A DNA stretch of 59,077 nucleotides from Candidatus Hadarchaeum sp. GTDB lineage: Archaea > Hadarchaeota > Hadarchaeia > Hadarchaeales > Hadarchaeaceae. Below are positions 1 through 59,077 of this stretch, piece after piece (position 1 is the stretch's first letter; every line of letters starts with the position of its first letter). The position numbers and the translations under genes are program-made. The stretch spans positions 1 through 59,077 of the forward strand of contig NZ_JBMFOX010000004.1 in the NCBI RefSeq assembly GCF_049969415.1, given 5' to 3'. The notes under the pieces are model-generated. The model searched no databases and was not told the origin of the DNA. It saw only the letters and a list, made by a program, of their open reading frames with translations.

Positions 1-414
1 GCCTACGTGCTCGGCGCCAACGACGTCGGGGCCTCGTTGGGCGTCGTCCGCGCCTTCTTCGGTAGCCCTCCCCAGCTCGTTGCCCTTTTTGGAGCCGTGG
101 CGCTGGCGGCCGGAGCCCTGACTTTCAGCAGAAGGGTGATAACGACGGTCGGTTCAGGCATAGCCAAGATCGGGCCCACCACCGCCATTGCCGCCCAGCT
201 CGGGGCCGCCCTGACCGTTTGGTCCTTCGTGCAGTTTGGCATGCCGGTGTCGACTTCTGAGGCCATCGTCGGCGGGGTTGCCGGAGCGGCTCTTTTCAAG
301 AGCACGGCGACGGTGAGCAAGCGGAGGTTGGGCAAGATAGCGTTGACCTTGGTGGTTACCCCGGCCGCGGTCGGACTGCTTTCCTTTGCCCTGTCCCTGC
401 TGTTCGGGTTCTGA
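1..414 (+). CDS. PiT-family inorganic phosphate transporter, C-terminal part (5' truncated by window edge)
   Basis: GANDV signature, RVITTVG and PVSTS motifs, hydrophobic helices; adjacent to a DUF47 gene. Confidence 0.85.
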   Translation, partial: AYVLGANDVGASLGVVRAFFGSPPQLVALFGAVALAAGALTFSRRVITTVGSGIAKIGPTTAIAAQLGAALTVWSFVQFGMPVSTSEAIVGGVAGAALFKSTATVSKRRLGKIALTLVVTPAAVGLLSFALSLLFGF

Positions 415-1122
415 TCAGCCCGTGAGCGTGAAGCCCAGGATGGTCACGGTGTCGCTCATGTCCTCGGCCCGATCGCTCACGTTGGCCGATCTGCGGATGA
501 TGTCGGCGAGCTGGATGATGCTGACGGGGTCGAGGACCTTTTCGAAGCTGTAAAGGTCGTTGGTTAGACTCTGCTCCATCAGGTCGATCTCGTGCTCGAG
601 CAGGTCGACGTCGTTGGCCTTTCTCGTGGCCTCGCCGATGTCGGTGGTCAGCGCCTCGATGGCCTCTTCCAGAATTTGTACCGTCTGGGTCGTGACCCTG
701 GCCATCTTGGCGAACTTGAGCCGCCACTCCCTGATCTCCCTGTTTTTCCCCTCTCCCCGGATCAAGGCCTGTAGCAGCTGTTTTCTCAGCAGGAGCACGC
801 GCATGGCACCTTCGGCAGTGTCGGCGACCGTGTCCAGCCGTTCCGCGAGCCAAGCGAGGTCGGCGCGAAAGGCGGGCAGAAAGGCGCCCTCGCCGAGCAC
901 CTTCATGAATTCTCTCTTCCCCTTGTCGGCTGCGGTCTCCAGCTTGGACAGCTCCCGGCCCAGCTTTTCCGCCCGGTCGAAATCTAGGTCGGTGAAGTAG
1001 GCGGTGATGACCTCCTCGAACTTCTTAACCACGCCGGTGACGGCCTTGGCGTTCCTCTTCAAAATTTCGAGGGCCCGCTGTTCCTTACCTCCACCGATAA
1101 TGGAAATGGACAGGACCTCCAA
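415..1122 (-). CDS. DUF47/PhoU-like phosphate transport regulator
   Basis: All-helical; LETAAD...FLP..R.DL..LAE..D.VAD..E and LEHEID...SDRAED repeats typical of DUF47; TTG start. Confidence 0.85.
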   Translation of the reverse strand: MEVLSISIIGGGKEQRALEILKRNAKAVTGVVKKFEEVITAYFTDLDFDRAEKLGRELSKLETAADKGKREFMKVLGEGAFLPAFRADLAWLAERLDTVADTAEGAMRVLLLRKQLLQALIRGEGKNREIREWRLKFAKMARVTTQTVQILEEAIEALTTDIGEATRKANDVDLLEHEIDLMEQSLTNDLYSFEKVLDPVSIIQLADIIRRSANVSDRAEDMSDTVTILGFTLTG

Positions 1123-1164
1123 ACCGTCACCTTCGTTGGAATATCTCCCGCCTTTTTTAAAACA

Positions 1165-1653
1165 CTACCTTCTTGCCTGCCGCTTCAGCTCTGAGCCGCA
1201 GATGAGGCAGATGGTTGCGGTCGGCGGGAACTTGCTTCCGCAGGCGGGGCACACGGCTTCCCAGCGCAGCACCTCCTTTATCCCCGGCATGGAGAAGCGG
1301 CGGTAGGGCAGGTTGAGCAGGGTGGCTAGGTTCTGGATGGCGTAGTCGTCGGTCACGATTTCGGCGTTTTTTTCGGCAAGGTCCAGCGCCAGCGCGAGCA
1401 GCTTCACGTCGGTATCGGAGACGGTGTCCCCGCTGTGCACCACCTTCTCCCGGACCCTCTCCAGCGATTTCTTCGACGGCTCCACGACCCTGACCTTGCC
1501 CGCCAGCACCGCGGTCTCGAGCTTCAGCTTTGAGCAGAGGTCGCGGGCTTCCTCGAGCACCTCAGGCACCGTTACCTGGTCGGCCCTCAGCATTCCCGGA
1601 GCTAGGCCGGCGATAACGGCGGAGGTATCGAGCACTAAAACACAACGTGTCAC
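1165..1653 (-). CDS. nob1: Nob1-like PIN-domain endoribonuclease with C-terminal Zn ribbon
   Basis: VLDTSA, SDTD, TDDYAIQN PIN motifs; CPAC...CLIC. Confidence 0.9.
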   Translation of the reverse strand: MTRCVLVLDTSAVIAGLAPGMLRADQVTVPEVLEEARDLCSKLKLETAVLAGKVRVVEPSKKSLERVREKVVHSGDTVSDTDVKLLALALDLAEKNAEIVTDDYAIQNLATLLNLPYRRFSMPGIKEVLRWEAVCPACGSKFPPTATICLICGSELKRQARR

Positions 1654-2450
1654 AATAACTTCTCCTTCACCTTACGGTAAAAGCTCTCCCATTCAAAGAA
1701 GCGCGCGCAGTAGTCCGAGCGGCGGACCTCAACCTTTTTTCCCTGATCTACCTTGGCCACTGGTTCCCCGTCAACAATCACCAGGGCGGCTCGCCCGGGT
1801 CGAGTCGGTGTTATCTGCACGCAGCTCTCCGGCGGGATGACGATTGAGCACTGACGGGGATGCGTGGGGCAGATGGGCGTGACCACGAGCGATTCCAGCC
1901 GGGGGTCAAGCACCGGACCTCCGGCGGCGTGCGTGTAGGCCGTGCTTCCGGTCGGCGTGGCGACAATGATGCCATCGCAGCGGAAGTCAAGCGCCTCGTG
2001 GCCGTCGATCGATACGGAAAGGCTGACGCTCTTTCCTGGCACCTCGGAGCTGACGACGACATCGTTCAGGGCCTCGGGCAAGGATTTTCCCGCCAGGGTG
2101 GTCGCTAGGCGAGTCCTACTCACGACGGGGAGCTTTCCCTCCCTGAGCCTCCGCAGCGCCCTCGGGGCATCCTTCGGGTTGACTTCCGCGAGAAATCCTC
2201 TTCTTCCCAGATTTATCCCCAGAATAGGCACGTCCGGCGCCAGCCGCTGGGCGTGAAGGACGGTACCGTCTCCGCCGATCGTCACGATGGCGTCGCATCC
2301 GCGAAGGTCCTGGATCTTTGCGCCGCCCCCTATCTTCTTCGCCAGGCCCGGCTCGAGCACGACCTCCTCTCCCTTAAGGTACTTGATGACCTTTGCCACC
2401 ATCTCGAGGTCGGAGTCACCATCGGTTCGAGCAACGATTCCGATTCTCAA
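1650..2450 (-). CDS. nadK: NAD kinase
   Basis: GGDGT, GINLGRRGFL, ALND, DGIIVATPTGSTAY motifs. Confidence 0.95.
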   Translation of the reverse strand: MRIGIVARTDGDSDLEMVAKVIKYLKGEEVVLEPGLAKKIGGGAKIQDLRGCDAIVTIGGDGTVLHAQRLAPDVPILGINLGRRGFLAEVNPKDAPRALRRLREGKLPVVSRTRLATTLAGKSLPEALNDVVVSSEVPGKSVSLSVSIDGHEALDFRCDGIIVATPTGSTAYTHAAGGPVLDPRLESLVVTPICPTHPRQCSIVIPPESCVQITPTRPGRAALVIVDGEPVAKVDQGKKVEVRRSDYCARFFEWESFYRKVKEKLL

Positions 2451-2529
2451 GGTTCCACGGATTTGATTTTTCCTTTGAGGATTAAACCTTGCGCCAAGCT
2501 TTTAAGTAAGTCAGGAGAATTTCTACGGG

Positions 2530-2925
2530 ATGATAATGAAGGAGGTCACTGAAGTCGGTAAGCTCAAGGAGGGTCGCTTCATCATCATCGATGACGAGCC
2601 CTGCCGCATCGTCGGCTTTTCCACCTCGGCTCCGGGGAAGCACGGCCACGCCAAGGCCAAGATCGATGCCATCGGACTTTTTGACGGGCAGAAGCGGACC
2701 ATCGTGAAGCCGACCAGCGCCAAGGTTGAGGTGCCGATAATCGAGCGGGGTAGTGCTCAGGTGCTGGCGATTGTCTCCAACAATGCCCAGCTGATGGACC
2801 TCAACACCTACGAGACCTTCGAGCTGCCCATACCCATTAACCTCCGCGGCGACGTCAAGGAGGGCGTTGAGGTGGAGTATCTCCAGGCGCTGGGAAGAAG
2901 AAAAATAGACCGAGTAAAAGGTTGA
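2530..2925 (+). CDS. eif5a: Translation factor aIF-5A
   Basis: PGKHGHAK hypusine-site motif, 131 aa. Confidence 0.95.
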   Translation: MIMKEVTEVGKLKEGRFIIIDDEPCRIVGFSTSAPGKHGHAKAKIDAIGLFDGQKRTIVKPTSAKVEVPIIERGSAQVLAIVSNNAQLMDLNTYETFELPIPINLRGDVKEGVEVEYLQALGRRKIDRVKG

Positions 2926-2940
2926 ACAAAATTAAAAGCA

Positions 2941-2960
2941 GTGGCAGCCACAGCCGCCAC
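2941..2960. terminator. Stem-loop between convergent aIF5A and histone genes; probable bidirectional terminator
   Basis: Minus strand GTGGCGGC-tgtg-GCTGCCAC followed by T-rich tract; plus strand followed by TTTTTT. Confidence 0.5.
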
Positions 2961-2974
2961 CGGAAATTTTTGGA

Positions 2975-3139
2975 TTAGAGATCTATTCCTCTGAGGGTCT
3001 TTCTGCCGTTGCCCTTGGCTCTCTCGATGGCCTTCTTGCAGCTCGCCGCCACTACCGCGTCCAGTGCTTTGAAGAAGTCGTCGCTGGCCCTCATTCCCTT
3101 GAGGAGTTCCCTCACCGCGGACTTAACTACATAAGCCAT
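2975..3139 (-). CDS. Short histone-fold protein (alpha3-truncated, FtF/HTkC-like), 54 aa
   Basis: MAYVVKSAVRELLKGMRASDDFF...AIERAKGNGRKTLRGIDL; RKT..D histone motif at the very C-terminus; SD GGAGGTG 5 nt before ATG 3139. Confidence 0.8.
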   Translation of the reverse strand: MAYVVKSAVRELLKGMRASDDFFKALDAVVAASCKKAIERAKGNGRKTLRGIDL

Positions 3140-3201
3140 TTTTACACCTCCGTTTCGTCGCTTTAATCCTCCTTTTTTCAATATTTAAAGGTGCTTAAAA
3201 T

Positions 3202-4053
3202 TCATTTTTTCTGCCGGAAACCGCGGATTAACTTGCGCATCTCCTCGGGCGGCATCTCGTAGCTCTGCGCCAGCGCCGGAAACTTGCCCGACTTGACGTC
3301 GCGCTTGAAGTCTTCCACTGCTTTCAGTATCCCTTTATCGAGCTCGGCGTAGCGCTTGACAAACTTGGGGACGCTGGGCCCGGTGAGGCCGATGAGGTCG
3401 TGCAGCACTAGGACCTGCCCGTCGCAGTAGGGACCGGCGCCGATCCCGATCGTCGGGATCTCCAGCTTTTCGGTGATCAGCTTGGCCAGCTGCCAGGGCA
3501 TGGCCTCGAGCACCAAGCTGAAGACGCCCGCCCGCTCCAGCCTCTGGGCGTCCTCGAGGATGGCGCGCGCGGCGGACCAGGTTTTGCCCCGGACGCGGTA
3601 GCCGCCGAACTGGTGCACCCACTGCGGGGTCAGGCCGAGGTGGCCCATCACCGGAATCCCGGCATCGATGATGGCTTCAACCTTTCTTATCATCTTGTGC
3701 CCGCCCTCAACCTTCACGGCCTCGGCGTGACCCTCCTTGAGAAAGCGCCCGGCATTTCTGATGGCGTCCTCAGTGCTAGCTTGGTAAGACATGAAGGGCA
3801 TGTCGCCGACCACCAGCGCCCTCTTGACTCCGCGGGCCACGGCCTTGGTGTGGTGGAGCATCTCCTCCATCCCGACCGAAAGCGTGTCCCGGTGGCCCAG
3901 GACCACGTTGGCCAGTGAATCGCCGACGAGGATGGCGTCTGCGCCGGCCTCGTCGACCATTTTCGCCGTCAGGTAGTCGTAGGTAGCCAGCATCACTATT
4001 TTTTCCCCGCTGTTTTTCATCTCCCGAATTTTAATCGTGGTGACCTTTTCCAT
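3202..4053 (-). CDS. panB: 3-methyl-2-oxobutanoate hydroxymethyltransferase
   Basis: LVGDSL, DMPFMSY, AVKVEGG, GHLGLTPQ, GIGAG..CDGQVLV. Confidence 0.95.
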   Translation of the reverse strand: MEKVTTIKIREMKNSGEKIVMLATYDYLTAKMVDEAGADAILVGDSLANVVLGHRDTLSVGMEEMLHHTKAVARGVKRALVVGDMPFMSYQASTEDAIRNAGRFLKEGHAEAVKVEGGHKMIRKVEAIIDAGIPVMGHLGLTPQWVHQFGGYRVRGKTWSAARAILEDAQRLERAGVFSLVLEAMPWQLAKLITEKLEIPTIGIGAGPYCDGQVLVLHDLIGLTGPSVPKFVKRYAELDKGILKAVEDFKRDVKSGKFPALAQSYEMPPEEMRKLIRGFRQKK

Positions 4054-4178
4054 GCTCTCGGTAGTTTATCGGCGGTGTTGCGTATTAACTTTAGCTAGGT
4101 GTAGTTTTGGACCGGTGAAAGTTGGTTTAATAGGGTCGGATGCTTAATATCCAGACAACGTGGGATTGAGTTAGGGTG

Positions 4179-4334
4179 ATGTCAGTGAGCCTGAGGAGAT
4201 ATCGGTGGAAGAAACCGGATTGGCGTGAGCGGAAGAAAAAAAGGCAGAAGAAGTGGAAGCGGAGGTACGAGCCAACGGTCTCGGCACCAGAAGCAACGGG
4301 GTCTGAAGTGTCCACGCCCGGAGAGAAAGCTTGA
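4179..4334 (+). CDS. Small basic protein, 51 aa, with an eL41/eS32-like N-terminus (not in ORF track)
   Basis: Hand translation MSVSLRRYRWKKPDWRERKKKRQKKWKRRYEPTVSAPEATGSEVSTPGEKA; TATA-like TTAATAT about 30 nt upstream. Confidence 0.5.
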   Translation: MSVSLRRYRWKKPDWRERKKKRQKKWKRRYEPTVSAPEATGSEVSTPGEKA

Positions 4335-4488
4335 GCCGTTGAAGAAGATAAGCGGCTGTAAGCCTAGGTCGGGGATTATCGCGTTGTAATGGATAGATTG
4401 GTATAGAAAGATAATATTCATGCTTCTGGTGGGACACCGGAAGAACGTTTACAAAAAAGTCCAGCAACGGCAGGTTCAACGGAACCGT

Positions 4489-4962
4489 TTATTTCTTCAG
4501 GCTCTCGGCGAATTCCTTCGCCCTCTTCAAGTAGTCGCCGGCCTTAACCTCCTTTGCTGGTATGCCCAGCGTCCCTACTACCACCGACTTCGGTACCAGC
4601 GCCTTCATCTCGTCGAACACCTTTTCATGACCGATACTGTAGGTGCAGAAGAAGGCCACCTTTTTGCCGTCCAGCCTTTGGGCGCCGAGGTAGGTCCGCA
4701 CCGCCGGGGTGATGTTTCCCGCCCACACCGGGGTGCCGATGACTATCAGGTCGTATCCGGCCGCCGCCCTCTCAAACTTGATGTTCGTCTTTCTTTTTCT
4801 CGTGGCATCCTTTCCCGCGATCAGAAAGCGGATTGGCGGCAGGCCGGTCCTCTTCTTCAGGTCCACGATTTCATCAAAATCGGCACCGAGTTCTTTGGCG
4901 ATCGCTTCGCCGACCTCTTTGGTGGTTCCGGTCCGGGAATAACAAGCGACGAGAATTTTCAT
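4489..4962 (-). CDS. Flavodoxin-family protein
   Basis: YSRTGTT FMN-binding loop, YDLIVIGTPVWAG, KKVAFFCT. Confidence 0.85.
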   Translation of the reverse strand: MKILVACYSRTGTTKEVGEAIAKELGADFDEIVDLKKRTGLPPIRFLIAGKDATRKRKTNIKFERAAAGYDLIVIGTPVWAGNITPAVRTYLGAQRLDGKKVAFFCTYSIGHEKVFDEMKALVPKSVVVGTLGIPAKEVKAGDYLKRAKEFAESLKK

Positions 4963-5147
4963 CGAATCAATGAGTTAATCAACGTGGCCGGTAAATTAAA
5001 CCTTGTTTAGGGGTGTGCAAAAATAAATAGCCGTTGAGAACCTAAGCTATTTCGCGCAGGTGCCGGTCGACCGCGCAACACTATGTCTCCTCGGTCTGAG
5101 AGAGTCATATGCGGCGTTGCCGACATCTGCGCATGCAGATCTCACCG

Positions 5148-5285
5148 TCAGTACCTGTAGACTCCGACCTTCCGCAGCAGTTCTGGTCCGTTTGTCAACA
5201 GCGCCTGTATGGTGAGGGCGTTCCTCGCGAGCAGCGCGGAGTACACGATTGTCGCCTTCTTCGCCAGTCCCCTGAACCTGAGCCC
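5148..5285 (-). mobile_element. Remnant 3' end of a DDE transposase (IS4/IS5-like)
   Basis: Minus strand reads GLRFRGLAKKATIVYSALLARNAL...RY*, matching the RFRG.K......L..LA.N C-terminal motif of these transposases; abuts the hsdR fragment. Confidence 0.5.
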
Positions 5286-6680
5286 TTCATCACGCTCATC
5301 CACAAATTCCGGGAGGAGGACCTCTCGGGGCTGAAGTTCACCAAGGATTCTGAGGAGGTGATCTCCAACAGGAGGAATGTGATCGCGATAATGGATGAGG
5401 GCCACCGGACGCAGTACGGAAAGCTTGCCGAGCAGATGAGGACCATCCTGAAAAAGGCTTTCTTCTTCGCCTTCACCGGGACGCCGATCGCCAAGAAGGG
5501 AAGGGACACCTACCTCACCTTCAGCTATCCCGAGCAGGGCGAGCTCTACATCCACAAGTACTTCATCGAGGACTCCATCAGGGACGGGTTCACCCTGCCG
5601 ATAGTTTTCCAGACCAGGATGGAGAAGAAGGTGGGCCTCGACAAGAAGCGCCTGCAGGGCTTCCTGGGCGTGAAGGAGGCCGGATTGATAATCGACTACG
5701 TCGGCGTGCTCGGGGAATTTGAAAAGGCCCTGGCGATCTATCAGAAACAGGACGTCAAATACGTCGCCATAAAGCTGGACGAAGAGGTGAAAAAGTTCAC
5801 CACCCTGCTGCAGGAAACCGAGGAGATCTTTGATGGAATTGACCTGGGCAGGACGCACCGGGAAACGTTGAAGTCGGCCGTCAAGCTCCTGTTCCACGAC
5901 CACGACGCCGAGAACAAGTTCCTCGTAAACTACAAGAGGCTGATCAGGTTCTACGAATTTCTGGGGCCGAGGCACGTCCCGGAAGCTTCTATCGCGAGGC
6001 TCAAGTGGCTGGCCGCCATCTATCAGTTCTACCTCAGGTGGACCGGGACGAGGGAGGAGGAGCCAGAGGTCGAGGAGTATTTCCGAAAATACTTCAGCCG
6101 AACCCTCGGGGACATCCACAAAACGCTGGAGATAAAGCTGAAGGAGGAGTTCCCCATCCTGAAGTTGGATGTGAATTATCTCAACAACCTCAAGAAGGCG
6201 CACGCGAGCCTAGAGGACAAGGTGTATGACATGGTCTTCGCGCTGAACAAGTACATTTTGGTCGACAGGTCTCAAAAGATGGTCTACGAGCCGATCGCGA
6301 GGAAGGTTGAGCTGATAGTGAGGAAATGGAAGGACAGAAAGATCGACGTGAAGGAGGCCTACGAAAGGCTGTCCGAGGCGGTCAGGGACATCCAGTCTCT
6401 GGAGAAAAGGCAGAGGGAGCTTGGCTTTTCGGAGGGGGAGTATTTCCTGCTCACGGCGCTGGAGGAAAAGCTGGGCAGGTCGGAGGAGCTGGTGAAGGAG
6501 GTCAGAGCCCTGTGGAAAGATTGGGAGAGATCCGGCAAGCTGTTTGGGGGATGGAACCGGAAACAGACGGCGCTGAAGGAAGTTGGCAGGGAGCTGAGGA
6601 AATTCCTGCGCAAAAAGATGCCACTTGCTGAGAGGAATGAGGTGTATGGCAAGATCATTAAGGGGCTTAGAGAAATCTAA
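5286..6680 (+). pseudogene. hsdR: Type I restriction enzyme R subunit, N-terminally truncated and internally deleted
   Basis: TLIHKF, DEGHRTQYG (DEAH), FAFTGTP, SIRDG, GLIIDYVG and a DUF3387-like tail are present; nuclease domain, Walker A and motifs IV-VI are absent; no hsdM/S in the window. Confidence 0.85.
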
Positions 6681-7410
6681 GAGCATCTGGGTCAACGGAA
6701 CCGACTTGCCCTACCGGGTGGCGCGGAGAAGGGTGAGATATCCACGGCTGGAGTTCAAAACAGGAGAGCTCCTGGTAATCCTTCCCGAGGGCTGGAAGGA
6801 TGAAGCATCGCTGCTGGAGAGGAAAATTGGCTGGATCTCCAGAAAACATGGTGAAATTAAAGGTGCGGTGGAGAGGTTTAAGTCTTTGATGGGGAACGGT
6901 CACGGCCTGTTAATCTTTGGGAATTTTCTTCCGGTTGATGATGGTAAGGTGAGGGTAAGTTTAAACGAAAACAGCTTCGAATGTGATCTCAATGACCGAC
7001 GACAGCTCAGGCGGTTAAGGGATGCGCTGAGGGAAAGACTTCGGCAGGAACTCGAGACGGCTGCTGTAGAGTACAGCAAGAAATTTGGTGTGGAGTTCAA
7101 CAGGATATTCATAAGGAGGCAGAAAACCAAGTGGGCCAGCTGTTCCTCCAGAGGGGACCTGAGCTTCAATTTCCTGCTGGCGTGTCTGCCAAGGGAGCTC
7201 ATCCGTTATGTCGTCTGCCATGAAATACTGCACCTGAGGGAAAAACGTCACAACAAAAATTTTTGGGAGGAGGTGGGCCGCGAGTTCGAGAATTTTGAGG
7301 AAATGGAGAAAAGGCTCTTCGAATACTGGTTCCTCATCCAAGAGTACTCTCGTTCGGTCGATCTCTTTGCTTGGTTAATTTTGTTTTCGCGGCCGGATTT
7401 CCCCTGTTGA
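6646..7410 (+). CDS. YgjP/DUF45 M48-like metal-dependent hydrolase (typical type I R-M neighbour)
   Basis: KTKWASCSSRG, YVVCHEILHL..HNKNFW motifs; SD GAGGTG before ATG 6646. Confidence 0.9.
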   Translation: MARSLRGLEKSKSIWVNGTDLPYRVARRRVRYPRLEFKTGELLVILPEGWKDEASLLERKIGWISRKHGEIKGAVERFKSLMGNGHGLLIFGNFLPVDDGKVRVSLNENSFECDLNDRRQLRRLRDALRERLRQELETAAVEYSKKFGVEFNRIFIRRQKTKWASCSSRGDLSFNFLLACLPRELIRYVVCHEILHLREKRHNKNFWEEVGREFENFEEMEKRLFEYWFLIQEYSRSVDLFAWLILFSRPDFPC

Positions 7411-7679
7411 AAAGAGCTTCCTCTAAAAAGTTACTGGGGCCACGGGTGCGTCGGGCGTATCTGGTTATTTTTGATAAAGCGGGTAGAAGTCTTTCAGGAT
7501 GGCATTATGGTAAGCTGCGCGTTTCAGGAGCGCAGTGGATACAAAGATCGGCCATCATGACGGAACGGTTCGAGGTTGCTTTAAAGCTCGTTCGGATGTT
7601 GCGAAGGTTCGGGGTTCGAAAGGTTCAATTTTTTCGCGTATGTGAACTAACGGAGTCCGTTGCTTCGGGCACCATGTGA
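7407..7679 (+). CDS. Small Cas2/VapD-like ferredoxin-fold protein, stand-alone (start uncertain: 7371, 7407 or 7446)
   Basis: YLVIFD first strand and WIQRSAI resemble the Cas2 YxxxYD and QxSVF motifs; about 80-90 aa; no cas1 nearby. Confidence 0.5.
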   Translation: MKRASSKKLLGPRVRRAYLVIFDKAGRSLSGWHYGKLRVSGAQWIQRSAIMTERFEVALKLVRMLRRFGVRKVQFFRVCELTESVASGTM

Positions 7680-7708
7680 GCACGAGGTCGGTTTCAGGCA
7701 GCTTCGGC

Positions 7709-7807
7709 TCAGGCTCTACGCATATACGTAGTCTAGCCTTCAGGCTCTACGCATATACGTAGTCTAGCCTTCAGGCTCTACGCATATACGTAGTCTAGCC
7801 TTCAGGC
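7709..7807. repeat. Three exact tandem copies of a 31-bp hairpin-forming unit plus a partial copy
   Basis: Unit CAGGCTCTACGCATATACGTAGTCTAGCCTT at 7710-7740, 7741-7771 and 7772-7802, then CAGGC; no spacers. Confidence 0.97.
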
Positions 7808-7825
7808 AAAAGCTCCGTTGGGCCT

Positions 7826-8471
7826 GTGGTAGAGCTCTTGAGAGATGAGCAGTCGAACGCTCTTGGCATGTCCTTAGGCGTCTTCATGGGTTTGCAGATT
7901 TTGTGACGATAGGTGGGTGGTGCGTCTACTTTTGGGCGCGGAAATTCGAGCCGCGATATCGATATCTATATCGATCAGAACAACTTCTACGGGCCACAGG
8001 CAGAAGCATTAAGATCAGGGTTCACCATCAAGCGCAATCTGAGGCCGAAAAAATTTGAAGGCTGATCGACGGAGTCGGGGTTGACATCTACACGCCTTTT
8101 ATGTGTAGTCCAGTTGTCCCTTGGGCGTTTTCCGGGAGAACCCAGTCTTGAACATCGAGGGCTTCAGGGTTGCTCTACCCGAAGTGTTGCTCTTATTAAA
8201 GACGCAGGCGGCCAAGGAGCGATGGAACGCTGAGAAAGGCGTAAAGGATCGTGCGGACATTATCTCCTCGCTTTCTTTCGTGGACATAAAATACGATCTG
8301 CGGTGCGATCTGTTCCCGGGAGATTACCCGAAAAAGGCGCTGTTGGGGACAATCTTGAGGACGTTGCGGGAGAGCCGGGTTGATTACGAGTTTCTTGGCC
8401 TTAACTACTCTAAGGGCGGCGTAAAGCTGAAGAAGCTCGTCGAAAAAGAAATTGGCCTGACTTCCGGGTAA
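7826..8471 (+). pseudogene. Frameshifted nucleotidyltransferase (AbiEii/MNT-like)
   Basis: Pieces in different frames: SWHVLRRLHGFADFVTIGGWCVYFW / SRDIDIYID / LIDGVGVDIYTPF / PEVLLLLK..A...R....KG.KDRADI; at least 3 frameshifts. Confidence 0.75.
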
Positions 8472-8675
8472 AAAATCTAATTGTCGAGTCGCTTTGAGTT
8501 TGGCAAGGGTGTGAATTCAGAAATTAAAGCATTTCGATGCGTTTTCGGCCCGCAATCAATCTCCCTGTGTTCCCCTCGCCTCATTTATCGAGGGTGGCCC
8601 TTTCCGTCCATACCGAGCCCCAAACGATTAACCAAAATTATAAAAATGGATAAGTACGGCTGATTGCACTAAAAA

Positions 8676-9794
8676 TCACTTTGTCCCCAGGAACTGCTGC
8701 TTCTCCACTTCCTTCAGCTTCGCCGGCAGGTACTCGTTGACCACGTAGGCCAGCCCATACTTGGCGAACGCCTGCTGCTCTGCCTTCCGGCCGATCTCGA
8801 GCATCTTCTTGATCTCAGACTGCCAGAACTCGGTGTTGTAACGTGGGTCCTTGAGCAGCTGCTTCAGCCGGGCGATGTCCAGCTCCCGCAGCTTGTCCGT
8901 GGGCAGCTTGTAGTTGACGATGTCGCTCGCGGTGACGCCGATGTACTTGGCGTCGGGCACGGCCAGCTCGTGGTTGATGTAGGCCAGGTTGGCGCTGCCG
9001 GAGATGATGACCATACCGATGTGGTAGCCGAAGGGGTCGCCGTCACAGTTGAGGTAGACGGGCAGGCCCAGCTCCTCGTTGGCGCGCTTGAGGAACCTCC
9101 GGGTGGCGCGGGCCGCCTGTCCCTTGAGCCCCACGATCAGGGCGTCGAACTTCTTCCAGGCCTCCTCCTGGATGAGCCGGTGATACATACCCATCGTCTC
9201 AACCGCGATGATTCGCTTGGCCCGGCACTTGACAAACTCGACGTCATCGATGGTGGGCGGAATCGTGTACCCACCCCTCCCCGCCTTGGTGGCGTCGATG
9301 GTCACGTCTCCCTCGCGGAAGACGATCTGCCCGTAAACGGCGGCACCGTCCTCCTCCGGCATCAGCCCCAAGCTCTCCCGCTTCAGCCCGAAGGTCGCCT
9401 CAAGGTCCTCGATAATGGCGTCCGACTCGCTCTGGTCATGGAAGGGTCCGGCCTCCCAGCCCTCGGCCGTGTAGTACATCTCCCTGAGTGTGGCGAACTT
9501 GCCGCTCTCGATGAGCTCCTTGGCAAACTCGGCGGTGCAGAGGAGCTGTGCCACCTTTTTCACCTGCTTCATGCTCCCCGCCGACCGGATCCCGTACCTG
9601 GGTCCGAGAACGAAGTAGCGGTTCTTCCTGTCGTAGATGATGTTGGCGGTGCTCCGTGAGGGTATCTTCAGCTTCGGCGGCTGGGCGCTCCTGATGTCTT
9701 CGACGATCTTCCGGCCCAGCTCGGCCAGGGCCTGCAGCGCCTTCTTCCGGTGCTTCTTCTCCAGCGAGGTGGCCTCCCTAGTCATGGTCAACAC
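8676..9794 (-). CDS. top6A: DNA topoisomerase VI subunit A
   Basis: TLREMYY catalytic Tyr, DQSESD, TOPRIM motifs AVET and DGDPFG, KAEQQA. Confidence 0.97.
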
Positions 9795-11346
9795 CAGCGA
9801 TCTTTTTCAGCAGCGGCCTGACGTCGGGCTCCTCAACCCCGGCCAGCCGTGCCGCCTTCCGCGCAATCACGGGAAGGAACCTTTCAAAGATGCCCGCTCG
9901 CTCCTGCCGCTCCTTGGCCTTGAGCCGGCGGTAGAGGAACTTCTTCAACTCGCGCGCGGCTTCCATTACCGCCGCCCTAACCTCACCCACAATCTCGGGT
10001 TCGTCGGCGATGGATTGCTTTCCCGCCGAGGTGTAGGGAACGTAGGCCGAGGAGATGTTAACGAAGAGCGTCAGCGGCGCGTTGGTGATGTCCACCCCAT
10101 AGCGGCGCCAGTCGATGCTGCGCACGGCGGCGGTGATGGCGCAGCCGCCCTGGTCGAAGATGAGCGGAGCCCGGTTGGCGAACCTGATGAGATCCATGCC
10201 CACCTCGCCTTCCGCCCCCTCATTGTCGCCCTTGTTCTCGAGGGACTTTCCCGAGTTGCCGCCGTAGGCGATGCCGACCTCGACGATGAAGGGCAGGCCG
10301 CCGCGGTAAACCTTCGGCGGGCGGGTGAGCGTGTGGACAAACTCAGGGTTCAGGATCTGGCGCATGCCGTTCTCCAGCTCGGCCGCCCCGATCGGCCTCA
10401 GCCCTGAGGTCGGCGGGGCCAGCAGCTTGACCTGTTTGAAGGCGGAGACAATCCTCTCGGCCTCTTCCCAGCTCAGTTCCGTAGGCCTCTTTTCCGGGGA
10501 GACGTTAGCGAGCCGGCAGACCTCATCGGCCTTCTGCTTACTCACGCGGGAAAGCTCCGTGGAGAGGAGCCCGGAGACAGTCCTAGCTTTGGTGCGCTTG
10601 GCCAGCACCAGCAGGTCATCCGACATTATCCCCCAGGGGTGGAGCGGCATGGGCTTGGGCCGCTCGGGGATCTTGTTGGTGGCATTTTCGAAGACGGTGA
10701 GCGTGCCATCGGGTTCGACGAAGTTTATCCTCACGTGGGGGTTGGCGATGGCGGTCATGCGCAGGTAGTTGAAGGGGCCGTAGCGGGAGCGCATGTAGGC
10801 CACCTCCTTGGCCTCTATCTCCACCCGGGTGCCCCGCCACTTCTCCTTGAACTTTTCCTTGCTGACAATCTTGCCCTGGTTCTTGTCGACATCGATCATG
10901 ACGTCCACCTTAACGGTTTCACCGTTACCGGTCGAGGTCACCACGGTTGCCGGTTTCCCCGAAGTTATCTGTCCGAACATCACGCAGCCGGAAATTCCGA
11001 TGCCCTGCTGCCCGCGCTGTTGCATGGCCCGGTGCAGCTTGGTCCCGGCGAGCATCTTGCCGAAGACGTCGGGGATGTACTGTTCGGGGATGCCCGAGGC
11101 GTTGTCCTCGATGATAATCCGGAAGTGTTCTGGTTCATCGTTCACCCGCTTTATCATCACGGTGACTCTGGGCAGAATTCCCGCCTCTTCGGCCGCGTCA
11201 ATCGCATTGGTCACGCCCTCGTGGACAATCGTCGTCAGCGAACGGATCTTTCCCGTATAACCCAGCATCGCGGCGTTCCTGCGGAAGAACTCGCTGACGC
11301 TGTGCTCTCTGAAGTCGGCGAAAAGCTCATCGGCAAGGCTCTTCAT
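9778..11346 (-). CDS. top6B: DNA topoisomerase VI subunit B
   Basis: [38 protein letters not shown] motifs, RFANRAPL. Confidence 0.97.
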
Positions 11347-11478
11347 GGATCCACCACCAGGGCCCCACTTTGTCCCCCAAAGATAAACATATTTTGGGGT
11401 GGGACGGCCGAAAGTATTCCTCGGCCTGAGCCCAGCCAGCTCAGCGGCACAACCGACTCTTTACCCCAGCCACGGACG

Positions 11479-11640
11479 CTAATATCGGGCATGATTTATC
11501 AGCTCCTTGATCGCCTCGTCAATGGTGACGCGTCTGCCCTTTTTTATCTGAAGCTTCGAAACCACCTCGAGCAGCCTCCGATGGGTGTCGTCATCCACCT
11601 TGAGGGTAACTTTAGTATTTTTAGTGTCTTTACTCATCAT
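11479..11640 (-). CDS. Ribbon-helix-helix (CopG/VapB-like) DNA-binding protein, 53 aa (not in ORF track)
   Basis: Hand translation MMSKDTKNTKVTLKVDDDTHRRLLEVVSKLQIKKGRRVTIDEAIKELINHARY; strand-helix-helix pattern; TATA box about 25 nt upstream. Confidence 0.75.
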   Translation of the reverse strand: MMSKDTKNTKVTLKVDDDTHRRLLEVVSKLQIKKGRRVTIDEAIKELINHARY

Positions 11641-11667
11641 AGTAAAATTATTAAAGTTACTATAAAA
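11639..11667 (-). promoter_or_regulatory. TATA box of the RHH gene overlapped by a 7-bp inverted repeat (putative operator)
   Basis: TTTTATA on minus strand at 11661-11667; ATAGTAA (11639-11645) ... TTACTAT (11657-11663). Confidence 0.5.
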
Positions 11668-11941
11668 GCATTGCCTGCTTATCTATGGCGTTAAAATTTT
11701 CATCCTAAGGATAGAATCCGCCTTCGCCTAGCCTTATAAATCGTTATTTCGACGATTTCCAGCTAGTTCTGCAGGCCAAGGATATGCCGGAAAAATCAAG
11801 GACAGCATGACGAATTATGAATGCCCGGTCATTGGGGCAGGCTTTGGAAGGTCAGCAATGTGTTTTCTTGGTAAATAATGGAAATTTGGCTATTGTTTTA
11901 GAGACATTGGGCTGTTGAAAATGGGAGAGGGCGTCGTAGGG

Positions 11942-12472
11942 TCAGAGCTGTTGTGAGATCCTCTTGCCCTCCCGGCGCTTCTTCTCCAAGAACTTGAAGA
12001 CGGTCGAGTGTTCCCGCCCGCTCAGCAGCATCTCGATGGCCTCCCGGGCCACGGCCAGCTGTTCGGCGCTCCCGATCGCGGCAACCGTCTTTCCGTAGAT
12101 GGAAATGTAGGTGTCGGTCAGGTGCTCGATGGTCTCCCGGGCCTTTCCCTGCTCGCCGATTACCCTTCCCTTCAGCCGGGAGATGGCGCGTTCGGAGTTC
12201 CCGGCGAAATCGGTGATGTCGAGGATCTCGAGAAGCTGGTCGTCGTCGAGCAGCCTGAAGGCCCGCTGCGAGCTGAAGCCCCGGGCGATCGCCTTGAGGA
12301 CATTTTCGGCCTTCAATGCGCCCAGGGGATCCTCCCCGGCCTCAATTTTGACACAGCCGGTTTCGCTGTCAAAAGTCAGCTTGGTGGAGGTGCGCCGCTC
12401 GATTTCCTTTTTTATCTCGCCATTGGGTCCTATGGCGGCCCCAATTCTATCTAGCGGCATCCGGACGTACAT
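11942..12472 (-). CDS. KH-domain ribosome biogenesis protein Dim2/Pno1
   Basis: RIGAAIGPNG and RLKGRVIGEQGKAR KH motifs, AIARGFS, YGKTV. Confidence 0.9.
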   Translation of the reverse strand: MYVRMPLDRIGAAIGPNGEIKKEIERRTSTKLTFDSETGCVKIEAGEDPLGALKAENVLKAIARGFSSQRAFRLLDDDQLLEILDITDFAGNSERAISRLKGRVIGEQGKARETIEHLTDTYISIYGKTVAAIGSAEQLAVAREAIEMLLSGREHSTVFKFLEKKRREGKRISQQL

Positions 12473-12626
12473 TTACCACACCAGCCAATGCAATCAACAA
12501 GTGATGGGATCTCTATCTACCGGCATTTAACCTCAATACTTTTCTCTACAATTATTTTTCTTCATACAAGTCAAAAATCTTTTGGTCCTCGAAACCTTTA
12601 TTTCAGGGTAAACCAAGTTGAACTCA

Positions 12627-13208
12627 ATGGCGCTGGAATCTCACAAGAACTTGGGTGGCGTGGGGGCCCTGTTAATAGTTCTGTCTCCCCTAGCGATGGG
12701 AGCGGTGGCCGGGGTCTTGGGGCTCGTGGGACTGATACTTCTGCTCATCGCCCTGAGCGGCATGGCGAGGGATTTCAGGGACAGGAAGATATTCAGCAAT
12801 GCCCTGCAAGGTGTTGTGATAGCAGTCGTGGGCGCGGTGGCCGGGCTGGTGATCGTGATTTTGACCTCGCTGCAGTTTTTCTCCCAGCTTGGAGTGGATC
12901 TCTTTAACCCCAATTGGGCCGGGATGGGCCGCATGTTCATGGGCATGTCGACTCCTGGATTTTGGCCACTCTTAGGTGGTATCCTAGCGGCGCTGGTGGT
13001 AGTCTTCGTCTGCGTCCTGATTGCGGTGATCTACTTCCGCCGGACTTTGAACATCCTGAGCGATAAAACCGATGTTCACATGTTTGCCACTGCTGGGACA
13101 GTAATGCTGATTGGAGCCGCCCTAAGCATCGTGGTGGTCGGCTTTCTGCTGATCTGGGTCTCGTTCATACTTCTGACGGTCGCCTTTTTCTCGATGAAAA
13201 CTAGGTGA
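12627..13208 (+). CDS. DUF996-family membrane protein
   Basis: LES.K.LGG.GA.L N-terminus, F.TAG....IGA.L.I..VG.LL C-terminus, several TM helices. Confidence 0.8.
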   Translation: MALESHKNLGGVGALLIVLSPLAMGAVAGVLGLVGLILLLIALSGMARDFRDRKIFSNALQGVVIAVVGAVAGLVIVILTSLQFFSQLGVDLFNPNWAGMGRMFMGMSTPGFWPLLGGILAALVVVFVCVLIAVIYFRRTLNILSDKTDVHMFATAGTVMLIGAALSIVVVGFLLIWVSFILLTVAFFSMKTR

Positions 13209-13266
13209 AACGGGGCCGCGGTAGCCGGGGTAATAATTTATCCTCGGCGTTTTCAGTAGTTAGTGG

Positions 13267-13351
13267 GCCGGGGTAGCCAAGCCAGGTAAGGCGCACGCCT
13301 TGAGAGCGTGTGGCCCATCGGGCCGCAGGGGTTCAAATCCCCTCCCCGGCG
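13267..13351 (+). tRNA. tRNA-Ser(TGA), long variable arm, CCA not encoded
   Basis: GCCGGGG/CCCCGGC acceptor stem, CACGC-CTTGAGA-GCGTG anticodon arm, GGTTCAAATCC T-arm, G73. Confidence 0.95.
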
Positions 13352-13760
13352 CCTTGAAGATCTAAATACTCTCAGCCAAAATCCCCCATCCATTCAGTTT
13401 TCCCCATTGCCTGGGCAGGCAAGGCTCAATGATTCAAAATAATACCCGTCAATGTTTCTAAAAGCAAAATTGAGAGCTACTATCAACAAGTAGGAAATAT
13501 TTTTAACAATTCGGACGGCCTCAGGGGCCGTTGGAGGGGGTGGGCGAATGTTTGCCCATGTCATCCTTTTATCTTCAAACTCTACCTCATCCGGACCAAC
13601 CTTTCTTGGTCGAATAGTATGTTCAGTTCGTTGGATAAGAAGAAACTCCCGCTTTGGTCGGCACCATTGTCTCCATCTCGCCGCCGCCTTTAAAAAGGGT
13701 ATTTAAAGCCGGCGCTCAGTTAATTTGGAACCGGTCGCGGCAAGGTTGGATGGTGTGTCG

Positions 13761-14186
13761 ATGAAAAAATTTGATTGGGTAGAGCACCCCAGCGACATCG
13801 GCTTCAGGGCGTATGGCCGGGACCTGGCGGAGGCCTTTGAGAATGCGGCGCTGGCGTTGTTTGAAATCATGGTTGACACCAGCCGGGTTGAGGCGCGGGA
13901 AAGATTGGAGGTGGAACTGGTGGCAGAGGATGAGTCCGCTTTGCTTTACGATTGGTTGGACAAGCTAATTTACCTCCATGATTCAGAAAATTTAGTATTC
14001 TCAAAGTTCGAAGTTAAGATAGAAAAGGTGCCGGAGGGGCTTCGGCTTTCGGCTCAGGTCTGGGGGGAGAAATTCAATCCCGCCAAGCATCCGGAGCGGA
14101 CGGCGGTTAAGGCCGTCACCTATCACCTGATGGAAATCGGGCAGGAAAAGGACGGCAGTTACGTGCAGGCCGTGGTCGACATCTGA
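13761..14186 (+). CDS. Archease
   Basis: EHPSD..F.AYG..L.EAF, VKAVTYH, C-terminal VVDI; directly upstream of rtcB. Confidence 0.95.
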   Translation: MKKFDWVEHPSDIGFRAYGRDLAEAFENAALALFEIMVDTSRVEARERLEVELVAEDESALLYDWLDKLIYLHDSENLVFSKFEVKIEKVPEGLRLSAQVWGEKFNPAKHPERTAVKAVTYHLMEIGQEKDGSYVQAVVDI

Positions 14187-14245
14187 TGGGCAAGGCCAAA
14201 GCAAAAGTTAATTTAGCGCTTTAGGCTATTTCTACTGGTGGGATC

Positions 14246-15727
14246 ATGGAAGAAGGTGCCGTTTCAGCAACGGGCCCGTGGCAGGGCAAGATTCGGAAAA
14301 TAGATGACCTGAGGTGGGAGATCCCTCAAGAGTACAAGCGCGGCATGCGGGTTCCGGCCCGGATCTACGCGGATGCCGAGATGCTTGAGGAGATGCGCCG
14401 GGACCTGACGCTGGAACAGGCCGCAAACGTAACTTTCCTGCAGGGCATCTACAAATATTCTATCACCCTGCCGGATGGGCACCAAGGTTATGGGTTCCCC
14501 ATCGGCGGTGTTGCGGCCACGGATGCTGAAACAGGCGTGATCAGTCCCGGAGGTGTCGGGTACGATATCAACTGCGGTGTCCGTCTACTGCGCACGGGAC
14601 TTGACAAAAAGGAGGTAGTCCCTAGGCTTCGCGAGCTCGTGGACTCTCTGTTTAGAAATGTTCCTTCGGGACTCGGCAGTGAGGGCAAGGTGAAGGTTAC
14701 TCCAGCTCAGCTCGACCAGGTGCTGGAAATCGGCGCCAGATGGGCGGTGGAGAACGGGTATGGATGGGAGGAAGACCTAGAGCGCCTCGAGGAGAGGGGT
14801 GGAATGTCCGGAGCCTCAGCCCGGGATGTGAGCCCCGAGGCCAAGCGGCGGGGTTATCCCCAGCTCGGGAGCTTGGGTAGCGGAAATCACTTTCTCGAGA
14901 TTCAGACAGTTGATAAGATTTTTGATCCTGAGATAGCCAGAAGGTTCGGCATCGAGCACGAGGACCAGGTAATGGTGATGGTCCACACCGGCTCCCGTGG
15001 TCTCGGGCACCAGGTCTGCTCCGATTACCTCCGCGCCATGGAACGGGCCGTGAAAAAGTACAACATCTTTCTGCCCGACCGCGAGCTGGTGAATGTTCCG
15101 GTGAATTCCCCTGAAGGGCAGGCATATCTTTCGGCGATGAGATGTGCCGCTAATTTTGCCTGGGCCAACCGGCAGATGATAGTCCACTGGGTGAGGCAGT
15201 CATTTGAGGATGTCATGAAACAGGACGCCGAATCCTTGGGCCTCCACATCGTTTACGATGTTGCGCACAACATCGCCAAAATCGAGGAGCACGAGGTCGA
15301 CGGGAAGAAGAGAAAGCTCTGCGTCCACAGGAAGGGCGCCACTAGGGCCTTCCCCGCCGGACGCCCAGAAATTCCCCAAATCTACCGTAACGTGGGACAA
15401 CCCGTGCTGATTCCGGGCGATATGGGCACGGCTTCTTATGTGATGGTCGGTACCGAGCAGGGGTTCAGAGAGGCCTTTGGTTCCACCGCCCACGGGGCCG
15501 GAAGACACATGAGCCGTACTGCGGCGCTGAAGCACTTCCGGGGTGAGGAGATCAAGCGCAAGTTGGAGTCCGAGGGAAAGGTGGTTAGGGCGGCCAAGAT
15601 CTCGGTAATCGCGGAGGAGGCGCCGGACGCCTACAAGGACATCGATAAGGTAGTTGACATAACCCACCGAGCCGGCATAGCCAGAAAGGTGGCGAGGCTG
15701 GTGCCCATCGGGGTCGCCAAAGGCTGA
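14246..15727 (+). CDS. rtcB: RNA-splicing ligase RtcB
   Basis: [37 protein letters not shown] motifs; no intein. Confidence 0.97.
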
Positions 15728-15730
15728 TCG

Positions 15731-16579
15731 TTGATGCTTTCTCGTCCAGAAATTTCGGTGTTGTTACCAGCCTCACTGGTAGCTGACTCCTCCGACCTTC
15801 GTCAAGTTACCTTTAAAGTTGGCCTGGTGGGACGGGCGCTGGCGATATTTCGGGTTAGCCGGGTTTGCATCTACAACGATGATGAACCCAACGTGAGGAA
15901 TCAGGAGACCCAAGCTAGGACCATCGAGACACTTTTGAGCTATCTTGAAACCCCACAGTATTTGCGCAAGATTCTTTTTCCCCATTCCGAGGTGCTTAAG
16001 TATGCTGGTTTACTCTCCCCTTTGCGTACACCGAGTCACCCGCTTCAAGACGAGCGGAATCGGAAGGGAGACTGTCGCGAGGGAGTCGTCATTGAGTCAG
16101 GCCAAAGGAGCATTTTGGAAATAGGTCTGCCGCAAAAAGGGATCTACCACGGGAAATTGCCTCTGAGGCAGCGAGTGACAGTTAGGCTCGGCGACAGAGA
16201 AGGGGATTTCATCCAGGTAACGCCGGTGTCTCGGGGGGAGGTTCAGGACTACTGGGGCTTCAAAATTTTACGCGCCGAAAGCCTCGCGGAGGGCTTAAAA
16301 GCAGTTAAGGCTGATTACTACATTGGTACGTCAAGGCGAGGGCAAAATTTATATGAAGCCGTGCAGGCGATAATGAGTAGCAAGCCTCGCAGCATGGCAG
16401 TGGCTTTCGGAGGCCCTTATGCAGGGCTCTTCGAGATATGCCGGCGACAGGGCGTCGACGCTTCGGACCTGTTCGACGTCATTATGAATGCGGTACCGAA
16501 CCAAGGCACGGCCACCGTTCGGACCGAGGAGGCGCTCGTAGCCACGCTCTCGCTGCTGAACGCGCTCATCGAGGGATAA
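15731..16579 (+). CDS. SPOUT RNA methyltransferase (DUF171/MTH1 type)
   Basis: ETPQYLRK, PLRTPSH, PNQGTATVRTEEA; conserved position before rpl3. Confidence 0.9.
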   Translation: MMLSRPEISVLLPASLVADSSDLRQVTFKVGLVGRALAIFRVSRVCIYNDDEPNVRNQETQARTIETLLSYLETPQYLRKILFPHSEVLKYAGLLSPLRTPSHPLQDERNRKGDCREGVVIESGQRSILEIGLPQKGIYHGKLPLRQRVTVRLGDREGDFIQVTPVSRGEVQDYWGFKILRAESLAEGLKAVKADYYIGTSRRGQNLYEAVQAIMSSKPRSMAVAFGGPYAGLFEICRRQGVDASDLFDVIMNAVPNQGTATVRTEEALVATLSLLNALIEG

Positions 16580-16582
16580 AAA

Positions 16583-17593
16583 ATGGGAAAACGGGCACAT
16601 CATCCACGTCGGGGCTCACTGGCATACATGCCGCGGGCAAGGGCCAAGAGCCCCGTGGCTCGTGTGAGGGCATGGCCAGCGGAAGCTAGGTTGGGTTTAC
16701 AGGGTTTCGCGGGTTATAAGGCAGGCATGATCAGCCTCTTCATGATTGATGACCGCAAGGGCTCCATGACCAAGGGCCAGGAGATCTGCGTTCCCGCCAC
16801 AGTGATTGAGGCACCGCCCATGGTCGTCTGTGCGGTCAGGATCTACCAGCAGGGCACCAGAGGGCTGAAGGCGATGGGTGAGGTCTGGTCGAGCGAGTTG
16901 CCCAAGGACCTCTTCCGCCTGATTCGAAGGCCCAAAAAGTATGATGCTCAGAAGGCGATGGAACAGGCCGAGGCGCTGGTGAAATCGGGCAAAGTTAACG
17001 AGATTAGAGTTTTGGCTTGCACCCAGCCCCGCGAAACCGGCGTGTCGAAGAAGAAGCCAGATCTGGTGGAGATACGCGTTGGTGGCAGCTCGGTCGAGGA
17101 GCGCTGGAATTACTCCAAAGGCCTTCTGGGGAAGCAGGTCCGCCCCAGCGATGTTTTCAAGGAGGGTGAGTTCGTCGATGTCCTCGCGATTACTAAGGGC
17201 AAAGGATTTCAGGGTCCGGTCAAGCGCTGGGGGGTCAAGATCTTGCCCCGAAAGAGCGAGGAGGGAAGGAGGCAAGTCGGCACCCTCGGTCCTTGGTCTC
17301 CTCCCCGGATCCTGTGGACGGTTCCGGCGGCAGGCCAGATGGGATACCACCAGCGCACCGATTTCAACAAGAGAATTTTGAAAATAGGCAACGACGGCAA
17401 GGAGGTCACCCCCAGCGGAGGCTTCCTCCGTTATGGCCCGATCAGAAAGGACTTCATCGTCGTTGCCGGTTCAGTTCCGGGGCCGACCAAGAGATTGGTT
17501 CAGCTGAGACATCCGGTGAGACTTCATGCCGAGGCGGCAACTTCGGTGCCCTCCGTCACCTACATAAGCACAGCTTCACAACAGGGTGCTTGA
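16583..17593 (+). CDS. rpl3: 50S ribosomal protein L3
   Basis: PRRGSL, GYKAGM, TKGKGFQGPVKRWG. Confidence 0.97.
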   Translation: MGKRAHHPRRGSLAYMPRARAKSPVARVRAWPAEARLGLQGFAGYKAGMISLFMIDDRKGSMTKGQEICVPATVIEAPPMVVCAVRIYQQGTRGLKAMGEVWSSELPKDLFRLIRRPKKYDAQKAMEQAEALVKSGKVNEIRVLACTQPRETGVSKKKPDLVEIRVGGSSVEERWNYSKGLLGKQVRPSDVFKEGEFVDVLAITKGKGFQGPVKRWGVKILPRKSEEGRRQVGTLGPWSPPRILWTVPAAGQMGYHQRTDFNKRILKIGNDGKEVTPSGGFLRYGPIRKDFIVVAGSVPGPTKRLVQLRHPVRLHAEAATSVPSVTYISTASQQGA

Positions 17594-17595
17594 CA

Positions 17596-18378
17596 ATGAA
17601 GGTTCCAGTATTCTCGCTTGACGCCAAGCCGGTAGAGGAAATAGAGCTTCCGGAGGTCTTTGATTCCGAGGTCAGGCCCGACGTGATAAGGCGGGCCGTG
17701 CTAGCCGCTCAGTCGGCCAGAATCCAGCCTTGGGGACCGGATCCGATGGCGGGCAAGAGAACCTCTGCCGAGACCTGGGGAAAGGGTTTCGGTGTTTCCC
17801 GGATCAGGAGGGTTAAAGGCACGAAGCATCCGGCGTCCGGAATGGGGGCGTTTGCTCCCCATGCCGTCGGAGGCAGGAGGGCCCATCCGCCGCGGGTTGA
17901 GAAGAATATTGCGGAGAGGATTAACCGCAAAGAGCGGCGGCTGGCGATAAGGTCGGCAATTGCGGCGTCGAAGGATAAAAAGTTGGTCGCCGCGAGGGGC
18001 CACGCGGTTGCAACTGTTTCCTCCCTTCCCCTCGTGGTCACCGATGAGTTGGAGAGCCTGAAGAAAACCGCCGATATTAGGGCGACCCTGACCAAGCTGG
18101 GTCTGGGCAAGGAGTTGGAAAGAACTTCTGAAGGCATCCGCATCCGGGCGGGCATAGGTAAGATGAGGGGCAGACGCTACAAAAGGGCAGTCGGGCCGCT
18201 GATAGTAATTGCCCAAGACCGGGGGATAAAGTCGGGGGCGAGGAACCTCCCCGGCGTAAGCGTGGCCAAGGTAAATGAGCTGAACGCGGAGATTTTGGCT
18301 CCCGGAGGCGTTCCGGGTAGATTGATCGTCTGGACCACTTCGGCGATACAGAAACTTGCGGAGGGATTATATTCATGA
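17596..18378 (+). CDS. rpl4: 50S ribosomal protein L4
   Basis: Real start ATG 17596 (MKVPVFS); [29 protein letters not shown]. Confidence 0.95.
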
Positions 18379-18638
18379 AGGATCCTCACTCGGTAATTCT
18401 CTATCCGCTGGCCACGGAGAAGGCGGTGAAGATGATAGAGTCTGAAAACAAGCTGATCTTCGTCGTCGATAATGCCGCGACCAAGTCAGATATAAAGAGG
18501 GCGGTAGAAACCCTGTTTGAGGTTAAGGTGAAGAAGGTATCTGTTGAGATCACTCCGGAGGGAAAAAAGCGCGCCTATGTCAAGCTGGCGCCGGAGTTTA
18601 TGGCCGATGAGATCGCGGCAAAACTGGGGATGATCTGA
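18375..18638 (+). CDS. rpl23: 50S ribosomal protein L23
   Basis: TEKA...[18 protein letters not shown]. Confidence 0.95.
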
Positions 18639-19345
18639 TGGGCAAGCGTTTAAGGGCGCAGAGGATTGGTAACGGCTCGCCCACCTATCGGGCGAAAAGC
18701 TGGCGAAGGCTGGGGAAGATTAGCCTGCCTCCGCCGGAGAGGGCTGGTGAGGCCGTGGTGGTGGATATACTCCATGAACCCGGCAGAAGCGCTCCGGTAG
18801 CGAGGATCCGTTATGGAGACGGGCAGGAAAGGTTAGTTTTGGCTCCCGAAGGGCTCAAGGTCGGGGACAAGGTTATGGCAGGGATTTCTGCGGAGATAAA
18901 ACCCGGAAATGTGCTCCCGCTGGCCGAGATACCGGAGGGTACGACCATCTGCAATATAGAAACGAAGCCCGGAGATGGCGGAAAGTTAGTCAGGGCAGCT
19001 GGCTCCTACGCGGTTCTGGTAGGCCACGATGTGGGTCGGGCCAGTGTCCAGCTTCCTTCCGGGGAGATAAAGGAAATGGACCCACGGTGCCGGGCCACAA
19101 TCGGAGTGGTTGCTGGTGGAGGGCGTCTGGAGAAGCCACTGGTGAAGGCGGGCAAGCGCCACCACATCATGCTTGCCAAGGGCAAACATTATCCGCGTAC
19201 ACGGGCAGTGGCGATGAACATCGTGGATCATCCCTTCGGCGGTGGCAGAGGCAAGAACGCGGGCAGGCCGAAGACGGTAGCGCGCGGTGCTCCGCCGGGC
19301 CAGAAGGTAGGGTTAATAGCGGCCAGAAGGACAGGGAAGAGGTGA
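18638..19345 (+). CDS. rpl2: 50S ribosomal protein L2
   Basis: [30 protein letters not shown]. Confidence 0.97.
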
Positions 19346-19349
19346 GGTC

Positions 19350-19745
19350 ATGCCGAAGAAGTTCACCTATCGGGGTTACGCTCTCGAGGAGCTGCAGAGG
19401 CTGCCCTTGGATGATTTCGCGAAACTTTTACCCTCTCGCCAGCGCAGATCGCTGTTGAGAGGCTTCACCCCAAAGCAGAAAAAGTTGATAGAGAAGATCA
19501 GAAAGGCGAGAGCTTCGGGCAACGATGCACCGATACGGACCCACTGTCGGGACATGGTGATAATACCCGAGATGGTGGGCCTGAAGTTTGCGGTTCACAA
19601 CGGGAAGGAGTTTTTGATTGTGGAAGTGAAGCCGGAGATGATCGGGCATCGCCTCGGAGAGTTTGCCCAGACCAGGAAGAGAGTCATCCATGGAACTCCG
19701 GGCATCGGTGCCACTAGAAGCTCCATGTATGTGCCGTTGAAGTGA
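19350..19745 (+). CDS. rps19: 30S ribosomal protein S19
   Basis: [25 protein letters not shown]. Confidence 0.97.
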
Positions 19746-20194
19746 TGGTTATGCCGAAGTTCGGTTTTTCTGCGAAGGTCGAGGGTCCAGTGGCTCGGGC
19801 GCTGGGTAAGGAGCGGAGGATCTCTCCCAAGCAGGCCATGGAGGTCTGCAGGGCCATAAGAGGGATGAGCCTGAAAGCCGCCAAGGAATACCTTGAAGCT
19901 GTCCAGCAGAAGAAGAAGGCAGTGCCTATTTTGCGTCACAGAAAAAAGGTCGCCCACCGCGGCCCCAAGGGGAGCGGCCAGTATCCGGTGAAGGCAGCGA
20001 GGGAGATACTGAAGGTTTTGAAGAATGCGGAGGCCAACGCCGTCTACAAGGGGCTTGACGTGGAAAAACTTAAGGTGGTCCACGCCAGCGCCTACAAGGG
20101 TACTTCCATTCCAGGGTTTATCCCGCGGGCCTTTGGACGCTCGTCGCCAGCGATGTCTCCGCTGACAAATATTGAGATAATCCTGAAAGGTTGA
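19742..20194 (+). CDS. rpl22: 50S ribosomal protein L22
   Basis: ISPK....C..IRG, YPVKAA, PRAFGR. Confidence 0.95.
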
Positions 20195-20198
20195 TGAA

Positions 20199-20957
20199 AT
20201 GCCGGTGGAAAGAACTTTCATCAAACAGGGGATCAAGCGGGTTCAGCTCGAGACCTTTCTTGAGAATGAGCTTGCGAAAGCCGGATACGGCGGAGTCGAT
20301 ATCAAGAGGGTTCTCACCGGCACTAGGGTCACTATTTACGTGGAGAGGCCGGGAATGGTGATCGGCAAGAAGGGCAAGAGCATCAAGCAGCTGACTGATG
20401 ATTTGGAGCAGAAGTTTGGCTTGGAGAAACCACAGGTAGAGGTGGTGGAGATACCCAAGCCGGAGCTGTCAGGCCCTATCATGGCCAAGCACATCGCCTT
20501 TGCTTTAGAGCGGGGCCTAAGCGTTCGCAGGGTCGGCCAGAGCATGGTGAGAACGATTATGGGTGCTGGGGCTAGAGGTGTGGAAATAGTGATTTCCGGT
20601 AGGATTGCCGGAGAGCGGTCGAAGAGCATGCGGTTTTACGAGGGTTACTTGAGCAAAGCTGGCGAGCCGGCCCAGAAGCTGGTCAGCCGCGGACAGGCGG
20701 TGGCAAAGCTGAAGCCGGGAATAGTTGGAATCAAAGTGAGCATAATGCCGCCGGACGTCCCCTTGCCGGGAGAGATAAAGATTGCGGAGCCCGCGCCAGA
20801 AATGAAGGAAAAGCCAGCCGGTGAAAAGGCCGAGGAGCCTAAGGTAGAGAAGACCTCTGGAGAAGGCGTGGAGGAGCGACCTGCTGGTGAAAAGGTCGAG
20901 GAAACCAAGGACGAGAAGGATAAGGAAGGTGTTAACGATGGCGACGCTCAAGCCTGA
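20199..20957 (+). CDS. rps3: 30S ribosomal protein S3 with charged C-terminal tail
   Basis: RPGMVIGKKG KH motif, GARGVEIVISG, GIKVSIMPP. Confidence 0.97.
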   Translation: MPVERTFIKQGIKRVQLETFLENELAKAGYGGVDIKRVLTGTRVTIYVERPGMVIGKKGKSIKQLTDDLEQKFGLEKPQVEVVEIPKPELSGPIMAKHIAFALERGLSVRRVGQSMVRTIMGAGARGVEIVISGRIAGERSKSMRFYEGYLSKAGEPAQKLVSRGQAVAKLKPGIVGIKVSIMPPDVPLPGEIKIAEPAPEMKEKPAGEKAEEPKVEKTSGEGVEERPAGEKVEETKDEKDKEGVNDGDAQA

Positions 20958-21147
20958 GGAAATAAGGTCGATGAGTCCCGACGAGATGCTGCAGAAGCTG
21001 AGAGAGCTACGGTCAGAACTGGCCCGGGCCAAGGCCACGGCAGCCGCGGGGGGCTCGCTGGAGAATCCGGCGAAAATCCGGGAACTCAAGCGGGCAATCG
21101 CCAGAATCCTTACCATTATAAGGGAAAAACAGCGAGGAGGTGGATGA
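20938..21147 (+). CDS. rpl29: 50S ribosomal protein L29
   Basis: ATG 20938; ENPAKIRELKRAIARILT. Confidence 0.95.
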   Translation: MATLKPEEIRSMSPDEMLQKLRELRSELARAKATAAAGGSLENPAKIRELKRAIARILTIIREKQRGGG

Positions 21148-21150
21148 GCA

Positions 21151-21459
21151 CTGCAAGAGATCTGTAAGGTTTGTGGTCTGCCCAAGGAACTCTGCGTCTG
21201 CGAGGAGATAGCCCGAGAGCAGCAACGGATAAACGTATATGTTATCAAGCGAAAGTTCGGCAAGGTCGTGACGGTCATAGAGGGCCTCGATGAGAAGCAG
21301 GTCAGCATCAAGGACCTGACCAAGAAACTGAAATCAGAGCTTGCCTGCGGTGGAACTTGGAAGGATGGACGCATAGAGTTGCAGGGGCACCATGAACAAC
21401 GGGTAAAGGAAGTGCTCGTGAGTCTTGGGTTCACTCCTGAGATGATAAACATGAGATAG
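21151..21459 (+). CDS. sui1: Translation initiation factor aIF1/SUI1, probable CTG start
   Basis: Frame open from the rpl29 stop: (L)QEICKVCGLPKELCVCEEIAREQQ...LKSELACGGT...IELQG; no in-frame ATG/GTG/TTG precedes the Zn-knuckle; SD GGAGGTG at 21136-21142. Confidence 0.9.
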   Translation: MQEICKVCGLPKELCVCEEIAREQQRINVYVIKRKFGKVVTVIEGLDEKQVSIKDLTKKLKSELACGGTWKDGRIELQGHHEQRVKEVLVSLGFTPEMINMR

Positions 21460-21467
21460 GTGGCGTT

Positions 21468-21740
21468 ATGCCGTTAACCAAAAGGAACATCTTGCGGCAC
21501 GAGCTTATTGGGCTCGAGGCACAGGTCGTGAGTAGCTCCGATCCTACTCTTTTGGGCGTCTACGGCAAGATTTTGGACGAAACGCGAGACATGCTGGTGA
21601 TTGAGCATATGTCAGCCGCGAAGATTGTTCCCAAGTCAGGTTCATCTTTCGAGATAAAGCTCCCCGACGGGCAGGCCGTGATCATCGAGGGCGAGAAACT
21701 GGTTGGCCGGCCCGAGGAAAGGGTCAAGCGGAAGAGGTGA
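21468..21740 (+). CDS. rnp1: RNase P protein component 1 (Rpp29/Pop4)
   Basis: HELIGL, G.I.DET, RPEER; conserved position. Confidence 0.92.
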
Positions 21741-22060
21741 TGGTGATGATTGGGATGGGAATTGAGCCGCCTAAGGAGAAATGTTCAGACCCCAAGTGTC
21801 CTTTCCACGGCAATCTTTCGGTTCGGGGAAAGGCGCTGGAGGGCGTTGTCGTCAGCGATAAAATGGCACGGACGGTAACGGTCGAGCTTGAGCGCATGCG
21901 CTGGATTGCCAAGTATGAGCGATATGAACGGAGGACCTCAAAATATCATGCCCACAACCCACCCTGCATCTCGGCGAAGACGGGAGATAGAGTAAAAATA
22001 ATGGAGTGCCGAAGGCTGAGTAAAACGAAGGCCTTCGTGGTCGTTCAGAAATTAGGGTGA
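21737..22060 (+). CDS. rps17: 30S ribosomal protein S17 (start may be a few codons later)
   Basis: [26 protein letters not shown]. Confidence 0.95.
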
Positions 22061-22064
22061 TGGA

Positions 22065-22490
22065 ATGGGAAAGAAAGGTGCTGGCACATCCATAGGTGTG
22101 AGCGCGGTTACCCCCGTGCGCGTGCTTCCGGTTGGTGCGAGGCTGGTAGTCACTGACAATACCGGAGCCCGGGAGATCCAGATAATAAACGTCATGGGAT
22201 ATAAAGGGCGGCACAGGGCGATGGGCAAGGCCGGCGTGGGCGACAGAGTAGTGGCTTCGGTGAAAAAGGGAACACCTGAACTCAGAAAGCAGCTTGTCCA
22301 GGCAGTGGTGGTGCGACAGCGAAAGGAGTACCGTCGCCTTGATGGCATGCGCGTGATGTTTGAGGATAATGCTGCGGTCCTGATAACCCCTGAGGCAGCG
22401 CCTCGAGGGTCGGAAATCAAAGGACCGATTGCGCGAGAGGCGGCCGAAAGGTGGCCCAAAGTGGCAGGTATAGCTTCAATCGTGGTGTGA
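22065..22490 (+). CDS. rpl14: 50S ribosomal protein L14
   Basis: [24 protein letters not shown]. Confidence 0.97.
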
Positions 22491-22493
22491 ACT

Positions 22494-22856
22494 ATGGTTT
22501 CCAGTCAGCCGAGAAAGCAGCGGGCTAGGCTTTATTCACTGCCTCTTCACCGGAGGAACAAGTTGATGGCAGCTAGGCTCAGCAAGGAGTTGCGTGAGAA
22601 ATATAAAGTGCGGTCGCTCCCGGTGAGAAAGGGCGACCGTGTGAAAATTTTGCGGGGTGATTTCAAGAAACTGGAAGGCGAAGTTTTAGAGGTGAACACC
22701 AAAGACTTGACAATCACCGTCCAAGGAGCCAGTATCACCAAGAGCGACGGGTCTCAGGTTAACCGACCGATACGTCCAGCCGACGTTATGTTGTTAAAGC
22801 TAGTCGAGGATAAGGAACGGTTAGGTAGAGTAGAGGGGAGGTCAGAGAGTGGCTAA
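22494..22856 (+). CDS. rpl24: 50S ribosomal protein L24
   Basis: SSQPRKQR, VRKGDRV.I.RG KOW motif. Confidence 0.95.
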   Translation: MVSSQPRKQRARLYSLPLHRRNKLMAARLSKELREKYKVRSLPVRKGDRVKILRGDFKKLEGEVLEVNTKDLTITVQGASITKSDGSQVNRPIRPADVMLLKLVEDKERLGRVEGRSESG

Positions 22857-23577
22857 GAAGGGCAGCAGCAGGCACTTGAAGCGTTATGCAGCACCGCGGA
22901 CATTGAAGTTGCCGCGTAAGTCGGCGGTCTGGACAATGAAGCCGGCTCCAGGGCCGCACCCTGCTGACAGGGCAATACCACTTCGAGTTTTGTTGCGGGA
23001 TTATCTTGCTGTAGCTAGAACCGCGCGCGAGGCCGATGGAGCAATTAGCCGAGGAGAGGTCCTTGTCGACGGAAAAGTCAGGCGCGCGTCTGGTTTTCCG
23101 GTCGGTTTTATGGATGTGGTTCACTTACCGGCACTTGACGCGTGCTACAGAATTCTTCTCGATCATCTAGGCAGATTAATTCCCGTGAAAATTGTCCCCT
23201 CCGAGGCCTCGTTTAAACTTTGCAAAATCATCCGAAAGCAATACGTGAAGGGTAAAAAGATACAACTCACCTTTCATGATGGCAGAAATGTTGTCGGGGA
23301 TTTCTTAGATTATAAAATCGGCGACGTGGTGAAAATATCGTTGCCGGAGCAAAAGGTTCTAGAAAGGCTACCCTTCAAGGTAGGAAGCATCGCGATGGTC
23401 ACAGGTGGCAGCAACGTTAGCAAGGTCGGCAAGATTGCTGAGATAAAGACGATTTTCGGACCTCAGCCCAATATAGTTACCCTAGAAAACGACGGCGTGA
23501 CTTTTCAAGCACCTGAGCACTACATTTTTGTCTTGGGCAGGGAAAAGCCAGCCATTAGCTTGTCGGTGAGTGGATGA
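22849..23577 (+). CDS. rps4e: 30S ribosomal protein S4e
   Basis: HLKRYAAP, PGPH, VDGKVR...FPVGFMDV, HDGRN. Confidence 0.95.
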   Translation: MAKKGSSRHLKRYAAPRTLKLPRKSAVWTMKPAPGPHPADRAIPLRVLLRDYLAVARTAREADGAISRGEVLVDGKVRRASGFPVGFMDVVHLPALDACYRILLDHLGRLIPVKIVPSEASFKLCKIIRKQYVKGKKIQLTFHDGRNVVGDFLDYKIGDVVKISLPEQKVLERLPFKVGSIAMVTGGSNVSKVGKIAEIKTIFGPQPNIVTLENDGVTFQAPEHYIFVLGREKPAISLSVSG

Positions 23578-24083
23578 ACCCAATGCGAGAGATTAGGGTC
23601 GAAAAGGTAGTGTTGAACATCGGCGTCGGTGAAGGTGGCGATAGGCTAGCCAAGGCGGAGAGGGTGATGGAAATGATCGCGGGTCAGAAGCCGACGAGGA
23701 CCTATGCTAGAAAGTCCGTCCGTGATTGGAGGGTGAAGAAGGGGGAACCCATAGGTTGTAAGGTTACCCTGCGCGGAGATAGAGCCATCGGGGTTTTGAA
23801 AAAGCTCCTTGAGGCGGTTGATAACAAGCTCAAGGCAACTTCTTTCGATGATAATGGTAACGTTTCATTTGGCATTAAGGAGCACATTGATATCCCAGGA
23901 ATTTCCTACGATCCGGAGATTGGCATGTTCGGCATGGATGTTTCAGTAGTACTGGAAAGGCCGGGATATCGAATAAAGAGGCGAAGTTTGCTGAGGAGAC
24001 CTGTCCCTAAAGAACACTGTATTACCAGAGAGGAAGCGATAAATTTTATGACTACCAATTTTGGAATTGAGGTGTTACAATGA
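23574..24083 (+). CDS. rpl5: 50S ribosomal protein L5
   Basis: [29 protein letters not shown]. Confidence 0.97.
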
Positions 24084-24226
24084 CGAAAAAGAAATTTGGA
24101 AAAGGGGCCCACCGGTGTATGCACTGTGGCAGCTACGGCCATGTCTATCAGCAACACGGGTTGAGGCTCTGCCGCCGCTGCTTTAGGGAGCTGGCACCCA
24201 AATTGGGTTTTACCAAATACAGCTGA
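24080..24226 (+). CDS. rps14: 30S ribosomal protein S14, Zn-binding type (48 aa; not in ORF track)
   Basis: Hand translation [17 protein letters not shown]...[19 protein letters not shown]. Confidence 0.95.
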
Positions 24227-24235
24227 GGCATTGCC

Positions 24236-24625
24236 ATGTTACTGGATCCATTAGCGAATGCGCTTTCAAAGATCGACAATTACGAGCGGGCCAGAAAGAA
24301 GGAGGTCATCATCGACCCAGCCTCGAAACTAATCCGGGAGGTCTTTCAGGTAATGCAGGATGAGGGTTACATCGGGGCATTTGAGTTCATCGATGATGGT
24401 AAGTCGGGGAAGTTCCGAGTGGAGCTTAAGGGAAAGATTAACAGATGTGGAGCGATAAAGCCAAGGTTTGCCGTAAAAGTGAATGAGTACGAGAAGTGGG
24501 AAAAACGCTATCTTTTGGCATCCGGATTTGGCTTGCTTATTGTCTCAACTTCGAAAGGGATTATGGCCCACACCAAAGCGAAGGAGCTTGGTTTGGGCGG
24601 AAGGCTACTCGCCTACGTTTATTGA
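24236..24625 (+). CDS. rps8: 30S ribosomal protein S8
   Basis: [28 protein letters not shown]. Confidence 0.97.
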
Positions 24626-24694
24626 TCCCACGAGGTTAACCTCACGCTTTTAATAGTGAAAAACGGAGAGTAGACGGGACAAAAAGGTTGGAGC

Positions 24695-25225
24695 ATGTCG
24701 CGAATAATGCAAGAGAAAATAGAAGTACCTGATGGTGTGGAAGCCAAGGTCGAGGGCAAGCGAGTCGAGGTTAGTGGAAAAAAGGGAAAGCTCTCGAGAG
24801 AGTTTGATTTGCCCGGGTTGGGGATAAAGGCCGATGGTCGCGTCATCACCTTGGAGATAGCTTCGCCGCGTCGTAGAAACAGGGCCGCGCTCGGTGCCGT
24901 GAGAGCCCATCTGCTGAACATGATAAAGGGAGTCACCGAGGGTTTTGTTTACAAACTTCGCACAGTATACTCTCATTTTCCAATAACCGTGAAGGTTGAG
25001 GGAAAACGTGTGATGATACACAACTTTTTGGGCGAGAGGTCTCCGCGGGTTGCCGAGATAGTTGGTGATGTTGCGGTAGAAGTAAAAGGTGACGAAATTA
25101 TTGTTAGCGGGATCAACAAAGAAGAAGTGGGACAAACTGCTTTTAACATCGAACAGGCAACTTCTGTAAAGTACCGTGATCGAAGAATTTTCCAAGACGG
25201 ATGTTACATAGCGGAAAGGTCGTGA
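24695..25225 (+). CDS. rpl6: 50S ribosomal protein L6
   Basis: NMIKGVTEGF, YSHFPI, NFLGER, FQDG.YI. Confidence 0.97.
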   Translation: MSRIMQEKIEVPDGVEAKVEGKRVEVSGKKGKLSREFDLPGLGIKADGRVITLEIASPRRRNRAALGAVRAHLLNMIKGVTEGFVYKLRTVYSHFPITVKVEGKRVMIHNFLGERSPRVAEIVGDVAVEVKGDEIIVSGINKEEVGQTAFNIEQATSVKYRDRRIFQDGCYIAERS

Positions 25226-25229
25226 TTGA

Positions 25230-25613
25230 ATGGAAAAAAGACGCTTGCCAAAGTTCAGACGCCAAGAATGGTTCCGGTTCAAGAGACTGGGGGAGAAGTG
25301 GCGTAAGCCTAGGGGCCGAGACAGCAAGCTTCGTCTTAGGATAAAAGGCAAGGGCAGCTTAGTTACTATAGGCTACCGGAATCCCAAGAGCCTCAGGGGT
25401 CTTCATCCCTCCGGTGTTGCCGAGGTCTTGGTGAAGAGCTTATCTGATCTGGATAAGATAGATGCCACGAAACAGGCGATTAGAATTGCTGCAAGCGTGG
25501 GAGGGAGAAAGAGGGAGCAGATTTTGAAAAGGGCGGAAGAGCTAAAGATAAGGGTGTTAAATCCGGGGGTAAGTAAGAATGAAGCTGGACGCGAAGAAAA
25601 GACTGGCAGCTGA
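25230..25613 (+). CDS. rpl32e: 50S ribosomal protein L32e
   Basis: F.RQ, WRKPRG.DSK, RGLHPSG. Confidence 0.95.
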   Translation: MEKRRLPKFRRQEWFRFKRLGEKWRKPRGRDSKLRLRIKGKGSLVTIGYRNPKSLRGLHPSGVAEVLVKSLSDLDKIDATKQAIRIAASVGGRKREQILKRAEELKIRVLNPGVSKNEAGREEKTGS

Positions 25614-26025
25614 GATTCTTAAGGTTGGCGTGAACAGGGTCTGGATAGACCCTAGCCGCATTACGGACGTTTCCGCTGCTATTACCCGTGAGGATATTAA
25701 ACGACTTATTAAACAAGGCGCCATCAGAGCGAAGCCTGAAGCCGGAATTAGCCGTGGCAGGTTGAGAGTGCGGAAGGTAAAGCGAAAGGCAGGAAGACGG
25801 GGAGGAATGGGGTCGCGGAAGGGGGCTCGCGGTGCAAGGTCACCCAGAAAGGCCAACTGGATAAAGACGGTTCGGCCGTTGCGGGCTAGACTGAAAGAGT
25901 TGAGAAAAGAGGGCGTGATTGACCAGAGGCAGTATCGAAAGCTGTACCTGATGGTAAAAGGCGGCTCATTCCGGAGTAAAGCTCATTTGAATCTTTATCT
26001 CAAGGAAAAAGGAATTCTGAAGTGA
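25579..26025 (+). CDS. rpl19e: 50S ribosomal protein L19e
   Basis: KRLAA.ILKVG.NRVWIDP, AITREDI, GSRKG. Confidence 0.95.
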   Translation: MKLDAKKRLAAEILKVGVNRVWIDPSRITDVSAAITREDIKRLIKQGAIRAKPEAGISRGRLRVRKVKRKAGRRGGMGSRKGARGARSPRKANWIKTVRPLRARLKELRKEGVIDQRQYRKLYLMVKGGSFRSKAHLNLYLKEKGILK

Positions 26026-26627
26026 TTGAAATGAAAGCATCCGGACCTCGGTTCAAGGTTGAATTCAGGCGAAAAAGAGAAGGTAGGACCGATTATCGAT
26101 ACAGGCTCAAGTTATTAAGGTCCAGAATGCCGAGGCTGGTTGTCAGAGTTTCGTTGAAGCACGTTTCTGCCCAGTTGGTGAAATTTTCCCCCCAGGGGGA
26201 TCAAGTGTTAGTTTCAGCCCATTCAAAACAGCTGGAGAATTTTGGCTGGAAGGACGGAACTTCCAATCTGCCTGCCGCTTATCTGGTTGGTTTACTTTGT
26301 GGATACCGCGCCTTAAAGGCAGGTGTGAAAGAGGCAGTGTTGGACATCGGCATGAGACGCCCCACCAAGGGCGCTAAGGTCTTTGCCGTGTTGCGGGGGG
26401 CCCTAGATGCCGGCCTGCAAATACCGCACCAAGAAGAGGTATTGCCGTCAGAGGAGAGGATAAGTGGCGCAGACATATCTAAATATGCTGAGAAGCTGAA
26501 AAAGGAGGACGAAAGAGCATATATGTCGCGGTTCTCTAGTTATTTATCACGGGGACTGATTCCCGAGCAGATACCGGATCATTTTAATTCGGTGAAACAG
26601 GAGGTTATCAGGCAGTTCGGTGGTTGA
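26022..26627 (+). CDS. rpl18: 50S ribosomal protein L18
   Basis: RRKREGRTDY..R, NLPAAYL.G, GALDAGL..PH. Confidence 0.95.
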   Translation: MIEMKASGPRFKVEFRRKREGRTDYRYRLKLLRSRMPRLVVRVSLKHVSAQLVKFSPQGDQVLVSAHSKQLENFGWKDGTSNLPAAYLVGLLCGYRALKAGVKEAVLDIGMRRPTKGAKVFAVLRGALDAGLQIPHQEEVLPSEERISGADISKYAEKLKKEDERAYMSRFSSYLSRGLIPEQIPDHFNSVKQEVIRQFGG

Positions 26628-27303
26628 AATGATGAGGCAGCGAGAGGCTTTTGACATTGAGCGGTGGCAGCCGCGCACCAGCTTGGGGCGATTGGTTAAG
26701 GAGGGCAAGATCACCGACATCTCCCAGATCCTGAGAGCCGGAAAGCCGATCAAGGAAAGCGAAATCGTCGACGCCTTGGTTCCGAGCATTCAGGAGGACA
26801 TCCTTGAGGTCACTCTGGTTCAAAGGATGCACAAGTCGGGGCGCCGGGTAAAGTATCGCGTGGTGGCCGTGGTCGGCAACAAGGATGGCGTCGTGGGTGT
26901 TGGTCATGCCAGCGCCAGGGACATAGGTTCTTCCATTAAAAAAGCCGTTAAGGTGGCCAAGTTGAACGTGATCGAGGTGGCCCGAGGCTGTGGCAGTTGG
27001 GAGTGTGGTTGTGGGCGAAGCCACTCGGTTCCCTTTGAAGTTTCCGGAAAGAGCGGCAGCGTCAAGGTCTTTATAAAGCCAGCCCCCCGCGGTCTCGGTC
27101 TGGCTTCGGCAGAGATCCCGAAGACCATACTTCGCATGGCAGGGATACAGGACGCTTGGACAAGAACCGAAGGTGAGACGCGCACGACGCTCAATTTCTC
27201 GATGGCGGTGATGAATGCGCTGAAGCAAACGACCAAGGTGGTCATGAGTGACCGATACCGGGAGCGCGTGGCTCTTGGCAAGACAGGTGTTGTAAGTGGC
27301 TAA
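26620..27303 (+). CDS. rps5: 30S ribosomal protein S5
   Basis: W.P.T.LGRLV, RGCGSWEC, PAPRGLGL. Confidence 0.97.
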   Translation: MVEMMRQREAFDIERWQPRTSLGRLVKEGKITDISQILRAGKPIKESEIVDALVPSIQEDILEVTLVQRMHKSGRRVKYRVVAVVGNKDGVVGVGHASARDIGSSIKKAVKVAKLNVIEVARGCGSWECGCGRSHSVPFEVSGKSGSVKVFIKPAPRGLGLASAEIPKTILRMAGIQDAWTRTEGETRTTLNFSMAVMNALKQTTKVVMSDRYRERVALGKTGVVSG

Positions 27304-27760
27304 GCTTGCGGTGATTAAAATCCGGAGCGATATTAACGCTAGGCAGGATGTTAAAAACACGCTGAGGATGCTAGGTTTAACACGGATTAATCATTGCGTA
27401 CTGGTTGATGATAGTGATTCTGTTCTAGGGATGCTCCAGAAGGTTAAGGATTATGTTACTTGGGGTGAGATAAGTTCCGATGTTTTAAAACGGCTCTTGG
27501 CGAAGCGCGGTAGGCTGGTTGGCGACAAGAAGCTTACTGATGAGATTGTCAAGGACCGGTTAAATTTCCCGAGTTTGGCAGAGCTGGCGGCGGCCGTTGA
27601 AAATGAAGAAGTGAAATTGGAGGAAATCGGTGTCAAAAAGGTCTTCAGGCTTCATCCGCCGTCCAAGGGCTACAAATCAATCAAACGTTCGGTGAGGGAT
27701 CTGGGTGATCTGGGCTATCGTGGTGAAAAAATAAATGATTTGCTCCTGAGGATGATATGA
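27296..27760 (+). CDS. rpl30: 50S ribosomal protein L30 (uL30)
   Basis: GMLQKVKDYVTWGE, FRLHPP..G, IN.LL.RM. Confidence 0.95.
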   Translation: MAKLAVIKIRSDINARQDVKNTLRMLGLTRINHCVLVDDSDSVLGMLQKVKDYVTWGEISSDVLKRLLAKRGRLVGDKKLTDEIVKDRLNFPSLAELAAAVENEEVKLEEIGVKKVFRLHPPSKGYKSIKRSVRDLGDLGYRGEKINDLLLRMI

Positions 27761-27769
27761 GGGATTTCT

Positions 27770-28210
27770 ATGACCATTCGCCGGGGGAAAAAGGTGAGAA
27801 AACAGCGGGGACGGCGCACCTACGGCAGGGGCTGCTCCAAGCGAGGAAGGGGTAGCGGAGAGCGCGGCGGTACCGGGATGAGCGGTGGGCACAAGCACAA
27901 GTGGTCATACATCATTAGGTATATGCCGGACTACTTCGGCAAACATGGTTTCACGCGGCCGGATGATGTCCGTCGCGGTTTGACGGTTATAAACGTTGGT
28001 GAAATCGACGAGAATTTAGAGAAGTTTGTTAAAATGGGCGTGGCCAGGCAGGCGGGGGAGAAGTTCGTTGTTGATTTGAATAAGCTTGGGGTTGACAGAG
28101 TCCTGGGCGGCGGTCGGGTTACCCACCAGCTTGAAGTCACGGCGAAATCGTTTGTGGATTCGGCCAAGCGTAAGCTAGAGGAAGCGGGTGGCAGGGCTAT
28201 CGCTGGGTGA
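27770..28210 (+). CDS. rpl15: 50S ribosomal protein L15
   Basis: RG.RTYG.G, RG.G.RGG.G, FGKHGF, KLEEAGG. Confidence 0.95.
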   Translation: MTIRRGKKVRKQRGRRTYGRGCSKRGRGSGERGGTGMSGGHKHKWSYIIRYMPDYFGKHGFTRPDDVRRGLTVINVGEIDENLEKFVKMGVARQAGEKFVVDLNKLGVDRVLGGGRVTHQLEVTAKSFVDSAKRKLEEAGGRAIAG

Positions 28211-29685
28211 AGGCGATGGACGGGGAAACTGGGCAGAAGCCGCGCTCGAAACTCTACGTGCTGGATTCGATTGTCCGTCATCTTCCCGAGGTCGCCGTTC
28301 CCAAAAGGAGGGTGCCATTTAAGGAGAGGTTTATCTGGACCGGCATAGCACTGATCGTCTTCTTTTTGATGTCCCAGATCCCCCTCTATGGTATAGCCCA
28401 GCGGGAGCCGTTTGTGGACACTAACGGCAACGGGGCTTTTGATTTCATCGATAGCAACGGTAACGGGGTGATGGATCCCGGTGAAGTCGCCTTGGAGCCT
28501 TTTACGGATCTGAACGGGAACGGGGTTTGGGACGCCGGGGCGCAAAACTTCTTTGGCCAGCTCAGGTATGTTTTGGCAAGCCACGCGGGTAGCTTGATGG
28601 AGCTAGGAATCGGTCCGATTGTTACCGCAGGGATAGTCATGCAGCTTTTAGTGGGCAGCAAGATAGTTGGTCTGGATTTGTCTAAAAGTGATGACCGTGC
28701 CCTCTTTACTGGAGTTCAGAAATTTTTGGCAATAATTATGGCTATATTTGAGGGGGCCATGCTGGTGCTGGCCGGAAATTACGGTAAGAGTGTAGGGTTG
28801 CTGAGCCCGGCGGGAATTTTGCTTGTGATACAGCTCACGCTGGGAGCCATCGTGGTGATTTATCTTGATGAAGTGGTCTCAAAATACGGCTTTGGCAGCG
28901 GGGTTAGCCTGTTTATTGCAGGCGGCGTTGCCATGACCGTGGTCTGGGAGGCCCTAAATCCAGTCACTGGAGTTGTCCCGAATTTGATAGGCACAGCGCT
29001 TGGCAATGGTGATGTCATCGCCGAGTTCTTCAGGCCTCACCTACCTAACATGATGGGACTGATCGCGACGGTGCTCATCTTTTTAATAGTGGTCTATGCC
29101 GAAAGCATGAGGATAGAAATCCCGTTGGCCTATGGCAGGTTTGGTGGGGTCAGGGGACGCTACCCAATAAGGTTCCTCTACACCTCAAATATTCCGGTCA
29201 TCTTGGCCATGACGGTTTTCGCCAACCTGAAGATATTTGCCGCTCTTCTTCATGCGCCTTGGATTTCTTACTACACGGACGCTCCGAACGGTTTAGCTCA
29301 GGTAGCCGCCGATCCTCTTCGCGCCGTCATTTACATATTAATCTTAGTCCTCGCTAGTATGGGATTCGCTTATCTCTGGGTGCACATGACTGGGATGGGA
29401 CCGGGCGATGTGGCCAGACAGCTGGACAAGTCCGGCATGTTGATTCCCGGTTTTCGGCGTGACGTAAGGGTCATGGAATGGGTGCTGAGCCGTTATATCA
29501 TGACCGCAGCGCTGCTCGGTGGTGCCTTCGTCGGATTTCTTTCGGCTGGGGCGGACTTCCTAGGTGCTCTGGGCAGCGGGACCGGTATCCTCTTGACGGT
29601 TGGCATAATGTACAGCCTGTACCAGGAGATAGCCAAAGAGCAGGTCGCGGAGATGTTCCCGGCCGTCAGGAGGTTCTTCGAGTAA
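28207..29685 (+). CDS. secY: Preprotein translocase SecY with a DxNGNG-repeat insertion
   Basis: SLMELGIGPIVTA, GSGVSLFI, YPIRFLYTSNIP, IPGFR, GTGILLTV. Confidence 0.97.
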   Translation: MKAMDGETGQKPRSKLYVLDSIVRHLPEVAVPKRRVPFKERFIWTGIALIVFFLMSQIPLYGIAQREPFVDTNGNGAFDFIDSNGNGVMDPGEVALEPFTDLNGNGVWDAGAQNFFGQLRYVLASHAGSLMELGIGPIVTAGIVMQLLVGSKIVGLDLSKSDDRALFTGVQKFLAIIMAIFEGAMLVLAGNYGKSVGLLSPAGILLVIQLTLGAIVVIYLDEVVSKYGFGSGVSLFIAGGVAMTVVWEALNPVTGVVPNLIGTALGNGDVIAEFFRPHLPNMMGLIATVLIFLIVVYAESMRIEIPLAYGRFGGVRGRYPIRFLYTSNIPVILAMTVFANLKIFAALLHAPWISYYTDAPNGLAQVAADPLRAVIYILILVLASMGFAYLWVHMTGMGPGDVARQLDKSGMLIPGFRRDVRVMEWVLSRYIMTAALLGGAFVGFLSAGADFLGALGSGTGILLTVGIMYSLYQEIAKEQVAEMFPAVRRFFE

Positions 29686-29872
29686 GAGGTTGTATCTTGC
29701 CGAGGCGGAAGAAATTAATTGCGTGTAGAATAAAATTGGGCCTCGTTTCAGAAGAACAACCCAACCGCCTTGAATTACTATGCAGCGCTTTCAATTTTTT
29801 GATTATCTGAGAATAGCGCTAAAGGGTTTTAAAAAGCAGCGCACAATATAGTCTCAGCCCCAAGGTGAATTT

Positions 29873-30694
29873 ATGCTGAAAAAGATGTCAATCCTGATGC
29901 TGGTCCTAGCGCTGTCGTCCGCGTTAATGCTTTCAGGGCTGGCCCAGGCGCAGGGACAAGGAAGCAGCGGTGATCTTTTCCGCATCATTAATAACCTAGA
30001 TACTTCGGCCGCATCTTTGCGCCGGGGCGATAGTGACTCGGCCAAGAACTACATCGGATTGGCCTTTCAGGACTATATCGCCAATTTCAGTTCAAGCGTT
30101 GCCGAAGTGAACTCTTCCCTCGATGAGCAAATCAAGAATAAATTTGCGGCGGTTTATCAGACGCCAGTAGAGTCAGAGATAATTTCCTTGAGGGCCGATG
30201 TTTCTAAAGCGACCTCGCTGGTGGGGGTATATTTATCGCCCCTTTTTGAATATTCCATCTTTGTGATCCTTGGAATCAGCTTGGCCGTGTCGTTTTTCGT
30301 GACTCTCATAACTAAAAAAATGGTAAACTGGGAACTGGTGAAACAGAACAAGGAGAAGATCGCCGCTTTCCAGAAAGAATACCGTGAGGCGATGAAGAAG
30401 AGGGACATGAAACTGGTGCACAAACTTCAGCTGCAGCAACCCGAGATAAACAAGCTTATGATGCAGAACACCTCGCAGACGATGAAACCGTCGATCATTT
30501 ATATGATCCCGCTTTTTGTCCTGTGGGTTGCGTTGAACCACTTCTTCAAGGGCTGGGTGGTGGCTTGGTTGCCGTTCGTTAGAATAGACCTTCCCTTTAT
30601 TGGCCCGTTGGTTGTCTTCGGGGTGGGCTGGTGGTACTTCATCACTTATCTTGGCTTCTCCCAGATCTTTAGAAAGGTCGTGATAGGTGATTAG
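29873..30694 (+). CDS. DUF106 / EMC3-TMCO1 (Oxa1 superfamily) membrane protein with N-terminal signal peptide and extra domain
   Basis: C-terminal half shows TM, coiled coil, MKP..., WY pattern; conserved position between secY and rpl34e; N-terminal hydrophobic stretch ending AQA. Confidence 0.85.
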   Translation: MLKKMSILMLVLALSSALMLSGLAQAQGQGSSGDLFRIINNLDTSAASLRRGDSDSAKNYIGLAFQDYIANFSSSVAEVNSSLDEQIKNKFAAVYQTPVESEIISLRADVSKATSLVGVYLSPLFEYSIFVILGISLAVSFFVTLITKKMVNWELVKQNKEKIAAFQKEYREAMKKRDMKLVHKLQLQQPEINKLMMQNTSQTMKPSIIYMIPLFVLWVALNHFFKGWVVAWLPFVRIDLPFIGPLVVFGVGWWYFITYLGFSQIFRKVVIGD

Positions 30695-30961
30695 TTGCCC
30701 GCGCGAAGATACCGATCCGGAACCTACAAGGAGAGACAGGTTCACACCCCTGGCGGAAGGGTGTCGAGGCAATATCGGGAGAGAAGAAAATCCGCCGCGG
30801 CCTGTGCTTTCTGCGGCCAGCCGCTGAGTGGCGTGCCTAGAAAGAACCGGGGCAGAATGGGAAGCCTGCCTCGCAGCCTGAGGATGCCGAACCGACCCTT
30901 TGGCGGCTATTTTTGTGCCGCCTGTTCTCGAAGGGCATTGATCGAAAAGGTCAGGGCCTGA
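30695..30961 (+). CDS. rpl34e: 50S ribosomal protein L34e
   Basis: TPGG, C..CG..L.GVP, RP.GG..C..C; TTG start. Confidence 0.93.
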   Translation: MPARRYRSGTYKERQVHTPGGRVSRQYRERRKSAAACAFCGQPLSGVPRKNRGRMGSLPRSLRMPNRPFGGYFCAACSRRALIEKVRA

Positions 30962-30965
30962 GAAA

Positions 30966-31505
30966 ATGGTAGCCGTTGCCATCAGCGGCCTACACGGTGC
31001 CGGGAAGTCAACAGCGGCTAAAGCTCTGGCAAAGCGGTTCAAAAGCCTGAGGTACATATGCGCCGGGGACATCTTCCGGGAGCTGGTCAAGGAAAAAGGC
31101 ATGACTTTGAAGGAAGGCCAGAGATATGCGGAACTTCATCCCTTCATTGACCAGATGATTGACAGAAAAATTGCCGATGCAGCGAGGGGCGGCAAGGTCT
31201 TGATTGATGCCCGTTTAGCGGGCTGGATGGCAAAGAAGGCGGATCTCAAGATATTCCTCACGGCACCGATAAAAGTGAGGGTGAAACGGATAGCTCAACG
31301 GGAGGGCCGGAGGTACCGCGATGTTTATGAGGAGACGGTCAAACGGGAGAAGAGTGAGGCAAAAAGATTTAAAAAACTATACAACATTGATGTTAACGAT
31401 TATTCGATTTTCGACATCGTGCTGAACACGGAAAGGTTGTCGCTCGCTGAGACAACCAAAATACTTGCCGCGGCAATTGAAGCGGTCATGAAAAGGAGGC
31501 GATAA
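30966..31505 (+). CDS. cmk: Cytidylate kinase (archaeal type)
   Basis: ISGLHGAGKST P-loop, AGDIFR, RLAGW; conserved position. Confidence 0.92.
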   Translation: MVAVAISGLHGAGKSTAAKALAKRFKSLRYICAGDIFRELVKEKGMTLKEGQRYAELHPFIDQMIDRKIADAARGGKVLIDARLAGWMAKKADLKIFLTAPIKVRVKRIAQREGRRYRDVYEETVKREKSEAKRFKKLYNIDVNDYSIFDIVLNTERLSLAETTKILAAAIEAVMKRRR

Positions 31506-31506
31506 A

Positions 31507-31740
31507 ATGGTGATGGAAGTGGGTCGGGTCTGCATAAAGATCGCCGGGCATGAAGCCGGAAGGCGTTGCGTGATCGTGGAAAAACTGGATGATACCTTTG
31601 TGGTAGTGGCTGGTGTGGGCGTTAAGCGTAGGCGGTGTAACATCGCCCATCTGGAACCCACCGAGAAAAAGCTTGAAATACAGAAAGGAGCCTCCGACGA
31701 AGAGGTAAAGCGAGCGCTCGAGGCCGCCGGTCTGTCTTAG
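31507..31740 (+). CDS. rpl14e: 50S ribosomal protein L14e
   Basis: EVGRVC.K.AG.EAG..CVIV, RRRCNI.HLEPT. Confidence 0.95.
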   Translation: MVMEVGRVCIKIAGHEAGRRCVIVEKLDDTFVVVAGVGVKRRRCNIAHLEPTEKKLEIQKGASDEEVKRALEAAGLS

Positions 31741-32733
31741 GTGTTCTACTTGGGAAAACTGCCCGGAGATATTAAACGCGAGGTGCTCGTCAAGGCCCAC
31801 GACACCACCGATCCGGAATACGGTTGTGACCCGTTAAAAAGGCCGATTCGGGAGCACATCCGGTTGGGCATGATTAACCTTGATAAACCTAGAGGGCCTA
31901 CCTCCCACGAGATCGTGGCTTGGATCAAGCTTTTGCTTAATTTGCAGAGGGCCGGGCACGGCGGAACACTCGATCCCGGGGTCAGCGGAGTTCTTCCGGT
32001 GGCCCTAGAGGATGCTACTAAAGTGGCCCGAACGCTGCTGCTTTCGGGGAAAGAATATGTTGGGGTGATGCACCTTCACAGTGAGGTCCCGCAAAACAAG
32101 CTGGAGCAAACCCTGTCGGATTTTCAAGGCGAGATATATCAGCGTCCACCGATGCGGGCAGCGGTTAAGCGTCAGCTTCGTGTCAGAAAGGTCTATTACA
32201 TCGAATTAATTGAGTGCGAGGGCAGAGAGGTCCTCATGCGGATAGGTTGCGAAGCCGGGACGTATATGCGTAAGCTGATGTCGGACATCGGTGAGGCTTT
32301 GGGGTGCGGGGCCCATATGAGCGAGCTGAGACGTACTAGAACGGGTCCTTTCTCAGAGAAGGATTCGGTCAGATTGCATGATATCTCCGACGCCTATGTT
32401 TTTTGGAAGGAGGAAGGCCGGGAGGAGCCCTTACGCCGTGTGATATTGCCCGTGGAGCTTTCAGTACAGCATTTGCCAAGGATAGTAGTTCGGGACGGAG
32501 CCGTCGACGCCATATGTCACGGCGCAAGCTTGGCGGCTCCCGGGGTACTTTCAGTCGACAGCGGAATTTCGGTCGGAGACTTGGTTGCCGTTTTCACCCT
32601 GAAGGGTGAGCTGATAGGTCTGGCACGTGCAGCGATGGGGTCCAAGGAAATTTATGAGGCCGACCACGGAATTGTGGCCAAACCTGAAAGGATAGTGATG
32701 AGCCCTGGGACCTATCCTAAAAAGTGGAAATGA
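31741..32733 (+). CDS. cbf5: H/ACA RNA-guided pseudouridine synthase Cbf5
   Basis: DKPRGPTSHE, GHGGTLDP, EAGTY.RKL, PUA domain. Confidence 0.97.
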   Translation: MFYLGKLPGDIKREVLVKAHDTTDPEYGCDPLKRPIREHIRLGMINLDKPRGPTSHEIVAWIKLLLNLQRAGHGGTLDPGVSGVLPVALEDATKVARTLLLSGKEYVGVMHLHSEVPQNKLEQTLSDFQGEIYQRPPMRAAVKRQLRVRKVYYIELIECEGREVLMRIGCEAGTYMRKLMSDIGEALGCGAHMSELRRTRTGPFSEKDSVRLHDISDAYVFWKEEGREEPLRRVILPVELSVQHLPRIVVRDGAVDAICHGASLAAPGVLSVDSGISVGDLVAVFTLKGELIGLARAAMGSKEIYEADHGIVAKPERIVMSPGTYPKKWK

Positions 32734-32804
32734 ATTCATTACCAGCGCTGTAATTTTAGTGCGGTTGAATGACATTTAAAGGTAAAAACACACTTTCATT
32801 GGGT

Positions 32805-32905
32805 GCCGGGGTAGCGTAGCCAGGTAACGCGCGAGCCTGGAGCCGGTGCTGGATAGCTCGTGGTCCTCACGGGCCGCAGGGGTTCAAATCCCCTCCCCGG
32901 CGCCA
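32805..32905 (+). tRNA. tRNA-Ser(GGA) with a 12-nt intron at 37/38 (32843-32854); CCA encoded
   Basis: CGAGC-CTGGAG[CCGGTGCTGGAT]A-GCTCG; long variable arm; T-arm and acceptor stem intact. Confidence 0.92.
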
Positions 32906-33040
32906 TTCGCGGTACCGAGGTCCATACCTAAGGCTTTTAACTGAAAGTTAACTATAATAACTGAACAGCTAAAAACCGCTGTTGTCAATAATTAAATAGG
33001 CAGTTATCTGAAAGGACTATGGCAAAAAGGCGTGGGATCA

Positions 33041-33574
33041 ATGCCTGAGTTCAAGCACATCGTGCGGATGGCAGGGAAGGACCTGTCTGGCGAAAAAAAG
33101 GTCCAGCTGGCGCTGACCGACATCAAGGGCGTCAGCTTTGCCTATGCTAGGGCGGCGGCTCTAGTGGCAGGCATCGACCCGACAATGAAGCTTGGAGACC
33201 TTACCAAGGAACAGGTGGAACAGCTGGAGAATATTCTCAGGAATCCTTCTCAATATGGTTTTCCCAGTTGGATGCTTAACCGGAGAAAGGACTATGATAC
33301 CGGTAAGGATGTCCATTTTATTGGTCCTGATGTTGATATGGCAGTTCGTTCGGACATAGGCAGGGAGCGCCGCATCCGCAGCCGGCGGGGGATAAGGCAC
33401 GAGCTCGGTTTGCCCGTCCGTGGTCAGCGCACGAGGACCACCGGTAGAAAGGGCCTGACGGTTGGGGTAAAGAGAAAGGAAGTTAGACTACGTGAGGAAG
33501 CCGCTAAGCCCGCCAAAGCGAAGAAGGAAAAAACCGAGTCCGCGCCGTCCGAGAAAGAGGCCAAGAAAGCCTAA
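33041..33574 (+). CDS. rps13: 30S ribosomal protein S13
   Basis: P.W.LNRRKD, RG.RH..GLPVRGQRTRT. Confidence 0.97.
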   Translation: MPEFKHIVRMAGKDLSGEKKVQLALTDIKGVSFAYARAAALVAGIDPTMKLGDLTKEQVEQLENILRNPSQYGFPSWMLNRRKDYDTGKDVHFIGPDVDMAVRSDIGRERRIRSRRGIRHELGLPVRGQRTRTTGRKGLTVGVKRKEVRLREEAAKPAKAKKEKTESAPSEKEAKKA

Positions 33575-33590
33575 GCTTGAGTGATGAAAG

Positions 33591-34178
33591 ATGAAACGCC
33601 AGAGGAAGAAATATCTCCGGCCTTCACACCCCTGGGAAAAGAACCGAATGGATGCCGAAGACGCGGTGCTCGCAAAGTTCGGGTTGCGAAGGAAGGAAGA
33701 GATCTGGCGGGCCCAAACTTTGTTAAGAAATTTCCGGAGGCAGGCTAGAGATTTATTGGCTGCTTCGGGTCCTCAAGCTGAGAAAGAGACTAAACAGCTC
33801 ATCGTCAGATTGCAGAGCTTGGGACTGGTGGGAGAAAATGCCACCTTGGACGATGTCTTAGGACTGACCGTTGAAAAGCTTCTGGAGAGGCGCCTTCAGA
33901 CAGTAGTTCATAGAAAGGGTTTGGCCCAGTCGATGTCACAGGCCAGACAGTTAATCACCCACGGCCATATAGCGATAGCAGGCAGACGTGTCAATGTTCC
34001 CAGTTATCTGGTCTCCGCCAAGGAAGAACCTCTAGTCGGTTATGCATCCGGTAAGCCCTTCACCGAGGGCAAGTTAGGAAGTCAGGGACCTTCTGAGCCC
34101 GTGAAGGCGTCGGGAGAGGAAGGGACAATTCCGGACACAGCCGGGGCAGACGAGCATAATGAGGAGGGAGAAAATTGA
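33591..34178 (+). CDS. rps4: 30S ribosomal protein S4
   Basis: [28 protein letters not shown]. Confidence 0.95.
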
Positions 34179-34564
34179 CGGAAGGAAAATGGGGCATAGC
34201 TCACATCTATTCCTCTTTTAACAATACAATAATTCACATCACCGATTTGACCGGGGCCGAAACGGTCGCCAGATACTCCGGAGGAATGATAGTGAAAGCC
34301 GATCGAGAAGAGTCCTCCCCCTACGCCGCAATGCAAGCGGCGACTCGTGCGGCTGAGGAAGCGATAGAGAAGGGTTTCGTTGGGGTTCACATTAAGGTTC
34401 GAGCGCCCGGTGGCAGCGGGCCGAAGAGCCCGGGCCCGGGAGCACAGGCCGCGATCAGAGCCCTTGCTCGAGCCGGTTTGAAGATAGGCCGCATAGAAGA
34501 TGCCACACCCGTTCCTCACGATGGTTGTCGCAAGAAGGGCGGACGACGCGGGCGCCGGGTGTAG
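34175..34564 (+). CDS. rps11: 30S ribosomal protein S11
   Basis: [35 protein letters not shown]; TTG start. Confidence 0.97.
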
Positions 34565-34633
34565 TGGATCTGGTTATGGAGTTAAAGAGCAACTGTCACC
34601 ATCTGAGAATCAAAGGTTGGCGCTTGGATAGCT

Positions 34634-35551
34634 TCATAGCGATTTGAATAGTTCGTCGTATCCGGCCTTAATGGCGTCGGAGTAAAACCTTTGAACTCCT
34701 TCCTCAGTTTTGGGGTGCTTGAGCATGTCTCTGATAACTGAAAGCGGCGCTGTGCAAATATCGCATCCAGTTTCGGCCAGCTCCCGCATCTGGCGCGCGT
34801 TCCGGACGCTGGCGGCGATTATTTTCGTTGGGAGGTTATACTTTCTGAAGATGTTCACAATCTTCCTTACGCATTCCACGCCGCTGACAATCCCGCTGTC
34901 ATTTCCATTAGCTCGCAGCAGCCTAATCCTATCATCACAATAAATTTCAGAAATTTTTTCTTCGGAAGTTAGTTTCAACGTTTTGGTTAACCTTGATTTG
35001 AAGATCTCTTGAATCAGCTCAAAGTCAAAGTAGTCGTTCTTGCTAAAATTAATGTCTAATTTTTTCCGGATATAATCGTCAATCCTTCCAGCAAACGGGC
35101 TGACGTAGGTGGCCCCCGCCTTTGCCGCTAAAAGCGCCTGTTCCGGGGTCATGACTAGAGTGACATTGGTAGGAATGCCCTCCCTTTCTAGTTTTTTAAT
35201 GGCCGCCAGCCCTTCGTGATCGGTTCCCTTTTCCCCGGTGTGGGTATTTATTGGAATTTTTATCACGACGTTGTTGGCAACGGGGTTAAATTTTTGATAA
35301 AGGAATCTAGCTTCTTTCACCATTGAGTCGGCCTCCTGACTTATCACCTCAAGGCTAACGGGCCTTTCCCTTCCGGCGGCGCGGCAGATTTCTTCAATGT
35401 AGCTGCAGAGGTCAATGTACTTTCCACTTTTCCTCTCCTCTTCCACAGCCTCCCTGATTAAGCTGGGATTGGTCGTAACGCCATCAACTATTCCCCACGA
35501 GATGGCTTCCCTAATTTCGCCAACTTTTGCGGTATCGATGAATATCTTCAT
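34634..35551 (-). CDS. tal: Transaldolase (TalC/MipB class) with a large insertion
   Basis: DTA, GVTTNPSL, SLEV, IKIP Schiff-base Lys, YVSPFAGR (Phe points to transaldolase rather than FSA), AASVR. Confidence 0.88.
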   Translation of the reverse strand: MKIFIDTAKVGEIREAISWGIVDGVTTNPSLIREAVEEERKSGKYIDLCSYIEEICRAAGRERPVSLEVISQEADSMVKEARFLYQKFNPVANNVVIKIPINTHTGEKGTDHEGLAAIKKLEREGIPTNVTLVMTPEQALLAAKAGATYVSPFAGRIDDYIRKKLDINFSKNDYFDFELIQEIFKSRLTKTLKLTSEEKISEIYCDDRIRLLRANGNDSGIVSGVECVRKIVNIFRKYNLPTKIIAASVRNARQMRELAETGCDICTAPLSVIRDMLKHPKTEEGVQRFYSDAIKAGYDELFKSL

Positions 35552-35781
35552 GTCGAATCCATCTACTAATCAATTAATGGGTTAAAATGACTTTTGTGAG
35601 TTTTCCGCTGTGCTTGGTTTTTTCAGGACATAAGTTTCGAATACGATGGATCCCAGCGATATCCGGCGGGAGCTTGCTGGCTTCCGGTAAATTTAATGTC
35701 CGTCAAACTGTCATTTTTAAACCAAAAATGTTAAATTGAAGGCGAAATTAGTCTTCAACAATTAGTAAGCGTGGCTAGAAA

Positions 35782-36648
35782 ATGGCGCCCTTTAACAGAA
35801 AGATGGCACCACACGATGCCGAGTTGATAAAGAGGCTTTCCGAGATAGCGTTGACGATTAGGAGGTACTCCTTGATAATGACCACAAAGTCAGGTTCAGG
35901 ACACCCTGGCGGTTCCCTTTCCTGTGCCGACATCCTAGCAGCGATCTATTTTCACCAGCTGCGTTATGACCCCGAAAATCCCGCTTGGGAAGATCGGGAC
36001 AGGTTTATCCTCTCCAAGGGTCATGCCGCTCCCGCCCTTTATGCCGCTTTAGCAATCGCGGGCTTCTTTCCGACGGAAGAACTTTGGAATCTGAGAAAGG
36101 TTGGTAGCATTCTCCAAGGGCATCCAGACATGAGAAAGACGCCCGGGGTAGATGCCTCCACAGGCACGCTGGGCCAAGGTCTGTCAATAGGTGTTGGAAT
36201 GGCCTTGGCGTTTAGGTTGGACAAAAAGCCAAACCGTGTTTATGTTTTGCTTGGTGACGGGGAGTTAGATGAAGGGCAGATCTGGGAAGCGGCGATGTCC
36301 GCTTCTCATTATAAAATAGATAATTTGACCGCTATCGTCGACTACAACCGTCAGCAGCTCAGCGGGTGCACGGAGAAAGTGATGAACCTTGAACCAATCG
36401 GCGAAAAATGGAGCGCCTTTGGCTGGCACGTTATCAAGATAGACGGCCACGACATGAAGCAAATTTTGGATGCCATGGATGAAGCGGAAAAGGTGAGGGG
36501 AAAGCCCACCGTTATCATCGCTTATACAATAAAAGGCAAGGGGGTGCCCATGTTGGAAAAGTCATTCCTTGCAGGTGAATGCAAGTATCATGGCACTCCC
36601 TTAAGCGAGACAGAGCTGGCCAAAGCGTTGGAGGAATTATATGTTTGA
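35782..36648 (+). CDS. Transketolase, N-terminal (ThDP-binding) subunit
   Basis: SGHPGGSLS, DRFILSKGH, LQGHP, GDGE.DEG...N. Confidence 0.93.
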   Translation: MAPFNRKMAPHDAELIKRLSEIALTIRRYSLIMTTKSGSGHPGGSLSCADILAAIYFHQLRYDPENPAWEDRDRFILSKGHAAPALYAALAIAGFFPTEELWNLRKVGSILQGHPDMRKTPGVDASTGTLGQGLSIGVGMALAFRLDKKPNRVYVLLGDGELDEGQIWEAAMSASHYKIDNLTAIVDYNRQQLSGCTEKVMNLEPIGEKWSAFGWHVIKIDGHDMKQILDAMDEAEKVRGKPTVIIAYTIKGKGVPMLEKSFLAGECKYHGTPLSETELAKALEELYV

Positions 36649-37606
36649 GAAACTAGCCGGAACTAGAGAGGCATATGGGGAAACACTCGTTGAGCTGGGT
36701 CGTGAGGACAGGAATATCGTGGTTCTAGATGCCGATCTTTCTCCGTCAACCAGAACGATTCTTTTTGCTCAAGAATTTCCAGAGAGATTTTTCGACGTAG
36801 GGGTGGCTGAGGCGAACCTGATTTCAATTGCCGCCGGATTGGCCTCTGCCGGCAAGATAGCCTTTGCCAGCACTTTTTCTGTATTTGGCGTGGAAAAAGG
36901 CTTGAACCAGTTCAAGCAATCCGTGGCATATCCTAATTTAAACGTTAAGCTGGTCACCACTCATGGTGGCATAAGCGTAGGGGAGGACGGTTCCTCCCAC
37001 TTCTGTATTGAGGACATTGCCGTCATGCGGTCCTTGCCTAATGTCACTGTGATTCTACCTGCCGATGCGGTAGAGACTAGGGTGGCCACCAAGAAAATTG
37101 CAAAAACCTATGGCCCCGTTTATATGAGACTAAATCGTCCCAAGACTCCCCAGATTTATGAAGAAGGGTACAGGTCTCAGGGAAAGAAGCTAAAATTTGA
37201 GATAGGGCGGAGCATTTCTCTCAAGGAAGGGGAGGATGTCACCATCTTGGCCACCGGCGTTATGGTTTCCGAGTCCTTAAAGGCGGCACAGGAATTGTCG
37301 AACCGAGGGATAAAAGCCGGTGTCATAAACTTCCACACCATCAAACCAATTGATAAAGAGACGATTTTGCGCGCCGCGGCAGATACCGGTGCCATCGTAA
37401 CGGTTGAGGAACACACTATTTTTGGGGGACTCGGCGGAGCCGTTGCAGAGGTCCTCGCGGAGGAGAATCCAGTTCCAATGGTTCGGGTGGGTATAAAAGA
37501 TACCTATGCCGAGTCGGGACCCTGGAGAGAACTTTTTGCCAAATACGGGCTGACGAGTGCAGATATAGTTAAAGCTGCAGAGAAGTTAGTGAGGAGGAAA
37601 AGATAG
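36641..37606 (+). CDS. Transketolase, C-terminal subunit
   Basis: LDADL..ST, GVAEAN, GEDG.SH, VEEH...GGLG. Confidence 0.93.
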   Translation: MFEKLAGTREAYGETLVELGREDRNIVVLDADLSPSTRTILFAQEFPERFFDVGVAEANLISIAAGLASAGKIAFASTFSVFGVEKGLNQFKQSVAYPNLNVKLVTTHGGISVGEDGSSHFCIEDIAVMRSLPNVTVILPADAVETRVATKKIAKTYGPVYMRLNRPKTPQIYEEGYRSQGKKLKFEIGRSISLKEGEDVTILATGVMVSESLKAAQELSNRGIKAGVINFHTIKPIDKETILRAAADTGAIVTVEEHTIFGGLGGAVAEVLAEENPVPMVRVGIKDTYAESGPWRELFAKYGLTSADIVKAAEKLVRRKR

Positions 37607-38314
37607 ATGAAGATAAAGATCGCCCCGTCTTTACTTTCAGCCGACTTCAGCCAGCTCGGTTTAGAAATAAAAAAGACAGAAGAAGCCGGGGCAGATCTCA
37701 TCCACTGGGATATAATGGACGGACATTTCGTGCCCAACATAACCTTTGGTCCTGCGGTGGTCAAGAGGTTGAGGGAGAAGACCAAGTTACCTTTTGATGT
37801 TCATCTCATGGTTGAAAGACCGGACAACTTTTTGGAGGACTTCATCAGTGCCGGAGCGGATATGGTCTCCGTACATGCTGAGGCCAGCGTCCATCTGCAG
37901 CGCACCATCCATCATGTTAAAGAGCTTGGAGCTAAAGCTGGAGTGGCGCTTAATCCAGCCACACCGTTAAATATGCTCGATTTTGTCTTGGAGGATCTCG
38001 ATTTTGTCTTGATAATGACGGTAAATCCGGGCTTCGGGGGTCAGAAGTTCCTGCCTTCCATAGTGCCTAAGATAAGAAAGGTCAAGGAGATGGTCGAGAA
38101 ACACGGCTTGGGCACCGAAATAGAGGTGGATGGCGGGCTGAACGAAGAGAACGTTCCCTTGGTCGTGGAGGCGGGAGCGAACATATTGGTTGCCGGTTTT
38201 TCGGTCTACGGTAAAGGTGATATAATTAAAAACATCAGGATTTTGAGAAGAAGTGCCGAAAAAGCGGTTGGGCGCGAGGGGTTTGAGCCCAAAACCGAGA
38301 CTCGAAAACCTTAA
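37607..38314 (+). CDS. rpe: Ribulose-phosphate 3-epimerase
   Basis: PSLLSADF, H.DIMDGHFVPN, DVHLM, MTVNPGFGGQ, VDGG. Confidence 0.97.
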   Translation: MKIKIAPSLLSADFSQLGLEIKKTEEAGADLIHWDIMDGHFVPNITFGPAVVKRLREKTKLPFDVHLMVERPDNFLEDFISAGADMVSVHAEASVHLQRTIHHVKELGAKAGVALNPATPLNMLDFVLEDLDFVLIMTVNPGFGGQKFLPSIVPKIRKVKEMVEKHGLGTEIEVDGGLNEENVPLVVEAGANILVAGFSVYGKGDIIKNIRILRRSAEKAVGREGFEPKTETRKP

Positions 38315-38374
38315 AAAGGAAATGAGACGAACTTTAATGGCGAAATGGATAAATTGGATTCTAACCGCTTTCTG

Positions 38375-38449
38375 GGGCCCGTAGCGCAGTCTGGTTAGCG
38401 TACCGGCCTTTTAAGCCGGCTGTCGAGGGTTCGAATCCCTCCGGGCCCG
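38375..38449 (+). tRNA. tRNA-Lys(TTT), CCA not encoded
   Basis: GGGCCCG/CGGGCCC acceptor stem, CCGGC-CTTTTAA-GCCGG, GGTTCGAATCC. Confidence 0.95.
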
Positions 38450-38473
38450 CCTGTGAATGCGGTTGGTGAAAAA

Positions 38474-38716
38474 ATGCCGGAAGAATTCCAAGTCGGAAGG
38501 CACGTGCTGGTGCCGAAGCATGAAGTCCTATCCAAGGACAAGGTAGAAGAGTTACTCCAGAAGTATAAGATAAGCCTTTATCAACTTCCACTGATAAAAA
38601 GTTCAGATCCTGCGGTGAAGGAAATAGGGGGCAAGCCAGGCGATGTTATTAAGATCACTAGGAACAGCCCCACCGCCGGGAAAGCGGTTGCTTACAGGTA
38701 TGTGATTGAGGGATAG
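38474..38716 (+). CDS. rpoH: RNA polymerase subunit H (Rpo5)
   Basis: HVLVPKH, LP.I..SDP, R.SPTAG...YR.V. Confidence 0.97.
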
Positions 38717-38724
38717 GTGGTAGG

Positions 38725-41700
38725 TTGCAGGACACTTGGCCGTTGGTTGAAGCTTTCTTCAGAGAAAAGGGTTTGGTCAGGCAACATCTGGATTCATACA
38801 ACGATTTCATTGAAAGAGGGCTGCAGCAAGTTATTGATGAGATCGGCGGCATAGACCTCGATATTGAAGGGGTAAAGGTAAAATTTGGCAAGATTTATCT
38901 GGATTCACCCTCAACAAAGGAAACCGACGGTTCTAGGCCCCCGCTGTTTCCCAGCGAGGCCAGGCTTAGAAACCTGAGTTACACCGCCCCCATCAGACTC
39001 GAGATGAAGTTGGTTAAAAATGGAAGGGAACAAGCCCCCGAGGAGGTCTATATCGGCGAGCTGCCGGTAATGTTGAAGTCAAAAATCTGCAGGCTTCACG
39101 GGTTGGATGAGCAGCAGCTGATAAATGTCGGTGAGGATCCCCTCGATCCCGGCGGCTACTTTGTGATCAACGGCTCCGAGCGCGTCATCGTGACTCAGGA
39201 GGATTTGGCTTCGAATGCGATTTTAGTTGAGCGTGACGAGCACATGGGCACGGAAGTCGCCAAGGTCTTTTCCACGCATCGCGGCTTCAGGTCATTGGTG
39301 GTAGTCGAGAGAAAGCGGGATGGTTTGCTGCGGGTGGCCTTTCCGGCGGTTCCCGGTCAGGTACCGCTCGTGGTAATCATGCGCGCGCTGGGTATCGAGA
39401 GCGACAAGGAAATTGTCAATGCGGTTTCTGAGGATCCAGAAATCATCAGGGAACTTTTTGAGAATCTGCAGGAGGCAATCGATGTAAAGACCAAGGAGGA
39501 CGCGTTGGACATCATCGGCAAGAGGGTCGCAATCGGACAAACTCGTGAGTATCGGTTGCAGCGGGCCCAAGAGGTCCTAGATAAATATTTGTTGCCGCAC
39601 ATAGGCTCCAGACCCGAGGATCGGATAGCCAAGGGGTATTATCTGGGCAGCATGGCCGAACAGGTAATTGAACTAGCGTTGGGTCGCCGGGATGTTGATG
39701 ACAAGGACCACTATGGGAATAAAAGGTTGAAGCTTGCCGGGGACCTGCTGGAAAACGTATTCCGGTTGGCGTTTCTTAACCTGACCCGAGATATAAAGTA
39801 TCAACTTGAGCGGGCTTATGCCCGGGGCCGCGAGATGAACCTCAGAACCGCCGCTCGTGCGGACGTTTTGACCGAAAGAATAAGACACGCCTTGGCCACG
39901 GGAAACTGGCCTGGTGGCAGAACTGGGGTCAGCCAACTTCTGGATAGGACTAACTACATTGCAGCAATATCCCATCTCAGGCGCGTGGTTTCTCCTCTTA
40001 GCCGAAGCCAGCCCCACTTTGAGGCCCGTGATTTGCACCCGACCCACTGGGGGAGAATTTGCCCCTGCGAGACTCCGGAAGGGCCAAACTGCGGACTGGT
40101 TAAAAACCTCGCTCTCATGGCGGAGATTTCAACCGGCACCGACGAAAGCAAGGTTGAACGTTTAATTTACAAGTTGGGCGTAAGCAGAATTACAAAGGGC
40201 AGCGAGAGGAAAGGAAAGGCAGCCGTGTACATAAATGGCAGATTGGTCGGCACGACGGAAGATGGTAAACGGCTCATTGAGGAGCTAAAGCAACATCGCC
40301 GCAAGGGGAACTTGGATGAGCAGGTCAATGTGGCTTACAGGGAGGACACCAACGAGATCAGGATTAACACCGACGCCGGCAGAGTGCGGCGACCGGTCAT
40401 TGTCGTGGAAGAAGGAAAATCCAAGCTAACTCCAGAGATGGTAAGGATGGTCAAAGAGGGCAAGATGACTTGGCGAGACCTAGTGCAGGCAGGGATAGTG
40501 GAGTACCTTGATGCAGAGGAGGAGGAAAACACCTATATCGCCGTCTTTGAGAATCAGCTGACGCCTGAGCATACCCACTTGGAGTTGCATCCGTTGGCAA
40601 TACTGGGCATAAGTGCGGCTTTAGTTCCCTATGCGGAACACAATCAATCGCCGCGTAATACTTACGGTGCCAACATGGCCAAGCAGGCACTGGGGCTGAC
40701 AACGACCTCCATTCACAAACGGGTGGACACGCGCGGTCATTTCCTGCATTATCCGCAGGTTCCCCTAGTGAAGACACGGGTCATGGACGCCGTTGGTTTT
40801 GACCGAAGGCCAGCTGGGCAGAACCTCGTCGTTGCCATAGCGACATACGGAGGCTACAACATGGAAGACGCCTTGATAGTAAACAGCGCTTCTATTGATC
40901 GGGGCATGGGTCGGACTACCTTTTACCGGATATATGAGGCCGAGGAGGCGCGGTATCCCGGAGGCCAGGAGGACAAGTTTGAGGTCCCAAGCGAGGAGAT
41001 AAGGGGCTATGCGGACGCGAGCCTTTATCGAAACTTGGGTGAGGATGGGGTAACCGAAGTTGAATCGATAGTCAAAGGGGAGGACGTTTTAATCGGGCGC
41101 ACCAGCCCCCCGAGATTCTTGGAGGAAATAGACGAGTTCGGCCTAGCTGTTGAGCACGGTCGCCGGGAGAGCTCCATCAGGGTGAGGCCCAGTGAGGAGG
41201 GCATTGTTGATATGGTGTTGGTGAGCATGACGTCCGAGGGCAATAAGTTTGTTAGGGTTCGGGTCCGGGATTTGAGGATTCCCGAAATCGGGGACAAACT
41301 GGCCTCAAGGCACGGTCAGAAAGGAGTTATCGGGATTACCTTGGCTGGAGCCGACATGCCGTTCACCGAGGACGGAATAACTCCGGACATCGTAATTAAT
41401 CCACATGCCATACCCTCGCGAATGTCGGTGGGACAGCTTCTTGAGATGGTCGCCGGTAAGGTCGGGGCCTGCACAGGTAAAAGGATAGATGGGACGGCTT
41501 TTTCCGGGATGTCGGAAAAGGAAATCAGAGAAACAATGAAATCCTTTGGGTTCAAGCACACGGGCAAGGAGGTACTCTACAATGGAATTACCGGCGAGAT
41601 GATTCCGGTGGATATCTTCATTGGAGTTTGTTATTATCAGAAACTGCACCACATGGTCGCGGACAAAATTCACGCACGCTCACGCGGTCCGGTTCAAGTA

Positions 41701-42027
41701 CTGACCCACCAGCCCACCGAGGGCAGAGCGAGGGAAGGGGGATTGCGTTTCGGTGAGATGGAACGTGACTGCTTGATCGGACATGGTGCGGCAATGCTGC
41801 TTAACGAACGTCTTCTCGATGCCTCCGACAGATATACCGGGTTAATCTGTGGAAAATGTGGATCGTTCGCTGTATACGATCGACGCAGCGACCGGGCCTA
41901 TTGCCCGCTGTGCGATGAAGACTCGGAGATCTATGAGGTTCAGATATCGTATGCCTTCAAGCTTATGATGGACGAGTTAAAATCTCTGTGCATGTCACCG
42001 AGGATAAGATTGAGGGACAGAGCTTAG
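38725..42027 (+). CDS. rpoB: RNA polymerase subunit B (Rpo2), unsplit
   Basis: GGYFVINGSERV, ETPEG.NCGL, GDK.ASRHGQKG, GGLRFGEMERD; TTG start. Confidence 0.98.
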   Translation: MQDTWPLVEAFFREKGLVRQHLDSYNDFIERGLQQVIDEIGGIDLDIEGVKVKFGKIYLDSPSTKETDGSRPPLFPSEARLRNLSYTAPIRLEMKLVKNGREQAPEEVYIGELPVMLKSKICRLHGLDEQQLINVGEDPLDPGGYFVINGSERVIVTQEDLASNAILVERDEHMGTEVAKVFSTHRGFRSLVVVERKRDGLLRVAFPAVPGQVPLVVIMRALGIESDKEIVNAVSEDPEIIRELFENLQEAIDVKTKEDALDIIGKRVAIGQTREYRLQRAQEVLDKYLLPHIGSRPEDRIAKGYYLGSMAEQVIELALGRRDVDDKDHYGNKRLKLAGDLLENVFRLAFLNLTRDIKYQLERAYARGREMNLRTAARADVLTERIRHALATGNWPGGRTGVSQLLDRTNYIAAISHLRRVVSPLSRSQPHFEARDLHPTHWGRICPCETPEGPNCGLVKNLALMAEISTGTDESKVERLIYKLGVSRITKGSERKGKAAVYINGRLVGTTEDGKRLIEELKQHRRKGNLDEQVNVAYREDTNEIRINTDAGRVRRPVIVVEEGKSKLTPEMVRMVKEGKMTWRDLVQAGIVEYLDAEEEENTYIAVFENQLTPEHTHLELHPLAILGISAALVPYAEHNQSPRNTYGANMAKQALGLTTTSIHKRVDTRGHFLHYPQVPLVKTRVMDAVGFDRRPAGQNLVVAIATYGGYNMEDALIVNSASIDRGMGRTTFYRIYEAEEARYPGGQEDKFEVPSEEIRGYADASLYRNLGEDGVTEVESIVKGEDVLIGRTSPPRFLEEIDEFGLAVEHGRRESSIRVRPSEEGIVDMVLVSMTSEGNKFVRVRVRDLRIPEIGDKLASRHGQKGVIGITLAGADMPFTEDGITPDIVINPHAIPSRMSVGQLLEMVAGKVGACTGKRIDGTAFSGMSEKEIRETMKSFGFKHTGKEVLYNGITGEMIPVDIFIGVCYYQKLHHMVADKIHARSRGPVQVLTHQPTEGRAREGGLRFGEMERDCLIGHGAAMLLNERLLDASDRYTGLICGKCGSFAVYDRRSDRAYCPLCDEDSEIYEVQISYAFKLMMDELKSLCMSPRIRLRDRA

Positions 42028-46135
<4,108 letters not shown>

Positions 46136-46139
<4 letters not shown>

Positions 46140-46564
46140 CCATAAAATTCACCGCAGAGGAGATGCGCTTCATAGCAAGTTTTGAAGGCCTGACCGGGGC
46201 GCGGGTACGCGACTGCATCATCAATGATTTCGGTGGCAACGTGACTTTTGTCGTCAACAAAGGGGATTTCGGGATGGCGGTCGGGCGCGGCGGAGATAAG
46301 GTAAAGAGGGCGCGGCGCGTGATAGGAAGAGGTATCGAAGTGGTCGAGTACTCGGATGATCCGGTGGAGTTCTTGAAAAACGTGTTCTTGCCGGCGAGGG
46401 TACAGAGCATCAAGATAGTGGAGAAGGGAGAGAAGAAAGTGGCCATGGTCAACGTAGAACTGCAGGATAAAGGTTTGGCCGTCGGACGTGGGGGCAAAAA
46501 GATTCAAATAGCAAAAAAGCTTGCCGAGAGGAACCACGGTATAAGTGACGTAATACTTATATGA
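46136..46564 (+). CDS. nusA: NusA-like KH-domain protein
   Basis: Two G.A.GRGG KH motifs; conserved position. Confidence 0.95.
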
Positions 46565-46606
46565 TTTATAAAACCTCAACACTAACTACTGATATAAGTG
46601 AGTAAT

Positions 46607-47041
46607 ATGAAGGCACCTAGAGGGGAGTTTGCGGCAAGGAAGCTGCGGGTCACAAGGCAGCGCTTTAGATGGAAGAGTGCCCAGTATAAACGCCGCGTGT
46701 TAAGGTTAGATGAGAAAGCAGACCCCTTGGAAGGAGCTCCCCAAGCTAGGGGCATAGTTCTAGAGAAGGTTGGAATTGAAGCCAAGCAGCCCAACTCAGC
46801 TATCCGCAAATGTGTTCGGGTCCAGCTGATTAAAAATGGCAGACAGATAACTGCCTTCGCGCCAGGGGATGGTGCTATAGGGTTCATCGATGAGCATGAT
46901 GAGGTTATCGTCGAAGGAATAGGTGGAGCCAAGGGTGGGGCCTATGGTGACATCCCCGGAGTTCGTTATAAGGTCACGAAGGTTAACGGCATTTCGCTAA
47001 AAGAACTCGTGAAAGGACGCAAGGAAAAGCCGACTAGGTGA
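46607..47041 (+). CDS. rps12: 30S ribosomal protein S12
   Basis: [23 protein letters not shown]. Confidence 0.97.
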
Positions 47042-47045
47042 TTGC

Positions 47046-47651
47046 TTGGGTTTCAAGTACTTTGGGGAATGGGATATCGAGAAGATAGAGGTCAAAGATC
47101 CGGGAATTAAGCAGTACCTTCACTTGGATGCCCCCTTTGTCCTTCACTCTGGGGGAAGACACGCCAGCAAGCAGTTCGGAAAGGCCGAAGTTTCGGTGGT
47201 AGAGCGCTTGATAAATAAGGTGATGAGGTCCGGGCCTGGCGCGAGGAAGCTGGGTGGCAGGACCATACGCGGCGCTGGGGCGACAGGCAAGAAACACAAG
47301 GCCTATAATATCGTTCGCAATGCTTTCAAGATAATTGCGCAGAGGACCAATAAGAACCCAGTGCAAGTGCTGGTTGACGCGATTCAGAATTCAGCCCCCC
47401 GTGAGGAGACCACCCGCATCAGCTATGGTGGCATCACATATTATATTGCGGTGGATTCCTCACCGCAGAGAAGGCTGGACATTGCCTTGAAAAATTTGGC
47501 TGCAGGGGCCTTTGCCTCTGCTTTCTCCGGGAAGAAGAACATAGTCGATTGTTTGGCCGAGGAACTGATACTGGCGGCCAACAATGATACCAAGAGCTTC
47601 GCCGTGGCTAGAAAGGAAGAGATGGAGAGAATTGCTAAGGGAGCAAGGTGA
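47046..47651 (+). CDS. rps7: 30S ribosomal protein S7
   Basis: VERLINK.M, NPVQVL, PREETT, K.E.ERIA; TTG start. Confidence 0.97.
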   Translation: MGFKYFGEWDIEKIEVKDPGIKQYLHLDAPFVLHSGGRHASKQFGKAEVSVVERLINKVMRSGPGARKLGGRTIRGAGATGKKHKAYNIVRNAFKIIAQRTNKNPVQVLVDAIQNSAPREETTRISYGGITYYIAVDSSPQRRLDIALKNLAAGAFASAFSGKKNIVDCLAEELILAANNDTKSFAVARKEEMERIAKGAR

Positions 47652-47705
47652 GTAAAGCTTATTAAATAAATAGGGTAAAAGGAAATAGTTAAAGGAGGAT
47701 ATAAT

Positions 47706-48968
47706 ATGGCAAAACCACACCTGAATCTTATAACGATAGGGCACGTTGACCACGGTAAGTCAACGACGCTCGGCAGGCTGTTTTTCGACAAAGGACTTGT
47801 GAGAGAGGAGGACATAAGAAAGTTTGAGGCGATGGGAGATAAGGGCAAGACGTTTAAGTTCGCGTGGGTAATGGATGCGCTTAAGGAGGAACGTGAAAGA
47901 GGACTGACTATTGACCTCGCGCACAAAAAGTTTGAAACGGACAAATACTACTTTACCATAATCGACGCACCCGGCCACCGCGACTTCGTCAAAAACATGA
48001 TCACCGGGGCGAGCCAAGCCGATGCCGCGGTGCTGGTCGTGGCCGCCGACGATGGGATCATGCCGCAGACCCGCGAGCACGCGGCGCTGGCGTTTACGCT
48101 GGGTGTCGGTCAGCTCGTCGTAGTGATAAACAAGATGGATTTGGTGAACTACAAGGAAGAAGTTTACAACAAGCTAAAGGCGGAGATAATTGATCTGCTG
48201 AAAGCAGTGGGGTACAAAAACCCTGAAAAGTTCATTTTTGTCCCGACGGCGTCTTTCCACGGAGAAAATGTAGTTAAACGCAGCGAAAACATGAAGTGGT
48301 ACACAGGACCGATCTTCTACGAGGCACTTGACAGCTTTGTGGTACCACCCAAGCCGATTGAAAAACCGCTGAGGGTCCCGGTTCAGGATGTTTATTCGAT
48401 AACCGGCGTGGGCACGGTACCCGTAGGAAGGGTGGAGACTGGAGTGATGAAGGTCGGAGACACCATAATTTTCGAGCCAGCCGGAGTAACCGGTGAAGTG
48501 AAGTCGATTGAGATGCACCACGAGTCGATCCCACAGGCGGAGCCGGGTGACAACATCGGTTTTAACGTTCGCGGCGTGGAAAAGACGGCGATTAAGCGGG
48601 GGGACGTAGCCGGACACACCAAATCTCCTCCAACGGTAGTCAAGGAGTTCACGGCGAGGATCGCGGTGTTGCAACACCCGACGGCTATTGCTGCCGGATA
48701 CACACCTGTGTTTCATGCGCACACAGCCCAAATCGCCTGCACTATTACTGAAATCACGCAGAAAATTGACCCTAAGACCGGTGCGGTCGTCCAGGAAAAG
48801 CCGGAGTTCATAAAGAAGGGAGATATGGCCACGATTAAGGTGGTGCCGACCAAGCCGATGGTTCTGGAGAAGGCTTCAGAAATACCGCAGCTCAGCCGCT
48901 TTGCCATCCGTGACATGGGCATGACGATTGCGGCGGGCGTGTGCGTTGACCTGGTGAAAGCCAAGTAG
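47706..48968 (+). CDS. tuf: Elongation factor 1-alpha
   Basis: [28 protein letters not shown]. Confidence 0.98.
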
Positions 48969-49016
48969 ACCAAATCTTTTATAGGCTTCAGCGTCTTTTA
49001 GGGTAAAGGGGTTAGT

Positions 49017-49325
49017 TTGCAAAAGGCACGCATAAGGCTGGCTAGCGTGGATCCTAAAAAGCTGGACGAAGTCTGTAAGCAGATCGTTGGAATAGCGGAG
49101 AGGGTCGGAGTTAAGATTTCGGGCCCGGTACCGCTCCCAACTCGAAGAATAGTGATTCCGACCAAAAAGGCCCCGGATGGTGAGGGAACCATCACTTGGG
49201 ACAGATGGGAGCTCCGGATCCATAAGCGCTTGATTGATATGCAGGCCGACGAGCGTGCCCTGCGCCAGGTCATGAGGGTTCAAGTTCCAGAGGAAGTTTC
49301 TATCGCTATCGAGCTAAAGACCTGA
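49017..49325 (+). CDS. rps10: 30S ribosomal protein S10
   Basis: [26 protein letters not shown]; TTG start. Confidence 0.97.
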
Positions 49326-49338
49326 AGGCGACCTGCAA

Positions 49339-50103
49339 TCATCTAACAATTTCAGCAAAAATCTCAGATGGTTCGGGAGTTTTAAGACCGAGCTTTTTGA
49401 AATATCTGACCAGATTCTGAATGTCGCGCATCAACAGCTGTTCCGCCATGGGATTTTTGATATCCGTGCCCATTGAAAAATCTATCAATACTGGGTCCGG
49501 CGTTAGCATAACGTTGTATTCGCTAAGGTCGGAGTGGACGATCTCCGCTTCTTGGTAAAGTTTTTTCACCGAATCTATTAAGACATCAAAAGTTTTTCGC
49601 GGGTTTTCGGGCGCCACGTCTTTCATGAGTGGGTAGGGAACTCCATCCTCACCGATAAACTCCATTGCCAGTACATTTTTTTCATAGTCTATTGGCCGGG
49701 GGACGGGAACTCCGGCTTCGTGGGCCTGTTGCAAGTTTTTGAACTCGCGGGAGGTCCAAGCGTAGACTACCCCGCGCCGGTCCTCAGGCACACGCTTGAA
49801 ACGTGTGTCTCCCACCAGATAGCGCCGCATGTTCTTGAAGTCAGATGTGGCGATTCGGTAAATCTTGGCGGCCACGAAGTTTCCGTTTTTGTCCAGCGCA
49901 CAGTAGATGTTTGCTTCCTTGCCCGCAGAAATGTTTCCATAGAAGACGTCGAAAACTCCACGATTAATTAGCCGGTACAGGGTGAGCAGAGTCGAGGTGT
50001 CAAAAACTCGAGCCATTATCTTGTATATCTCTGAGTCCTTTTCCAGCCGTTCGACTTTCCTCCGATCGATTTTGGACAGAATGGACTCAAAATCCTCTTC
50101 CAA
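49339..50103 (-). CDS. rio1: RIO1-family serine kinase
   Basis: S.GKEA.IY, AKIY, E..NL, VHSDLSEYN, IDF. Confidence 0.93.
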   Translation of the reverse strand: MEEDFESILSKIDRRKVERLEKDSEIYKIMARVFDTSTLLTLYRLINRGVFDVFYGNISAGKEANIYCALDKNGNFVAAKIYRIATSDFKNMRRYLVGDTRFKRVPEDRRGVVYAWTSREFKNLQQAHEAGVPVPRPIDYEKNVLAMEFIGEDGVPYPLMKDVAPENPRKTFDVLIDSVKKLYQEAEIVHSDLSEYNVMLTPDPVLIDFSMGTDIKNPMAEQLLMRDIQNLVRYFKKLGLKTPEPSEIFAEIVR

Positions 50104-50112
50104 ATTACCCGC

Positions 50113-50409
50113 CTATTCCCAAAGTCCTTTTCTCCTTAAGGCGTCAAGCTGAGCAGCAGTGTAGCGGTGAATTATGTCACCTTTTTCTTTCCCCTGCACC
50201 GCCCAAGGCCGTACGATAACGACGTCCCCTTCCCGAACCCAAAGGCGTTTGCGAATTCTTCCAGGGATCCTGCAGTTCCTAGTGAAGCCGTCCCTGCAGC
50301 GCACTCGGAGACGATCGAAGCCGTACATCTGCTCCACTATCCCAAGGACCTCGCCTGGTTTTGGCATTCTCACGCGCTCGAGTTCTTCGTTGTTCGGCGG
50401 TGTTGTCAT
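50113..50409 (-). CDS. eif1a: Translation initiation factor aIF-1A
   Basis: RIPGR..KR.W.REGDVV...PW, GDI..RY. Confidence 0.95.
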
Positions 50410-51908
50410 TATTTTCCCCTCATCTTTTTATCCCATAATAGGCGGTTCACACCATTAAGCATAGCTTGAACGCTGGCCATGATGATATCCCCGCTAGTGC
50501 CCCTTGCTGTGACCATCCTTTTTCCGTCCGTCAACTTTACCACCACGCTGACCATGGCGTCGGTGCCTCCGGAGATGGCGTCGACGTGGTATTCAATCAG
50601 CCGGACGTTGGCAGTGCCTTCGACAACCTTGCTTATGGCATTCATGGCGGCGTCCACTGGCCCGATACCTATGCCCGATTCAACGAACTCTTTGTCGCCG
50701 AACTTTATTCTGACTGACGAAGTTGGGGTAACACGATTTCCACTTACCACAGTAAGCTCCTCAAGCTTCAAGGTTTCCTTGAACTCCCGTCCTAAGACCG
50801 AGTCTACGATGGCCCGAAATTCAGTGTCAGTAACTATTTTGCCACGGTCCCCCAACTGTTTCACCTGTTTGAAGATTTCCTCGACCTGTTTTTTGGTCGG
50901 CTTTAACCCCATTTTCTTCAGCTCACTTACGATTGCATGGGATCCGGAGAGCTTACCGAAGACTAGTCTGCGGCGTTGACCAACCATTTCCGGCGGTATC
51001 GGCTCATATGTGGATGGTTCAATAAGCACGCCATGGGTGTGTATTCCTGCTCCATGCGCGAAGGCATTTTCACCTACAATGGGTTTTGTAGGCGAGACGG
51101 GCATGCCGGTTATTTTTTCCACTAGGTTTGAGACGCTGTAGAGATTTTTCAGCTTGATTCCTGTGGAGATATCGTAGAAATGTGAGAGAGCGAGAACAAC
51201 CTCCTCCAGTGCCGCGTTCCCGCCCCTTTCTCCCAGACCGTTGACGGTAACGTGAACTTCACTGGCGCCTCCAATTACAGCAGCCACAGTATTTGCAGTA
51301 GCCATGCCGAAGTCGTTATGGCAATGGGCGGCCACAGGCACTTTAATTTTTCCGGTTAAAGTCGAAAAAAGTTCGCGTGATTTTTCATAGGTTAGAACTC
51401 CCACCGTGTCACAGACACAGACCCGCTGGGCTCCTTCTTCAGCAGCAGCGGAGAGGAGATCCAACAGAAAGGAGATTTCAGTCCTACTAGCGTCTTCGGC
51501 AGAGAACTCGACTGTTAACCCGTGATCAAGCGCGTACCGAGCGACATTCAAGGCCATTTCTTTGACCTCTTTTCTTGTCTTTTTCAGCTTGTATTTTAGG
51601 TGAATATCCGAGGTTGGAACAACCATGTGAACGCTGTCGACGTCACAGGCAAGCGCCGCGTCGACATCCTCTTTTGCTGCCCTGACAAAGCTACAAATCT
51701 CGGCTTGGAACCCCGCTTTGGTGATCAGCTTTATGGCCTTTCTTTCTCCTTCCGAAGATATGGCCGAGCCAGCTTCTATGATGTCCACCCCCAGCTCATC
51801 GAGCGCTCTGGCTATCTCCAGTTTTTGTTCTGGAGCAAGAGCTACTCCAGGCGTTTGTTCGCCGTCCCTCAAGGTAGTATCCAGCACCTTTATTCTGCGC
51901 CTTTCCAT
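50409..51908 (-). CDS. cimA: (R)-citramalate synthase (archaeal CimA type) / LeuA family
   Basis: [16 protein letters not shown]; the [11 protein letters not shown]...EICSFVRA...DVDSVH.VVPTS segment resembles MJ1392-type CimA as recalled; LeuA regulatory domain. Confidence 0.75.
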
Positions 51909-51963
51909 TGGACAGACCCCCCTTTTGCTATATAGGTGAACATTATATTAATGGCTAAAGTAA

Positions 51964-53529
51964 TTGATGGTGGTTCAGATGCAGGAGAAGATTTTCGTAA
52001 GCGACTACGCGAGGCTAGTCAACCGCGAAATTGGCCTGCCTAAGAGAGTCAGAATTTTTGACACCACGCTTAGGGACGGGGATCAGACCCCCGGTGTTTC
52101 CTTCACCCCAGATCAAAAAATGCTCGTCGCCAGGCAGTTAGATCGGCTGGGCGTGGACACGATCGAGGCCGGAACACCGGTTTCTTCAGAGGGAGAAAAA
52201 AAAGCAGTAACGGCGATAGCTAAGGAGGGGCTGAAGGCCGAGATATGTGCCCTAGCAAGGCCCATCAAGGAGGATGTGGACACCGCCATCGGCTGCGGAG
52301 TCGATTGTGTGCACCTTTTCATCAGCACCTCAGATATTCACCTTAAACACGTGCTGAAGATGACGCGCGAGCAAGTGTTGAAACAGGCGGTGAAGTTTGT
52401 TGAATACGCAAAGGACCACGGAGTTAAAGTTGAATTTTCAGCGATGGATGCGACTAGGACGGATTTAGGATTTCTGAAGGAGATTTATAAAGCCGTTGTT
52501 GAGGCAGGAGCGGATAGAATTAACGTCCCTGACACCATCGGCGCGATAACCCCCCGAGGCATGTATTACCTGGTTTCGCAACTGAAACCCCATATAAAGG
52601 TGCCTCTGAGCGTGCACTGCCATGATGATCTCGGGCTGGCGGTGGCCAATTCTCTCGCCGCCGTGGAGGCAGGAGCCGAACAGGTTCAAGTGGCAGTGAA
52701 TGGGTTGGGTGAAAGGGCGGGCAATGCTTCACTGGAAGAGGTTGTCATGGCGCTAAAGACACTTTACGGCATAAATTTGCGCGTTAAAACCGAGCTACTT
52801 ACCGAGACCTCGGATTTGGTCGAACGTCTTACTGGCATATCTGTGCCGCCAAACAAGGCTATCGTTGGTGATAATGCCTTTGCCCACGTTTCCGGGATTC
52901 ACGCGCACGGGGTGATAGAGTTTCCTGGTACCTATGAGCCATTTTCCCCGGAGCTTGTGGGTCACCATCGGCGGTTGGAGTTGGGCAAGCTCACGGGCAG
53001 ACATTCCGTCGAAAAAAAGCTGCGCAGCATAGGTGTAAAGGCCAATCGAAAGCAGCTTCTTGAGATTACCCGCCAGGTTAAGGCGCTTGGTGATAAGGGC
53101 AAGCAAGTTACGGAAGCTGATCTCCGGGTGATTGCGGAGAACGTAATCGGTGCGTTGCCGAAGGAAGAAAAAATCGTAGAGTTAAAGGAGGTCACGGTGA
53201 CAACGGGGAACACCATCACCCCCACAGCTTCGGTACGCTTGAGAATTCGCGGCCAGGACAGGGTAAGTTCGGCGACAGGCGTGGGTCCGGTTGATGCGGC
53301 GATAGCAGCGATTCGGGCAGCGATGGGTGAAATTTCGAAGCTCAGGTTGAAGAAATATCACCTTGATGCGATAACGGGAGGAAGCGATGCGCTGGCTGAG
53401 GTGACCGTTGAACTTGAAGATGAGCATGGCAATATCTACTTAGCCAAAGGAGTTCGTGAGGACGTTGTCTTAGCAAGCGTTGAGGCCATGGTCAATGGTA
53501 TCAACAGATATTTTGCCGGCAGAAAATAA
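51964..53529 (+). CDS. leuA: 2-isopropylmalate synthase family protein
   Basis: DTTLRDGDQ, HCHDDLGLA.AN, GERAGN, C-terminal regulatory domain with GPVDA. Confidence 0.75.
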   Translation: MMVVQMQEKIFVSDYARLVNREIGLPKRVRIFDTTLRDGDQTPGVSFTPDQKMLVARQLDRLGVDTIEAGTPVSSEGEKKAVTAIAKEGLKAEICALARPIKEDVDTAIGCGVDCVHLFISTSDIHLKHVLKMTREQVLKQAVKFVEYAKDHGVKVEFSAMDATRTDLGFLKEIYKAVVEAGADRINVPDTIGAITPRGMYYLVSQLKPHIKVPLSVHCHDDLGLAVANSLAAVEAGAEQVQVAVNGLGERAGNASLEEVVMALKTLYGINLRVKTELLTETSDLVERLTGISVPPNKAIVGDNAFAHVSGIHAHGVIEFPGTYEPFSPELVGHHRRLELGKLTGRHSVEKKLRSIGVKANRKQLLEITRQVKALGDKGKQVTEADLRVIAENVIGALPKEEKIVELKEVTVTTGNTITPTASVRLRIRGQDRVSSATGVGPVDAAIAAIRAAMGEISKLRLKKYHLDAITGGSDALAEVTVELEDEHGNIYLAKGVREDVVLASVEAMVNGINRYFAGRK

Positions 53530-53556
53530 CTGCCGGCCTTGAAGGCGGTGATGTTT

Positions 53557-53841
53557 TTATTCGGTGGCTCTCCCAATTCGCAGCGAAGTGTAGAAGCCAT
53601 GTTCCTTAGAAACGCCAAAGTTTACCCAGAGGCTGCGATCTTCGTCAATGGCTATCCGGATGGAGTCGGGGTATGGTTTGCCTTCGGGCCAATTTATGTA
53701 ACCATTCGGTATCACTAATGAAAACACGTCTCCCTTGACCGGAATATTGACCGTGTAAGGCTCTCTATCCTCGCGCTTGGCCACGATTCTTAGCGTCGAT
53801 ATTTCCCTCGGGGTCTCGACCTTACCAAAATTTTTTGCTAT
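53557..53841 (-). CDS. Hypothetical protein, about 94 aa, possible ATA start (alternative GTG at 53784)
   Basis: Open frame; perfect SD AGGAGGTGA at 53846-53854 precedes in-frame ATA; TATA-like element near 53918-53925. Confidence 0.5.
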   Translation of the reverse strand: MAKNFGKVETPREISTLRIVAKREDREPYTVNIPVKGDVFSLVIPNGYINWPEGKPYPDSIRIAIDEDRSLWVNFGVSKEHGFYTSLRIGRATE

Positions 53842-54031
53842 TTTCTCACCTCCTTTTAGAGCCGGAGGGAAAAACCATTTCGGTGCAGTTTCCCGCCGAT
53901 TCTTGGGGCAACCGTTTTTTATATAGCGAGTATTTTTTAGTCGGTCAGGATAGATTTATCGCCTGTAAACAGAAATTTAAACCGGAGCAAGAAGTTTAGT
54001 AATGAGTAGCCCTAGGCCCTGAGGTGTAATC

Positions 54032-54691
54032 GTGATTAAGATTAAAATTTGTGGATTTACCCGCGTGGTAGATGTGAAAGCCGCATGTGAGTTGGGCGTT
54101 GACATGGTAGGCGTCATTCTCATTCCGGAATCATCGCGTCATGTGGCGGTTGATCAAGCGAGGAAGATTTTTAGAGAAGTTGAGCCAAGTATTTCTAAAG
54201 TAGCGGTTTTCATGCCGCGTAGTTTGGGGGATGTGAAGGAAATCTGCAGAAAACTGAGGCCCGACTGCCTCCAGTTTCACCTTACCTTCCCGATAGAGGA
54301 GCTTCTTGAGAAGAGAGAAGAACTCGATGCTCAGATTATGATCGTTGTTCCGGTACCTCAGAAGGCTGATAACCCTGAGGGCATTATCAACAGAGTTCTA
54401 GAGGTTTCTGAAGCCGCCGATTTTCTATTGATTGATACGAAAGGAGAGACCGGAGGCGGCACCGGGCTAACTCACGATTGGAACTTGAGCGCTAGGATAA
54501 GAAGTGTTGTGGACAAGCCAGTTTTTCTTGCCGGAGGTCTCAACTCGAGGAATGTTGTGCAGGCGATAAAATTGGTTAGACCGCACGGCGTTGATGTAGC
54601 TTCGGGTGTGGAGTCGAGCCCGGGCAGAAAAGACCCAAAGCTGATGCGAGAGTTCGTGGAAGCGGTGAGAAACGCGAGACAATATCCATGA
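54032..54691 (+). CDS. trpF: Phosphoribosylanthranilate isomerase
   Basis: KICG, L.DT....GGTG..HDW, LAGGL...NV, DVASGVE..PG.KD. Confidence 0.93.
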   Translation: MIKIKICGFTRVVDVKAACELGVDMVGVILIPESSRHVAVDQARKIFREVEPSISKVAVFMPRSLGDVKEICRKLRPDCLQFHLTFPIEELLEKREELDAQIMIVVPVPQKADNPEGIINRVLEVSEAADFLLIDTKGETGGGTGLTHDWNLSARIRSVVDKPVFLAGGLNSRNVVQAIKLVRPHGVDVASGVESSPGRKDPKLMREFVEAVRNARQYP

Positions 54692-54718
54692 TTACCTATC
54701 TCGAAAATTCAGCATGTT

Positions 54719-55009
54719 TTAAAGCAATTTTTTAAGAGCTTCCTTTACCGACATGCCTTCTATAATTCCCAGAATTTTTGCTTGACTAGTTGACGCCGAG
54801 ATCTTTTTATTTAACATATCTTCAATGCCGTCAACGCCCCTTACAATTGCCGCTGCTTGGCCCAGTTTCTCCGCCGTTTCTAGGTTCAAATAACCACACA
54901 TTATATACCCCTTGGGAGCAATCAACGCTACCAGCGGAGCCTTGGGCAGTCCAGCCACCAGTCCACGAATTTTTTTGTTTTCCACAGCCAATTCCTTGAT
55001 TTCTATCAT
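54719..55009 (-). CDS. YunC/DUF1805-family protein
   Basis: G..MCGYLN...AEK....AA.V.GV, GM...EAL. Confidence 0.85.
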   Translation of the reverse strand: MIEIKELAVENKKIRGLVAGLPKAPLVALIAPKGYIMCGYLNLETAEKLGQAAAIVRGVDGIEDMLNKKISASTSQAKILGIIEGMSVKEALKKLL

Positions 55010-55074
55010 CAAATCAACCCATGATTTGTTCAAAACGTTTAAGCCCTTAAGCGTCATAAAAAACTTCTGGTACC

Positions 55075-56607
55075 ATGAAAAAACTGGCTCTCAAGGCTAA
55101 GCCGCTAGATATGGAAACCGGACGCAATATCGTGGTAATCCATGAGACAGATTCCCAGGAAATCGGCCATTTTCCCGGTGATAGGGTAAAACTGATTACA
55201 GAAAAAAAGACGATTGTAGCGATTGCGAATGAAACCACCAAGCTGGTTAAGCCCGGAGAGCTAGGCGCCTTTCGCGAGGTCACCGAGGCCTTGTCGCTGA
55301 AATCCGGAGATATCGTTAGTGTTGAAATTGCTCCGCGTCCCCAGTCGGTTGTGTCAATCAAAAAGAAGATGATGGGCGGAAAATTGAGCTACGATGAAAT
55401 CGGCACCATCATTCGTGACATCGTGGACGGCAATTTGAGCACAACCGAAATGACGGCGTTTGTTGTTTCTGAGTTTATTCGAGATATGGATTTGGATGAG
55501 ATAGTTGCGCTAACTCAGCACATGTTGGAAACAGGCGATAAGATTGAGTTTGATCGGGAGCATGTCATCGATGTTCACAGCATAGGCGGTGTTCCGGGAA
55601 ATAAATACGCCCTGATAACGGTTCCCATCGTGGCGGCAGCCGGAATAACAGTTCCTAAGACCAGCAGCAGGGCCATCACTAGCGCAGCCGGAACAGCCGA
55701 TGTCATGGAAGTATTGGCGAACGTGGCCCTGGGCATAGATGAAATAAAGAAAATAGCTACCAAGGTGGGCGGGGTTTTGGCGTGGGGCGGCGCCGTTAAC
55801 CTCGCTCCAGCCGATGATATAATAATCGCTACCGAGCGGCAGCTAGGCATCGATCCCAAATGCCAGCTGTTGGCCAGCGTTATGTCAAAAAAATTGGCCG
55901 AGGGAGTTGATAGCATTCTCATTGATATACCTACAGGTCCTGGAGCAAAAGTTGAAAGCGTTGACGAAGCGCGCAGCATTGCTCATGATTTTATTGAGCT
56001 AGGACACAAGCTGAAGGTTCAGGTGGAGGCGGCGATAACCTATGGCGGCCAGCCAGTAGGACATAATGTGGGGCCTGCCCTTGAGGCCAAGGAAGCGCTG
56101 GAGGCGCTGCTGGGCAAGGGTCCGGGCAGTCTGATTGAGAAATCGACCAGCCTTGCGGCGATCATGCTCGAACTAGGTGGCGTGGCCTCACCGGGTCTGG
56201 GTAAGGAAATGGCGATGGAGATTCTAAGATCAGGCAAAGCCTATCAAAAAATGCGTGAAATAATTGCTGCCCAAGGCGGCAACCCAGATATCAAGCCGGA
56301 GGATGTCCCTATTGGGGATAAAAAAGAGGTGATGGTGGCTCCCTATTCTGGCTACGTGACTCAGATATACAATCAAAACGTCAACGAGATAGCGCGCGCG
56401 GCCGGAGCTCCAAGGGACAAAGGCGCCGGCGTCGTGCTGTTGCGGAAGAAGGAGGGAAAGGTTGATAAGGGGGAACCGCTTTTTGAAATTTATGCAGAAC
56501 ATGAATCCAAGCTTGATGAAGCCTTGGAGGTCGCGAGGCGTAAATTCCCTCTCAAGATCGAGGGAATGTTGTTAGAAAAGATAACGCATCGGCCTAGGAT
56601 GGTGTGA
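55075..56607 (+). CDS. AMP phosphorylase (thymidine phosphorylase family)
   Basis: D.HSIGGVPGNK, KTSSRAITS.AGTAD, AR.AGAP.DKGAG; archaeal N-terminal extension. Confidence 0.93.
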   Translation: MKKLALKAKPLDMETGRNIVVIHETDSQEIGHFPGDRVKLITEKKTIVAIANETTKLVKPGELGAFREVTEALSLKSGDIVSVEIAPRPQSVVSIKKKMMGGKLSYDEIGTIIRDIVDGNLSTTEMTAFVVSEFIRDMDLDEIVALTQHMLETGDKIEFDREHVIDVHSIGGVPGNKYALITVPIVAAAGITVPKTSSRAITSAAGTADVMEVLANVALGIDEIKKIATKVGGVLAWGGAVNLAPADDIIIATERQLGIDPKCQLLASVMSKKLAEGVDSILIDIPTGPGAKVESVDEARSIAHDFIELGHKLKVQVEAAITYGGQPVGHNVGPALEAKEALEALLGKGPGSLIEKSTSLAAIMLELGGVASPGLGKEMAMEILRSGKAYQKMREIIAAQGGNPDIKPEDVPIGDKKEVMVAPYSGYVTQIYNQNVNEIARAAGAPRDKGAGVVLLRKKEGKVDKGEPLFEIYAEHESKLDEALEVARRKFPLKIEGMLLEKITHRPRMV

Positions 56608-56611
56608 TGGT

Positions 56612-57073
56612 ATGTGGGAAGTGCCTAAAGAAGCTGCGCTGGTTGCAGGCGACGCTGATGGTCCGTTTGAGCTAGTTGCGTTTGATAACGCGCTTAGAAA
56701 AGCTGGCATCGCGGAACTCAACCTAGTGCCGGTGTCCAGCATTTGGCCTATCGGATGCAAGATAGTCAAGTGGAGGAAGATGGAACCTGGAACAATTGTG
56801 CCGCTGGTAATTTCTAAGATATGCAGTTCAACGCCGGGGCAGAAGATAGCCGCAGCAGTGGGAATAGCAATCAGCGAGACATCTCACGGGATGGTTTCAG
56901 AGTACCATGACATCGGCATAACTCAAAAAATGGCGGCAAGGACGGCAGAGGACATGGTCAGGTACATGATGGAGAGAAGGGGACTTGAGCCGACGAAGAT
57001 CACTTCGGTTTCAGCGGGCCATGTTGTTGAGCAACACGGTGCCGCTTTGGCCGCCGTAGTGTTCATAAGATAA
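56612..57073 (+). CDS. pdaD: Pyruvoyl-dependent arginine decarboxylase
   Basis: AFD.AL..AGI...NLVPVSSI.P self-cleavage motif. Confidence 0.88.
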   Translation: MWEVPKEAALVAGDADGPFELVAFDNALRKAGIAELNLVPVSSIWPIGCKIVKWRKMEPGTIVPLVISKICSSTPGQKIAAAVGIAISETSHGMVSEYHDIGITQKMAARTAEDMVRYMMERRGLEPTKITSVSAGHVVEQHGAALAAVVFIR

Positions 57074-57075
57074 AT

Positions 57076-58719
57076 TTAATCTTCGCCGATTTCTTCTTCG
57101 CCCTCTTTGCTTGGTCCTTTAGGCGGAGAGATTTCTCGCTTTGAGGCGGCGATAACATCATCAATTCTCAGTATCATTATTGCGGCTTCGCTGGCCGATT
57201 TGATGGCTTGAGTTTTTGACCTGAGTGGTTCAAGCACCCCTTCTTTGTACAGGTCAACTACTTTACCCCTGTAAGCGTCGACTCCGAAGTGTTTGCCGTC
57301 TGGTTTTTCGTGTTTAGCCCGCAGTTCGACCAAGATGTCTATGCTATCGATTCCAGCGTTTTCGGCCAAGGTTCTAGGTATTGACTCGACAGCGTTGGCA
57401 AAGGCGTTGATGGCCAAGGCTTCTCTGCCGCCCACCGTTTCAGAGTACTCCCTTAGCTGTTTGGCCAGCTCGATTTCAGGTGCACCACCACCAACCACGT
57501 ATTTTCCATCTTCAATAGCGGCGCCAACGACGCAGAGGGCATCGTGCACGGCTCTTTCTACCTCATCTACAACGTGCTCCGTTCCACCCCTGATGAGCAG
57601 GCTAACGGCTTTGGGGTCCTTGCAACCTTCGACAAATGTCATCTTGTCGTCGCCGATTTTTCTTTCCTCCACCAAGCTAGCCTTGCCCAGATCATTTGCG
57701 GTGAGGTCATCCAAATTGGTAACCACTTTACCGCCGGTGGCACGGGCCAGCTTTTCCATGTCAGATTTCTTTGCCCGTCTCACCGCGTAAATCCCTGCTT
57801 TAGCGAGGTAGTGCTGGGCCAGATCATCTATGCCCTTCTGGCAGATGACCACGTTGGCCCCGGTGGAAACAATCTTGTCGACCATTCCCTTGAGTATCGA
57901 TTCCTCCTCGTTCATGAACGCCTTGAGCTGGTCCGGGCTGGTTATCCTGATTTCAGCATCGGTTTCGGTCTTCTCTATCTCGAGGGCGCAGTCGAGGAGA
58001 GCTATTTTTGCATTTTTAACCCTCTTCGGCATTCCCGGGTGAACCCGTTCCTTGTCTAGGATCACACCTTGGATTAGTTGAGAGTCATCGGTGCTTTCTC
58101 CAGGTTTTTTCTCCACGCCGATATAGTCGATATCGACAATGTAGCCACCGTCGGTCTTGTCAACTATTTGCTTCACTGCCTTGACGACCAGATCGGCTAG
58201 TTTTTCTCTAGATCCCTCAGCTTTTTTACCGCTCATCGCCGTCATGGCTATTTTCTTCAGAATTTCGTCATCGCTGATTTTTAGCGGTTCAGCGATGCTG
58301 TCCAAGATCTGTTGGGCTTTTTCTGCAGCAAGCCGGTAGCCGCCTGCAATAACGGTTGGATGAATTGACTGGTCTAAAAGACGTTCGGCTTCGTGTAACA
58401 GCTCCCCGGCGATGACGACAGCGGTGGTGGTTCCATCACCCACTTGTTCATCCTGCGTTTTTGCGACTTCCACCATCATCTTCGCTGCGGGGTGTTCCAC
58501 TTCCATTTCTTTCAGGATGGTGACGCCGTCGTTGGTTATTACGACGTCGCCCAAGCTGTCAACCAACATTTTATCCATACCGCGCGGTCCCAAGGTGGTT
58601 CTAACAGCTTCACCAATAACCCGGGCCGCGAGTATATTCATTCGCTGGGCATCACGCCCGATTAATCTTCGCGTACCTTCCGGCAACACAAGTACCGGCC
58701 TACCTCCAAGCGCGCTCAT
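57076..58719 (-). CDS. ths: Thermosome (group II chaperonin) subunit
   Basis: [31 protein letters not shown]. Confidence 0.97.
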
Positions 58720-58820
58720 AATATCGCCCTCCTATTTTTACCATCTTTTTCGGATTTAAGCTTTACTTTCAGTGTTTGATAAATAATCCTTTTAACACTT
58801 TTATAACTTACGTAGGATGT

Positions 58821-59077
58821 GGTGTGTTGCATTAAATTTTTAAAATTGTCCTGAGAGCGATATTTTGGCTGCCGGGGGCTGGACCGATGAGGTGGTGGTG
58901 AAAAAAACCACCGAGGTGTGTTAGGATGTCAAAGGTTGAGAGGGATTGGAAAACCTACAACGAACAGCTCGTCAGGCGCGGCGAGCTGCTCCTCGACCTG
59001 GACTTCGTCGAGAACTGGGAGAAAGAGCTGGAGGAGATGAACCGGGGCAAGCGCGGCAAGCCCTTTGCCTATCCGGA
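58821..59077 (+). mobile_element. IS5-family (IS903-like group) element, left end; runs off the window
   Basis: Probable left inverted repeat GGTGTGTTGCATTAAAT near 58821, upstream of the transposase ORF. Confidence 0.7.
58926..59077 (+). CDS. IS5-family transposase, N-terminal part (not in ORF track)
   Basis: MSKVERDWKTYNEQLVRRGELLLDLDF...MNRGKRGKPFAYP, matching the W..YN..L..RG motif. Confidence 0.85.
   Translation, partial: MSKVERDWKTYNEQLVRRGELLLDLDFVENWEKELEEMNRGKRGKPFAYP

Follow-up and report, generated by a model that had tools for sequence, protein, structure and literature searches.

Where does translation of the initiation factor aIF1 begin in an archaeal genome whose aIF1 reading frame has no canonical start codon near its conserved N-terminus? 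This question is raised by a locus of a hot-spring archaeon, a Candidatus Hadarchaeum MAG (hereafter G000; 1.47 Mb in 138 contigs, 95% complete), for which an initial annotation had proposed translation from a CTG in competition with an out-of-frame ATG mini-ORF. The nearest relatives that carry a name are Candidatus Hadarchaeum and Hadesarchaea MAGs. Here, the window refers to the whole stretch of DNA that was analysed, namely the entire contig C4 with its 59,077 nucleotides. We describe the junction upstream of aIF1 in the window, compare it with the corresponding junctions of related genomes and of named public records, and weigh the candidate start codon and its possible regulatory role against the alternatives.

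The aIF1 gene of the window and its upstream junction

The aIF1 gene lies on the plus strand between rpl29 and the RNase P p29 gene. The rpl29 (uL29) coding sequence occupies 20938..21147 of the plus strand, with an ATG at 20938 and a TGA at 21145-21147, and matches Pfam PF00831 (Ribosomal_L29; 20938-21144, 7.7e-20). Its 3' end reads GGA GGT GGA TGA, and the Shine-Dalgarno (SD) sequence of aIF1, GGAGGTG (21136..21142, plus strand), sits within these final rpl29 codons. The rpl29 stop is followed by GCA (21148-21150), CTG (21151-21153), CAA GAG ATC TGT and the remainder of aIF1. When read from the proposed CTG (CUG) start codon at 21151..21153, the aIF1/SUI1 coding sequence extends over 21151..21459 and comprises 102 codons and a TAG stop (21457-21459), within a stop-to-stop frame of 103 codons (21148..21459). 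The next gene, encoding Rpp29 (RNase P protein p29; 21468..21740, plus strand; Pfam PF01868 over 21468-21737, 1.5e-23), has an ordinary ATG start.

The translated frame scored 71.8 bits (E 6.8e-20) with the SUI1 profile (PF01253), for which the curated Pfam cut-off is 25.5, and its residues 24-95 corresponded to positions 1-76 of the 77 in the profile. It also carried the N-terminal CxxC...CxC zinc knuckle (CKVCGLPKELCVC), and the same N-terminal motif was present in 80 of 80 loci from named public records. As the initial annotation had described, the frame holds no ATG, GTG or TTG near this N-terminus, with just GCA and CTG after the rpl29 stop; the ORF scan placed the earliest in-frame canonical codon, a GTG, at 21268..21270 (plus strand), which is codon 40 of the open frame. 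Because the Pfam domain starts at residue 24, the SUI1 domain begins upstream of this GTG, and a start there would leave out the zinc knuckle as well as the N-terminal 17 residues of the domain. Two further elements of the initial description agreed with the sequence. The CTG follows the end of the SD by 8 nt, and an out-of-frame ATG at 21144-21146 overlaps the rpl29 stop as ATGA and opens a mini-ORF (21144..21167, plus strand; ATG AGC ACT GCA AGA GAT CTG TAA) with the product MSTARDL.

Among public sequencing runs, one DNA run contained a small share of the stretch, covering 21239-21420 only, and no RNA run was found. Public aIF1 products in this lineage are 93, 96, 99, 102 or 104 aa long, and annotators disagree on them. 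Public protein sets include 102-aa forms whose initial M corresponds to the CTG, some of them from NCBI MAG records under the names 'translation initiation factor' or 'YciH'; the CTG start is thus in part already silently annotated. Given the disagreement of gene callers on aIF1, near-cognate starts in the phylum can be expected to give truncated or missed gene calls. As a separate observation on late canonical starts, the window contained 16 ORFs of this kind, most of which resemble antisense frames by eye, and the genome scan returned 342.

A CTG aligned with the ATG of other archaea

Of 65 species genomes in the order, 64 gave an aIF1 hit in a protein search, and the remaining one, G051, is 56% complete. 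The N-terminus was readable in 63 genomes, with G064 left out as it is cut by a contig end. We scored the codon four places before the first Cys of aIF1. Over the 63 genomes it read CTG in 34, ATG in 18, GTG in three, TCG in four and GCG in four. The CTG was found in 34 of the 45 genomes of the window's family, across 10 genera, and three other family genomes, those of genus g12, have GTG at the same position. The eight genomes with TCG or GCG there have their start two or three codons further up. Five family genomes carry an ATG two codons farther upstream, and one carries a GTG three codons farther upstream; in four of the five, G041-G044, the start is the ATG of the rpl29 ATGA overlap, which comes into frame through a spacer 1 nt shorter. 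In G006 and G015, an ATA that overlaps a TAA stop replaces the upstream ATG, and G006 has 13 upstream open codons free of any canonical start codon. Since canonical aIF1 starts (ATG or GTG) occur in 9 of the 45 genomes of the family, a weak start is not obligatory. It is conserved among relatives all the same, with CTG in 34 of the 45, ATA in two more and a synonymous Leu codon in none.

Outside the family, ATG occupied the exact CTG position in 18 of 18 genomes of families f2-f5 and in G065, the sole genome of the phylum's other order. Further, 62 of the 80 loci from named public records were titled as other lineages (among them Woesearchaeota, Nanoarchaeota and Methanomassiliicoccales, as well as four mis-binned loci with bacterial names), and an ATG three or four codons before the Cys was present in all 62. 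The initial annotation had reasoned that ordinary in-frame starts in relatives would speak against its proposal. Outside the family the starts were ordinary ATG codons, but at the very codon where the family has CTG. Aligned with these ATG codons, the CTG stands where other archaea start.

Constraint on the nucleotides of the CTG

Picking 34 genomes by their CTG makes any count within that set circular, so substitutions were counted over all 63 genomes, on a tree from six linked proteins. Fifteen conserved four- or sixfold degenerate codons of aIF1 underwent 16-27 changes each (mean 21.3), and the four Leu codons among them underwent 21-27. The triplet at the CTG position changed eight times on the tree, never to another Leu codon (0 of 63 genomes). 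TTG was likewise absent from this position in all 63 genomes, though it is one substitution away, as are ATG and GTG. Among the 34 CTG genomes, five invariant Leu columns use five or six codons each, CTG making up 2-12 of the 34, and 10 different triplets stand between the stop and the CTG. The codon before the Cys was read as ATC, ATA, ATT, GTA, GTC or GTG, with all three Val codons (GTG, GTC and GTA) found within genus g8; given such variation, it behaves as an ordinary Ile/Val position and not as a hidden start.

Judged from these aligned codons, the constraint at the CTG position is on the nucleotides rather than on the amino acid, and a pattern shared by 34 independently assembled genomes, with no synonymous Leu codon in 63, is beyond chance. 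The initial annotation had taken the CTG to be the start of aIF1. The CTG shares its alignment position with the ATG of other archaea, does not vary in its nucleotides and sits at a constant distance from the SD, which makes it very probably the aIF1 start codon.

SD spacing and the upstream stop codon

All 34 CTG genomes have 10 nt between the GGAGG core and the CTG, and the complete GGAGGTG was present in 30 of them. Two different 16S 3' ends were found in G000, one on contig C19 and the other on C74. As the former reads ...GATCACCTCCT, to which GGAGGTG is complementary, the motif can be regarded as a strong SD. For ATG codons of G000 behind an SD of at least 6 nt, spacings of 7, 8, 9 and 10 nt were counted 33, 22, 11 and 6 times, respectively; with 10 nt against the usual 7-8 nt, the CTG is within the range of spacings and not at the optimum. 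Just 3 nt separate the SD core from the out-of-frame ATG at 21144. When 33 distinct CTG-type junctions (-50 to +70) were aligned and folded together, the energy reached no more than -1.9 kcal/mol and no convincing conserved hairpin emerged. Aragorn found no initiator-like tRNA-Met in G000, and when introns were allowed it returned one intron-containing tRNA-Met candidate.

An in-frame stop lies 3 nt upstream of the CTG in 31 of the 34 genomes and abuts it in one. Such distances are of interest for re-initiation, which falls steeply with distance in Haloferax and E. coli and is best at ATGA-type overlaps (PMC10666635); the same paper reports re-initiation after termination in an archaeon at very short distances only.

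The close spacing of the two genes also bears on whether any initiation at the CTG is needed. Synthesis of aIF1 could instead proceed through a uL29-aIF1 readthrough fusion, a +1 shift from the upstream ATG, or a downstream start (ATC 21160 or GTG 21268), or the arrangement could be an assembly error. These possibilities find some footing in the 31 of 34 CTG genomes in which rpl29 and aIF1 share a frame with a single sense codon between them, and in public gene calls of 99, 96 and 93 aa, which begin at internal codons. However, an obligatory fusion, which the initial annotation had named as a possible objection to its proposal, does not fit three types of rpl29 stop (TGA in 25, TAA in eight and TAG in one of the CTG genomes) or the two genomes in which rpl29 ends in another frame and both the CTG and the 10-nt spacing are retained. 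A frameshift would have to do without its upstream ATG in 14 of the 34. Against a downstream start, the codon before the Cys varies as an Ile/Val position does, and later starts would cost the protein its zinc knuckle or a portion of the SUI1 domain. An assembly error, including the one-base indel that had been raised as a concern at first, is excluded since 34 independent assemblies carry the CTG arrangement. Programmed recoding received no backing either from stop type, frame relation or upstream ATG, none of which is conserved among the 34 CTG genomes. Together, we consider these routes to aIF1 without CTG initiation very improbable.

The out-of-frame ATG mini-ORF

With the CTG retained as the probable start, we turn to the ATG that overlaps the rpl29 stop. 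The complete model of the initial annotation made its mini-ORF an essential decoy, into which high aIF1 would move ribosomes off the CUG. Part of this model stands: the ATG is real in this genome and, on the example of G041-G044, can probably initiate. The part that does not is its generality. An out-of-frame ATG seven bases before the CTG was present in 20 of the 34 CTG genomes, with GTG there in four and nothing in 10, and the mini-ORF among CTG genomes was 7, 24, 33, 45 or 72 codons long and encoded no conserved peptide. Present in only 20 of 34, it is better described as optional than as a conserved element. Moreover, any rpl29 gene with a TGA stop and an A as the last base before it has this ATG, which is hence most simply viewed as a by-product or relic.

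Two points favour a larger role. ATGA is the commonest coupling geometry (PMC10666635), and G041-G044 start aIF1 solely from the same ATG, despite its 3 nt to the SD core. As these four genomes have the ATG in frame as the only aIF1 start, the ATG of the ATGA overlap is probably able to initiate and the mini-ORF ATG is probably not inert; its use in G041-G044 would presumably be by re-initiation at the overlap. In G000, the ATG may divert some terminating ribosomes into a dead end. Set against the 14 CTG-type genomes in which the ATG is missing and the unconserved length and peptide, an essential decoy is nevertheless improbable.

Origin of the CTG state

A tree was inferred by a quick IQ-TREE search from 63 rows and 724 columns. 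On the tree, the CTG state required five changes, compared with 21 for shuffled labels, and six when G065 was added. Families f3 and f4 (ATG) and genus g12 (GTG) were nested inside the family in the locus tree, beside CTG genera, and the AU test did not reject monophyly of the family (p 0.061). ATG and GTG may have been regained, or CTG may have arisen a single time, at the origin of the family. In the outgroups, the ATG of aIF1 often has CTG or CTA directly before it, which tentatively suggests that the CTG type may have arisen when the ATG triplet was lost next to a pre-existing CTG. The base rate of switches from AUG to CUG starts was only 2 of 61,358 reconstructed AUG starts in 36 groups of prokaryotes (PMC5622118).

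Near-cognate start positions in other genes

A CTG start of aIF1 could simply be one instance of a general tolerance, and the surroundings of the gene and the rest of the genome were surveyed for further cases. At the aligned starts of uL29, Rpp29, uS17 and uL14 in the same loci, CTG was found in 0 of 242, the N-terminus of uS17 aligning poorly. When G000 was scanned twice for near-cognate codons that follow an SD motif, CTG was not statistically over-represented; one of the scans counted it in 4 of 152 cases, against 3.3% overall. Individual cases were found by reading the hit lists of these scans. The dcd gene (PF22769) has a 7-nt SD followed by CTG CCG CTC TCG GAT, and its start position in 11 loci reads CTG in five (G000, G001, G002, G003 and G007), TTG in three and ATG in three. 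The DUF424 gene, which lies downstream of an aIF2-beta-like gene (named by eye from its C-terminal sequence), has CTG at codon 1 in 10, TTG in 14, ATG in four and GTG in two of 30 family loci; in five of the 10 CTG loci (G001, G002, G003, G007 and G015), a GTG or TTG precedes the CTG by two codons. Ten genomes sampled from other families all had a canonical codon at the DUF424 start. In dcd as in DUF424, the first canonical codon lies downstream of the point where the Pfam domain begins.

Smaller sets of relatives gave additional cases. For a SatP-like transporter (PF01184), the start position is CTG in G000 and G001, and ATG or TTG in several relatives. In the window itself, a 94-aa ORF on the minus strand (53560-53841) follows a perfect 8-nt SD that is conserved, and its start position reads ATA in G000 and G001, ACG in G003, and ATG in G005 and G004. 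The Rpp29 gene of family f5 has ATC at its start in 3 of 3 genomes. PGK was set aside as a candidate for an ATA start: G001 and G003 carry an ATG in the same frame six codons before it, and in G000 an in-frame TGA separates that ATG from the ATA.

Near-cognate initiation thus seems, from these start positions, to be tolerated in the lineage beyond aIF1. With CTG, ATA or ACG in the start position of a few other genes too, the case for treating aIF1 as exceptional is weaker. It follows that a CUG start can be explained with no feedback at all: Hadarchaeaceae would be generally lax on near-cognate starts, and the CTG of aIF1 would provide a low constant output, helped by the SD and by coupling to rpl29, or would persist harmlessly. 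The start positions in dcd (five close species), DUF424 (10 of 30), the SatP-like transporter, the 94-aa ORF and Rpp29 of f5 are what general laxity would look like. On the other hand, these cases extend over 2-10 species and alternate with TTG, whereas the aIF1 CTG spans 34 species and 10 genera with no TTG in 63 genomes, and the scan of G000 found CTG behind SD motifs at no more than its overall share. TTG and CTG swap freely at the DUF424 start, yet TTG is absent in aIF1, which suggests that the CTG of aIF1 is itself under selection. Laxity as the entire explanation is possible, though we regard it with some doubt. It is also compatible with feedback, and the CUG of aIF1 could be what sets the lax stringency.

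A proposed feedback on aIF1 level

Our preferred reading is that aIF1 is made from the near-cognate CUG at 21151, with a self-limiting feedback on the level of aIF1. The feedback is argued by analogy, and we tentatively assign this reading a probability of roughly 0.45. Initiation at the CUG by Met-tRNAi, coupling to rpl29 and autoregulation are the parts that we infer. According to this proposal, the strong SD GGAGGUG inside the end of rpl29, at its fixed distance of 10 nt, would bring ribosomes to the CUG. Ribosomes terminating at the rpl29 stop, 3 nt upstream, would re-initiate at the same codon, and this route would cooperate with that of the SD. The initiator tRNA would pair with CUG with one mismatch, and the protein would begin with Met and have the usual archaeal M-x-E-I/V-C N-terminus. 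Abundant aIF1 would then lead to less initiation at its own CUG, and scarce aIF1 would permit it, the outcome being negative feedback on aIF1 level and on start-codon stringency. In genomes with the ATGA overlap, some re-initiating ribosomes may enter the dead-end mini-ORF as an optional extra.

In S. solfataricus, initiation complexes that form on non-AUG mRNA are reportedly destabilised by aIF1, and in P. abyssi the factor is reported to proofread initiation complexes (PMC6237735, PMC4705826). If the factor acts likewise on CUG in Hadarchaeum, abundant aIF1 should cut initiation at its own CUG. Furthermore, a near-cognate start that has been kept for long with canonical codons one mutation away looks as a feedback loop would. 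Autoregulation is also plausible by analogy with infC and eIF1, to which we return below.

A broader version of the proposal can be formulated, which we offer as speculation and hold to be rather unlikely. The CUG of aIF1 would act as a family-wide set-point of stringency that keeps CUG, AUA and ACG usable, in effect a natural, lineage-wide 'Sui-' state and a third independent weak-start feedback after IF3 and eIF1. If such a set-point were true, near-cognate codons would drift into, or tune, the starts of dcd, DUF424, the SatP-like transporter and the 94-aa ORF. For the feedback proposal itself, the junction offers a compact arrangement of SD, stop, 3-nt spacer and CUG for archaeal genetics or the reconstituted Pyrococcus system, with sister species that have ATG, GTG or AUA as natural controls.

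Comparison with known systems

In the full-text literature covered, from which subscription journals were mostly absent, we found no description of a non-AUG start or of autoregulation of an archaeal aIF1. A neighbouring case concerns the aIF1 annotation of S. solfataricus P2, for which a review mentions a reported -1 frameshift and re-sequencing that suggested a possible error (PMC8211752). There too, an archaeal aIF1 was suspected of non-standard decoding, but the suspicion concerned a frameshift and not a start codon, and the CTG described here recurs in 34 genomes.

The proposed coupling to rpl29 resembles known termination-reinitiation, with 3 nt between the rpl29 stop and the CTG and an ATGA overlap of the two genes in sister species; both fall within the -8 to +10 nt regarded as permitting re-initiation in PMC10666635. 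It differs in that the known cases use ATG or GTG, whereas a CUG is proposed here.

The self-limiting logic has its closest counterparts in two other initiation factors. Bacterial infC, which encodes IF3, has an AUU start codon and is translationally autoregulated. IF3 reportedly discriminates the start codon in vivo (Sussman et al. 1996). As in infC, the gene of a factor that rejects non-canonical starts itself begins with a near-cognate codon, conserved in many species though AUG is one mutation away, and the proposed logic is shared in that more factor would mean less initiation on its own mRNA. The two differ in several respects: IF3 and aIF1 are unrelated proteins from different domains of life, infC begins with AUU and aIF1 with CUG (AUA in two relatives), and the feedback has been proven experimentally for infC, whereas for aIF1 it is argued by analogy.

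Eukaryotic eIF1 is reported to autoregulate through the poor context of its AUG (Ivanov et al. 2010). The archaeal factor is the homologue of eIF1 (Pfam SUI1), and in both systems a weak initiation site would lie on the stringency factor's own mRNA. However, eIF1 retains AUG, its weakness residing in the flanking context that is read during scanning, whereas the codon of aIF1 is itself near-cognate and would be placed by the SD and by coupling to the upstream gene. Related work concerns eIF5 (PMC3326321). If weak-start feedback on a fidelity factor extends to aIF1 as well, it would be found in all three domains of life, built from unrelated or differently wired parts.

Possible near-cognate starts in other Hadarchaeaceae genes

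Several other genes bear on the alternative that Hadarchaeaceae tolerate near-cognate starts generally and that aIF1 is not a special case. In the genome carrying the window (G000), the gene for a GPR1/FUN34/YaaH (SatP-like) transporter (contig C27:9493-10071, minus strand; L145 and L146) has the layout of aIF1, namely a Shine-Dalgarno (SD) sequence, a TGA, one triplet and then CTG, and its conserved NPAPLGL motif precedes the first canonical codon (ATG, GTG or TTG). This position is also CTG in G001, another of the species genomes compared, and ATG or TTG in other relatives. A CTG behind a 7-nt SD likewise forms the start of a dCTP deaminase-like gene (C45:4789-5403, minus strand; L167 and L170) in G000, G001, G002, G003 and G007, and relatives carry TTG or ATG at the codon that is CTG in G000. 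A start at the first canonical codon would truncate the Pfam domain PF22769. Directly 3' of an aIF2-beta-like gene, the DUF424 gene (C2:92633-92920, minus strand; L168 and L200) has a CTG 2 nt past the upstream TAA stop in G000 and TTG, ATG or GTG there in relatives; the GTGA overlap start present in close relatives has been lost from G000.

Within the window itself, a 94-aa ORF on the minus strand (53560-53841), for which no Pfam match was found, begins at ATA. A perfect 8-nt SD (GGAGGTGA) and 4 nt precede this ATA, and 19 codons run from it down to the first canonical codon. The same position is ATA in G001, ACG in G003 and ATG in G004 and G005, with the SD retained. The pattern looks like near-cognate initiation.

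For phosphoglycerate kinase (C3:41962-43191; L169), an in-frame ATG lies six codons ahead of the conserved N-terminus in G001 and G003, and in G000 an in-frame TGA separates the corresponding ATG from the remaining gene. The G000 arrangement could stem from a nonsense mutation or from an error in sequencing, or the gene could restart at ATA or GTG.

Bin purity and probably misfiled records

The contamination of the G000 bin was estimated at 2%. The bin contains two 16S 3' ends, on contigs C19 and C74, which differ from each other at a point a few bases ahead of the anti-SD, and one of them may come from another organism. Separately, a Methanomassiliicoccales-like aIF1 locus was seen on four contigs (L088, L102, L103 and L107) bearing the bacterial names Bifidobacteriaceae, Lachnospiraceae, Bacteroidaceae and Firmicutes; these contigs are probably mis-binned.

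RNase P p29 in another family of Hadarchaeales

In all three genomes of genus g16 (family f5 of the order Hadarchaeales; L029, L114 and L116), the RNase P p29 gene directly follows the aIF1 stop and carries an ATC at the place of the ATG in the ATG CCN ATA ACN found in the other families. Two of the three have a GTG near this ATC, and it is out of frame. On this codon pattern, RNase P p29 may start at AUC in family f5, whose own aIF1 starts at ATG.

Follow-up and report, generated by a model that had tools for sequence, protein, structure and literature searches.

Loops of calcium-binding type inserted between TM1 and the plug of SecY in a Candidatus Hadarchaeum relative

The secY locus and the extent of the insert

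SecY and Sec61 are among the most conserved membrane proteins, and in all of their solved structures the plug-bearing loop is short. The window, by which we mean the whole stretch of 59,077 nucleotides that was analysed, comes from a relative of Candidatus Hadarchaeum and carries that organism's single secY at 28207..29685. The features discussed here are as follows.

28207..29685, + strand: secY, an uninterrupted open reading frame of 492 aa counted from GTG 28207
28318..28377, + strand: TM1 (aa 38-57), running from the cytoplasm to the outside; AF2 helix 38-57, hydropathy segment 42-65, aligned to TM1 of 3mp7 and 1rhz
28405..28542, + strand: insert, aa 67-112, 46 residues, acidic, without counterpart in solved SecY/Sec61 chains
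28417..28452, + strand: loop 1, D71-D82 (D1 N3 N5 G6 F8 D9 D12); repeat HMM domain 67-79, 18.0 bits
28450..28485, + strand: loop 2, the middle one, D82-E93 (D1 N3 N5 G6 M8 D9 E12); repeat HMM domain 80-92, 18.3 bits
28507..28542, + strand: loop 3, D101-A112 (D1 N3 N5 G6 W8 D9); repeat HMM domain 97-111, 30.8 bits
28555..28590, + strand: plug region, aa 117-128, GQLRYVLASHAG; aligned with the region deleted in 2yxq/2yxr, AF2 helix 119-122
29873..30694, + strand: gene of an EMC3/TMCO1-like (DUF106, YidC-like) insertase; Pfam EMC3_TMCO1 E=1e-18, without the module in this genome

The protein exceeds the cut-offs of Pfam SecY (237.6 bits against 32.2, E=2.7e-70), of the NCBIfam equivalog NF006341 (380.4 bits against 300) and of TIGR00967 (306.6 bits against 253.6), and in a sequence search it matches P. 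furiosus SecY (PDB 3mp7) at E=1e-112; the first-pass annotation of this DNA was thus right in calling it SecY. The gene lies in the usual ribosomal-protein operon, with S5-L30-L15 upstream and the DUF106 insertase, L34e and cytidylate kinase downstream. The likelier true start is ATG 28216 (residue 4), because the N-termini of homologues sit there and the ESM Atlas entry starts at residue 4; residue numbers are counted from GTG 28207 throughout. On the minus strand, two open reading frames, 27931..28584 (217 aa) and 28386..28661 (91 aa), overlap the stretch that encodes the insert.

The AF2 model of the protein (pLDDT 83.3, pTM 0.82) has the ten-helix channel fold with a plug after TM1. A Foldseek search of the PDB with this model returned 67 matches at E<=0.001, and the best 50 of the 67 comprised 49 Sec61/SecY structures and one Ssh1 (2ww9). 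TM scores against the Sec61/SecY structures were 0.78-0.82 when normalised to the target, with 0.80 for 1rhz.

Alignments to solved structures are split around the insert: query 20-66 matches chain 8-54 of 3mp7 and query 113-491 matches chain 56-466, while in M. jannaschii SecY (1rhz) query 21-68 corresponds to chain 6-53 and query 108-490 to chain 46-433. Opposite aa 67-112, the chains 3mp7, 1rhz and 1rh5 have no residues, and in the remaining 21 matched chains the best match starts at query 108-126. The loop is therefore short in these relatives, as had been stated, and what had been described as an insertion of roughly 40 residues before the plug is a true insertion there, with the size corrected to 46 residues. 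The Pfam Plug_translocon match is interrupted after profile position 16 of 35. In the description given in PMC9582130, the plug of Sec61/SecY lies within loop 1, between TM1 and TM2. In the window protein, matches to the M. jannaschii plug-deletion structures 2yxq and 2yxr resume at query 126 and 124, respectively, and the insert ends about five residues upstream of the plug. The N-terminal 41 residues contain 10 K+R against 5 D+E. Given the AF2 model, the hydropathy and charge data and the established SecY topology, from which the cytoplasm-to-outside orientation of TM1 is taken, the insert is on the outer side of the membrane, between TM1 and the plug; its earlier placement just before the plug holds.

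Positions 28402-28545 are read in frame and encode aa 66-113, a segment with six D, three E and one R and a mean hydropathy of -0.47. Three D-x-N-G-N-G-x-x-D units occupy 28417-28443, 28450-28476 and 28507-28533, in a peptide that reads exactly as first quoted. The pattern D.[ND]G[ND]G..[DE] occurs three times in the six frames of the window, each time inside the insert, and the expected number of D.N.NG motifs per 492 aa is 6e-4 at the composition of the rest of SecY, so that a chance origin of the motifs is excluded. Tandem Repeats Finder detected no array in 28300-28650, and at the DNA level only units 1 and 3 are alike (74% over 35 nt); they are therefore not the product of a recent duplication. 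The GC content is 0.583 in the insert and 0.529 in the rest of secY, on a stretch too short to support an argument for foreign origin from composition. A mobile-element reading was set aside, as the flanks have no terminal or target-site repeats, and so was a cluster of N-glycosylation sites, as inspection of the sequence placed none of the insert Asn within an N-x-S/T sequon.

Calcium-type loops and a widespread 15-residue repeat

A 12-residue consensus for EF-hand/DxDxDG Ca2+ loops, with obelin loop I among its examples, was set out by Rigden et al. 2011 (PMC3123361). Against the EF-hand-loop consensus (ligands at positions 1, 3, 5, 9 and 12, Gly at 6, a hydrophobic residue at 8), loops 1 and 2, which have D82 in common, fit throughout, and loop 3 fits except at position 12. 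The motif in this outer-face loop is D-x-N-x-N-G, as against the class pattern Dx[DN]xDG. In the account of PMC3123361, the fifth residue of Dx[DN]xDG loops is less often Asn, and a strict expression misses some real sites. With Asn rather than Asp at positions 3 and 5 the loops carry less charge, so that the Ca2+ affinity of the insert may be low.

In the 27 distinct SecYs that bear the insert, the ligand positions of the EF-hand loop are nearly invariant, and positions 2, 4, 7 and 10 vary. In loop 1, D1, N3, N5 and D9 are each conserved in 27/27 and G6 in 26/27. Loop 3 keeps D1 and N3 in 27/27, N5 and W8 in 26/27, D9 in 25/27 and G6 in 24/27, and at its position 12, which is acidic in none of the 27, there is V, A, T or R. 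Loop 2 occurs only in the three-unit forms (19 of the 27 sequences), where N3 is found in 16, N5 in 15, G6 in 16 and D9 in 15, with Q in the other 4; it is degenerate in one subclade (P0009-P0013 and P0011). The ancestral SecY form looks like one of two units and not three, a point that the first-pass annotation had missed.

Sequence matches of the insert in the PDB at E<=10 numbered 22, of which 19 are EF-hand calcium proteins by name, including the DINGNG loop of obelin; the best had E 0.034. EF-hand loops of calcium vector protein and of obelin align with loop 2, though not significantly. Pfam EF-hand families fell below their cut-offs for SecY (EF-hand_6 16.6 against 25 bits, EF-hand_1 12.4 against 25.4, EF-hand_5 10 against 25.9), and by AF2 and Pfam the helix-loop-helix architecture of EF-hands is absent from the insert. 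At E<=10 there was no Pfam match of Dockerin_1, nor of TSP_3 (thrombospondin type 3) in either the insert or the whole SecY, and SdrD_B gave E=0.48 over profile positions 4-23 of 112 only, the full domain being absent from SecY. The likeness to Ca2+ loops that had first been pointed out is thus borne out at positions 1, 3, 5, 6, 8 and 9, and at an acidic position 12 in two of the three loops, but it does not extend to an EF-hand, dockerin or TSP3 family at the Pfam cut-offs.

AF2 predicts no helix for residues 58-118 of SecY. Inside the full model the insert has a pLDDT of 76-87, with neither helix nor strand, and around the plug (aa 111-130) the 10-residue blocks have mean pLDDT of 59 and 65. 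When folded alone as a 58-aa piece, it reaches a pLDDT of 81-90 over residues 11-50, with two of five AF2 models confident (77, 70, 48, 45 and 42), and four beta-bridges are identical in the isolated and full models. Foldseek of the isolated model against the PDB gave no match at E<=10, and an ESM Atlas search with SecY residues 64-114 gave no usable named match.

By sequence, the insert units belong to a widespread tandem repeat, 15 residues long and as yet without a name, with the consensus E-P-F-x-D-x-N-G-N-G-x-W-D-x-G, a membership that had also escaped the first-pass annotation. A phmmer search of 1.84 billion representatives with the 48-aa insert alone as query matched 915 proteins at E<=1e-3, of which 123 passed E<=1e-10, the best at E=6.5e-38. 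Among the best 150 matches, 148 have at least two motifs (median 12, maximum 78), the commonest spacing is 15, and position 12 is taken by Glu in 66% and by Asp in 17%. A repeat HMM built from 181 units, none of them from SecY, matched the window SecY at E=3.9e-18, and at E<=1e-3 it recovered exactly the 21 insert-bearing SecYs of 121, 1 of 120 DUF106 proteins and none of 241 shuffled controls. The carriers are large, mostly domain-less proteins, such as P0132, P0149, P0184, P0264 and P0273; a Pfam scan left 9 of 15 repeat proteins without any family, and NCBIfam returned nothing meaningful for the insert and three repeat proteins. Repeat protein P0132 had no match at E<=1 to PDB sequences, and its residues 1-190 led only to unnamed ESM Atlas clusters (0.79 and 0.77). 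The same repeat is found in outer parts of other proteins, namely an AI-2E transporter loop (P0274), a PilX-like pilin, a TonB-dependent receptor and a Prc peptidase. As a family, the repeat has neither a Pfam or NCBIfam model nor, by sequence, a solved structure, and its Ca2+ binding is itself putative.

Distribution, selection and recombination

Of 119 full-length SecY clusters, 21 contain the insert, and all 21 are from Hadarchaeota; one of these clusters comprises 19 members on 10 contigs. The insert is also encoded at 8 of the 10 loci taken from species-representative genomes. Nei-Gojobori dN/dS, from eight pairs with unsaturated dS, is 0.01-0.08 for the insert and 0.01-0.05 for the rest of secY; between loci L001 and L004 the 46 codons of the insert show 0 non-synonymous and 25 synonymous differences. 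The insert is under strong purifying selection. Its mean pairwise identity is 65%, against 77% for the rest of SecY, so that it evolves somewhat faster than the remainder of the protein. The peptide might have been produced by mis-assembly, a frameshift or a wrong reading frame; against the uninterrupted open reading frame, the codon-level selection, the 8 of 10 independent genome loci and the 21 protein clusters from several sources, such an artefact is exceedingly improbable. The first-pass annotation had named absence or lack of conservation in close relatives as grounds against its proposal. The ligand positions are nearly invariant in the SecYs that have the insert; some close relatives, such as P0030, have none.

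The presence of the insert is patchy, with at least eight gains or losses forced on the tree. Such a distribution could be expected of a tolerated passenger, that is, a functionless repeat expansion or graft in a permissive outer loop that is lost at random. P0030 and the insert-bearing P0016 are 97-98% identical in the segments flanking the loop and ~94% identical over everything but the insert, which only P0016 has; with so close a relative lacking it, the gate cannot depend on the insert. P0018-P0020 look as if the insert of a three-unit ancestor had been cleanly deleted. In seven contrasts of SecYs with and without insert, co-variation picked out only generally variable SecY columns, in no consistent direction, which gives no indication that SecY has a fixed docking surface. 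Each unit also contains the hexanucleotide pair AACGGN-AACGGG, of the kind that slippage can create on an argument put forward in PMC3123361. All of these points would suit a passenger, but a neutral peptide would not hold ligand positions invariant across 27 sequences with variable positions adjoining them, nor do the dN/dS values and the silent differences between L001 and L004 agree with absence of function. We consider a passenger unlikely.

Recombination has left its marks as well. The short loop of P0030 is identical to that of P0026, and relative to P0016 only the loop has been replaced; P0027 is a mosaic in which the first ~170 residues, including the insert, are 89-98% identical to P0016/P0017 and the remaining ~310 residues 65-76%; and in P0032 the module is present outside the main clade. 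An AU test rejected a single clade of insert-bearing SecYs (p=9e-60). The insert could accordingly be an exchangeable surface cassette, an exposed loop under fluctuating selection (viruses, Ca2+ supply) whose alleles are swapped by recombination, for which the same module on another outer-face protein in locus L006 also speaks. Yet the module is conserved in sequence and not hypervariable, P0027, as one sequence on one contig, could be a chimeric metagenome contig, and an exchangeable loop would be compatible with Ca2+ binding without replacing it. As a full account, we give the cassette a low probability.

At locus L006, the two-unit module is carried by P0287, the orthologue of the YidC-like (DUF106) insertase, instead of by SecY. 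Local DNA alignments of this module with the SecY inserts extend over 27-87 nt with scores of 17-28, a likeness that in our judgement the shared peptide motif suffices to explain, with no sign of recent gene conversion. That the module occurs on either SecY or the adjoining insertase in related genomes raises the question of a docking module, in which paired Ca2+ loops would dock to another outer-face component, such as the YidC-like insertase, the S-layer, a signal peptidase or a glycosyltransferase. Type I dockerins have two Ca2+ loops, each followed by a helix, and the form that looks ancestral in SecY would likewise be a pair of Ca2+-type loops; eukaryotic Sec61 moreover has Ca2+-binding partners on the luminal face and elsewhere, of which TRAP alpha, the Sec62 EF-hand and calmodulin are described in PMC7276530 and PMC9582130. 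But Dockerin_1 is unmatched and the insert has no predicted helices, the module is found in only 1 of 120 DUF106 homologues, several SecY/DUF106 pairs, probably on the same contigs, lack it on both proteins, and no SecY column co-varies with it. Docking is quite improbable on this evidence.

Proposed role and comparison with known systems

The reading that we prefer, with a probability of roughly 0.55, is that the insert is a putatively Ca2+-clamped knob on the outer face, tethered to the plug, accessory and dispensable for translocation. A short array of the extracytoplasmic 15-residue repeat would have been inserted into the outer loop that joins TM1 to the plug, and each loop would chelate one Ca2+ from the medium through the side chains of positions 1, 3 and 5, a backbone oxygen at position 7, Asp9 by way of a water and Asp/Glu12 (missing in loop 3). 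The conserved aromatics F69, F78/F80, F99 and W108 may pack the loops together, turning an acidic peptide into a compact, rigid knob at the outer mouth of the channel, some five residues ahead of the plug. Such a knob would lengthen and stiffen the N-terminal tether of the plug and cover part of the outer vestibule; its fold with metal and its effect on the plug are what we infer from these features. Translocation itself needs no insert, because in close relatives deletion, replacement and recombinational transfer have affected it many times over, while in the lineages that keep it the substitutions point to constraint as strict as on the rest of SecY.

A bolder version, which is very tentative and which we hold to be improbable, makes the knob a built-in extracellular Ca2+ latch. 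With Ca2+ bound it would hold the plug tether and seal the idle channel, and at low Ca2+ the acidic peptide would unfold and loosen the plug; as a portable cassette that recombination could pass from one SecY allele to another, and even to the YidC-like insertase, it would make the outer face tunable to habitat chemistry or viruses. If true, this would be the first SecY/Sec61 with a metal controlling its gating or ion leak in cis.

Relatives at ~94-98% identity that differ only by the insert provide a natural experiment on the plug tether, and the SecY version of two to three units, as the smallest and most tractable instance of an uncharacterised repeat family, offers a handle on that family. 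Should the insert prove to be only a stabilising decoration, it would still mark its clade cleanly and document how a short loop cassette can travel by recombination within an essential gene.

Among known systems, the insert has the 12-residue pattern of EF-hand loops and may belong to the Dx[DN]xDG class, whose extracytoplasmic location it has in common. Related proteins with a short, motif-less loop in some and a longer, motif-bearing loop in others are described in PMC3123361, and the same difference among relatives is seen in SecY. Unlike these loops, the insert has no predicted flanking helices and has Asn, not Asp, at position 5; its loops 1 and 2 share one Asp, and loop 3 is without the ligand at position 12. 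With the B domains of SdrD/SdrG, each of which coordinates three Ca2+ that stiffen the fold and confer mechanical strength (PMC6232131), the insert has D-x-N-G-N-G loops in common, and the SdrD_B-type protein P0122 contains loops of the form D-x-N-G-N-G-x-x-D-P-G-E. These domains, however, are all-beta Ig-like folds of ~110 residues, whereas the insert matches the loop part only and has no beta-sandwich.

The repeat family shares its 15-residue period and consensus with the insert, with strong matches in both directions, and the AI-2E transporter P0274 resembles SecY in having the repeat inserted into an outer loop of a polytopic membrane protein. The family differs in extent, its best 150 matches having 12 motifs at the median and 78 at most, whereas SecY holds two to three units inside an essential channel.

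With archaeal SecY and eukaryotic Sec61 alpha (1rhz, 3mp7, mammalian Sec61), the window SecY has full-length homology, fold and operon context in common, but its loop 1 is 46 residues longer than in 1rhz, 3mp7 and 1rh5 and carries three Ca2+-type loops. Our literature search found no Ca2+-loop insertion in SecY described among the best-ranked papers. The Ca2+ partners of eukaryotic Sec61 presented in PMC7276530 and PMC9582130 act in trans, namely calmodulin at the N-terminus, the EF-hand of Sec62, TRAP alpha, and BiP at loop 7, and mutations in the Sec61 loop-1 plug are described there as altering Ca2+ leak. Both systems thus place Ca2+-binding or Ca2+-type elements at the translocon; the eukaryotic regulators are separate proteins, mostly cytosolic or on other loops, whereas the Hadarchaeum loops are part of loop 1 of SecY itself, on the outer face. 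The insert is a possible archaeal counterpart, in cis, of the regulators by which Ca2+ acts on eukaryotic Sec61 in trans.

The secY gene and the site of its insert

The protein under study is SecY, a member of the SecY/Sec61 alpha family, as indicated by its matches to Pfam SecY (E=2.7e-70), to the NCBIfam equivalog NF006341 (380 bits; cut-off 300) and to Pyrococcus furiosus SecY 3mp7 (E=1e-112). Its AlphaFold2 model (mean pLDDT 83.3) superposes on Sec61/SecY structures with target-normalised TM scores of 0.78-0.82. The gene is as follows:

28207..29685, + strand, secY ORF, 492 aa counted from GTG

The GTG and the stop codon of L15, the preceding gene, overlap (28207-28218). Since SecY homologues start at the position of an alternative ATG at 28216 (residue 4), and the ESM Atlas entry for this SecY likewise begins at residue 4, this ATG is probably the true start; residue numbers are nevertheless counted here from the GTG at 28207. 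The gene order, S5, L30, L15, secY, DUF106 insertase (EMC3/TMCO1-like, YidC-like), L34e and cytidylate kinase, is that of the classical archaeal operon. Among ten retrieved secY loci of relatives (L001-L010), four hold a P-loop kinase-like ORF of 192-208 aa between secY and the insertase (L004:5424-6047, L005:2837-3460, L006:5343-5927 and L010:5410-5985), which is absent from the window, L002, L003 and L008. In L010, tblastn matches SecY residues 2-488 at L010:4001-5399 and the in-frame translation ends after 276 aa, so that this record may contain a frameshift or sequence error. Further along the window, Rfam places a tRNA at 32805-32902 (+; 50.3 bits; no ARAGORN call), which may have an archaeal intron inside, because its 98 nt are longer than usual.

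The first-pass annotation had described a triple-motif insertion just before the plug. Positions 28402-28545 are indeed in frame and encode residues 66-113, exactly the peptide it quoted. Because the alignment to solved archaeal SecYs breaks in two (for 3mp7, query 20-66 to 8-54 and query 113-491 to 56-466), the insertion is defined as residues 67-112, 46 in total. It breaks the Pfam plug model after position 16 of 35 and ends about 5 residues upstream of the segment matching the Methanocaldococcus jannaschii plug, and matches to the plug-deletion structures 2yxq and 2yxr restart at query 126 and 124. The topology of SecY is established and gives the side of the membrane on which the loop between TM1 and the plug lies. 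By this topology the insert is on the outer face, with TM1 at residues 38-57 in the AlphaFold2 model and 10 Lys+Arg vs 5 Asp+Glu in the first 41 residues. The proposed placement, before the plug and on the outer side, is thus borne out by the 3mp7, 2yxq and 2yxr alignments together with the topology.

In a six-frame search of the 59-kb window, the pattern D.[ND]G[ND]G..[DE] was seen 3 times, each time inside the insert; D.N.NG is expected about 6e-4 times per SecY-sized protein. Loop 1 (D71-D82) and loop 2 (D82-E93) have one Asp in common and an acidic position 12 in both, and loop 3 spans D101-A112, where position 12 is acidic in none of 27 distinct insert-bearing sequences. The insert peptide contains 6 Asp, 3 Glu and 1 Arg.

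Constraint on the insert and its repeat family

Conservation was counted by position in the same 27 sequences, as listed below.

Conservation of loop positions in units 1 and 3 of the insert
Position; unit 1; unit 3
D1; 27/27; 27/27
N3; 27/27; 27/27
N5; 27/27; 26/27
G6; 26/27; 24/27
Residue 8; F, L, W or Y; W 26/27
D9; 27/27; 25/27
Glu four residues upstream; 27/27; 26/27

An aromatic two positions upstream is likewise conserved, and positions 2, 4, 7 and 10 vary freely. According to PMC3123361, an EF-hand-type loop takes its ligands from positions 1, 3, 5, 9 and 12, with Gly at 6 and a hydrophobic residue at 8; the conservation in the insert is the pattern expected of such a loop. The insert is a constrained piece of protein, because its dN/dS is 0.01-0.08 (0.01-0.05 in the rest of secY; Nei-Gojobori on the window and seven loci, of which 8/28 pairs had unsaturated dS and were usable) and because its 46 codons show 25 synonymous and 0 non-synonymous changes between L001 and L004. 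It evolves somewhat faster overall, with a mean pairwise identity of 65% vs 77% for the rest of SecY, and the middle unit is degenerate in the lineages of the SecY clusters P0009-P0013/P0011.

A HMMER search with the 48-residue peptide against 1.84 billion representative proteins returned 915 proteins at E<=1e-3, of which 123 reach E<=1e-10; a single protein can show as many as 32 matched stretches. Among the best 150 of the 915, 148 contain at least 2 motifs (median 12, maximum 78), most often spaced by 15 residues, and the consensus reads D1 (100%), N3 (85%), G4, N5 (80%), G6 (100%), V/I7, D9 (92%), G11 and E12 (66%, plus D 17%), which amounts to a full EF-hand loop with P-F-x after it. Pfam leaves most of these proteins uncovered, and no family was found in 9/15 of those scanned; P0122, another of the 15, is made of SdrD_B domains, which hold the D-x-N-G-N-G loops too. 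A 15-position HMM, built from 181 units of non-SecY proteins only, detects at E<=1e-3 precisely the insert-bearing SecYs (21/121), 1/120 DUF106 proteins and 0/241 shuffled controls, and marks residues 67-79, 80-92 and 97-111 of the window SecY. These profile matches show that the insert units belong to an unnamed 15-residue repeat family, of which the two-unit SecY forms are two canonical periods and the Hadarchaeum middle unit a non-canonical addition.

The repeat also occurs in outer parts of a PilX-like pilin, a TonB-dependent receptor and a Prc peptidase. In P0274, an AI-2E family transporter of 693 aa, about 17 tandem 15-residue repeats split the Pfam match in a loop after the first membrane segments, which makes it the second polytopic membrane protein with the repeat in one of its loops. 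At locus L006, SecY is without the insert, and the insertase two genes downstream has a two-unit module:

L006:5935-6840, + strand, DUF106/EMC3-like insertase P0287, 302 aa, two-unit module

This module (repeat HMM E=3.9e-15) is located in the outer N-terminal domain, led by a signal peptide, and is the only one in 120 DUF106 homologues. This case demonstrates that the module can move between outer-face components of the export machinery, but it demonstrates no functional link. At DNA level, its resemblance to the SecY inserts was judged not to exceed what the shared peptide motif alone would produce. Six-frame scans of the roughly 135 kb that the window and the ten loci make up together, run with slightly differing patterns, found no insert-type motifs elsewhere. 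The Hadarchaeota DUF106 insertases scanned (P0288-P0406 and that of the window) are mostly about 270-280 aa long (range 204-302); the window insertase (29873-30694, +) starts with a signal-peptide-like hydrophobic stretch (residues 1-26) and reaches its first core membrane segment after about 90 residues, so its N-terminal part looks like an outer domain.

Distribution and evolution of the insert

The closest proteins to the window SecY are Hadarchaeota SecYs. The ten loci include Candidatus Hadarchaeum yellowstonense YNP_45 (best-segment identity 91%) and three others at 93%. Hot springs and the subsurface are the sources of Hadarchaeum MAGs. When the window SecY and the best 120 clusters were aligned with MAFFT, the N-terminus was covered by 119 sequences (the fragments P0068 and P0120 are truncated there), and 21 of the 119 have the insert, with three units in 13 (P0001-P0013) and two units in 8 (P0014-17, P0021, P0023, P0027 and P0032). 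The remaining 98 have only a few residues here, which agrees with the earlier statement that this loop is short in other archaeal SecYs. Seven of the ten loci encode three units, L010 two, and L006 and L007 none. A search with residues 58-128, which detects only proteins having 5-residue words in common with the region, gave 27 proteins at E<=1e-3, including 12 SecYs that the Hadarchaeota set already contained, and no SecY of another phylum.

On an IQ-TREE tree of 60 SecYs (insert columns excluded, L010 omitted), presence and absence of the insert require 9 changes, at least 8 of them forced by well-supported branches. A single origin appears in 0/200 bootstrap trees, and a single clade of the 28 insert-bearing rows is ruled out by the AU test (delta lnL 480, p=9e-60). 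One fully supported 51-row clade contains 27 of the 28. Because its earliest branches have two units, the simplest reading is a two-unit gain at the base of this clade, then many losses. Outside it, P0032 has a two-unit insert beside the insert-less P0039.

Three individual cases show how such changes come about. The loop of P0018-P0020 resembles a clean deletion of their sisters' three-unit insert. Both flanks are 97-98% identical between P0016, with two units, and P0030, with none, and the two differ in the loop alone; P0026 and P0030 have identical short loops. The difference is a short-tract replacement, not a deletion. In P0027 (488 aa), the first ~170 residues, which include a two-unit insert, share 89-98% identity with P0016/P0017; over the other ~310 the identity is 65-76%, as in its tree neighbours. 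P0027 is thus a mosaic, arising either from recombination between lineages or from a chimeric contig.

Proposed mechanism and links to calcium

Sequence search found no solved structure for the repeat family and no significant match of the insert among PDB sequences (best E=0.034); 19/22 of the sub-significance matches are EF-hand calcium proteins by name, including obelin, whose first loop is D-I-N-G-N-G. The insert is outside the EF-hand, dockerin, TSP3 and SdrD_B families, since their Pfam models do not recognise it. AlphaFold2 models it within SecY at pLDDT 76-87, where it shows four isolated beta-bridges and is free of helices. A 58-residue piece folded alone (8 sequences) gave beta-bridges as in the full model (best pLDDT 77; confident in 2/5 only), and Foldseek of the insert model found nothing similar in the PDB.

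We infer that the insert units work like calcium loops of the DxDxDG class, and we read the insert as a Ca2+-clamped knob on the outer face. Each loop would bind one Ca2+, and the conserved aromatics would pack the loops together, making the acidic peptide compact and rigid; the plug would therefore hang from a longer yet stiffer tether, beneath a partly covered vestibule. Of this picture, the sequence data establish the site, the motif fit, the constraint, the membership of the repeat family and the dispensability; that the loops bind metal, that the metal-bound form folds compactly and that the plug is affected are proposals. A gating or docking role, as the first-pass annotation had suggested, is possible and finds no support here. 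No SecY column was found to co-vary with the presence of the insert, and many near relatives do without it, so that it is dispensable.

No description of a SecY with such an insert was found among the top matches of a literature search. The B domains of SdrG/SdrD contain the same loops as the insert units, and their Ca2+ sites can rigidify the fold, according to PMC6232131. For eukaryotic Sec61, PMC9582130 and PMC7276530 describe ties to Ca2+ through calmodulin at the N-terminus, the Sec62 EF-hand, TRAP alpha and BiP at loop 7, and an increased Ca2+ leak upon plug mutations. In eukaryotic Sec61, then, the link to Ca2+ is made via separate proteins, whereas in Hadarchaeum SecY the putative Ca2+ loops are within loop 1 itself.
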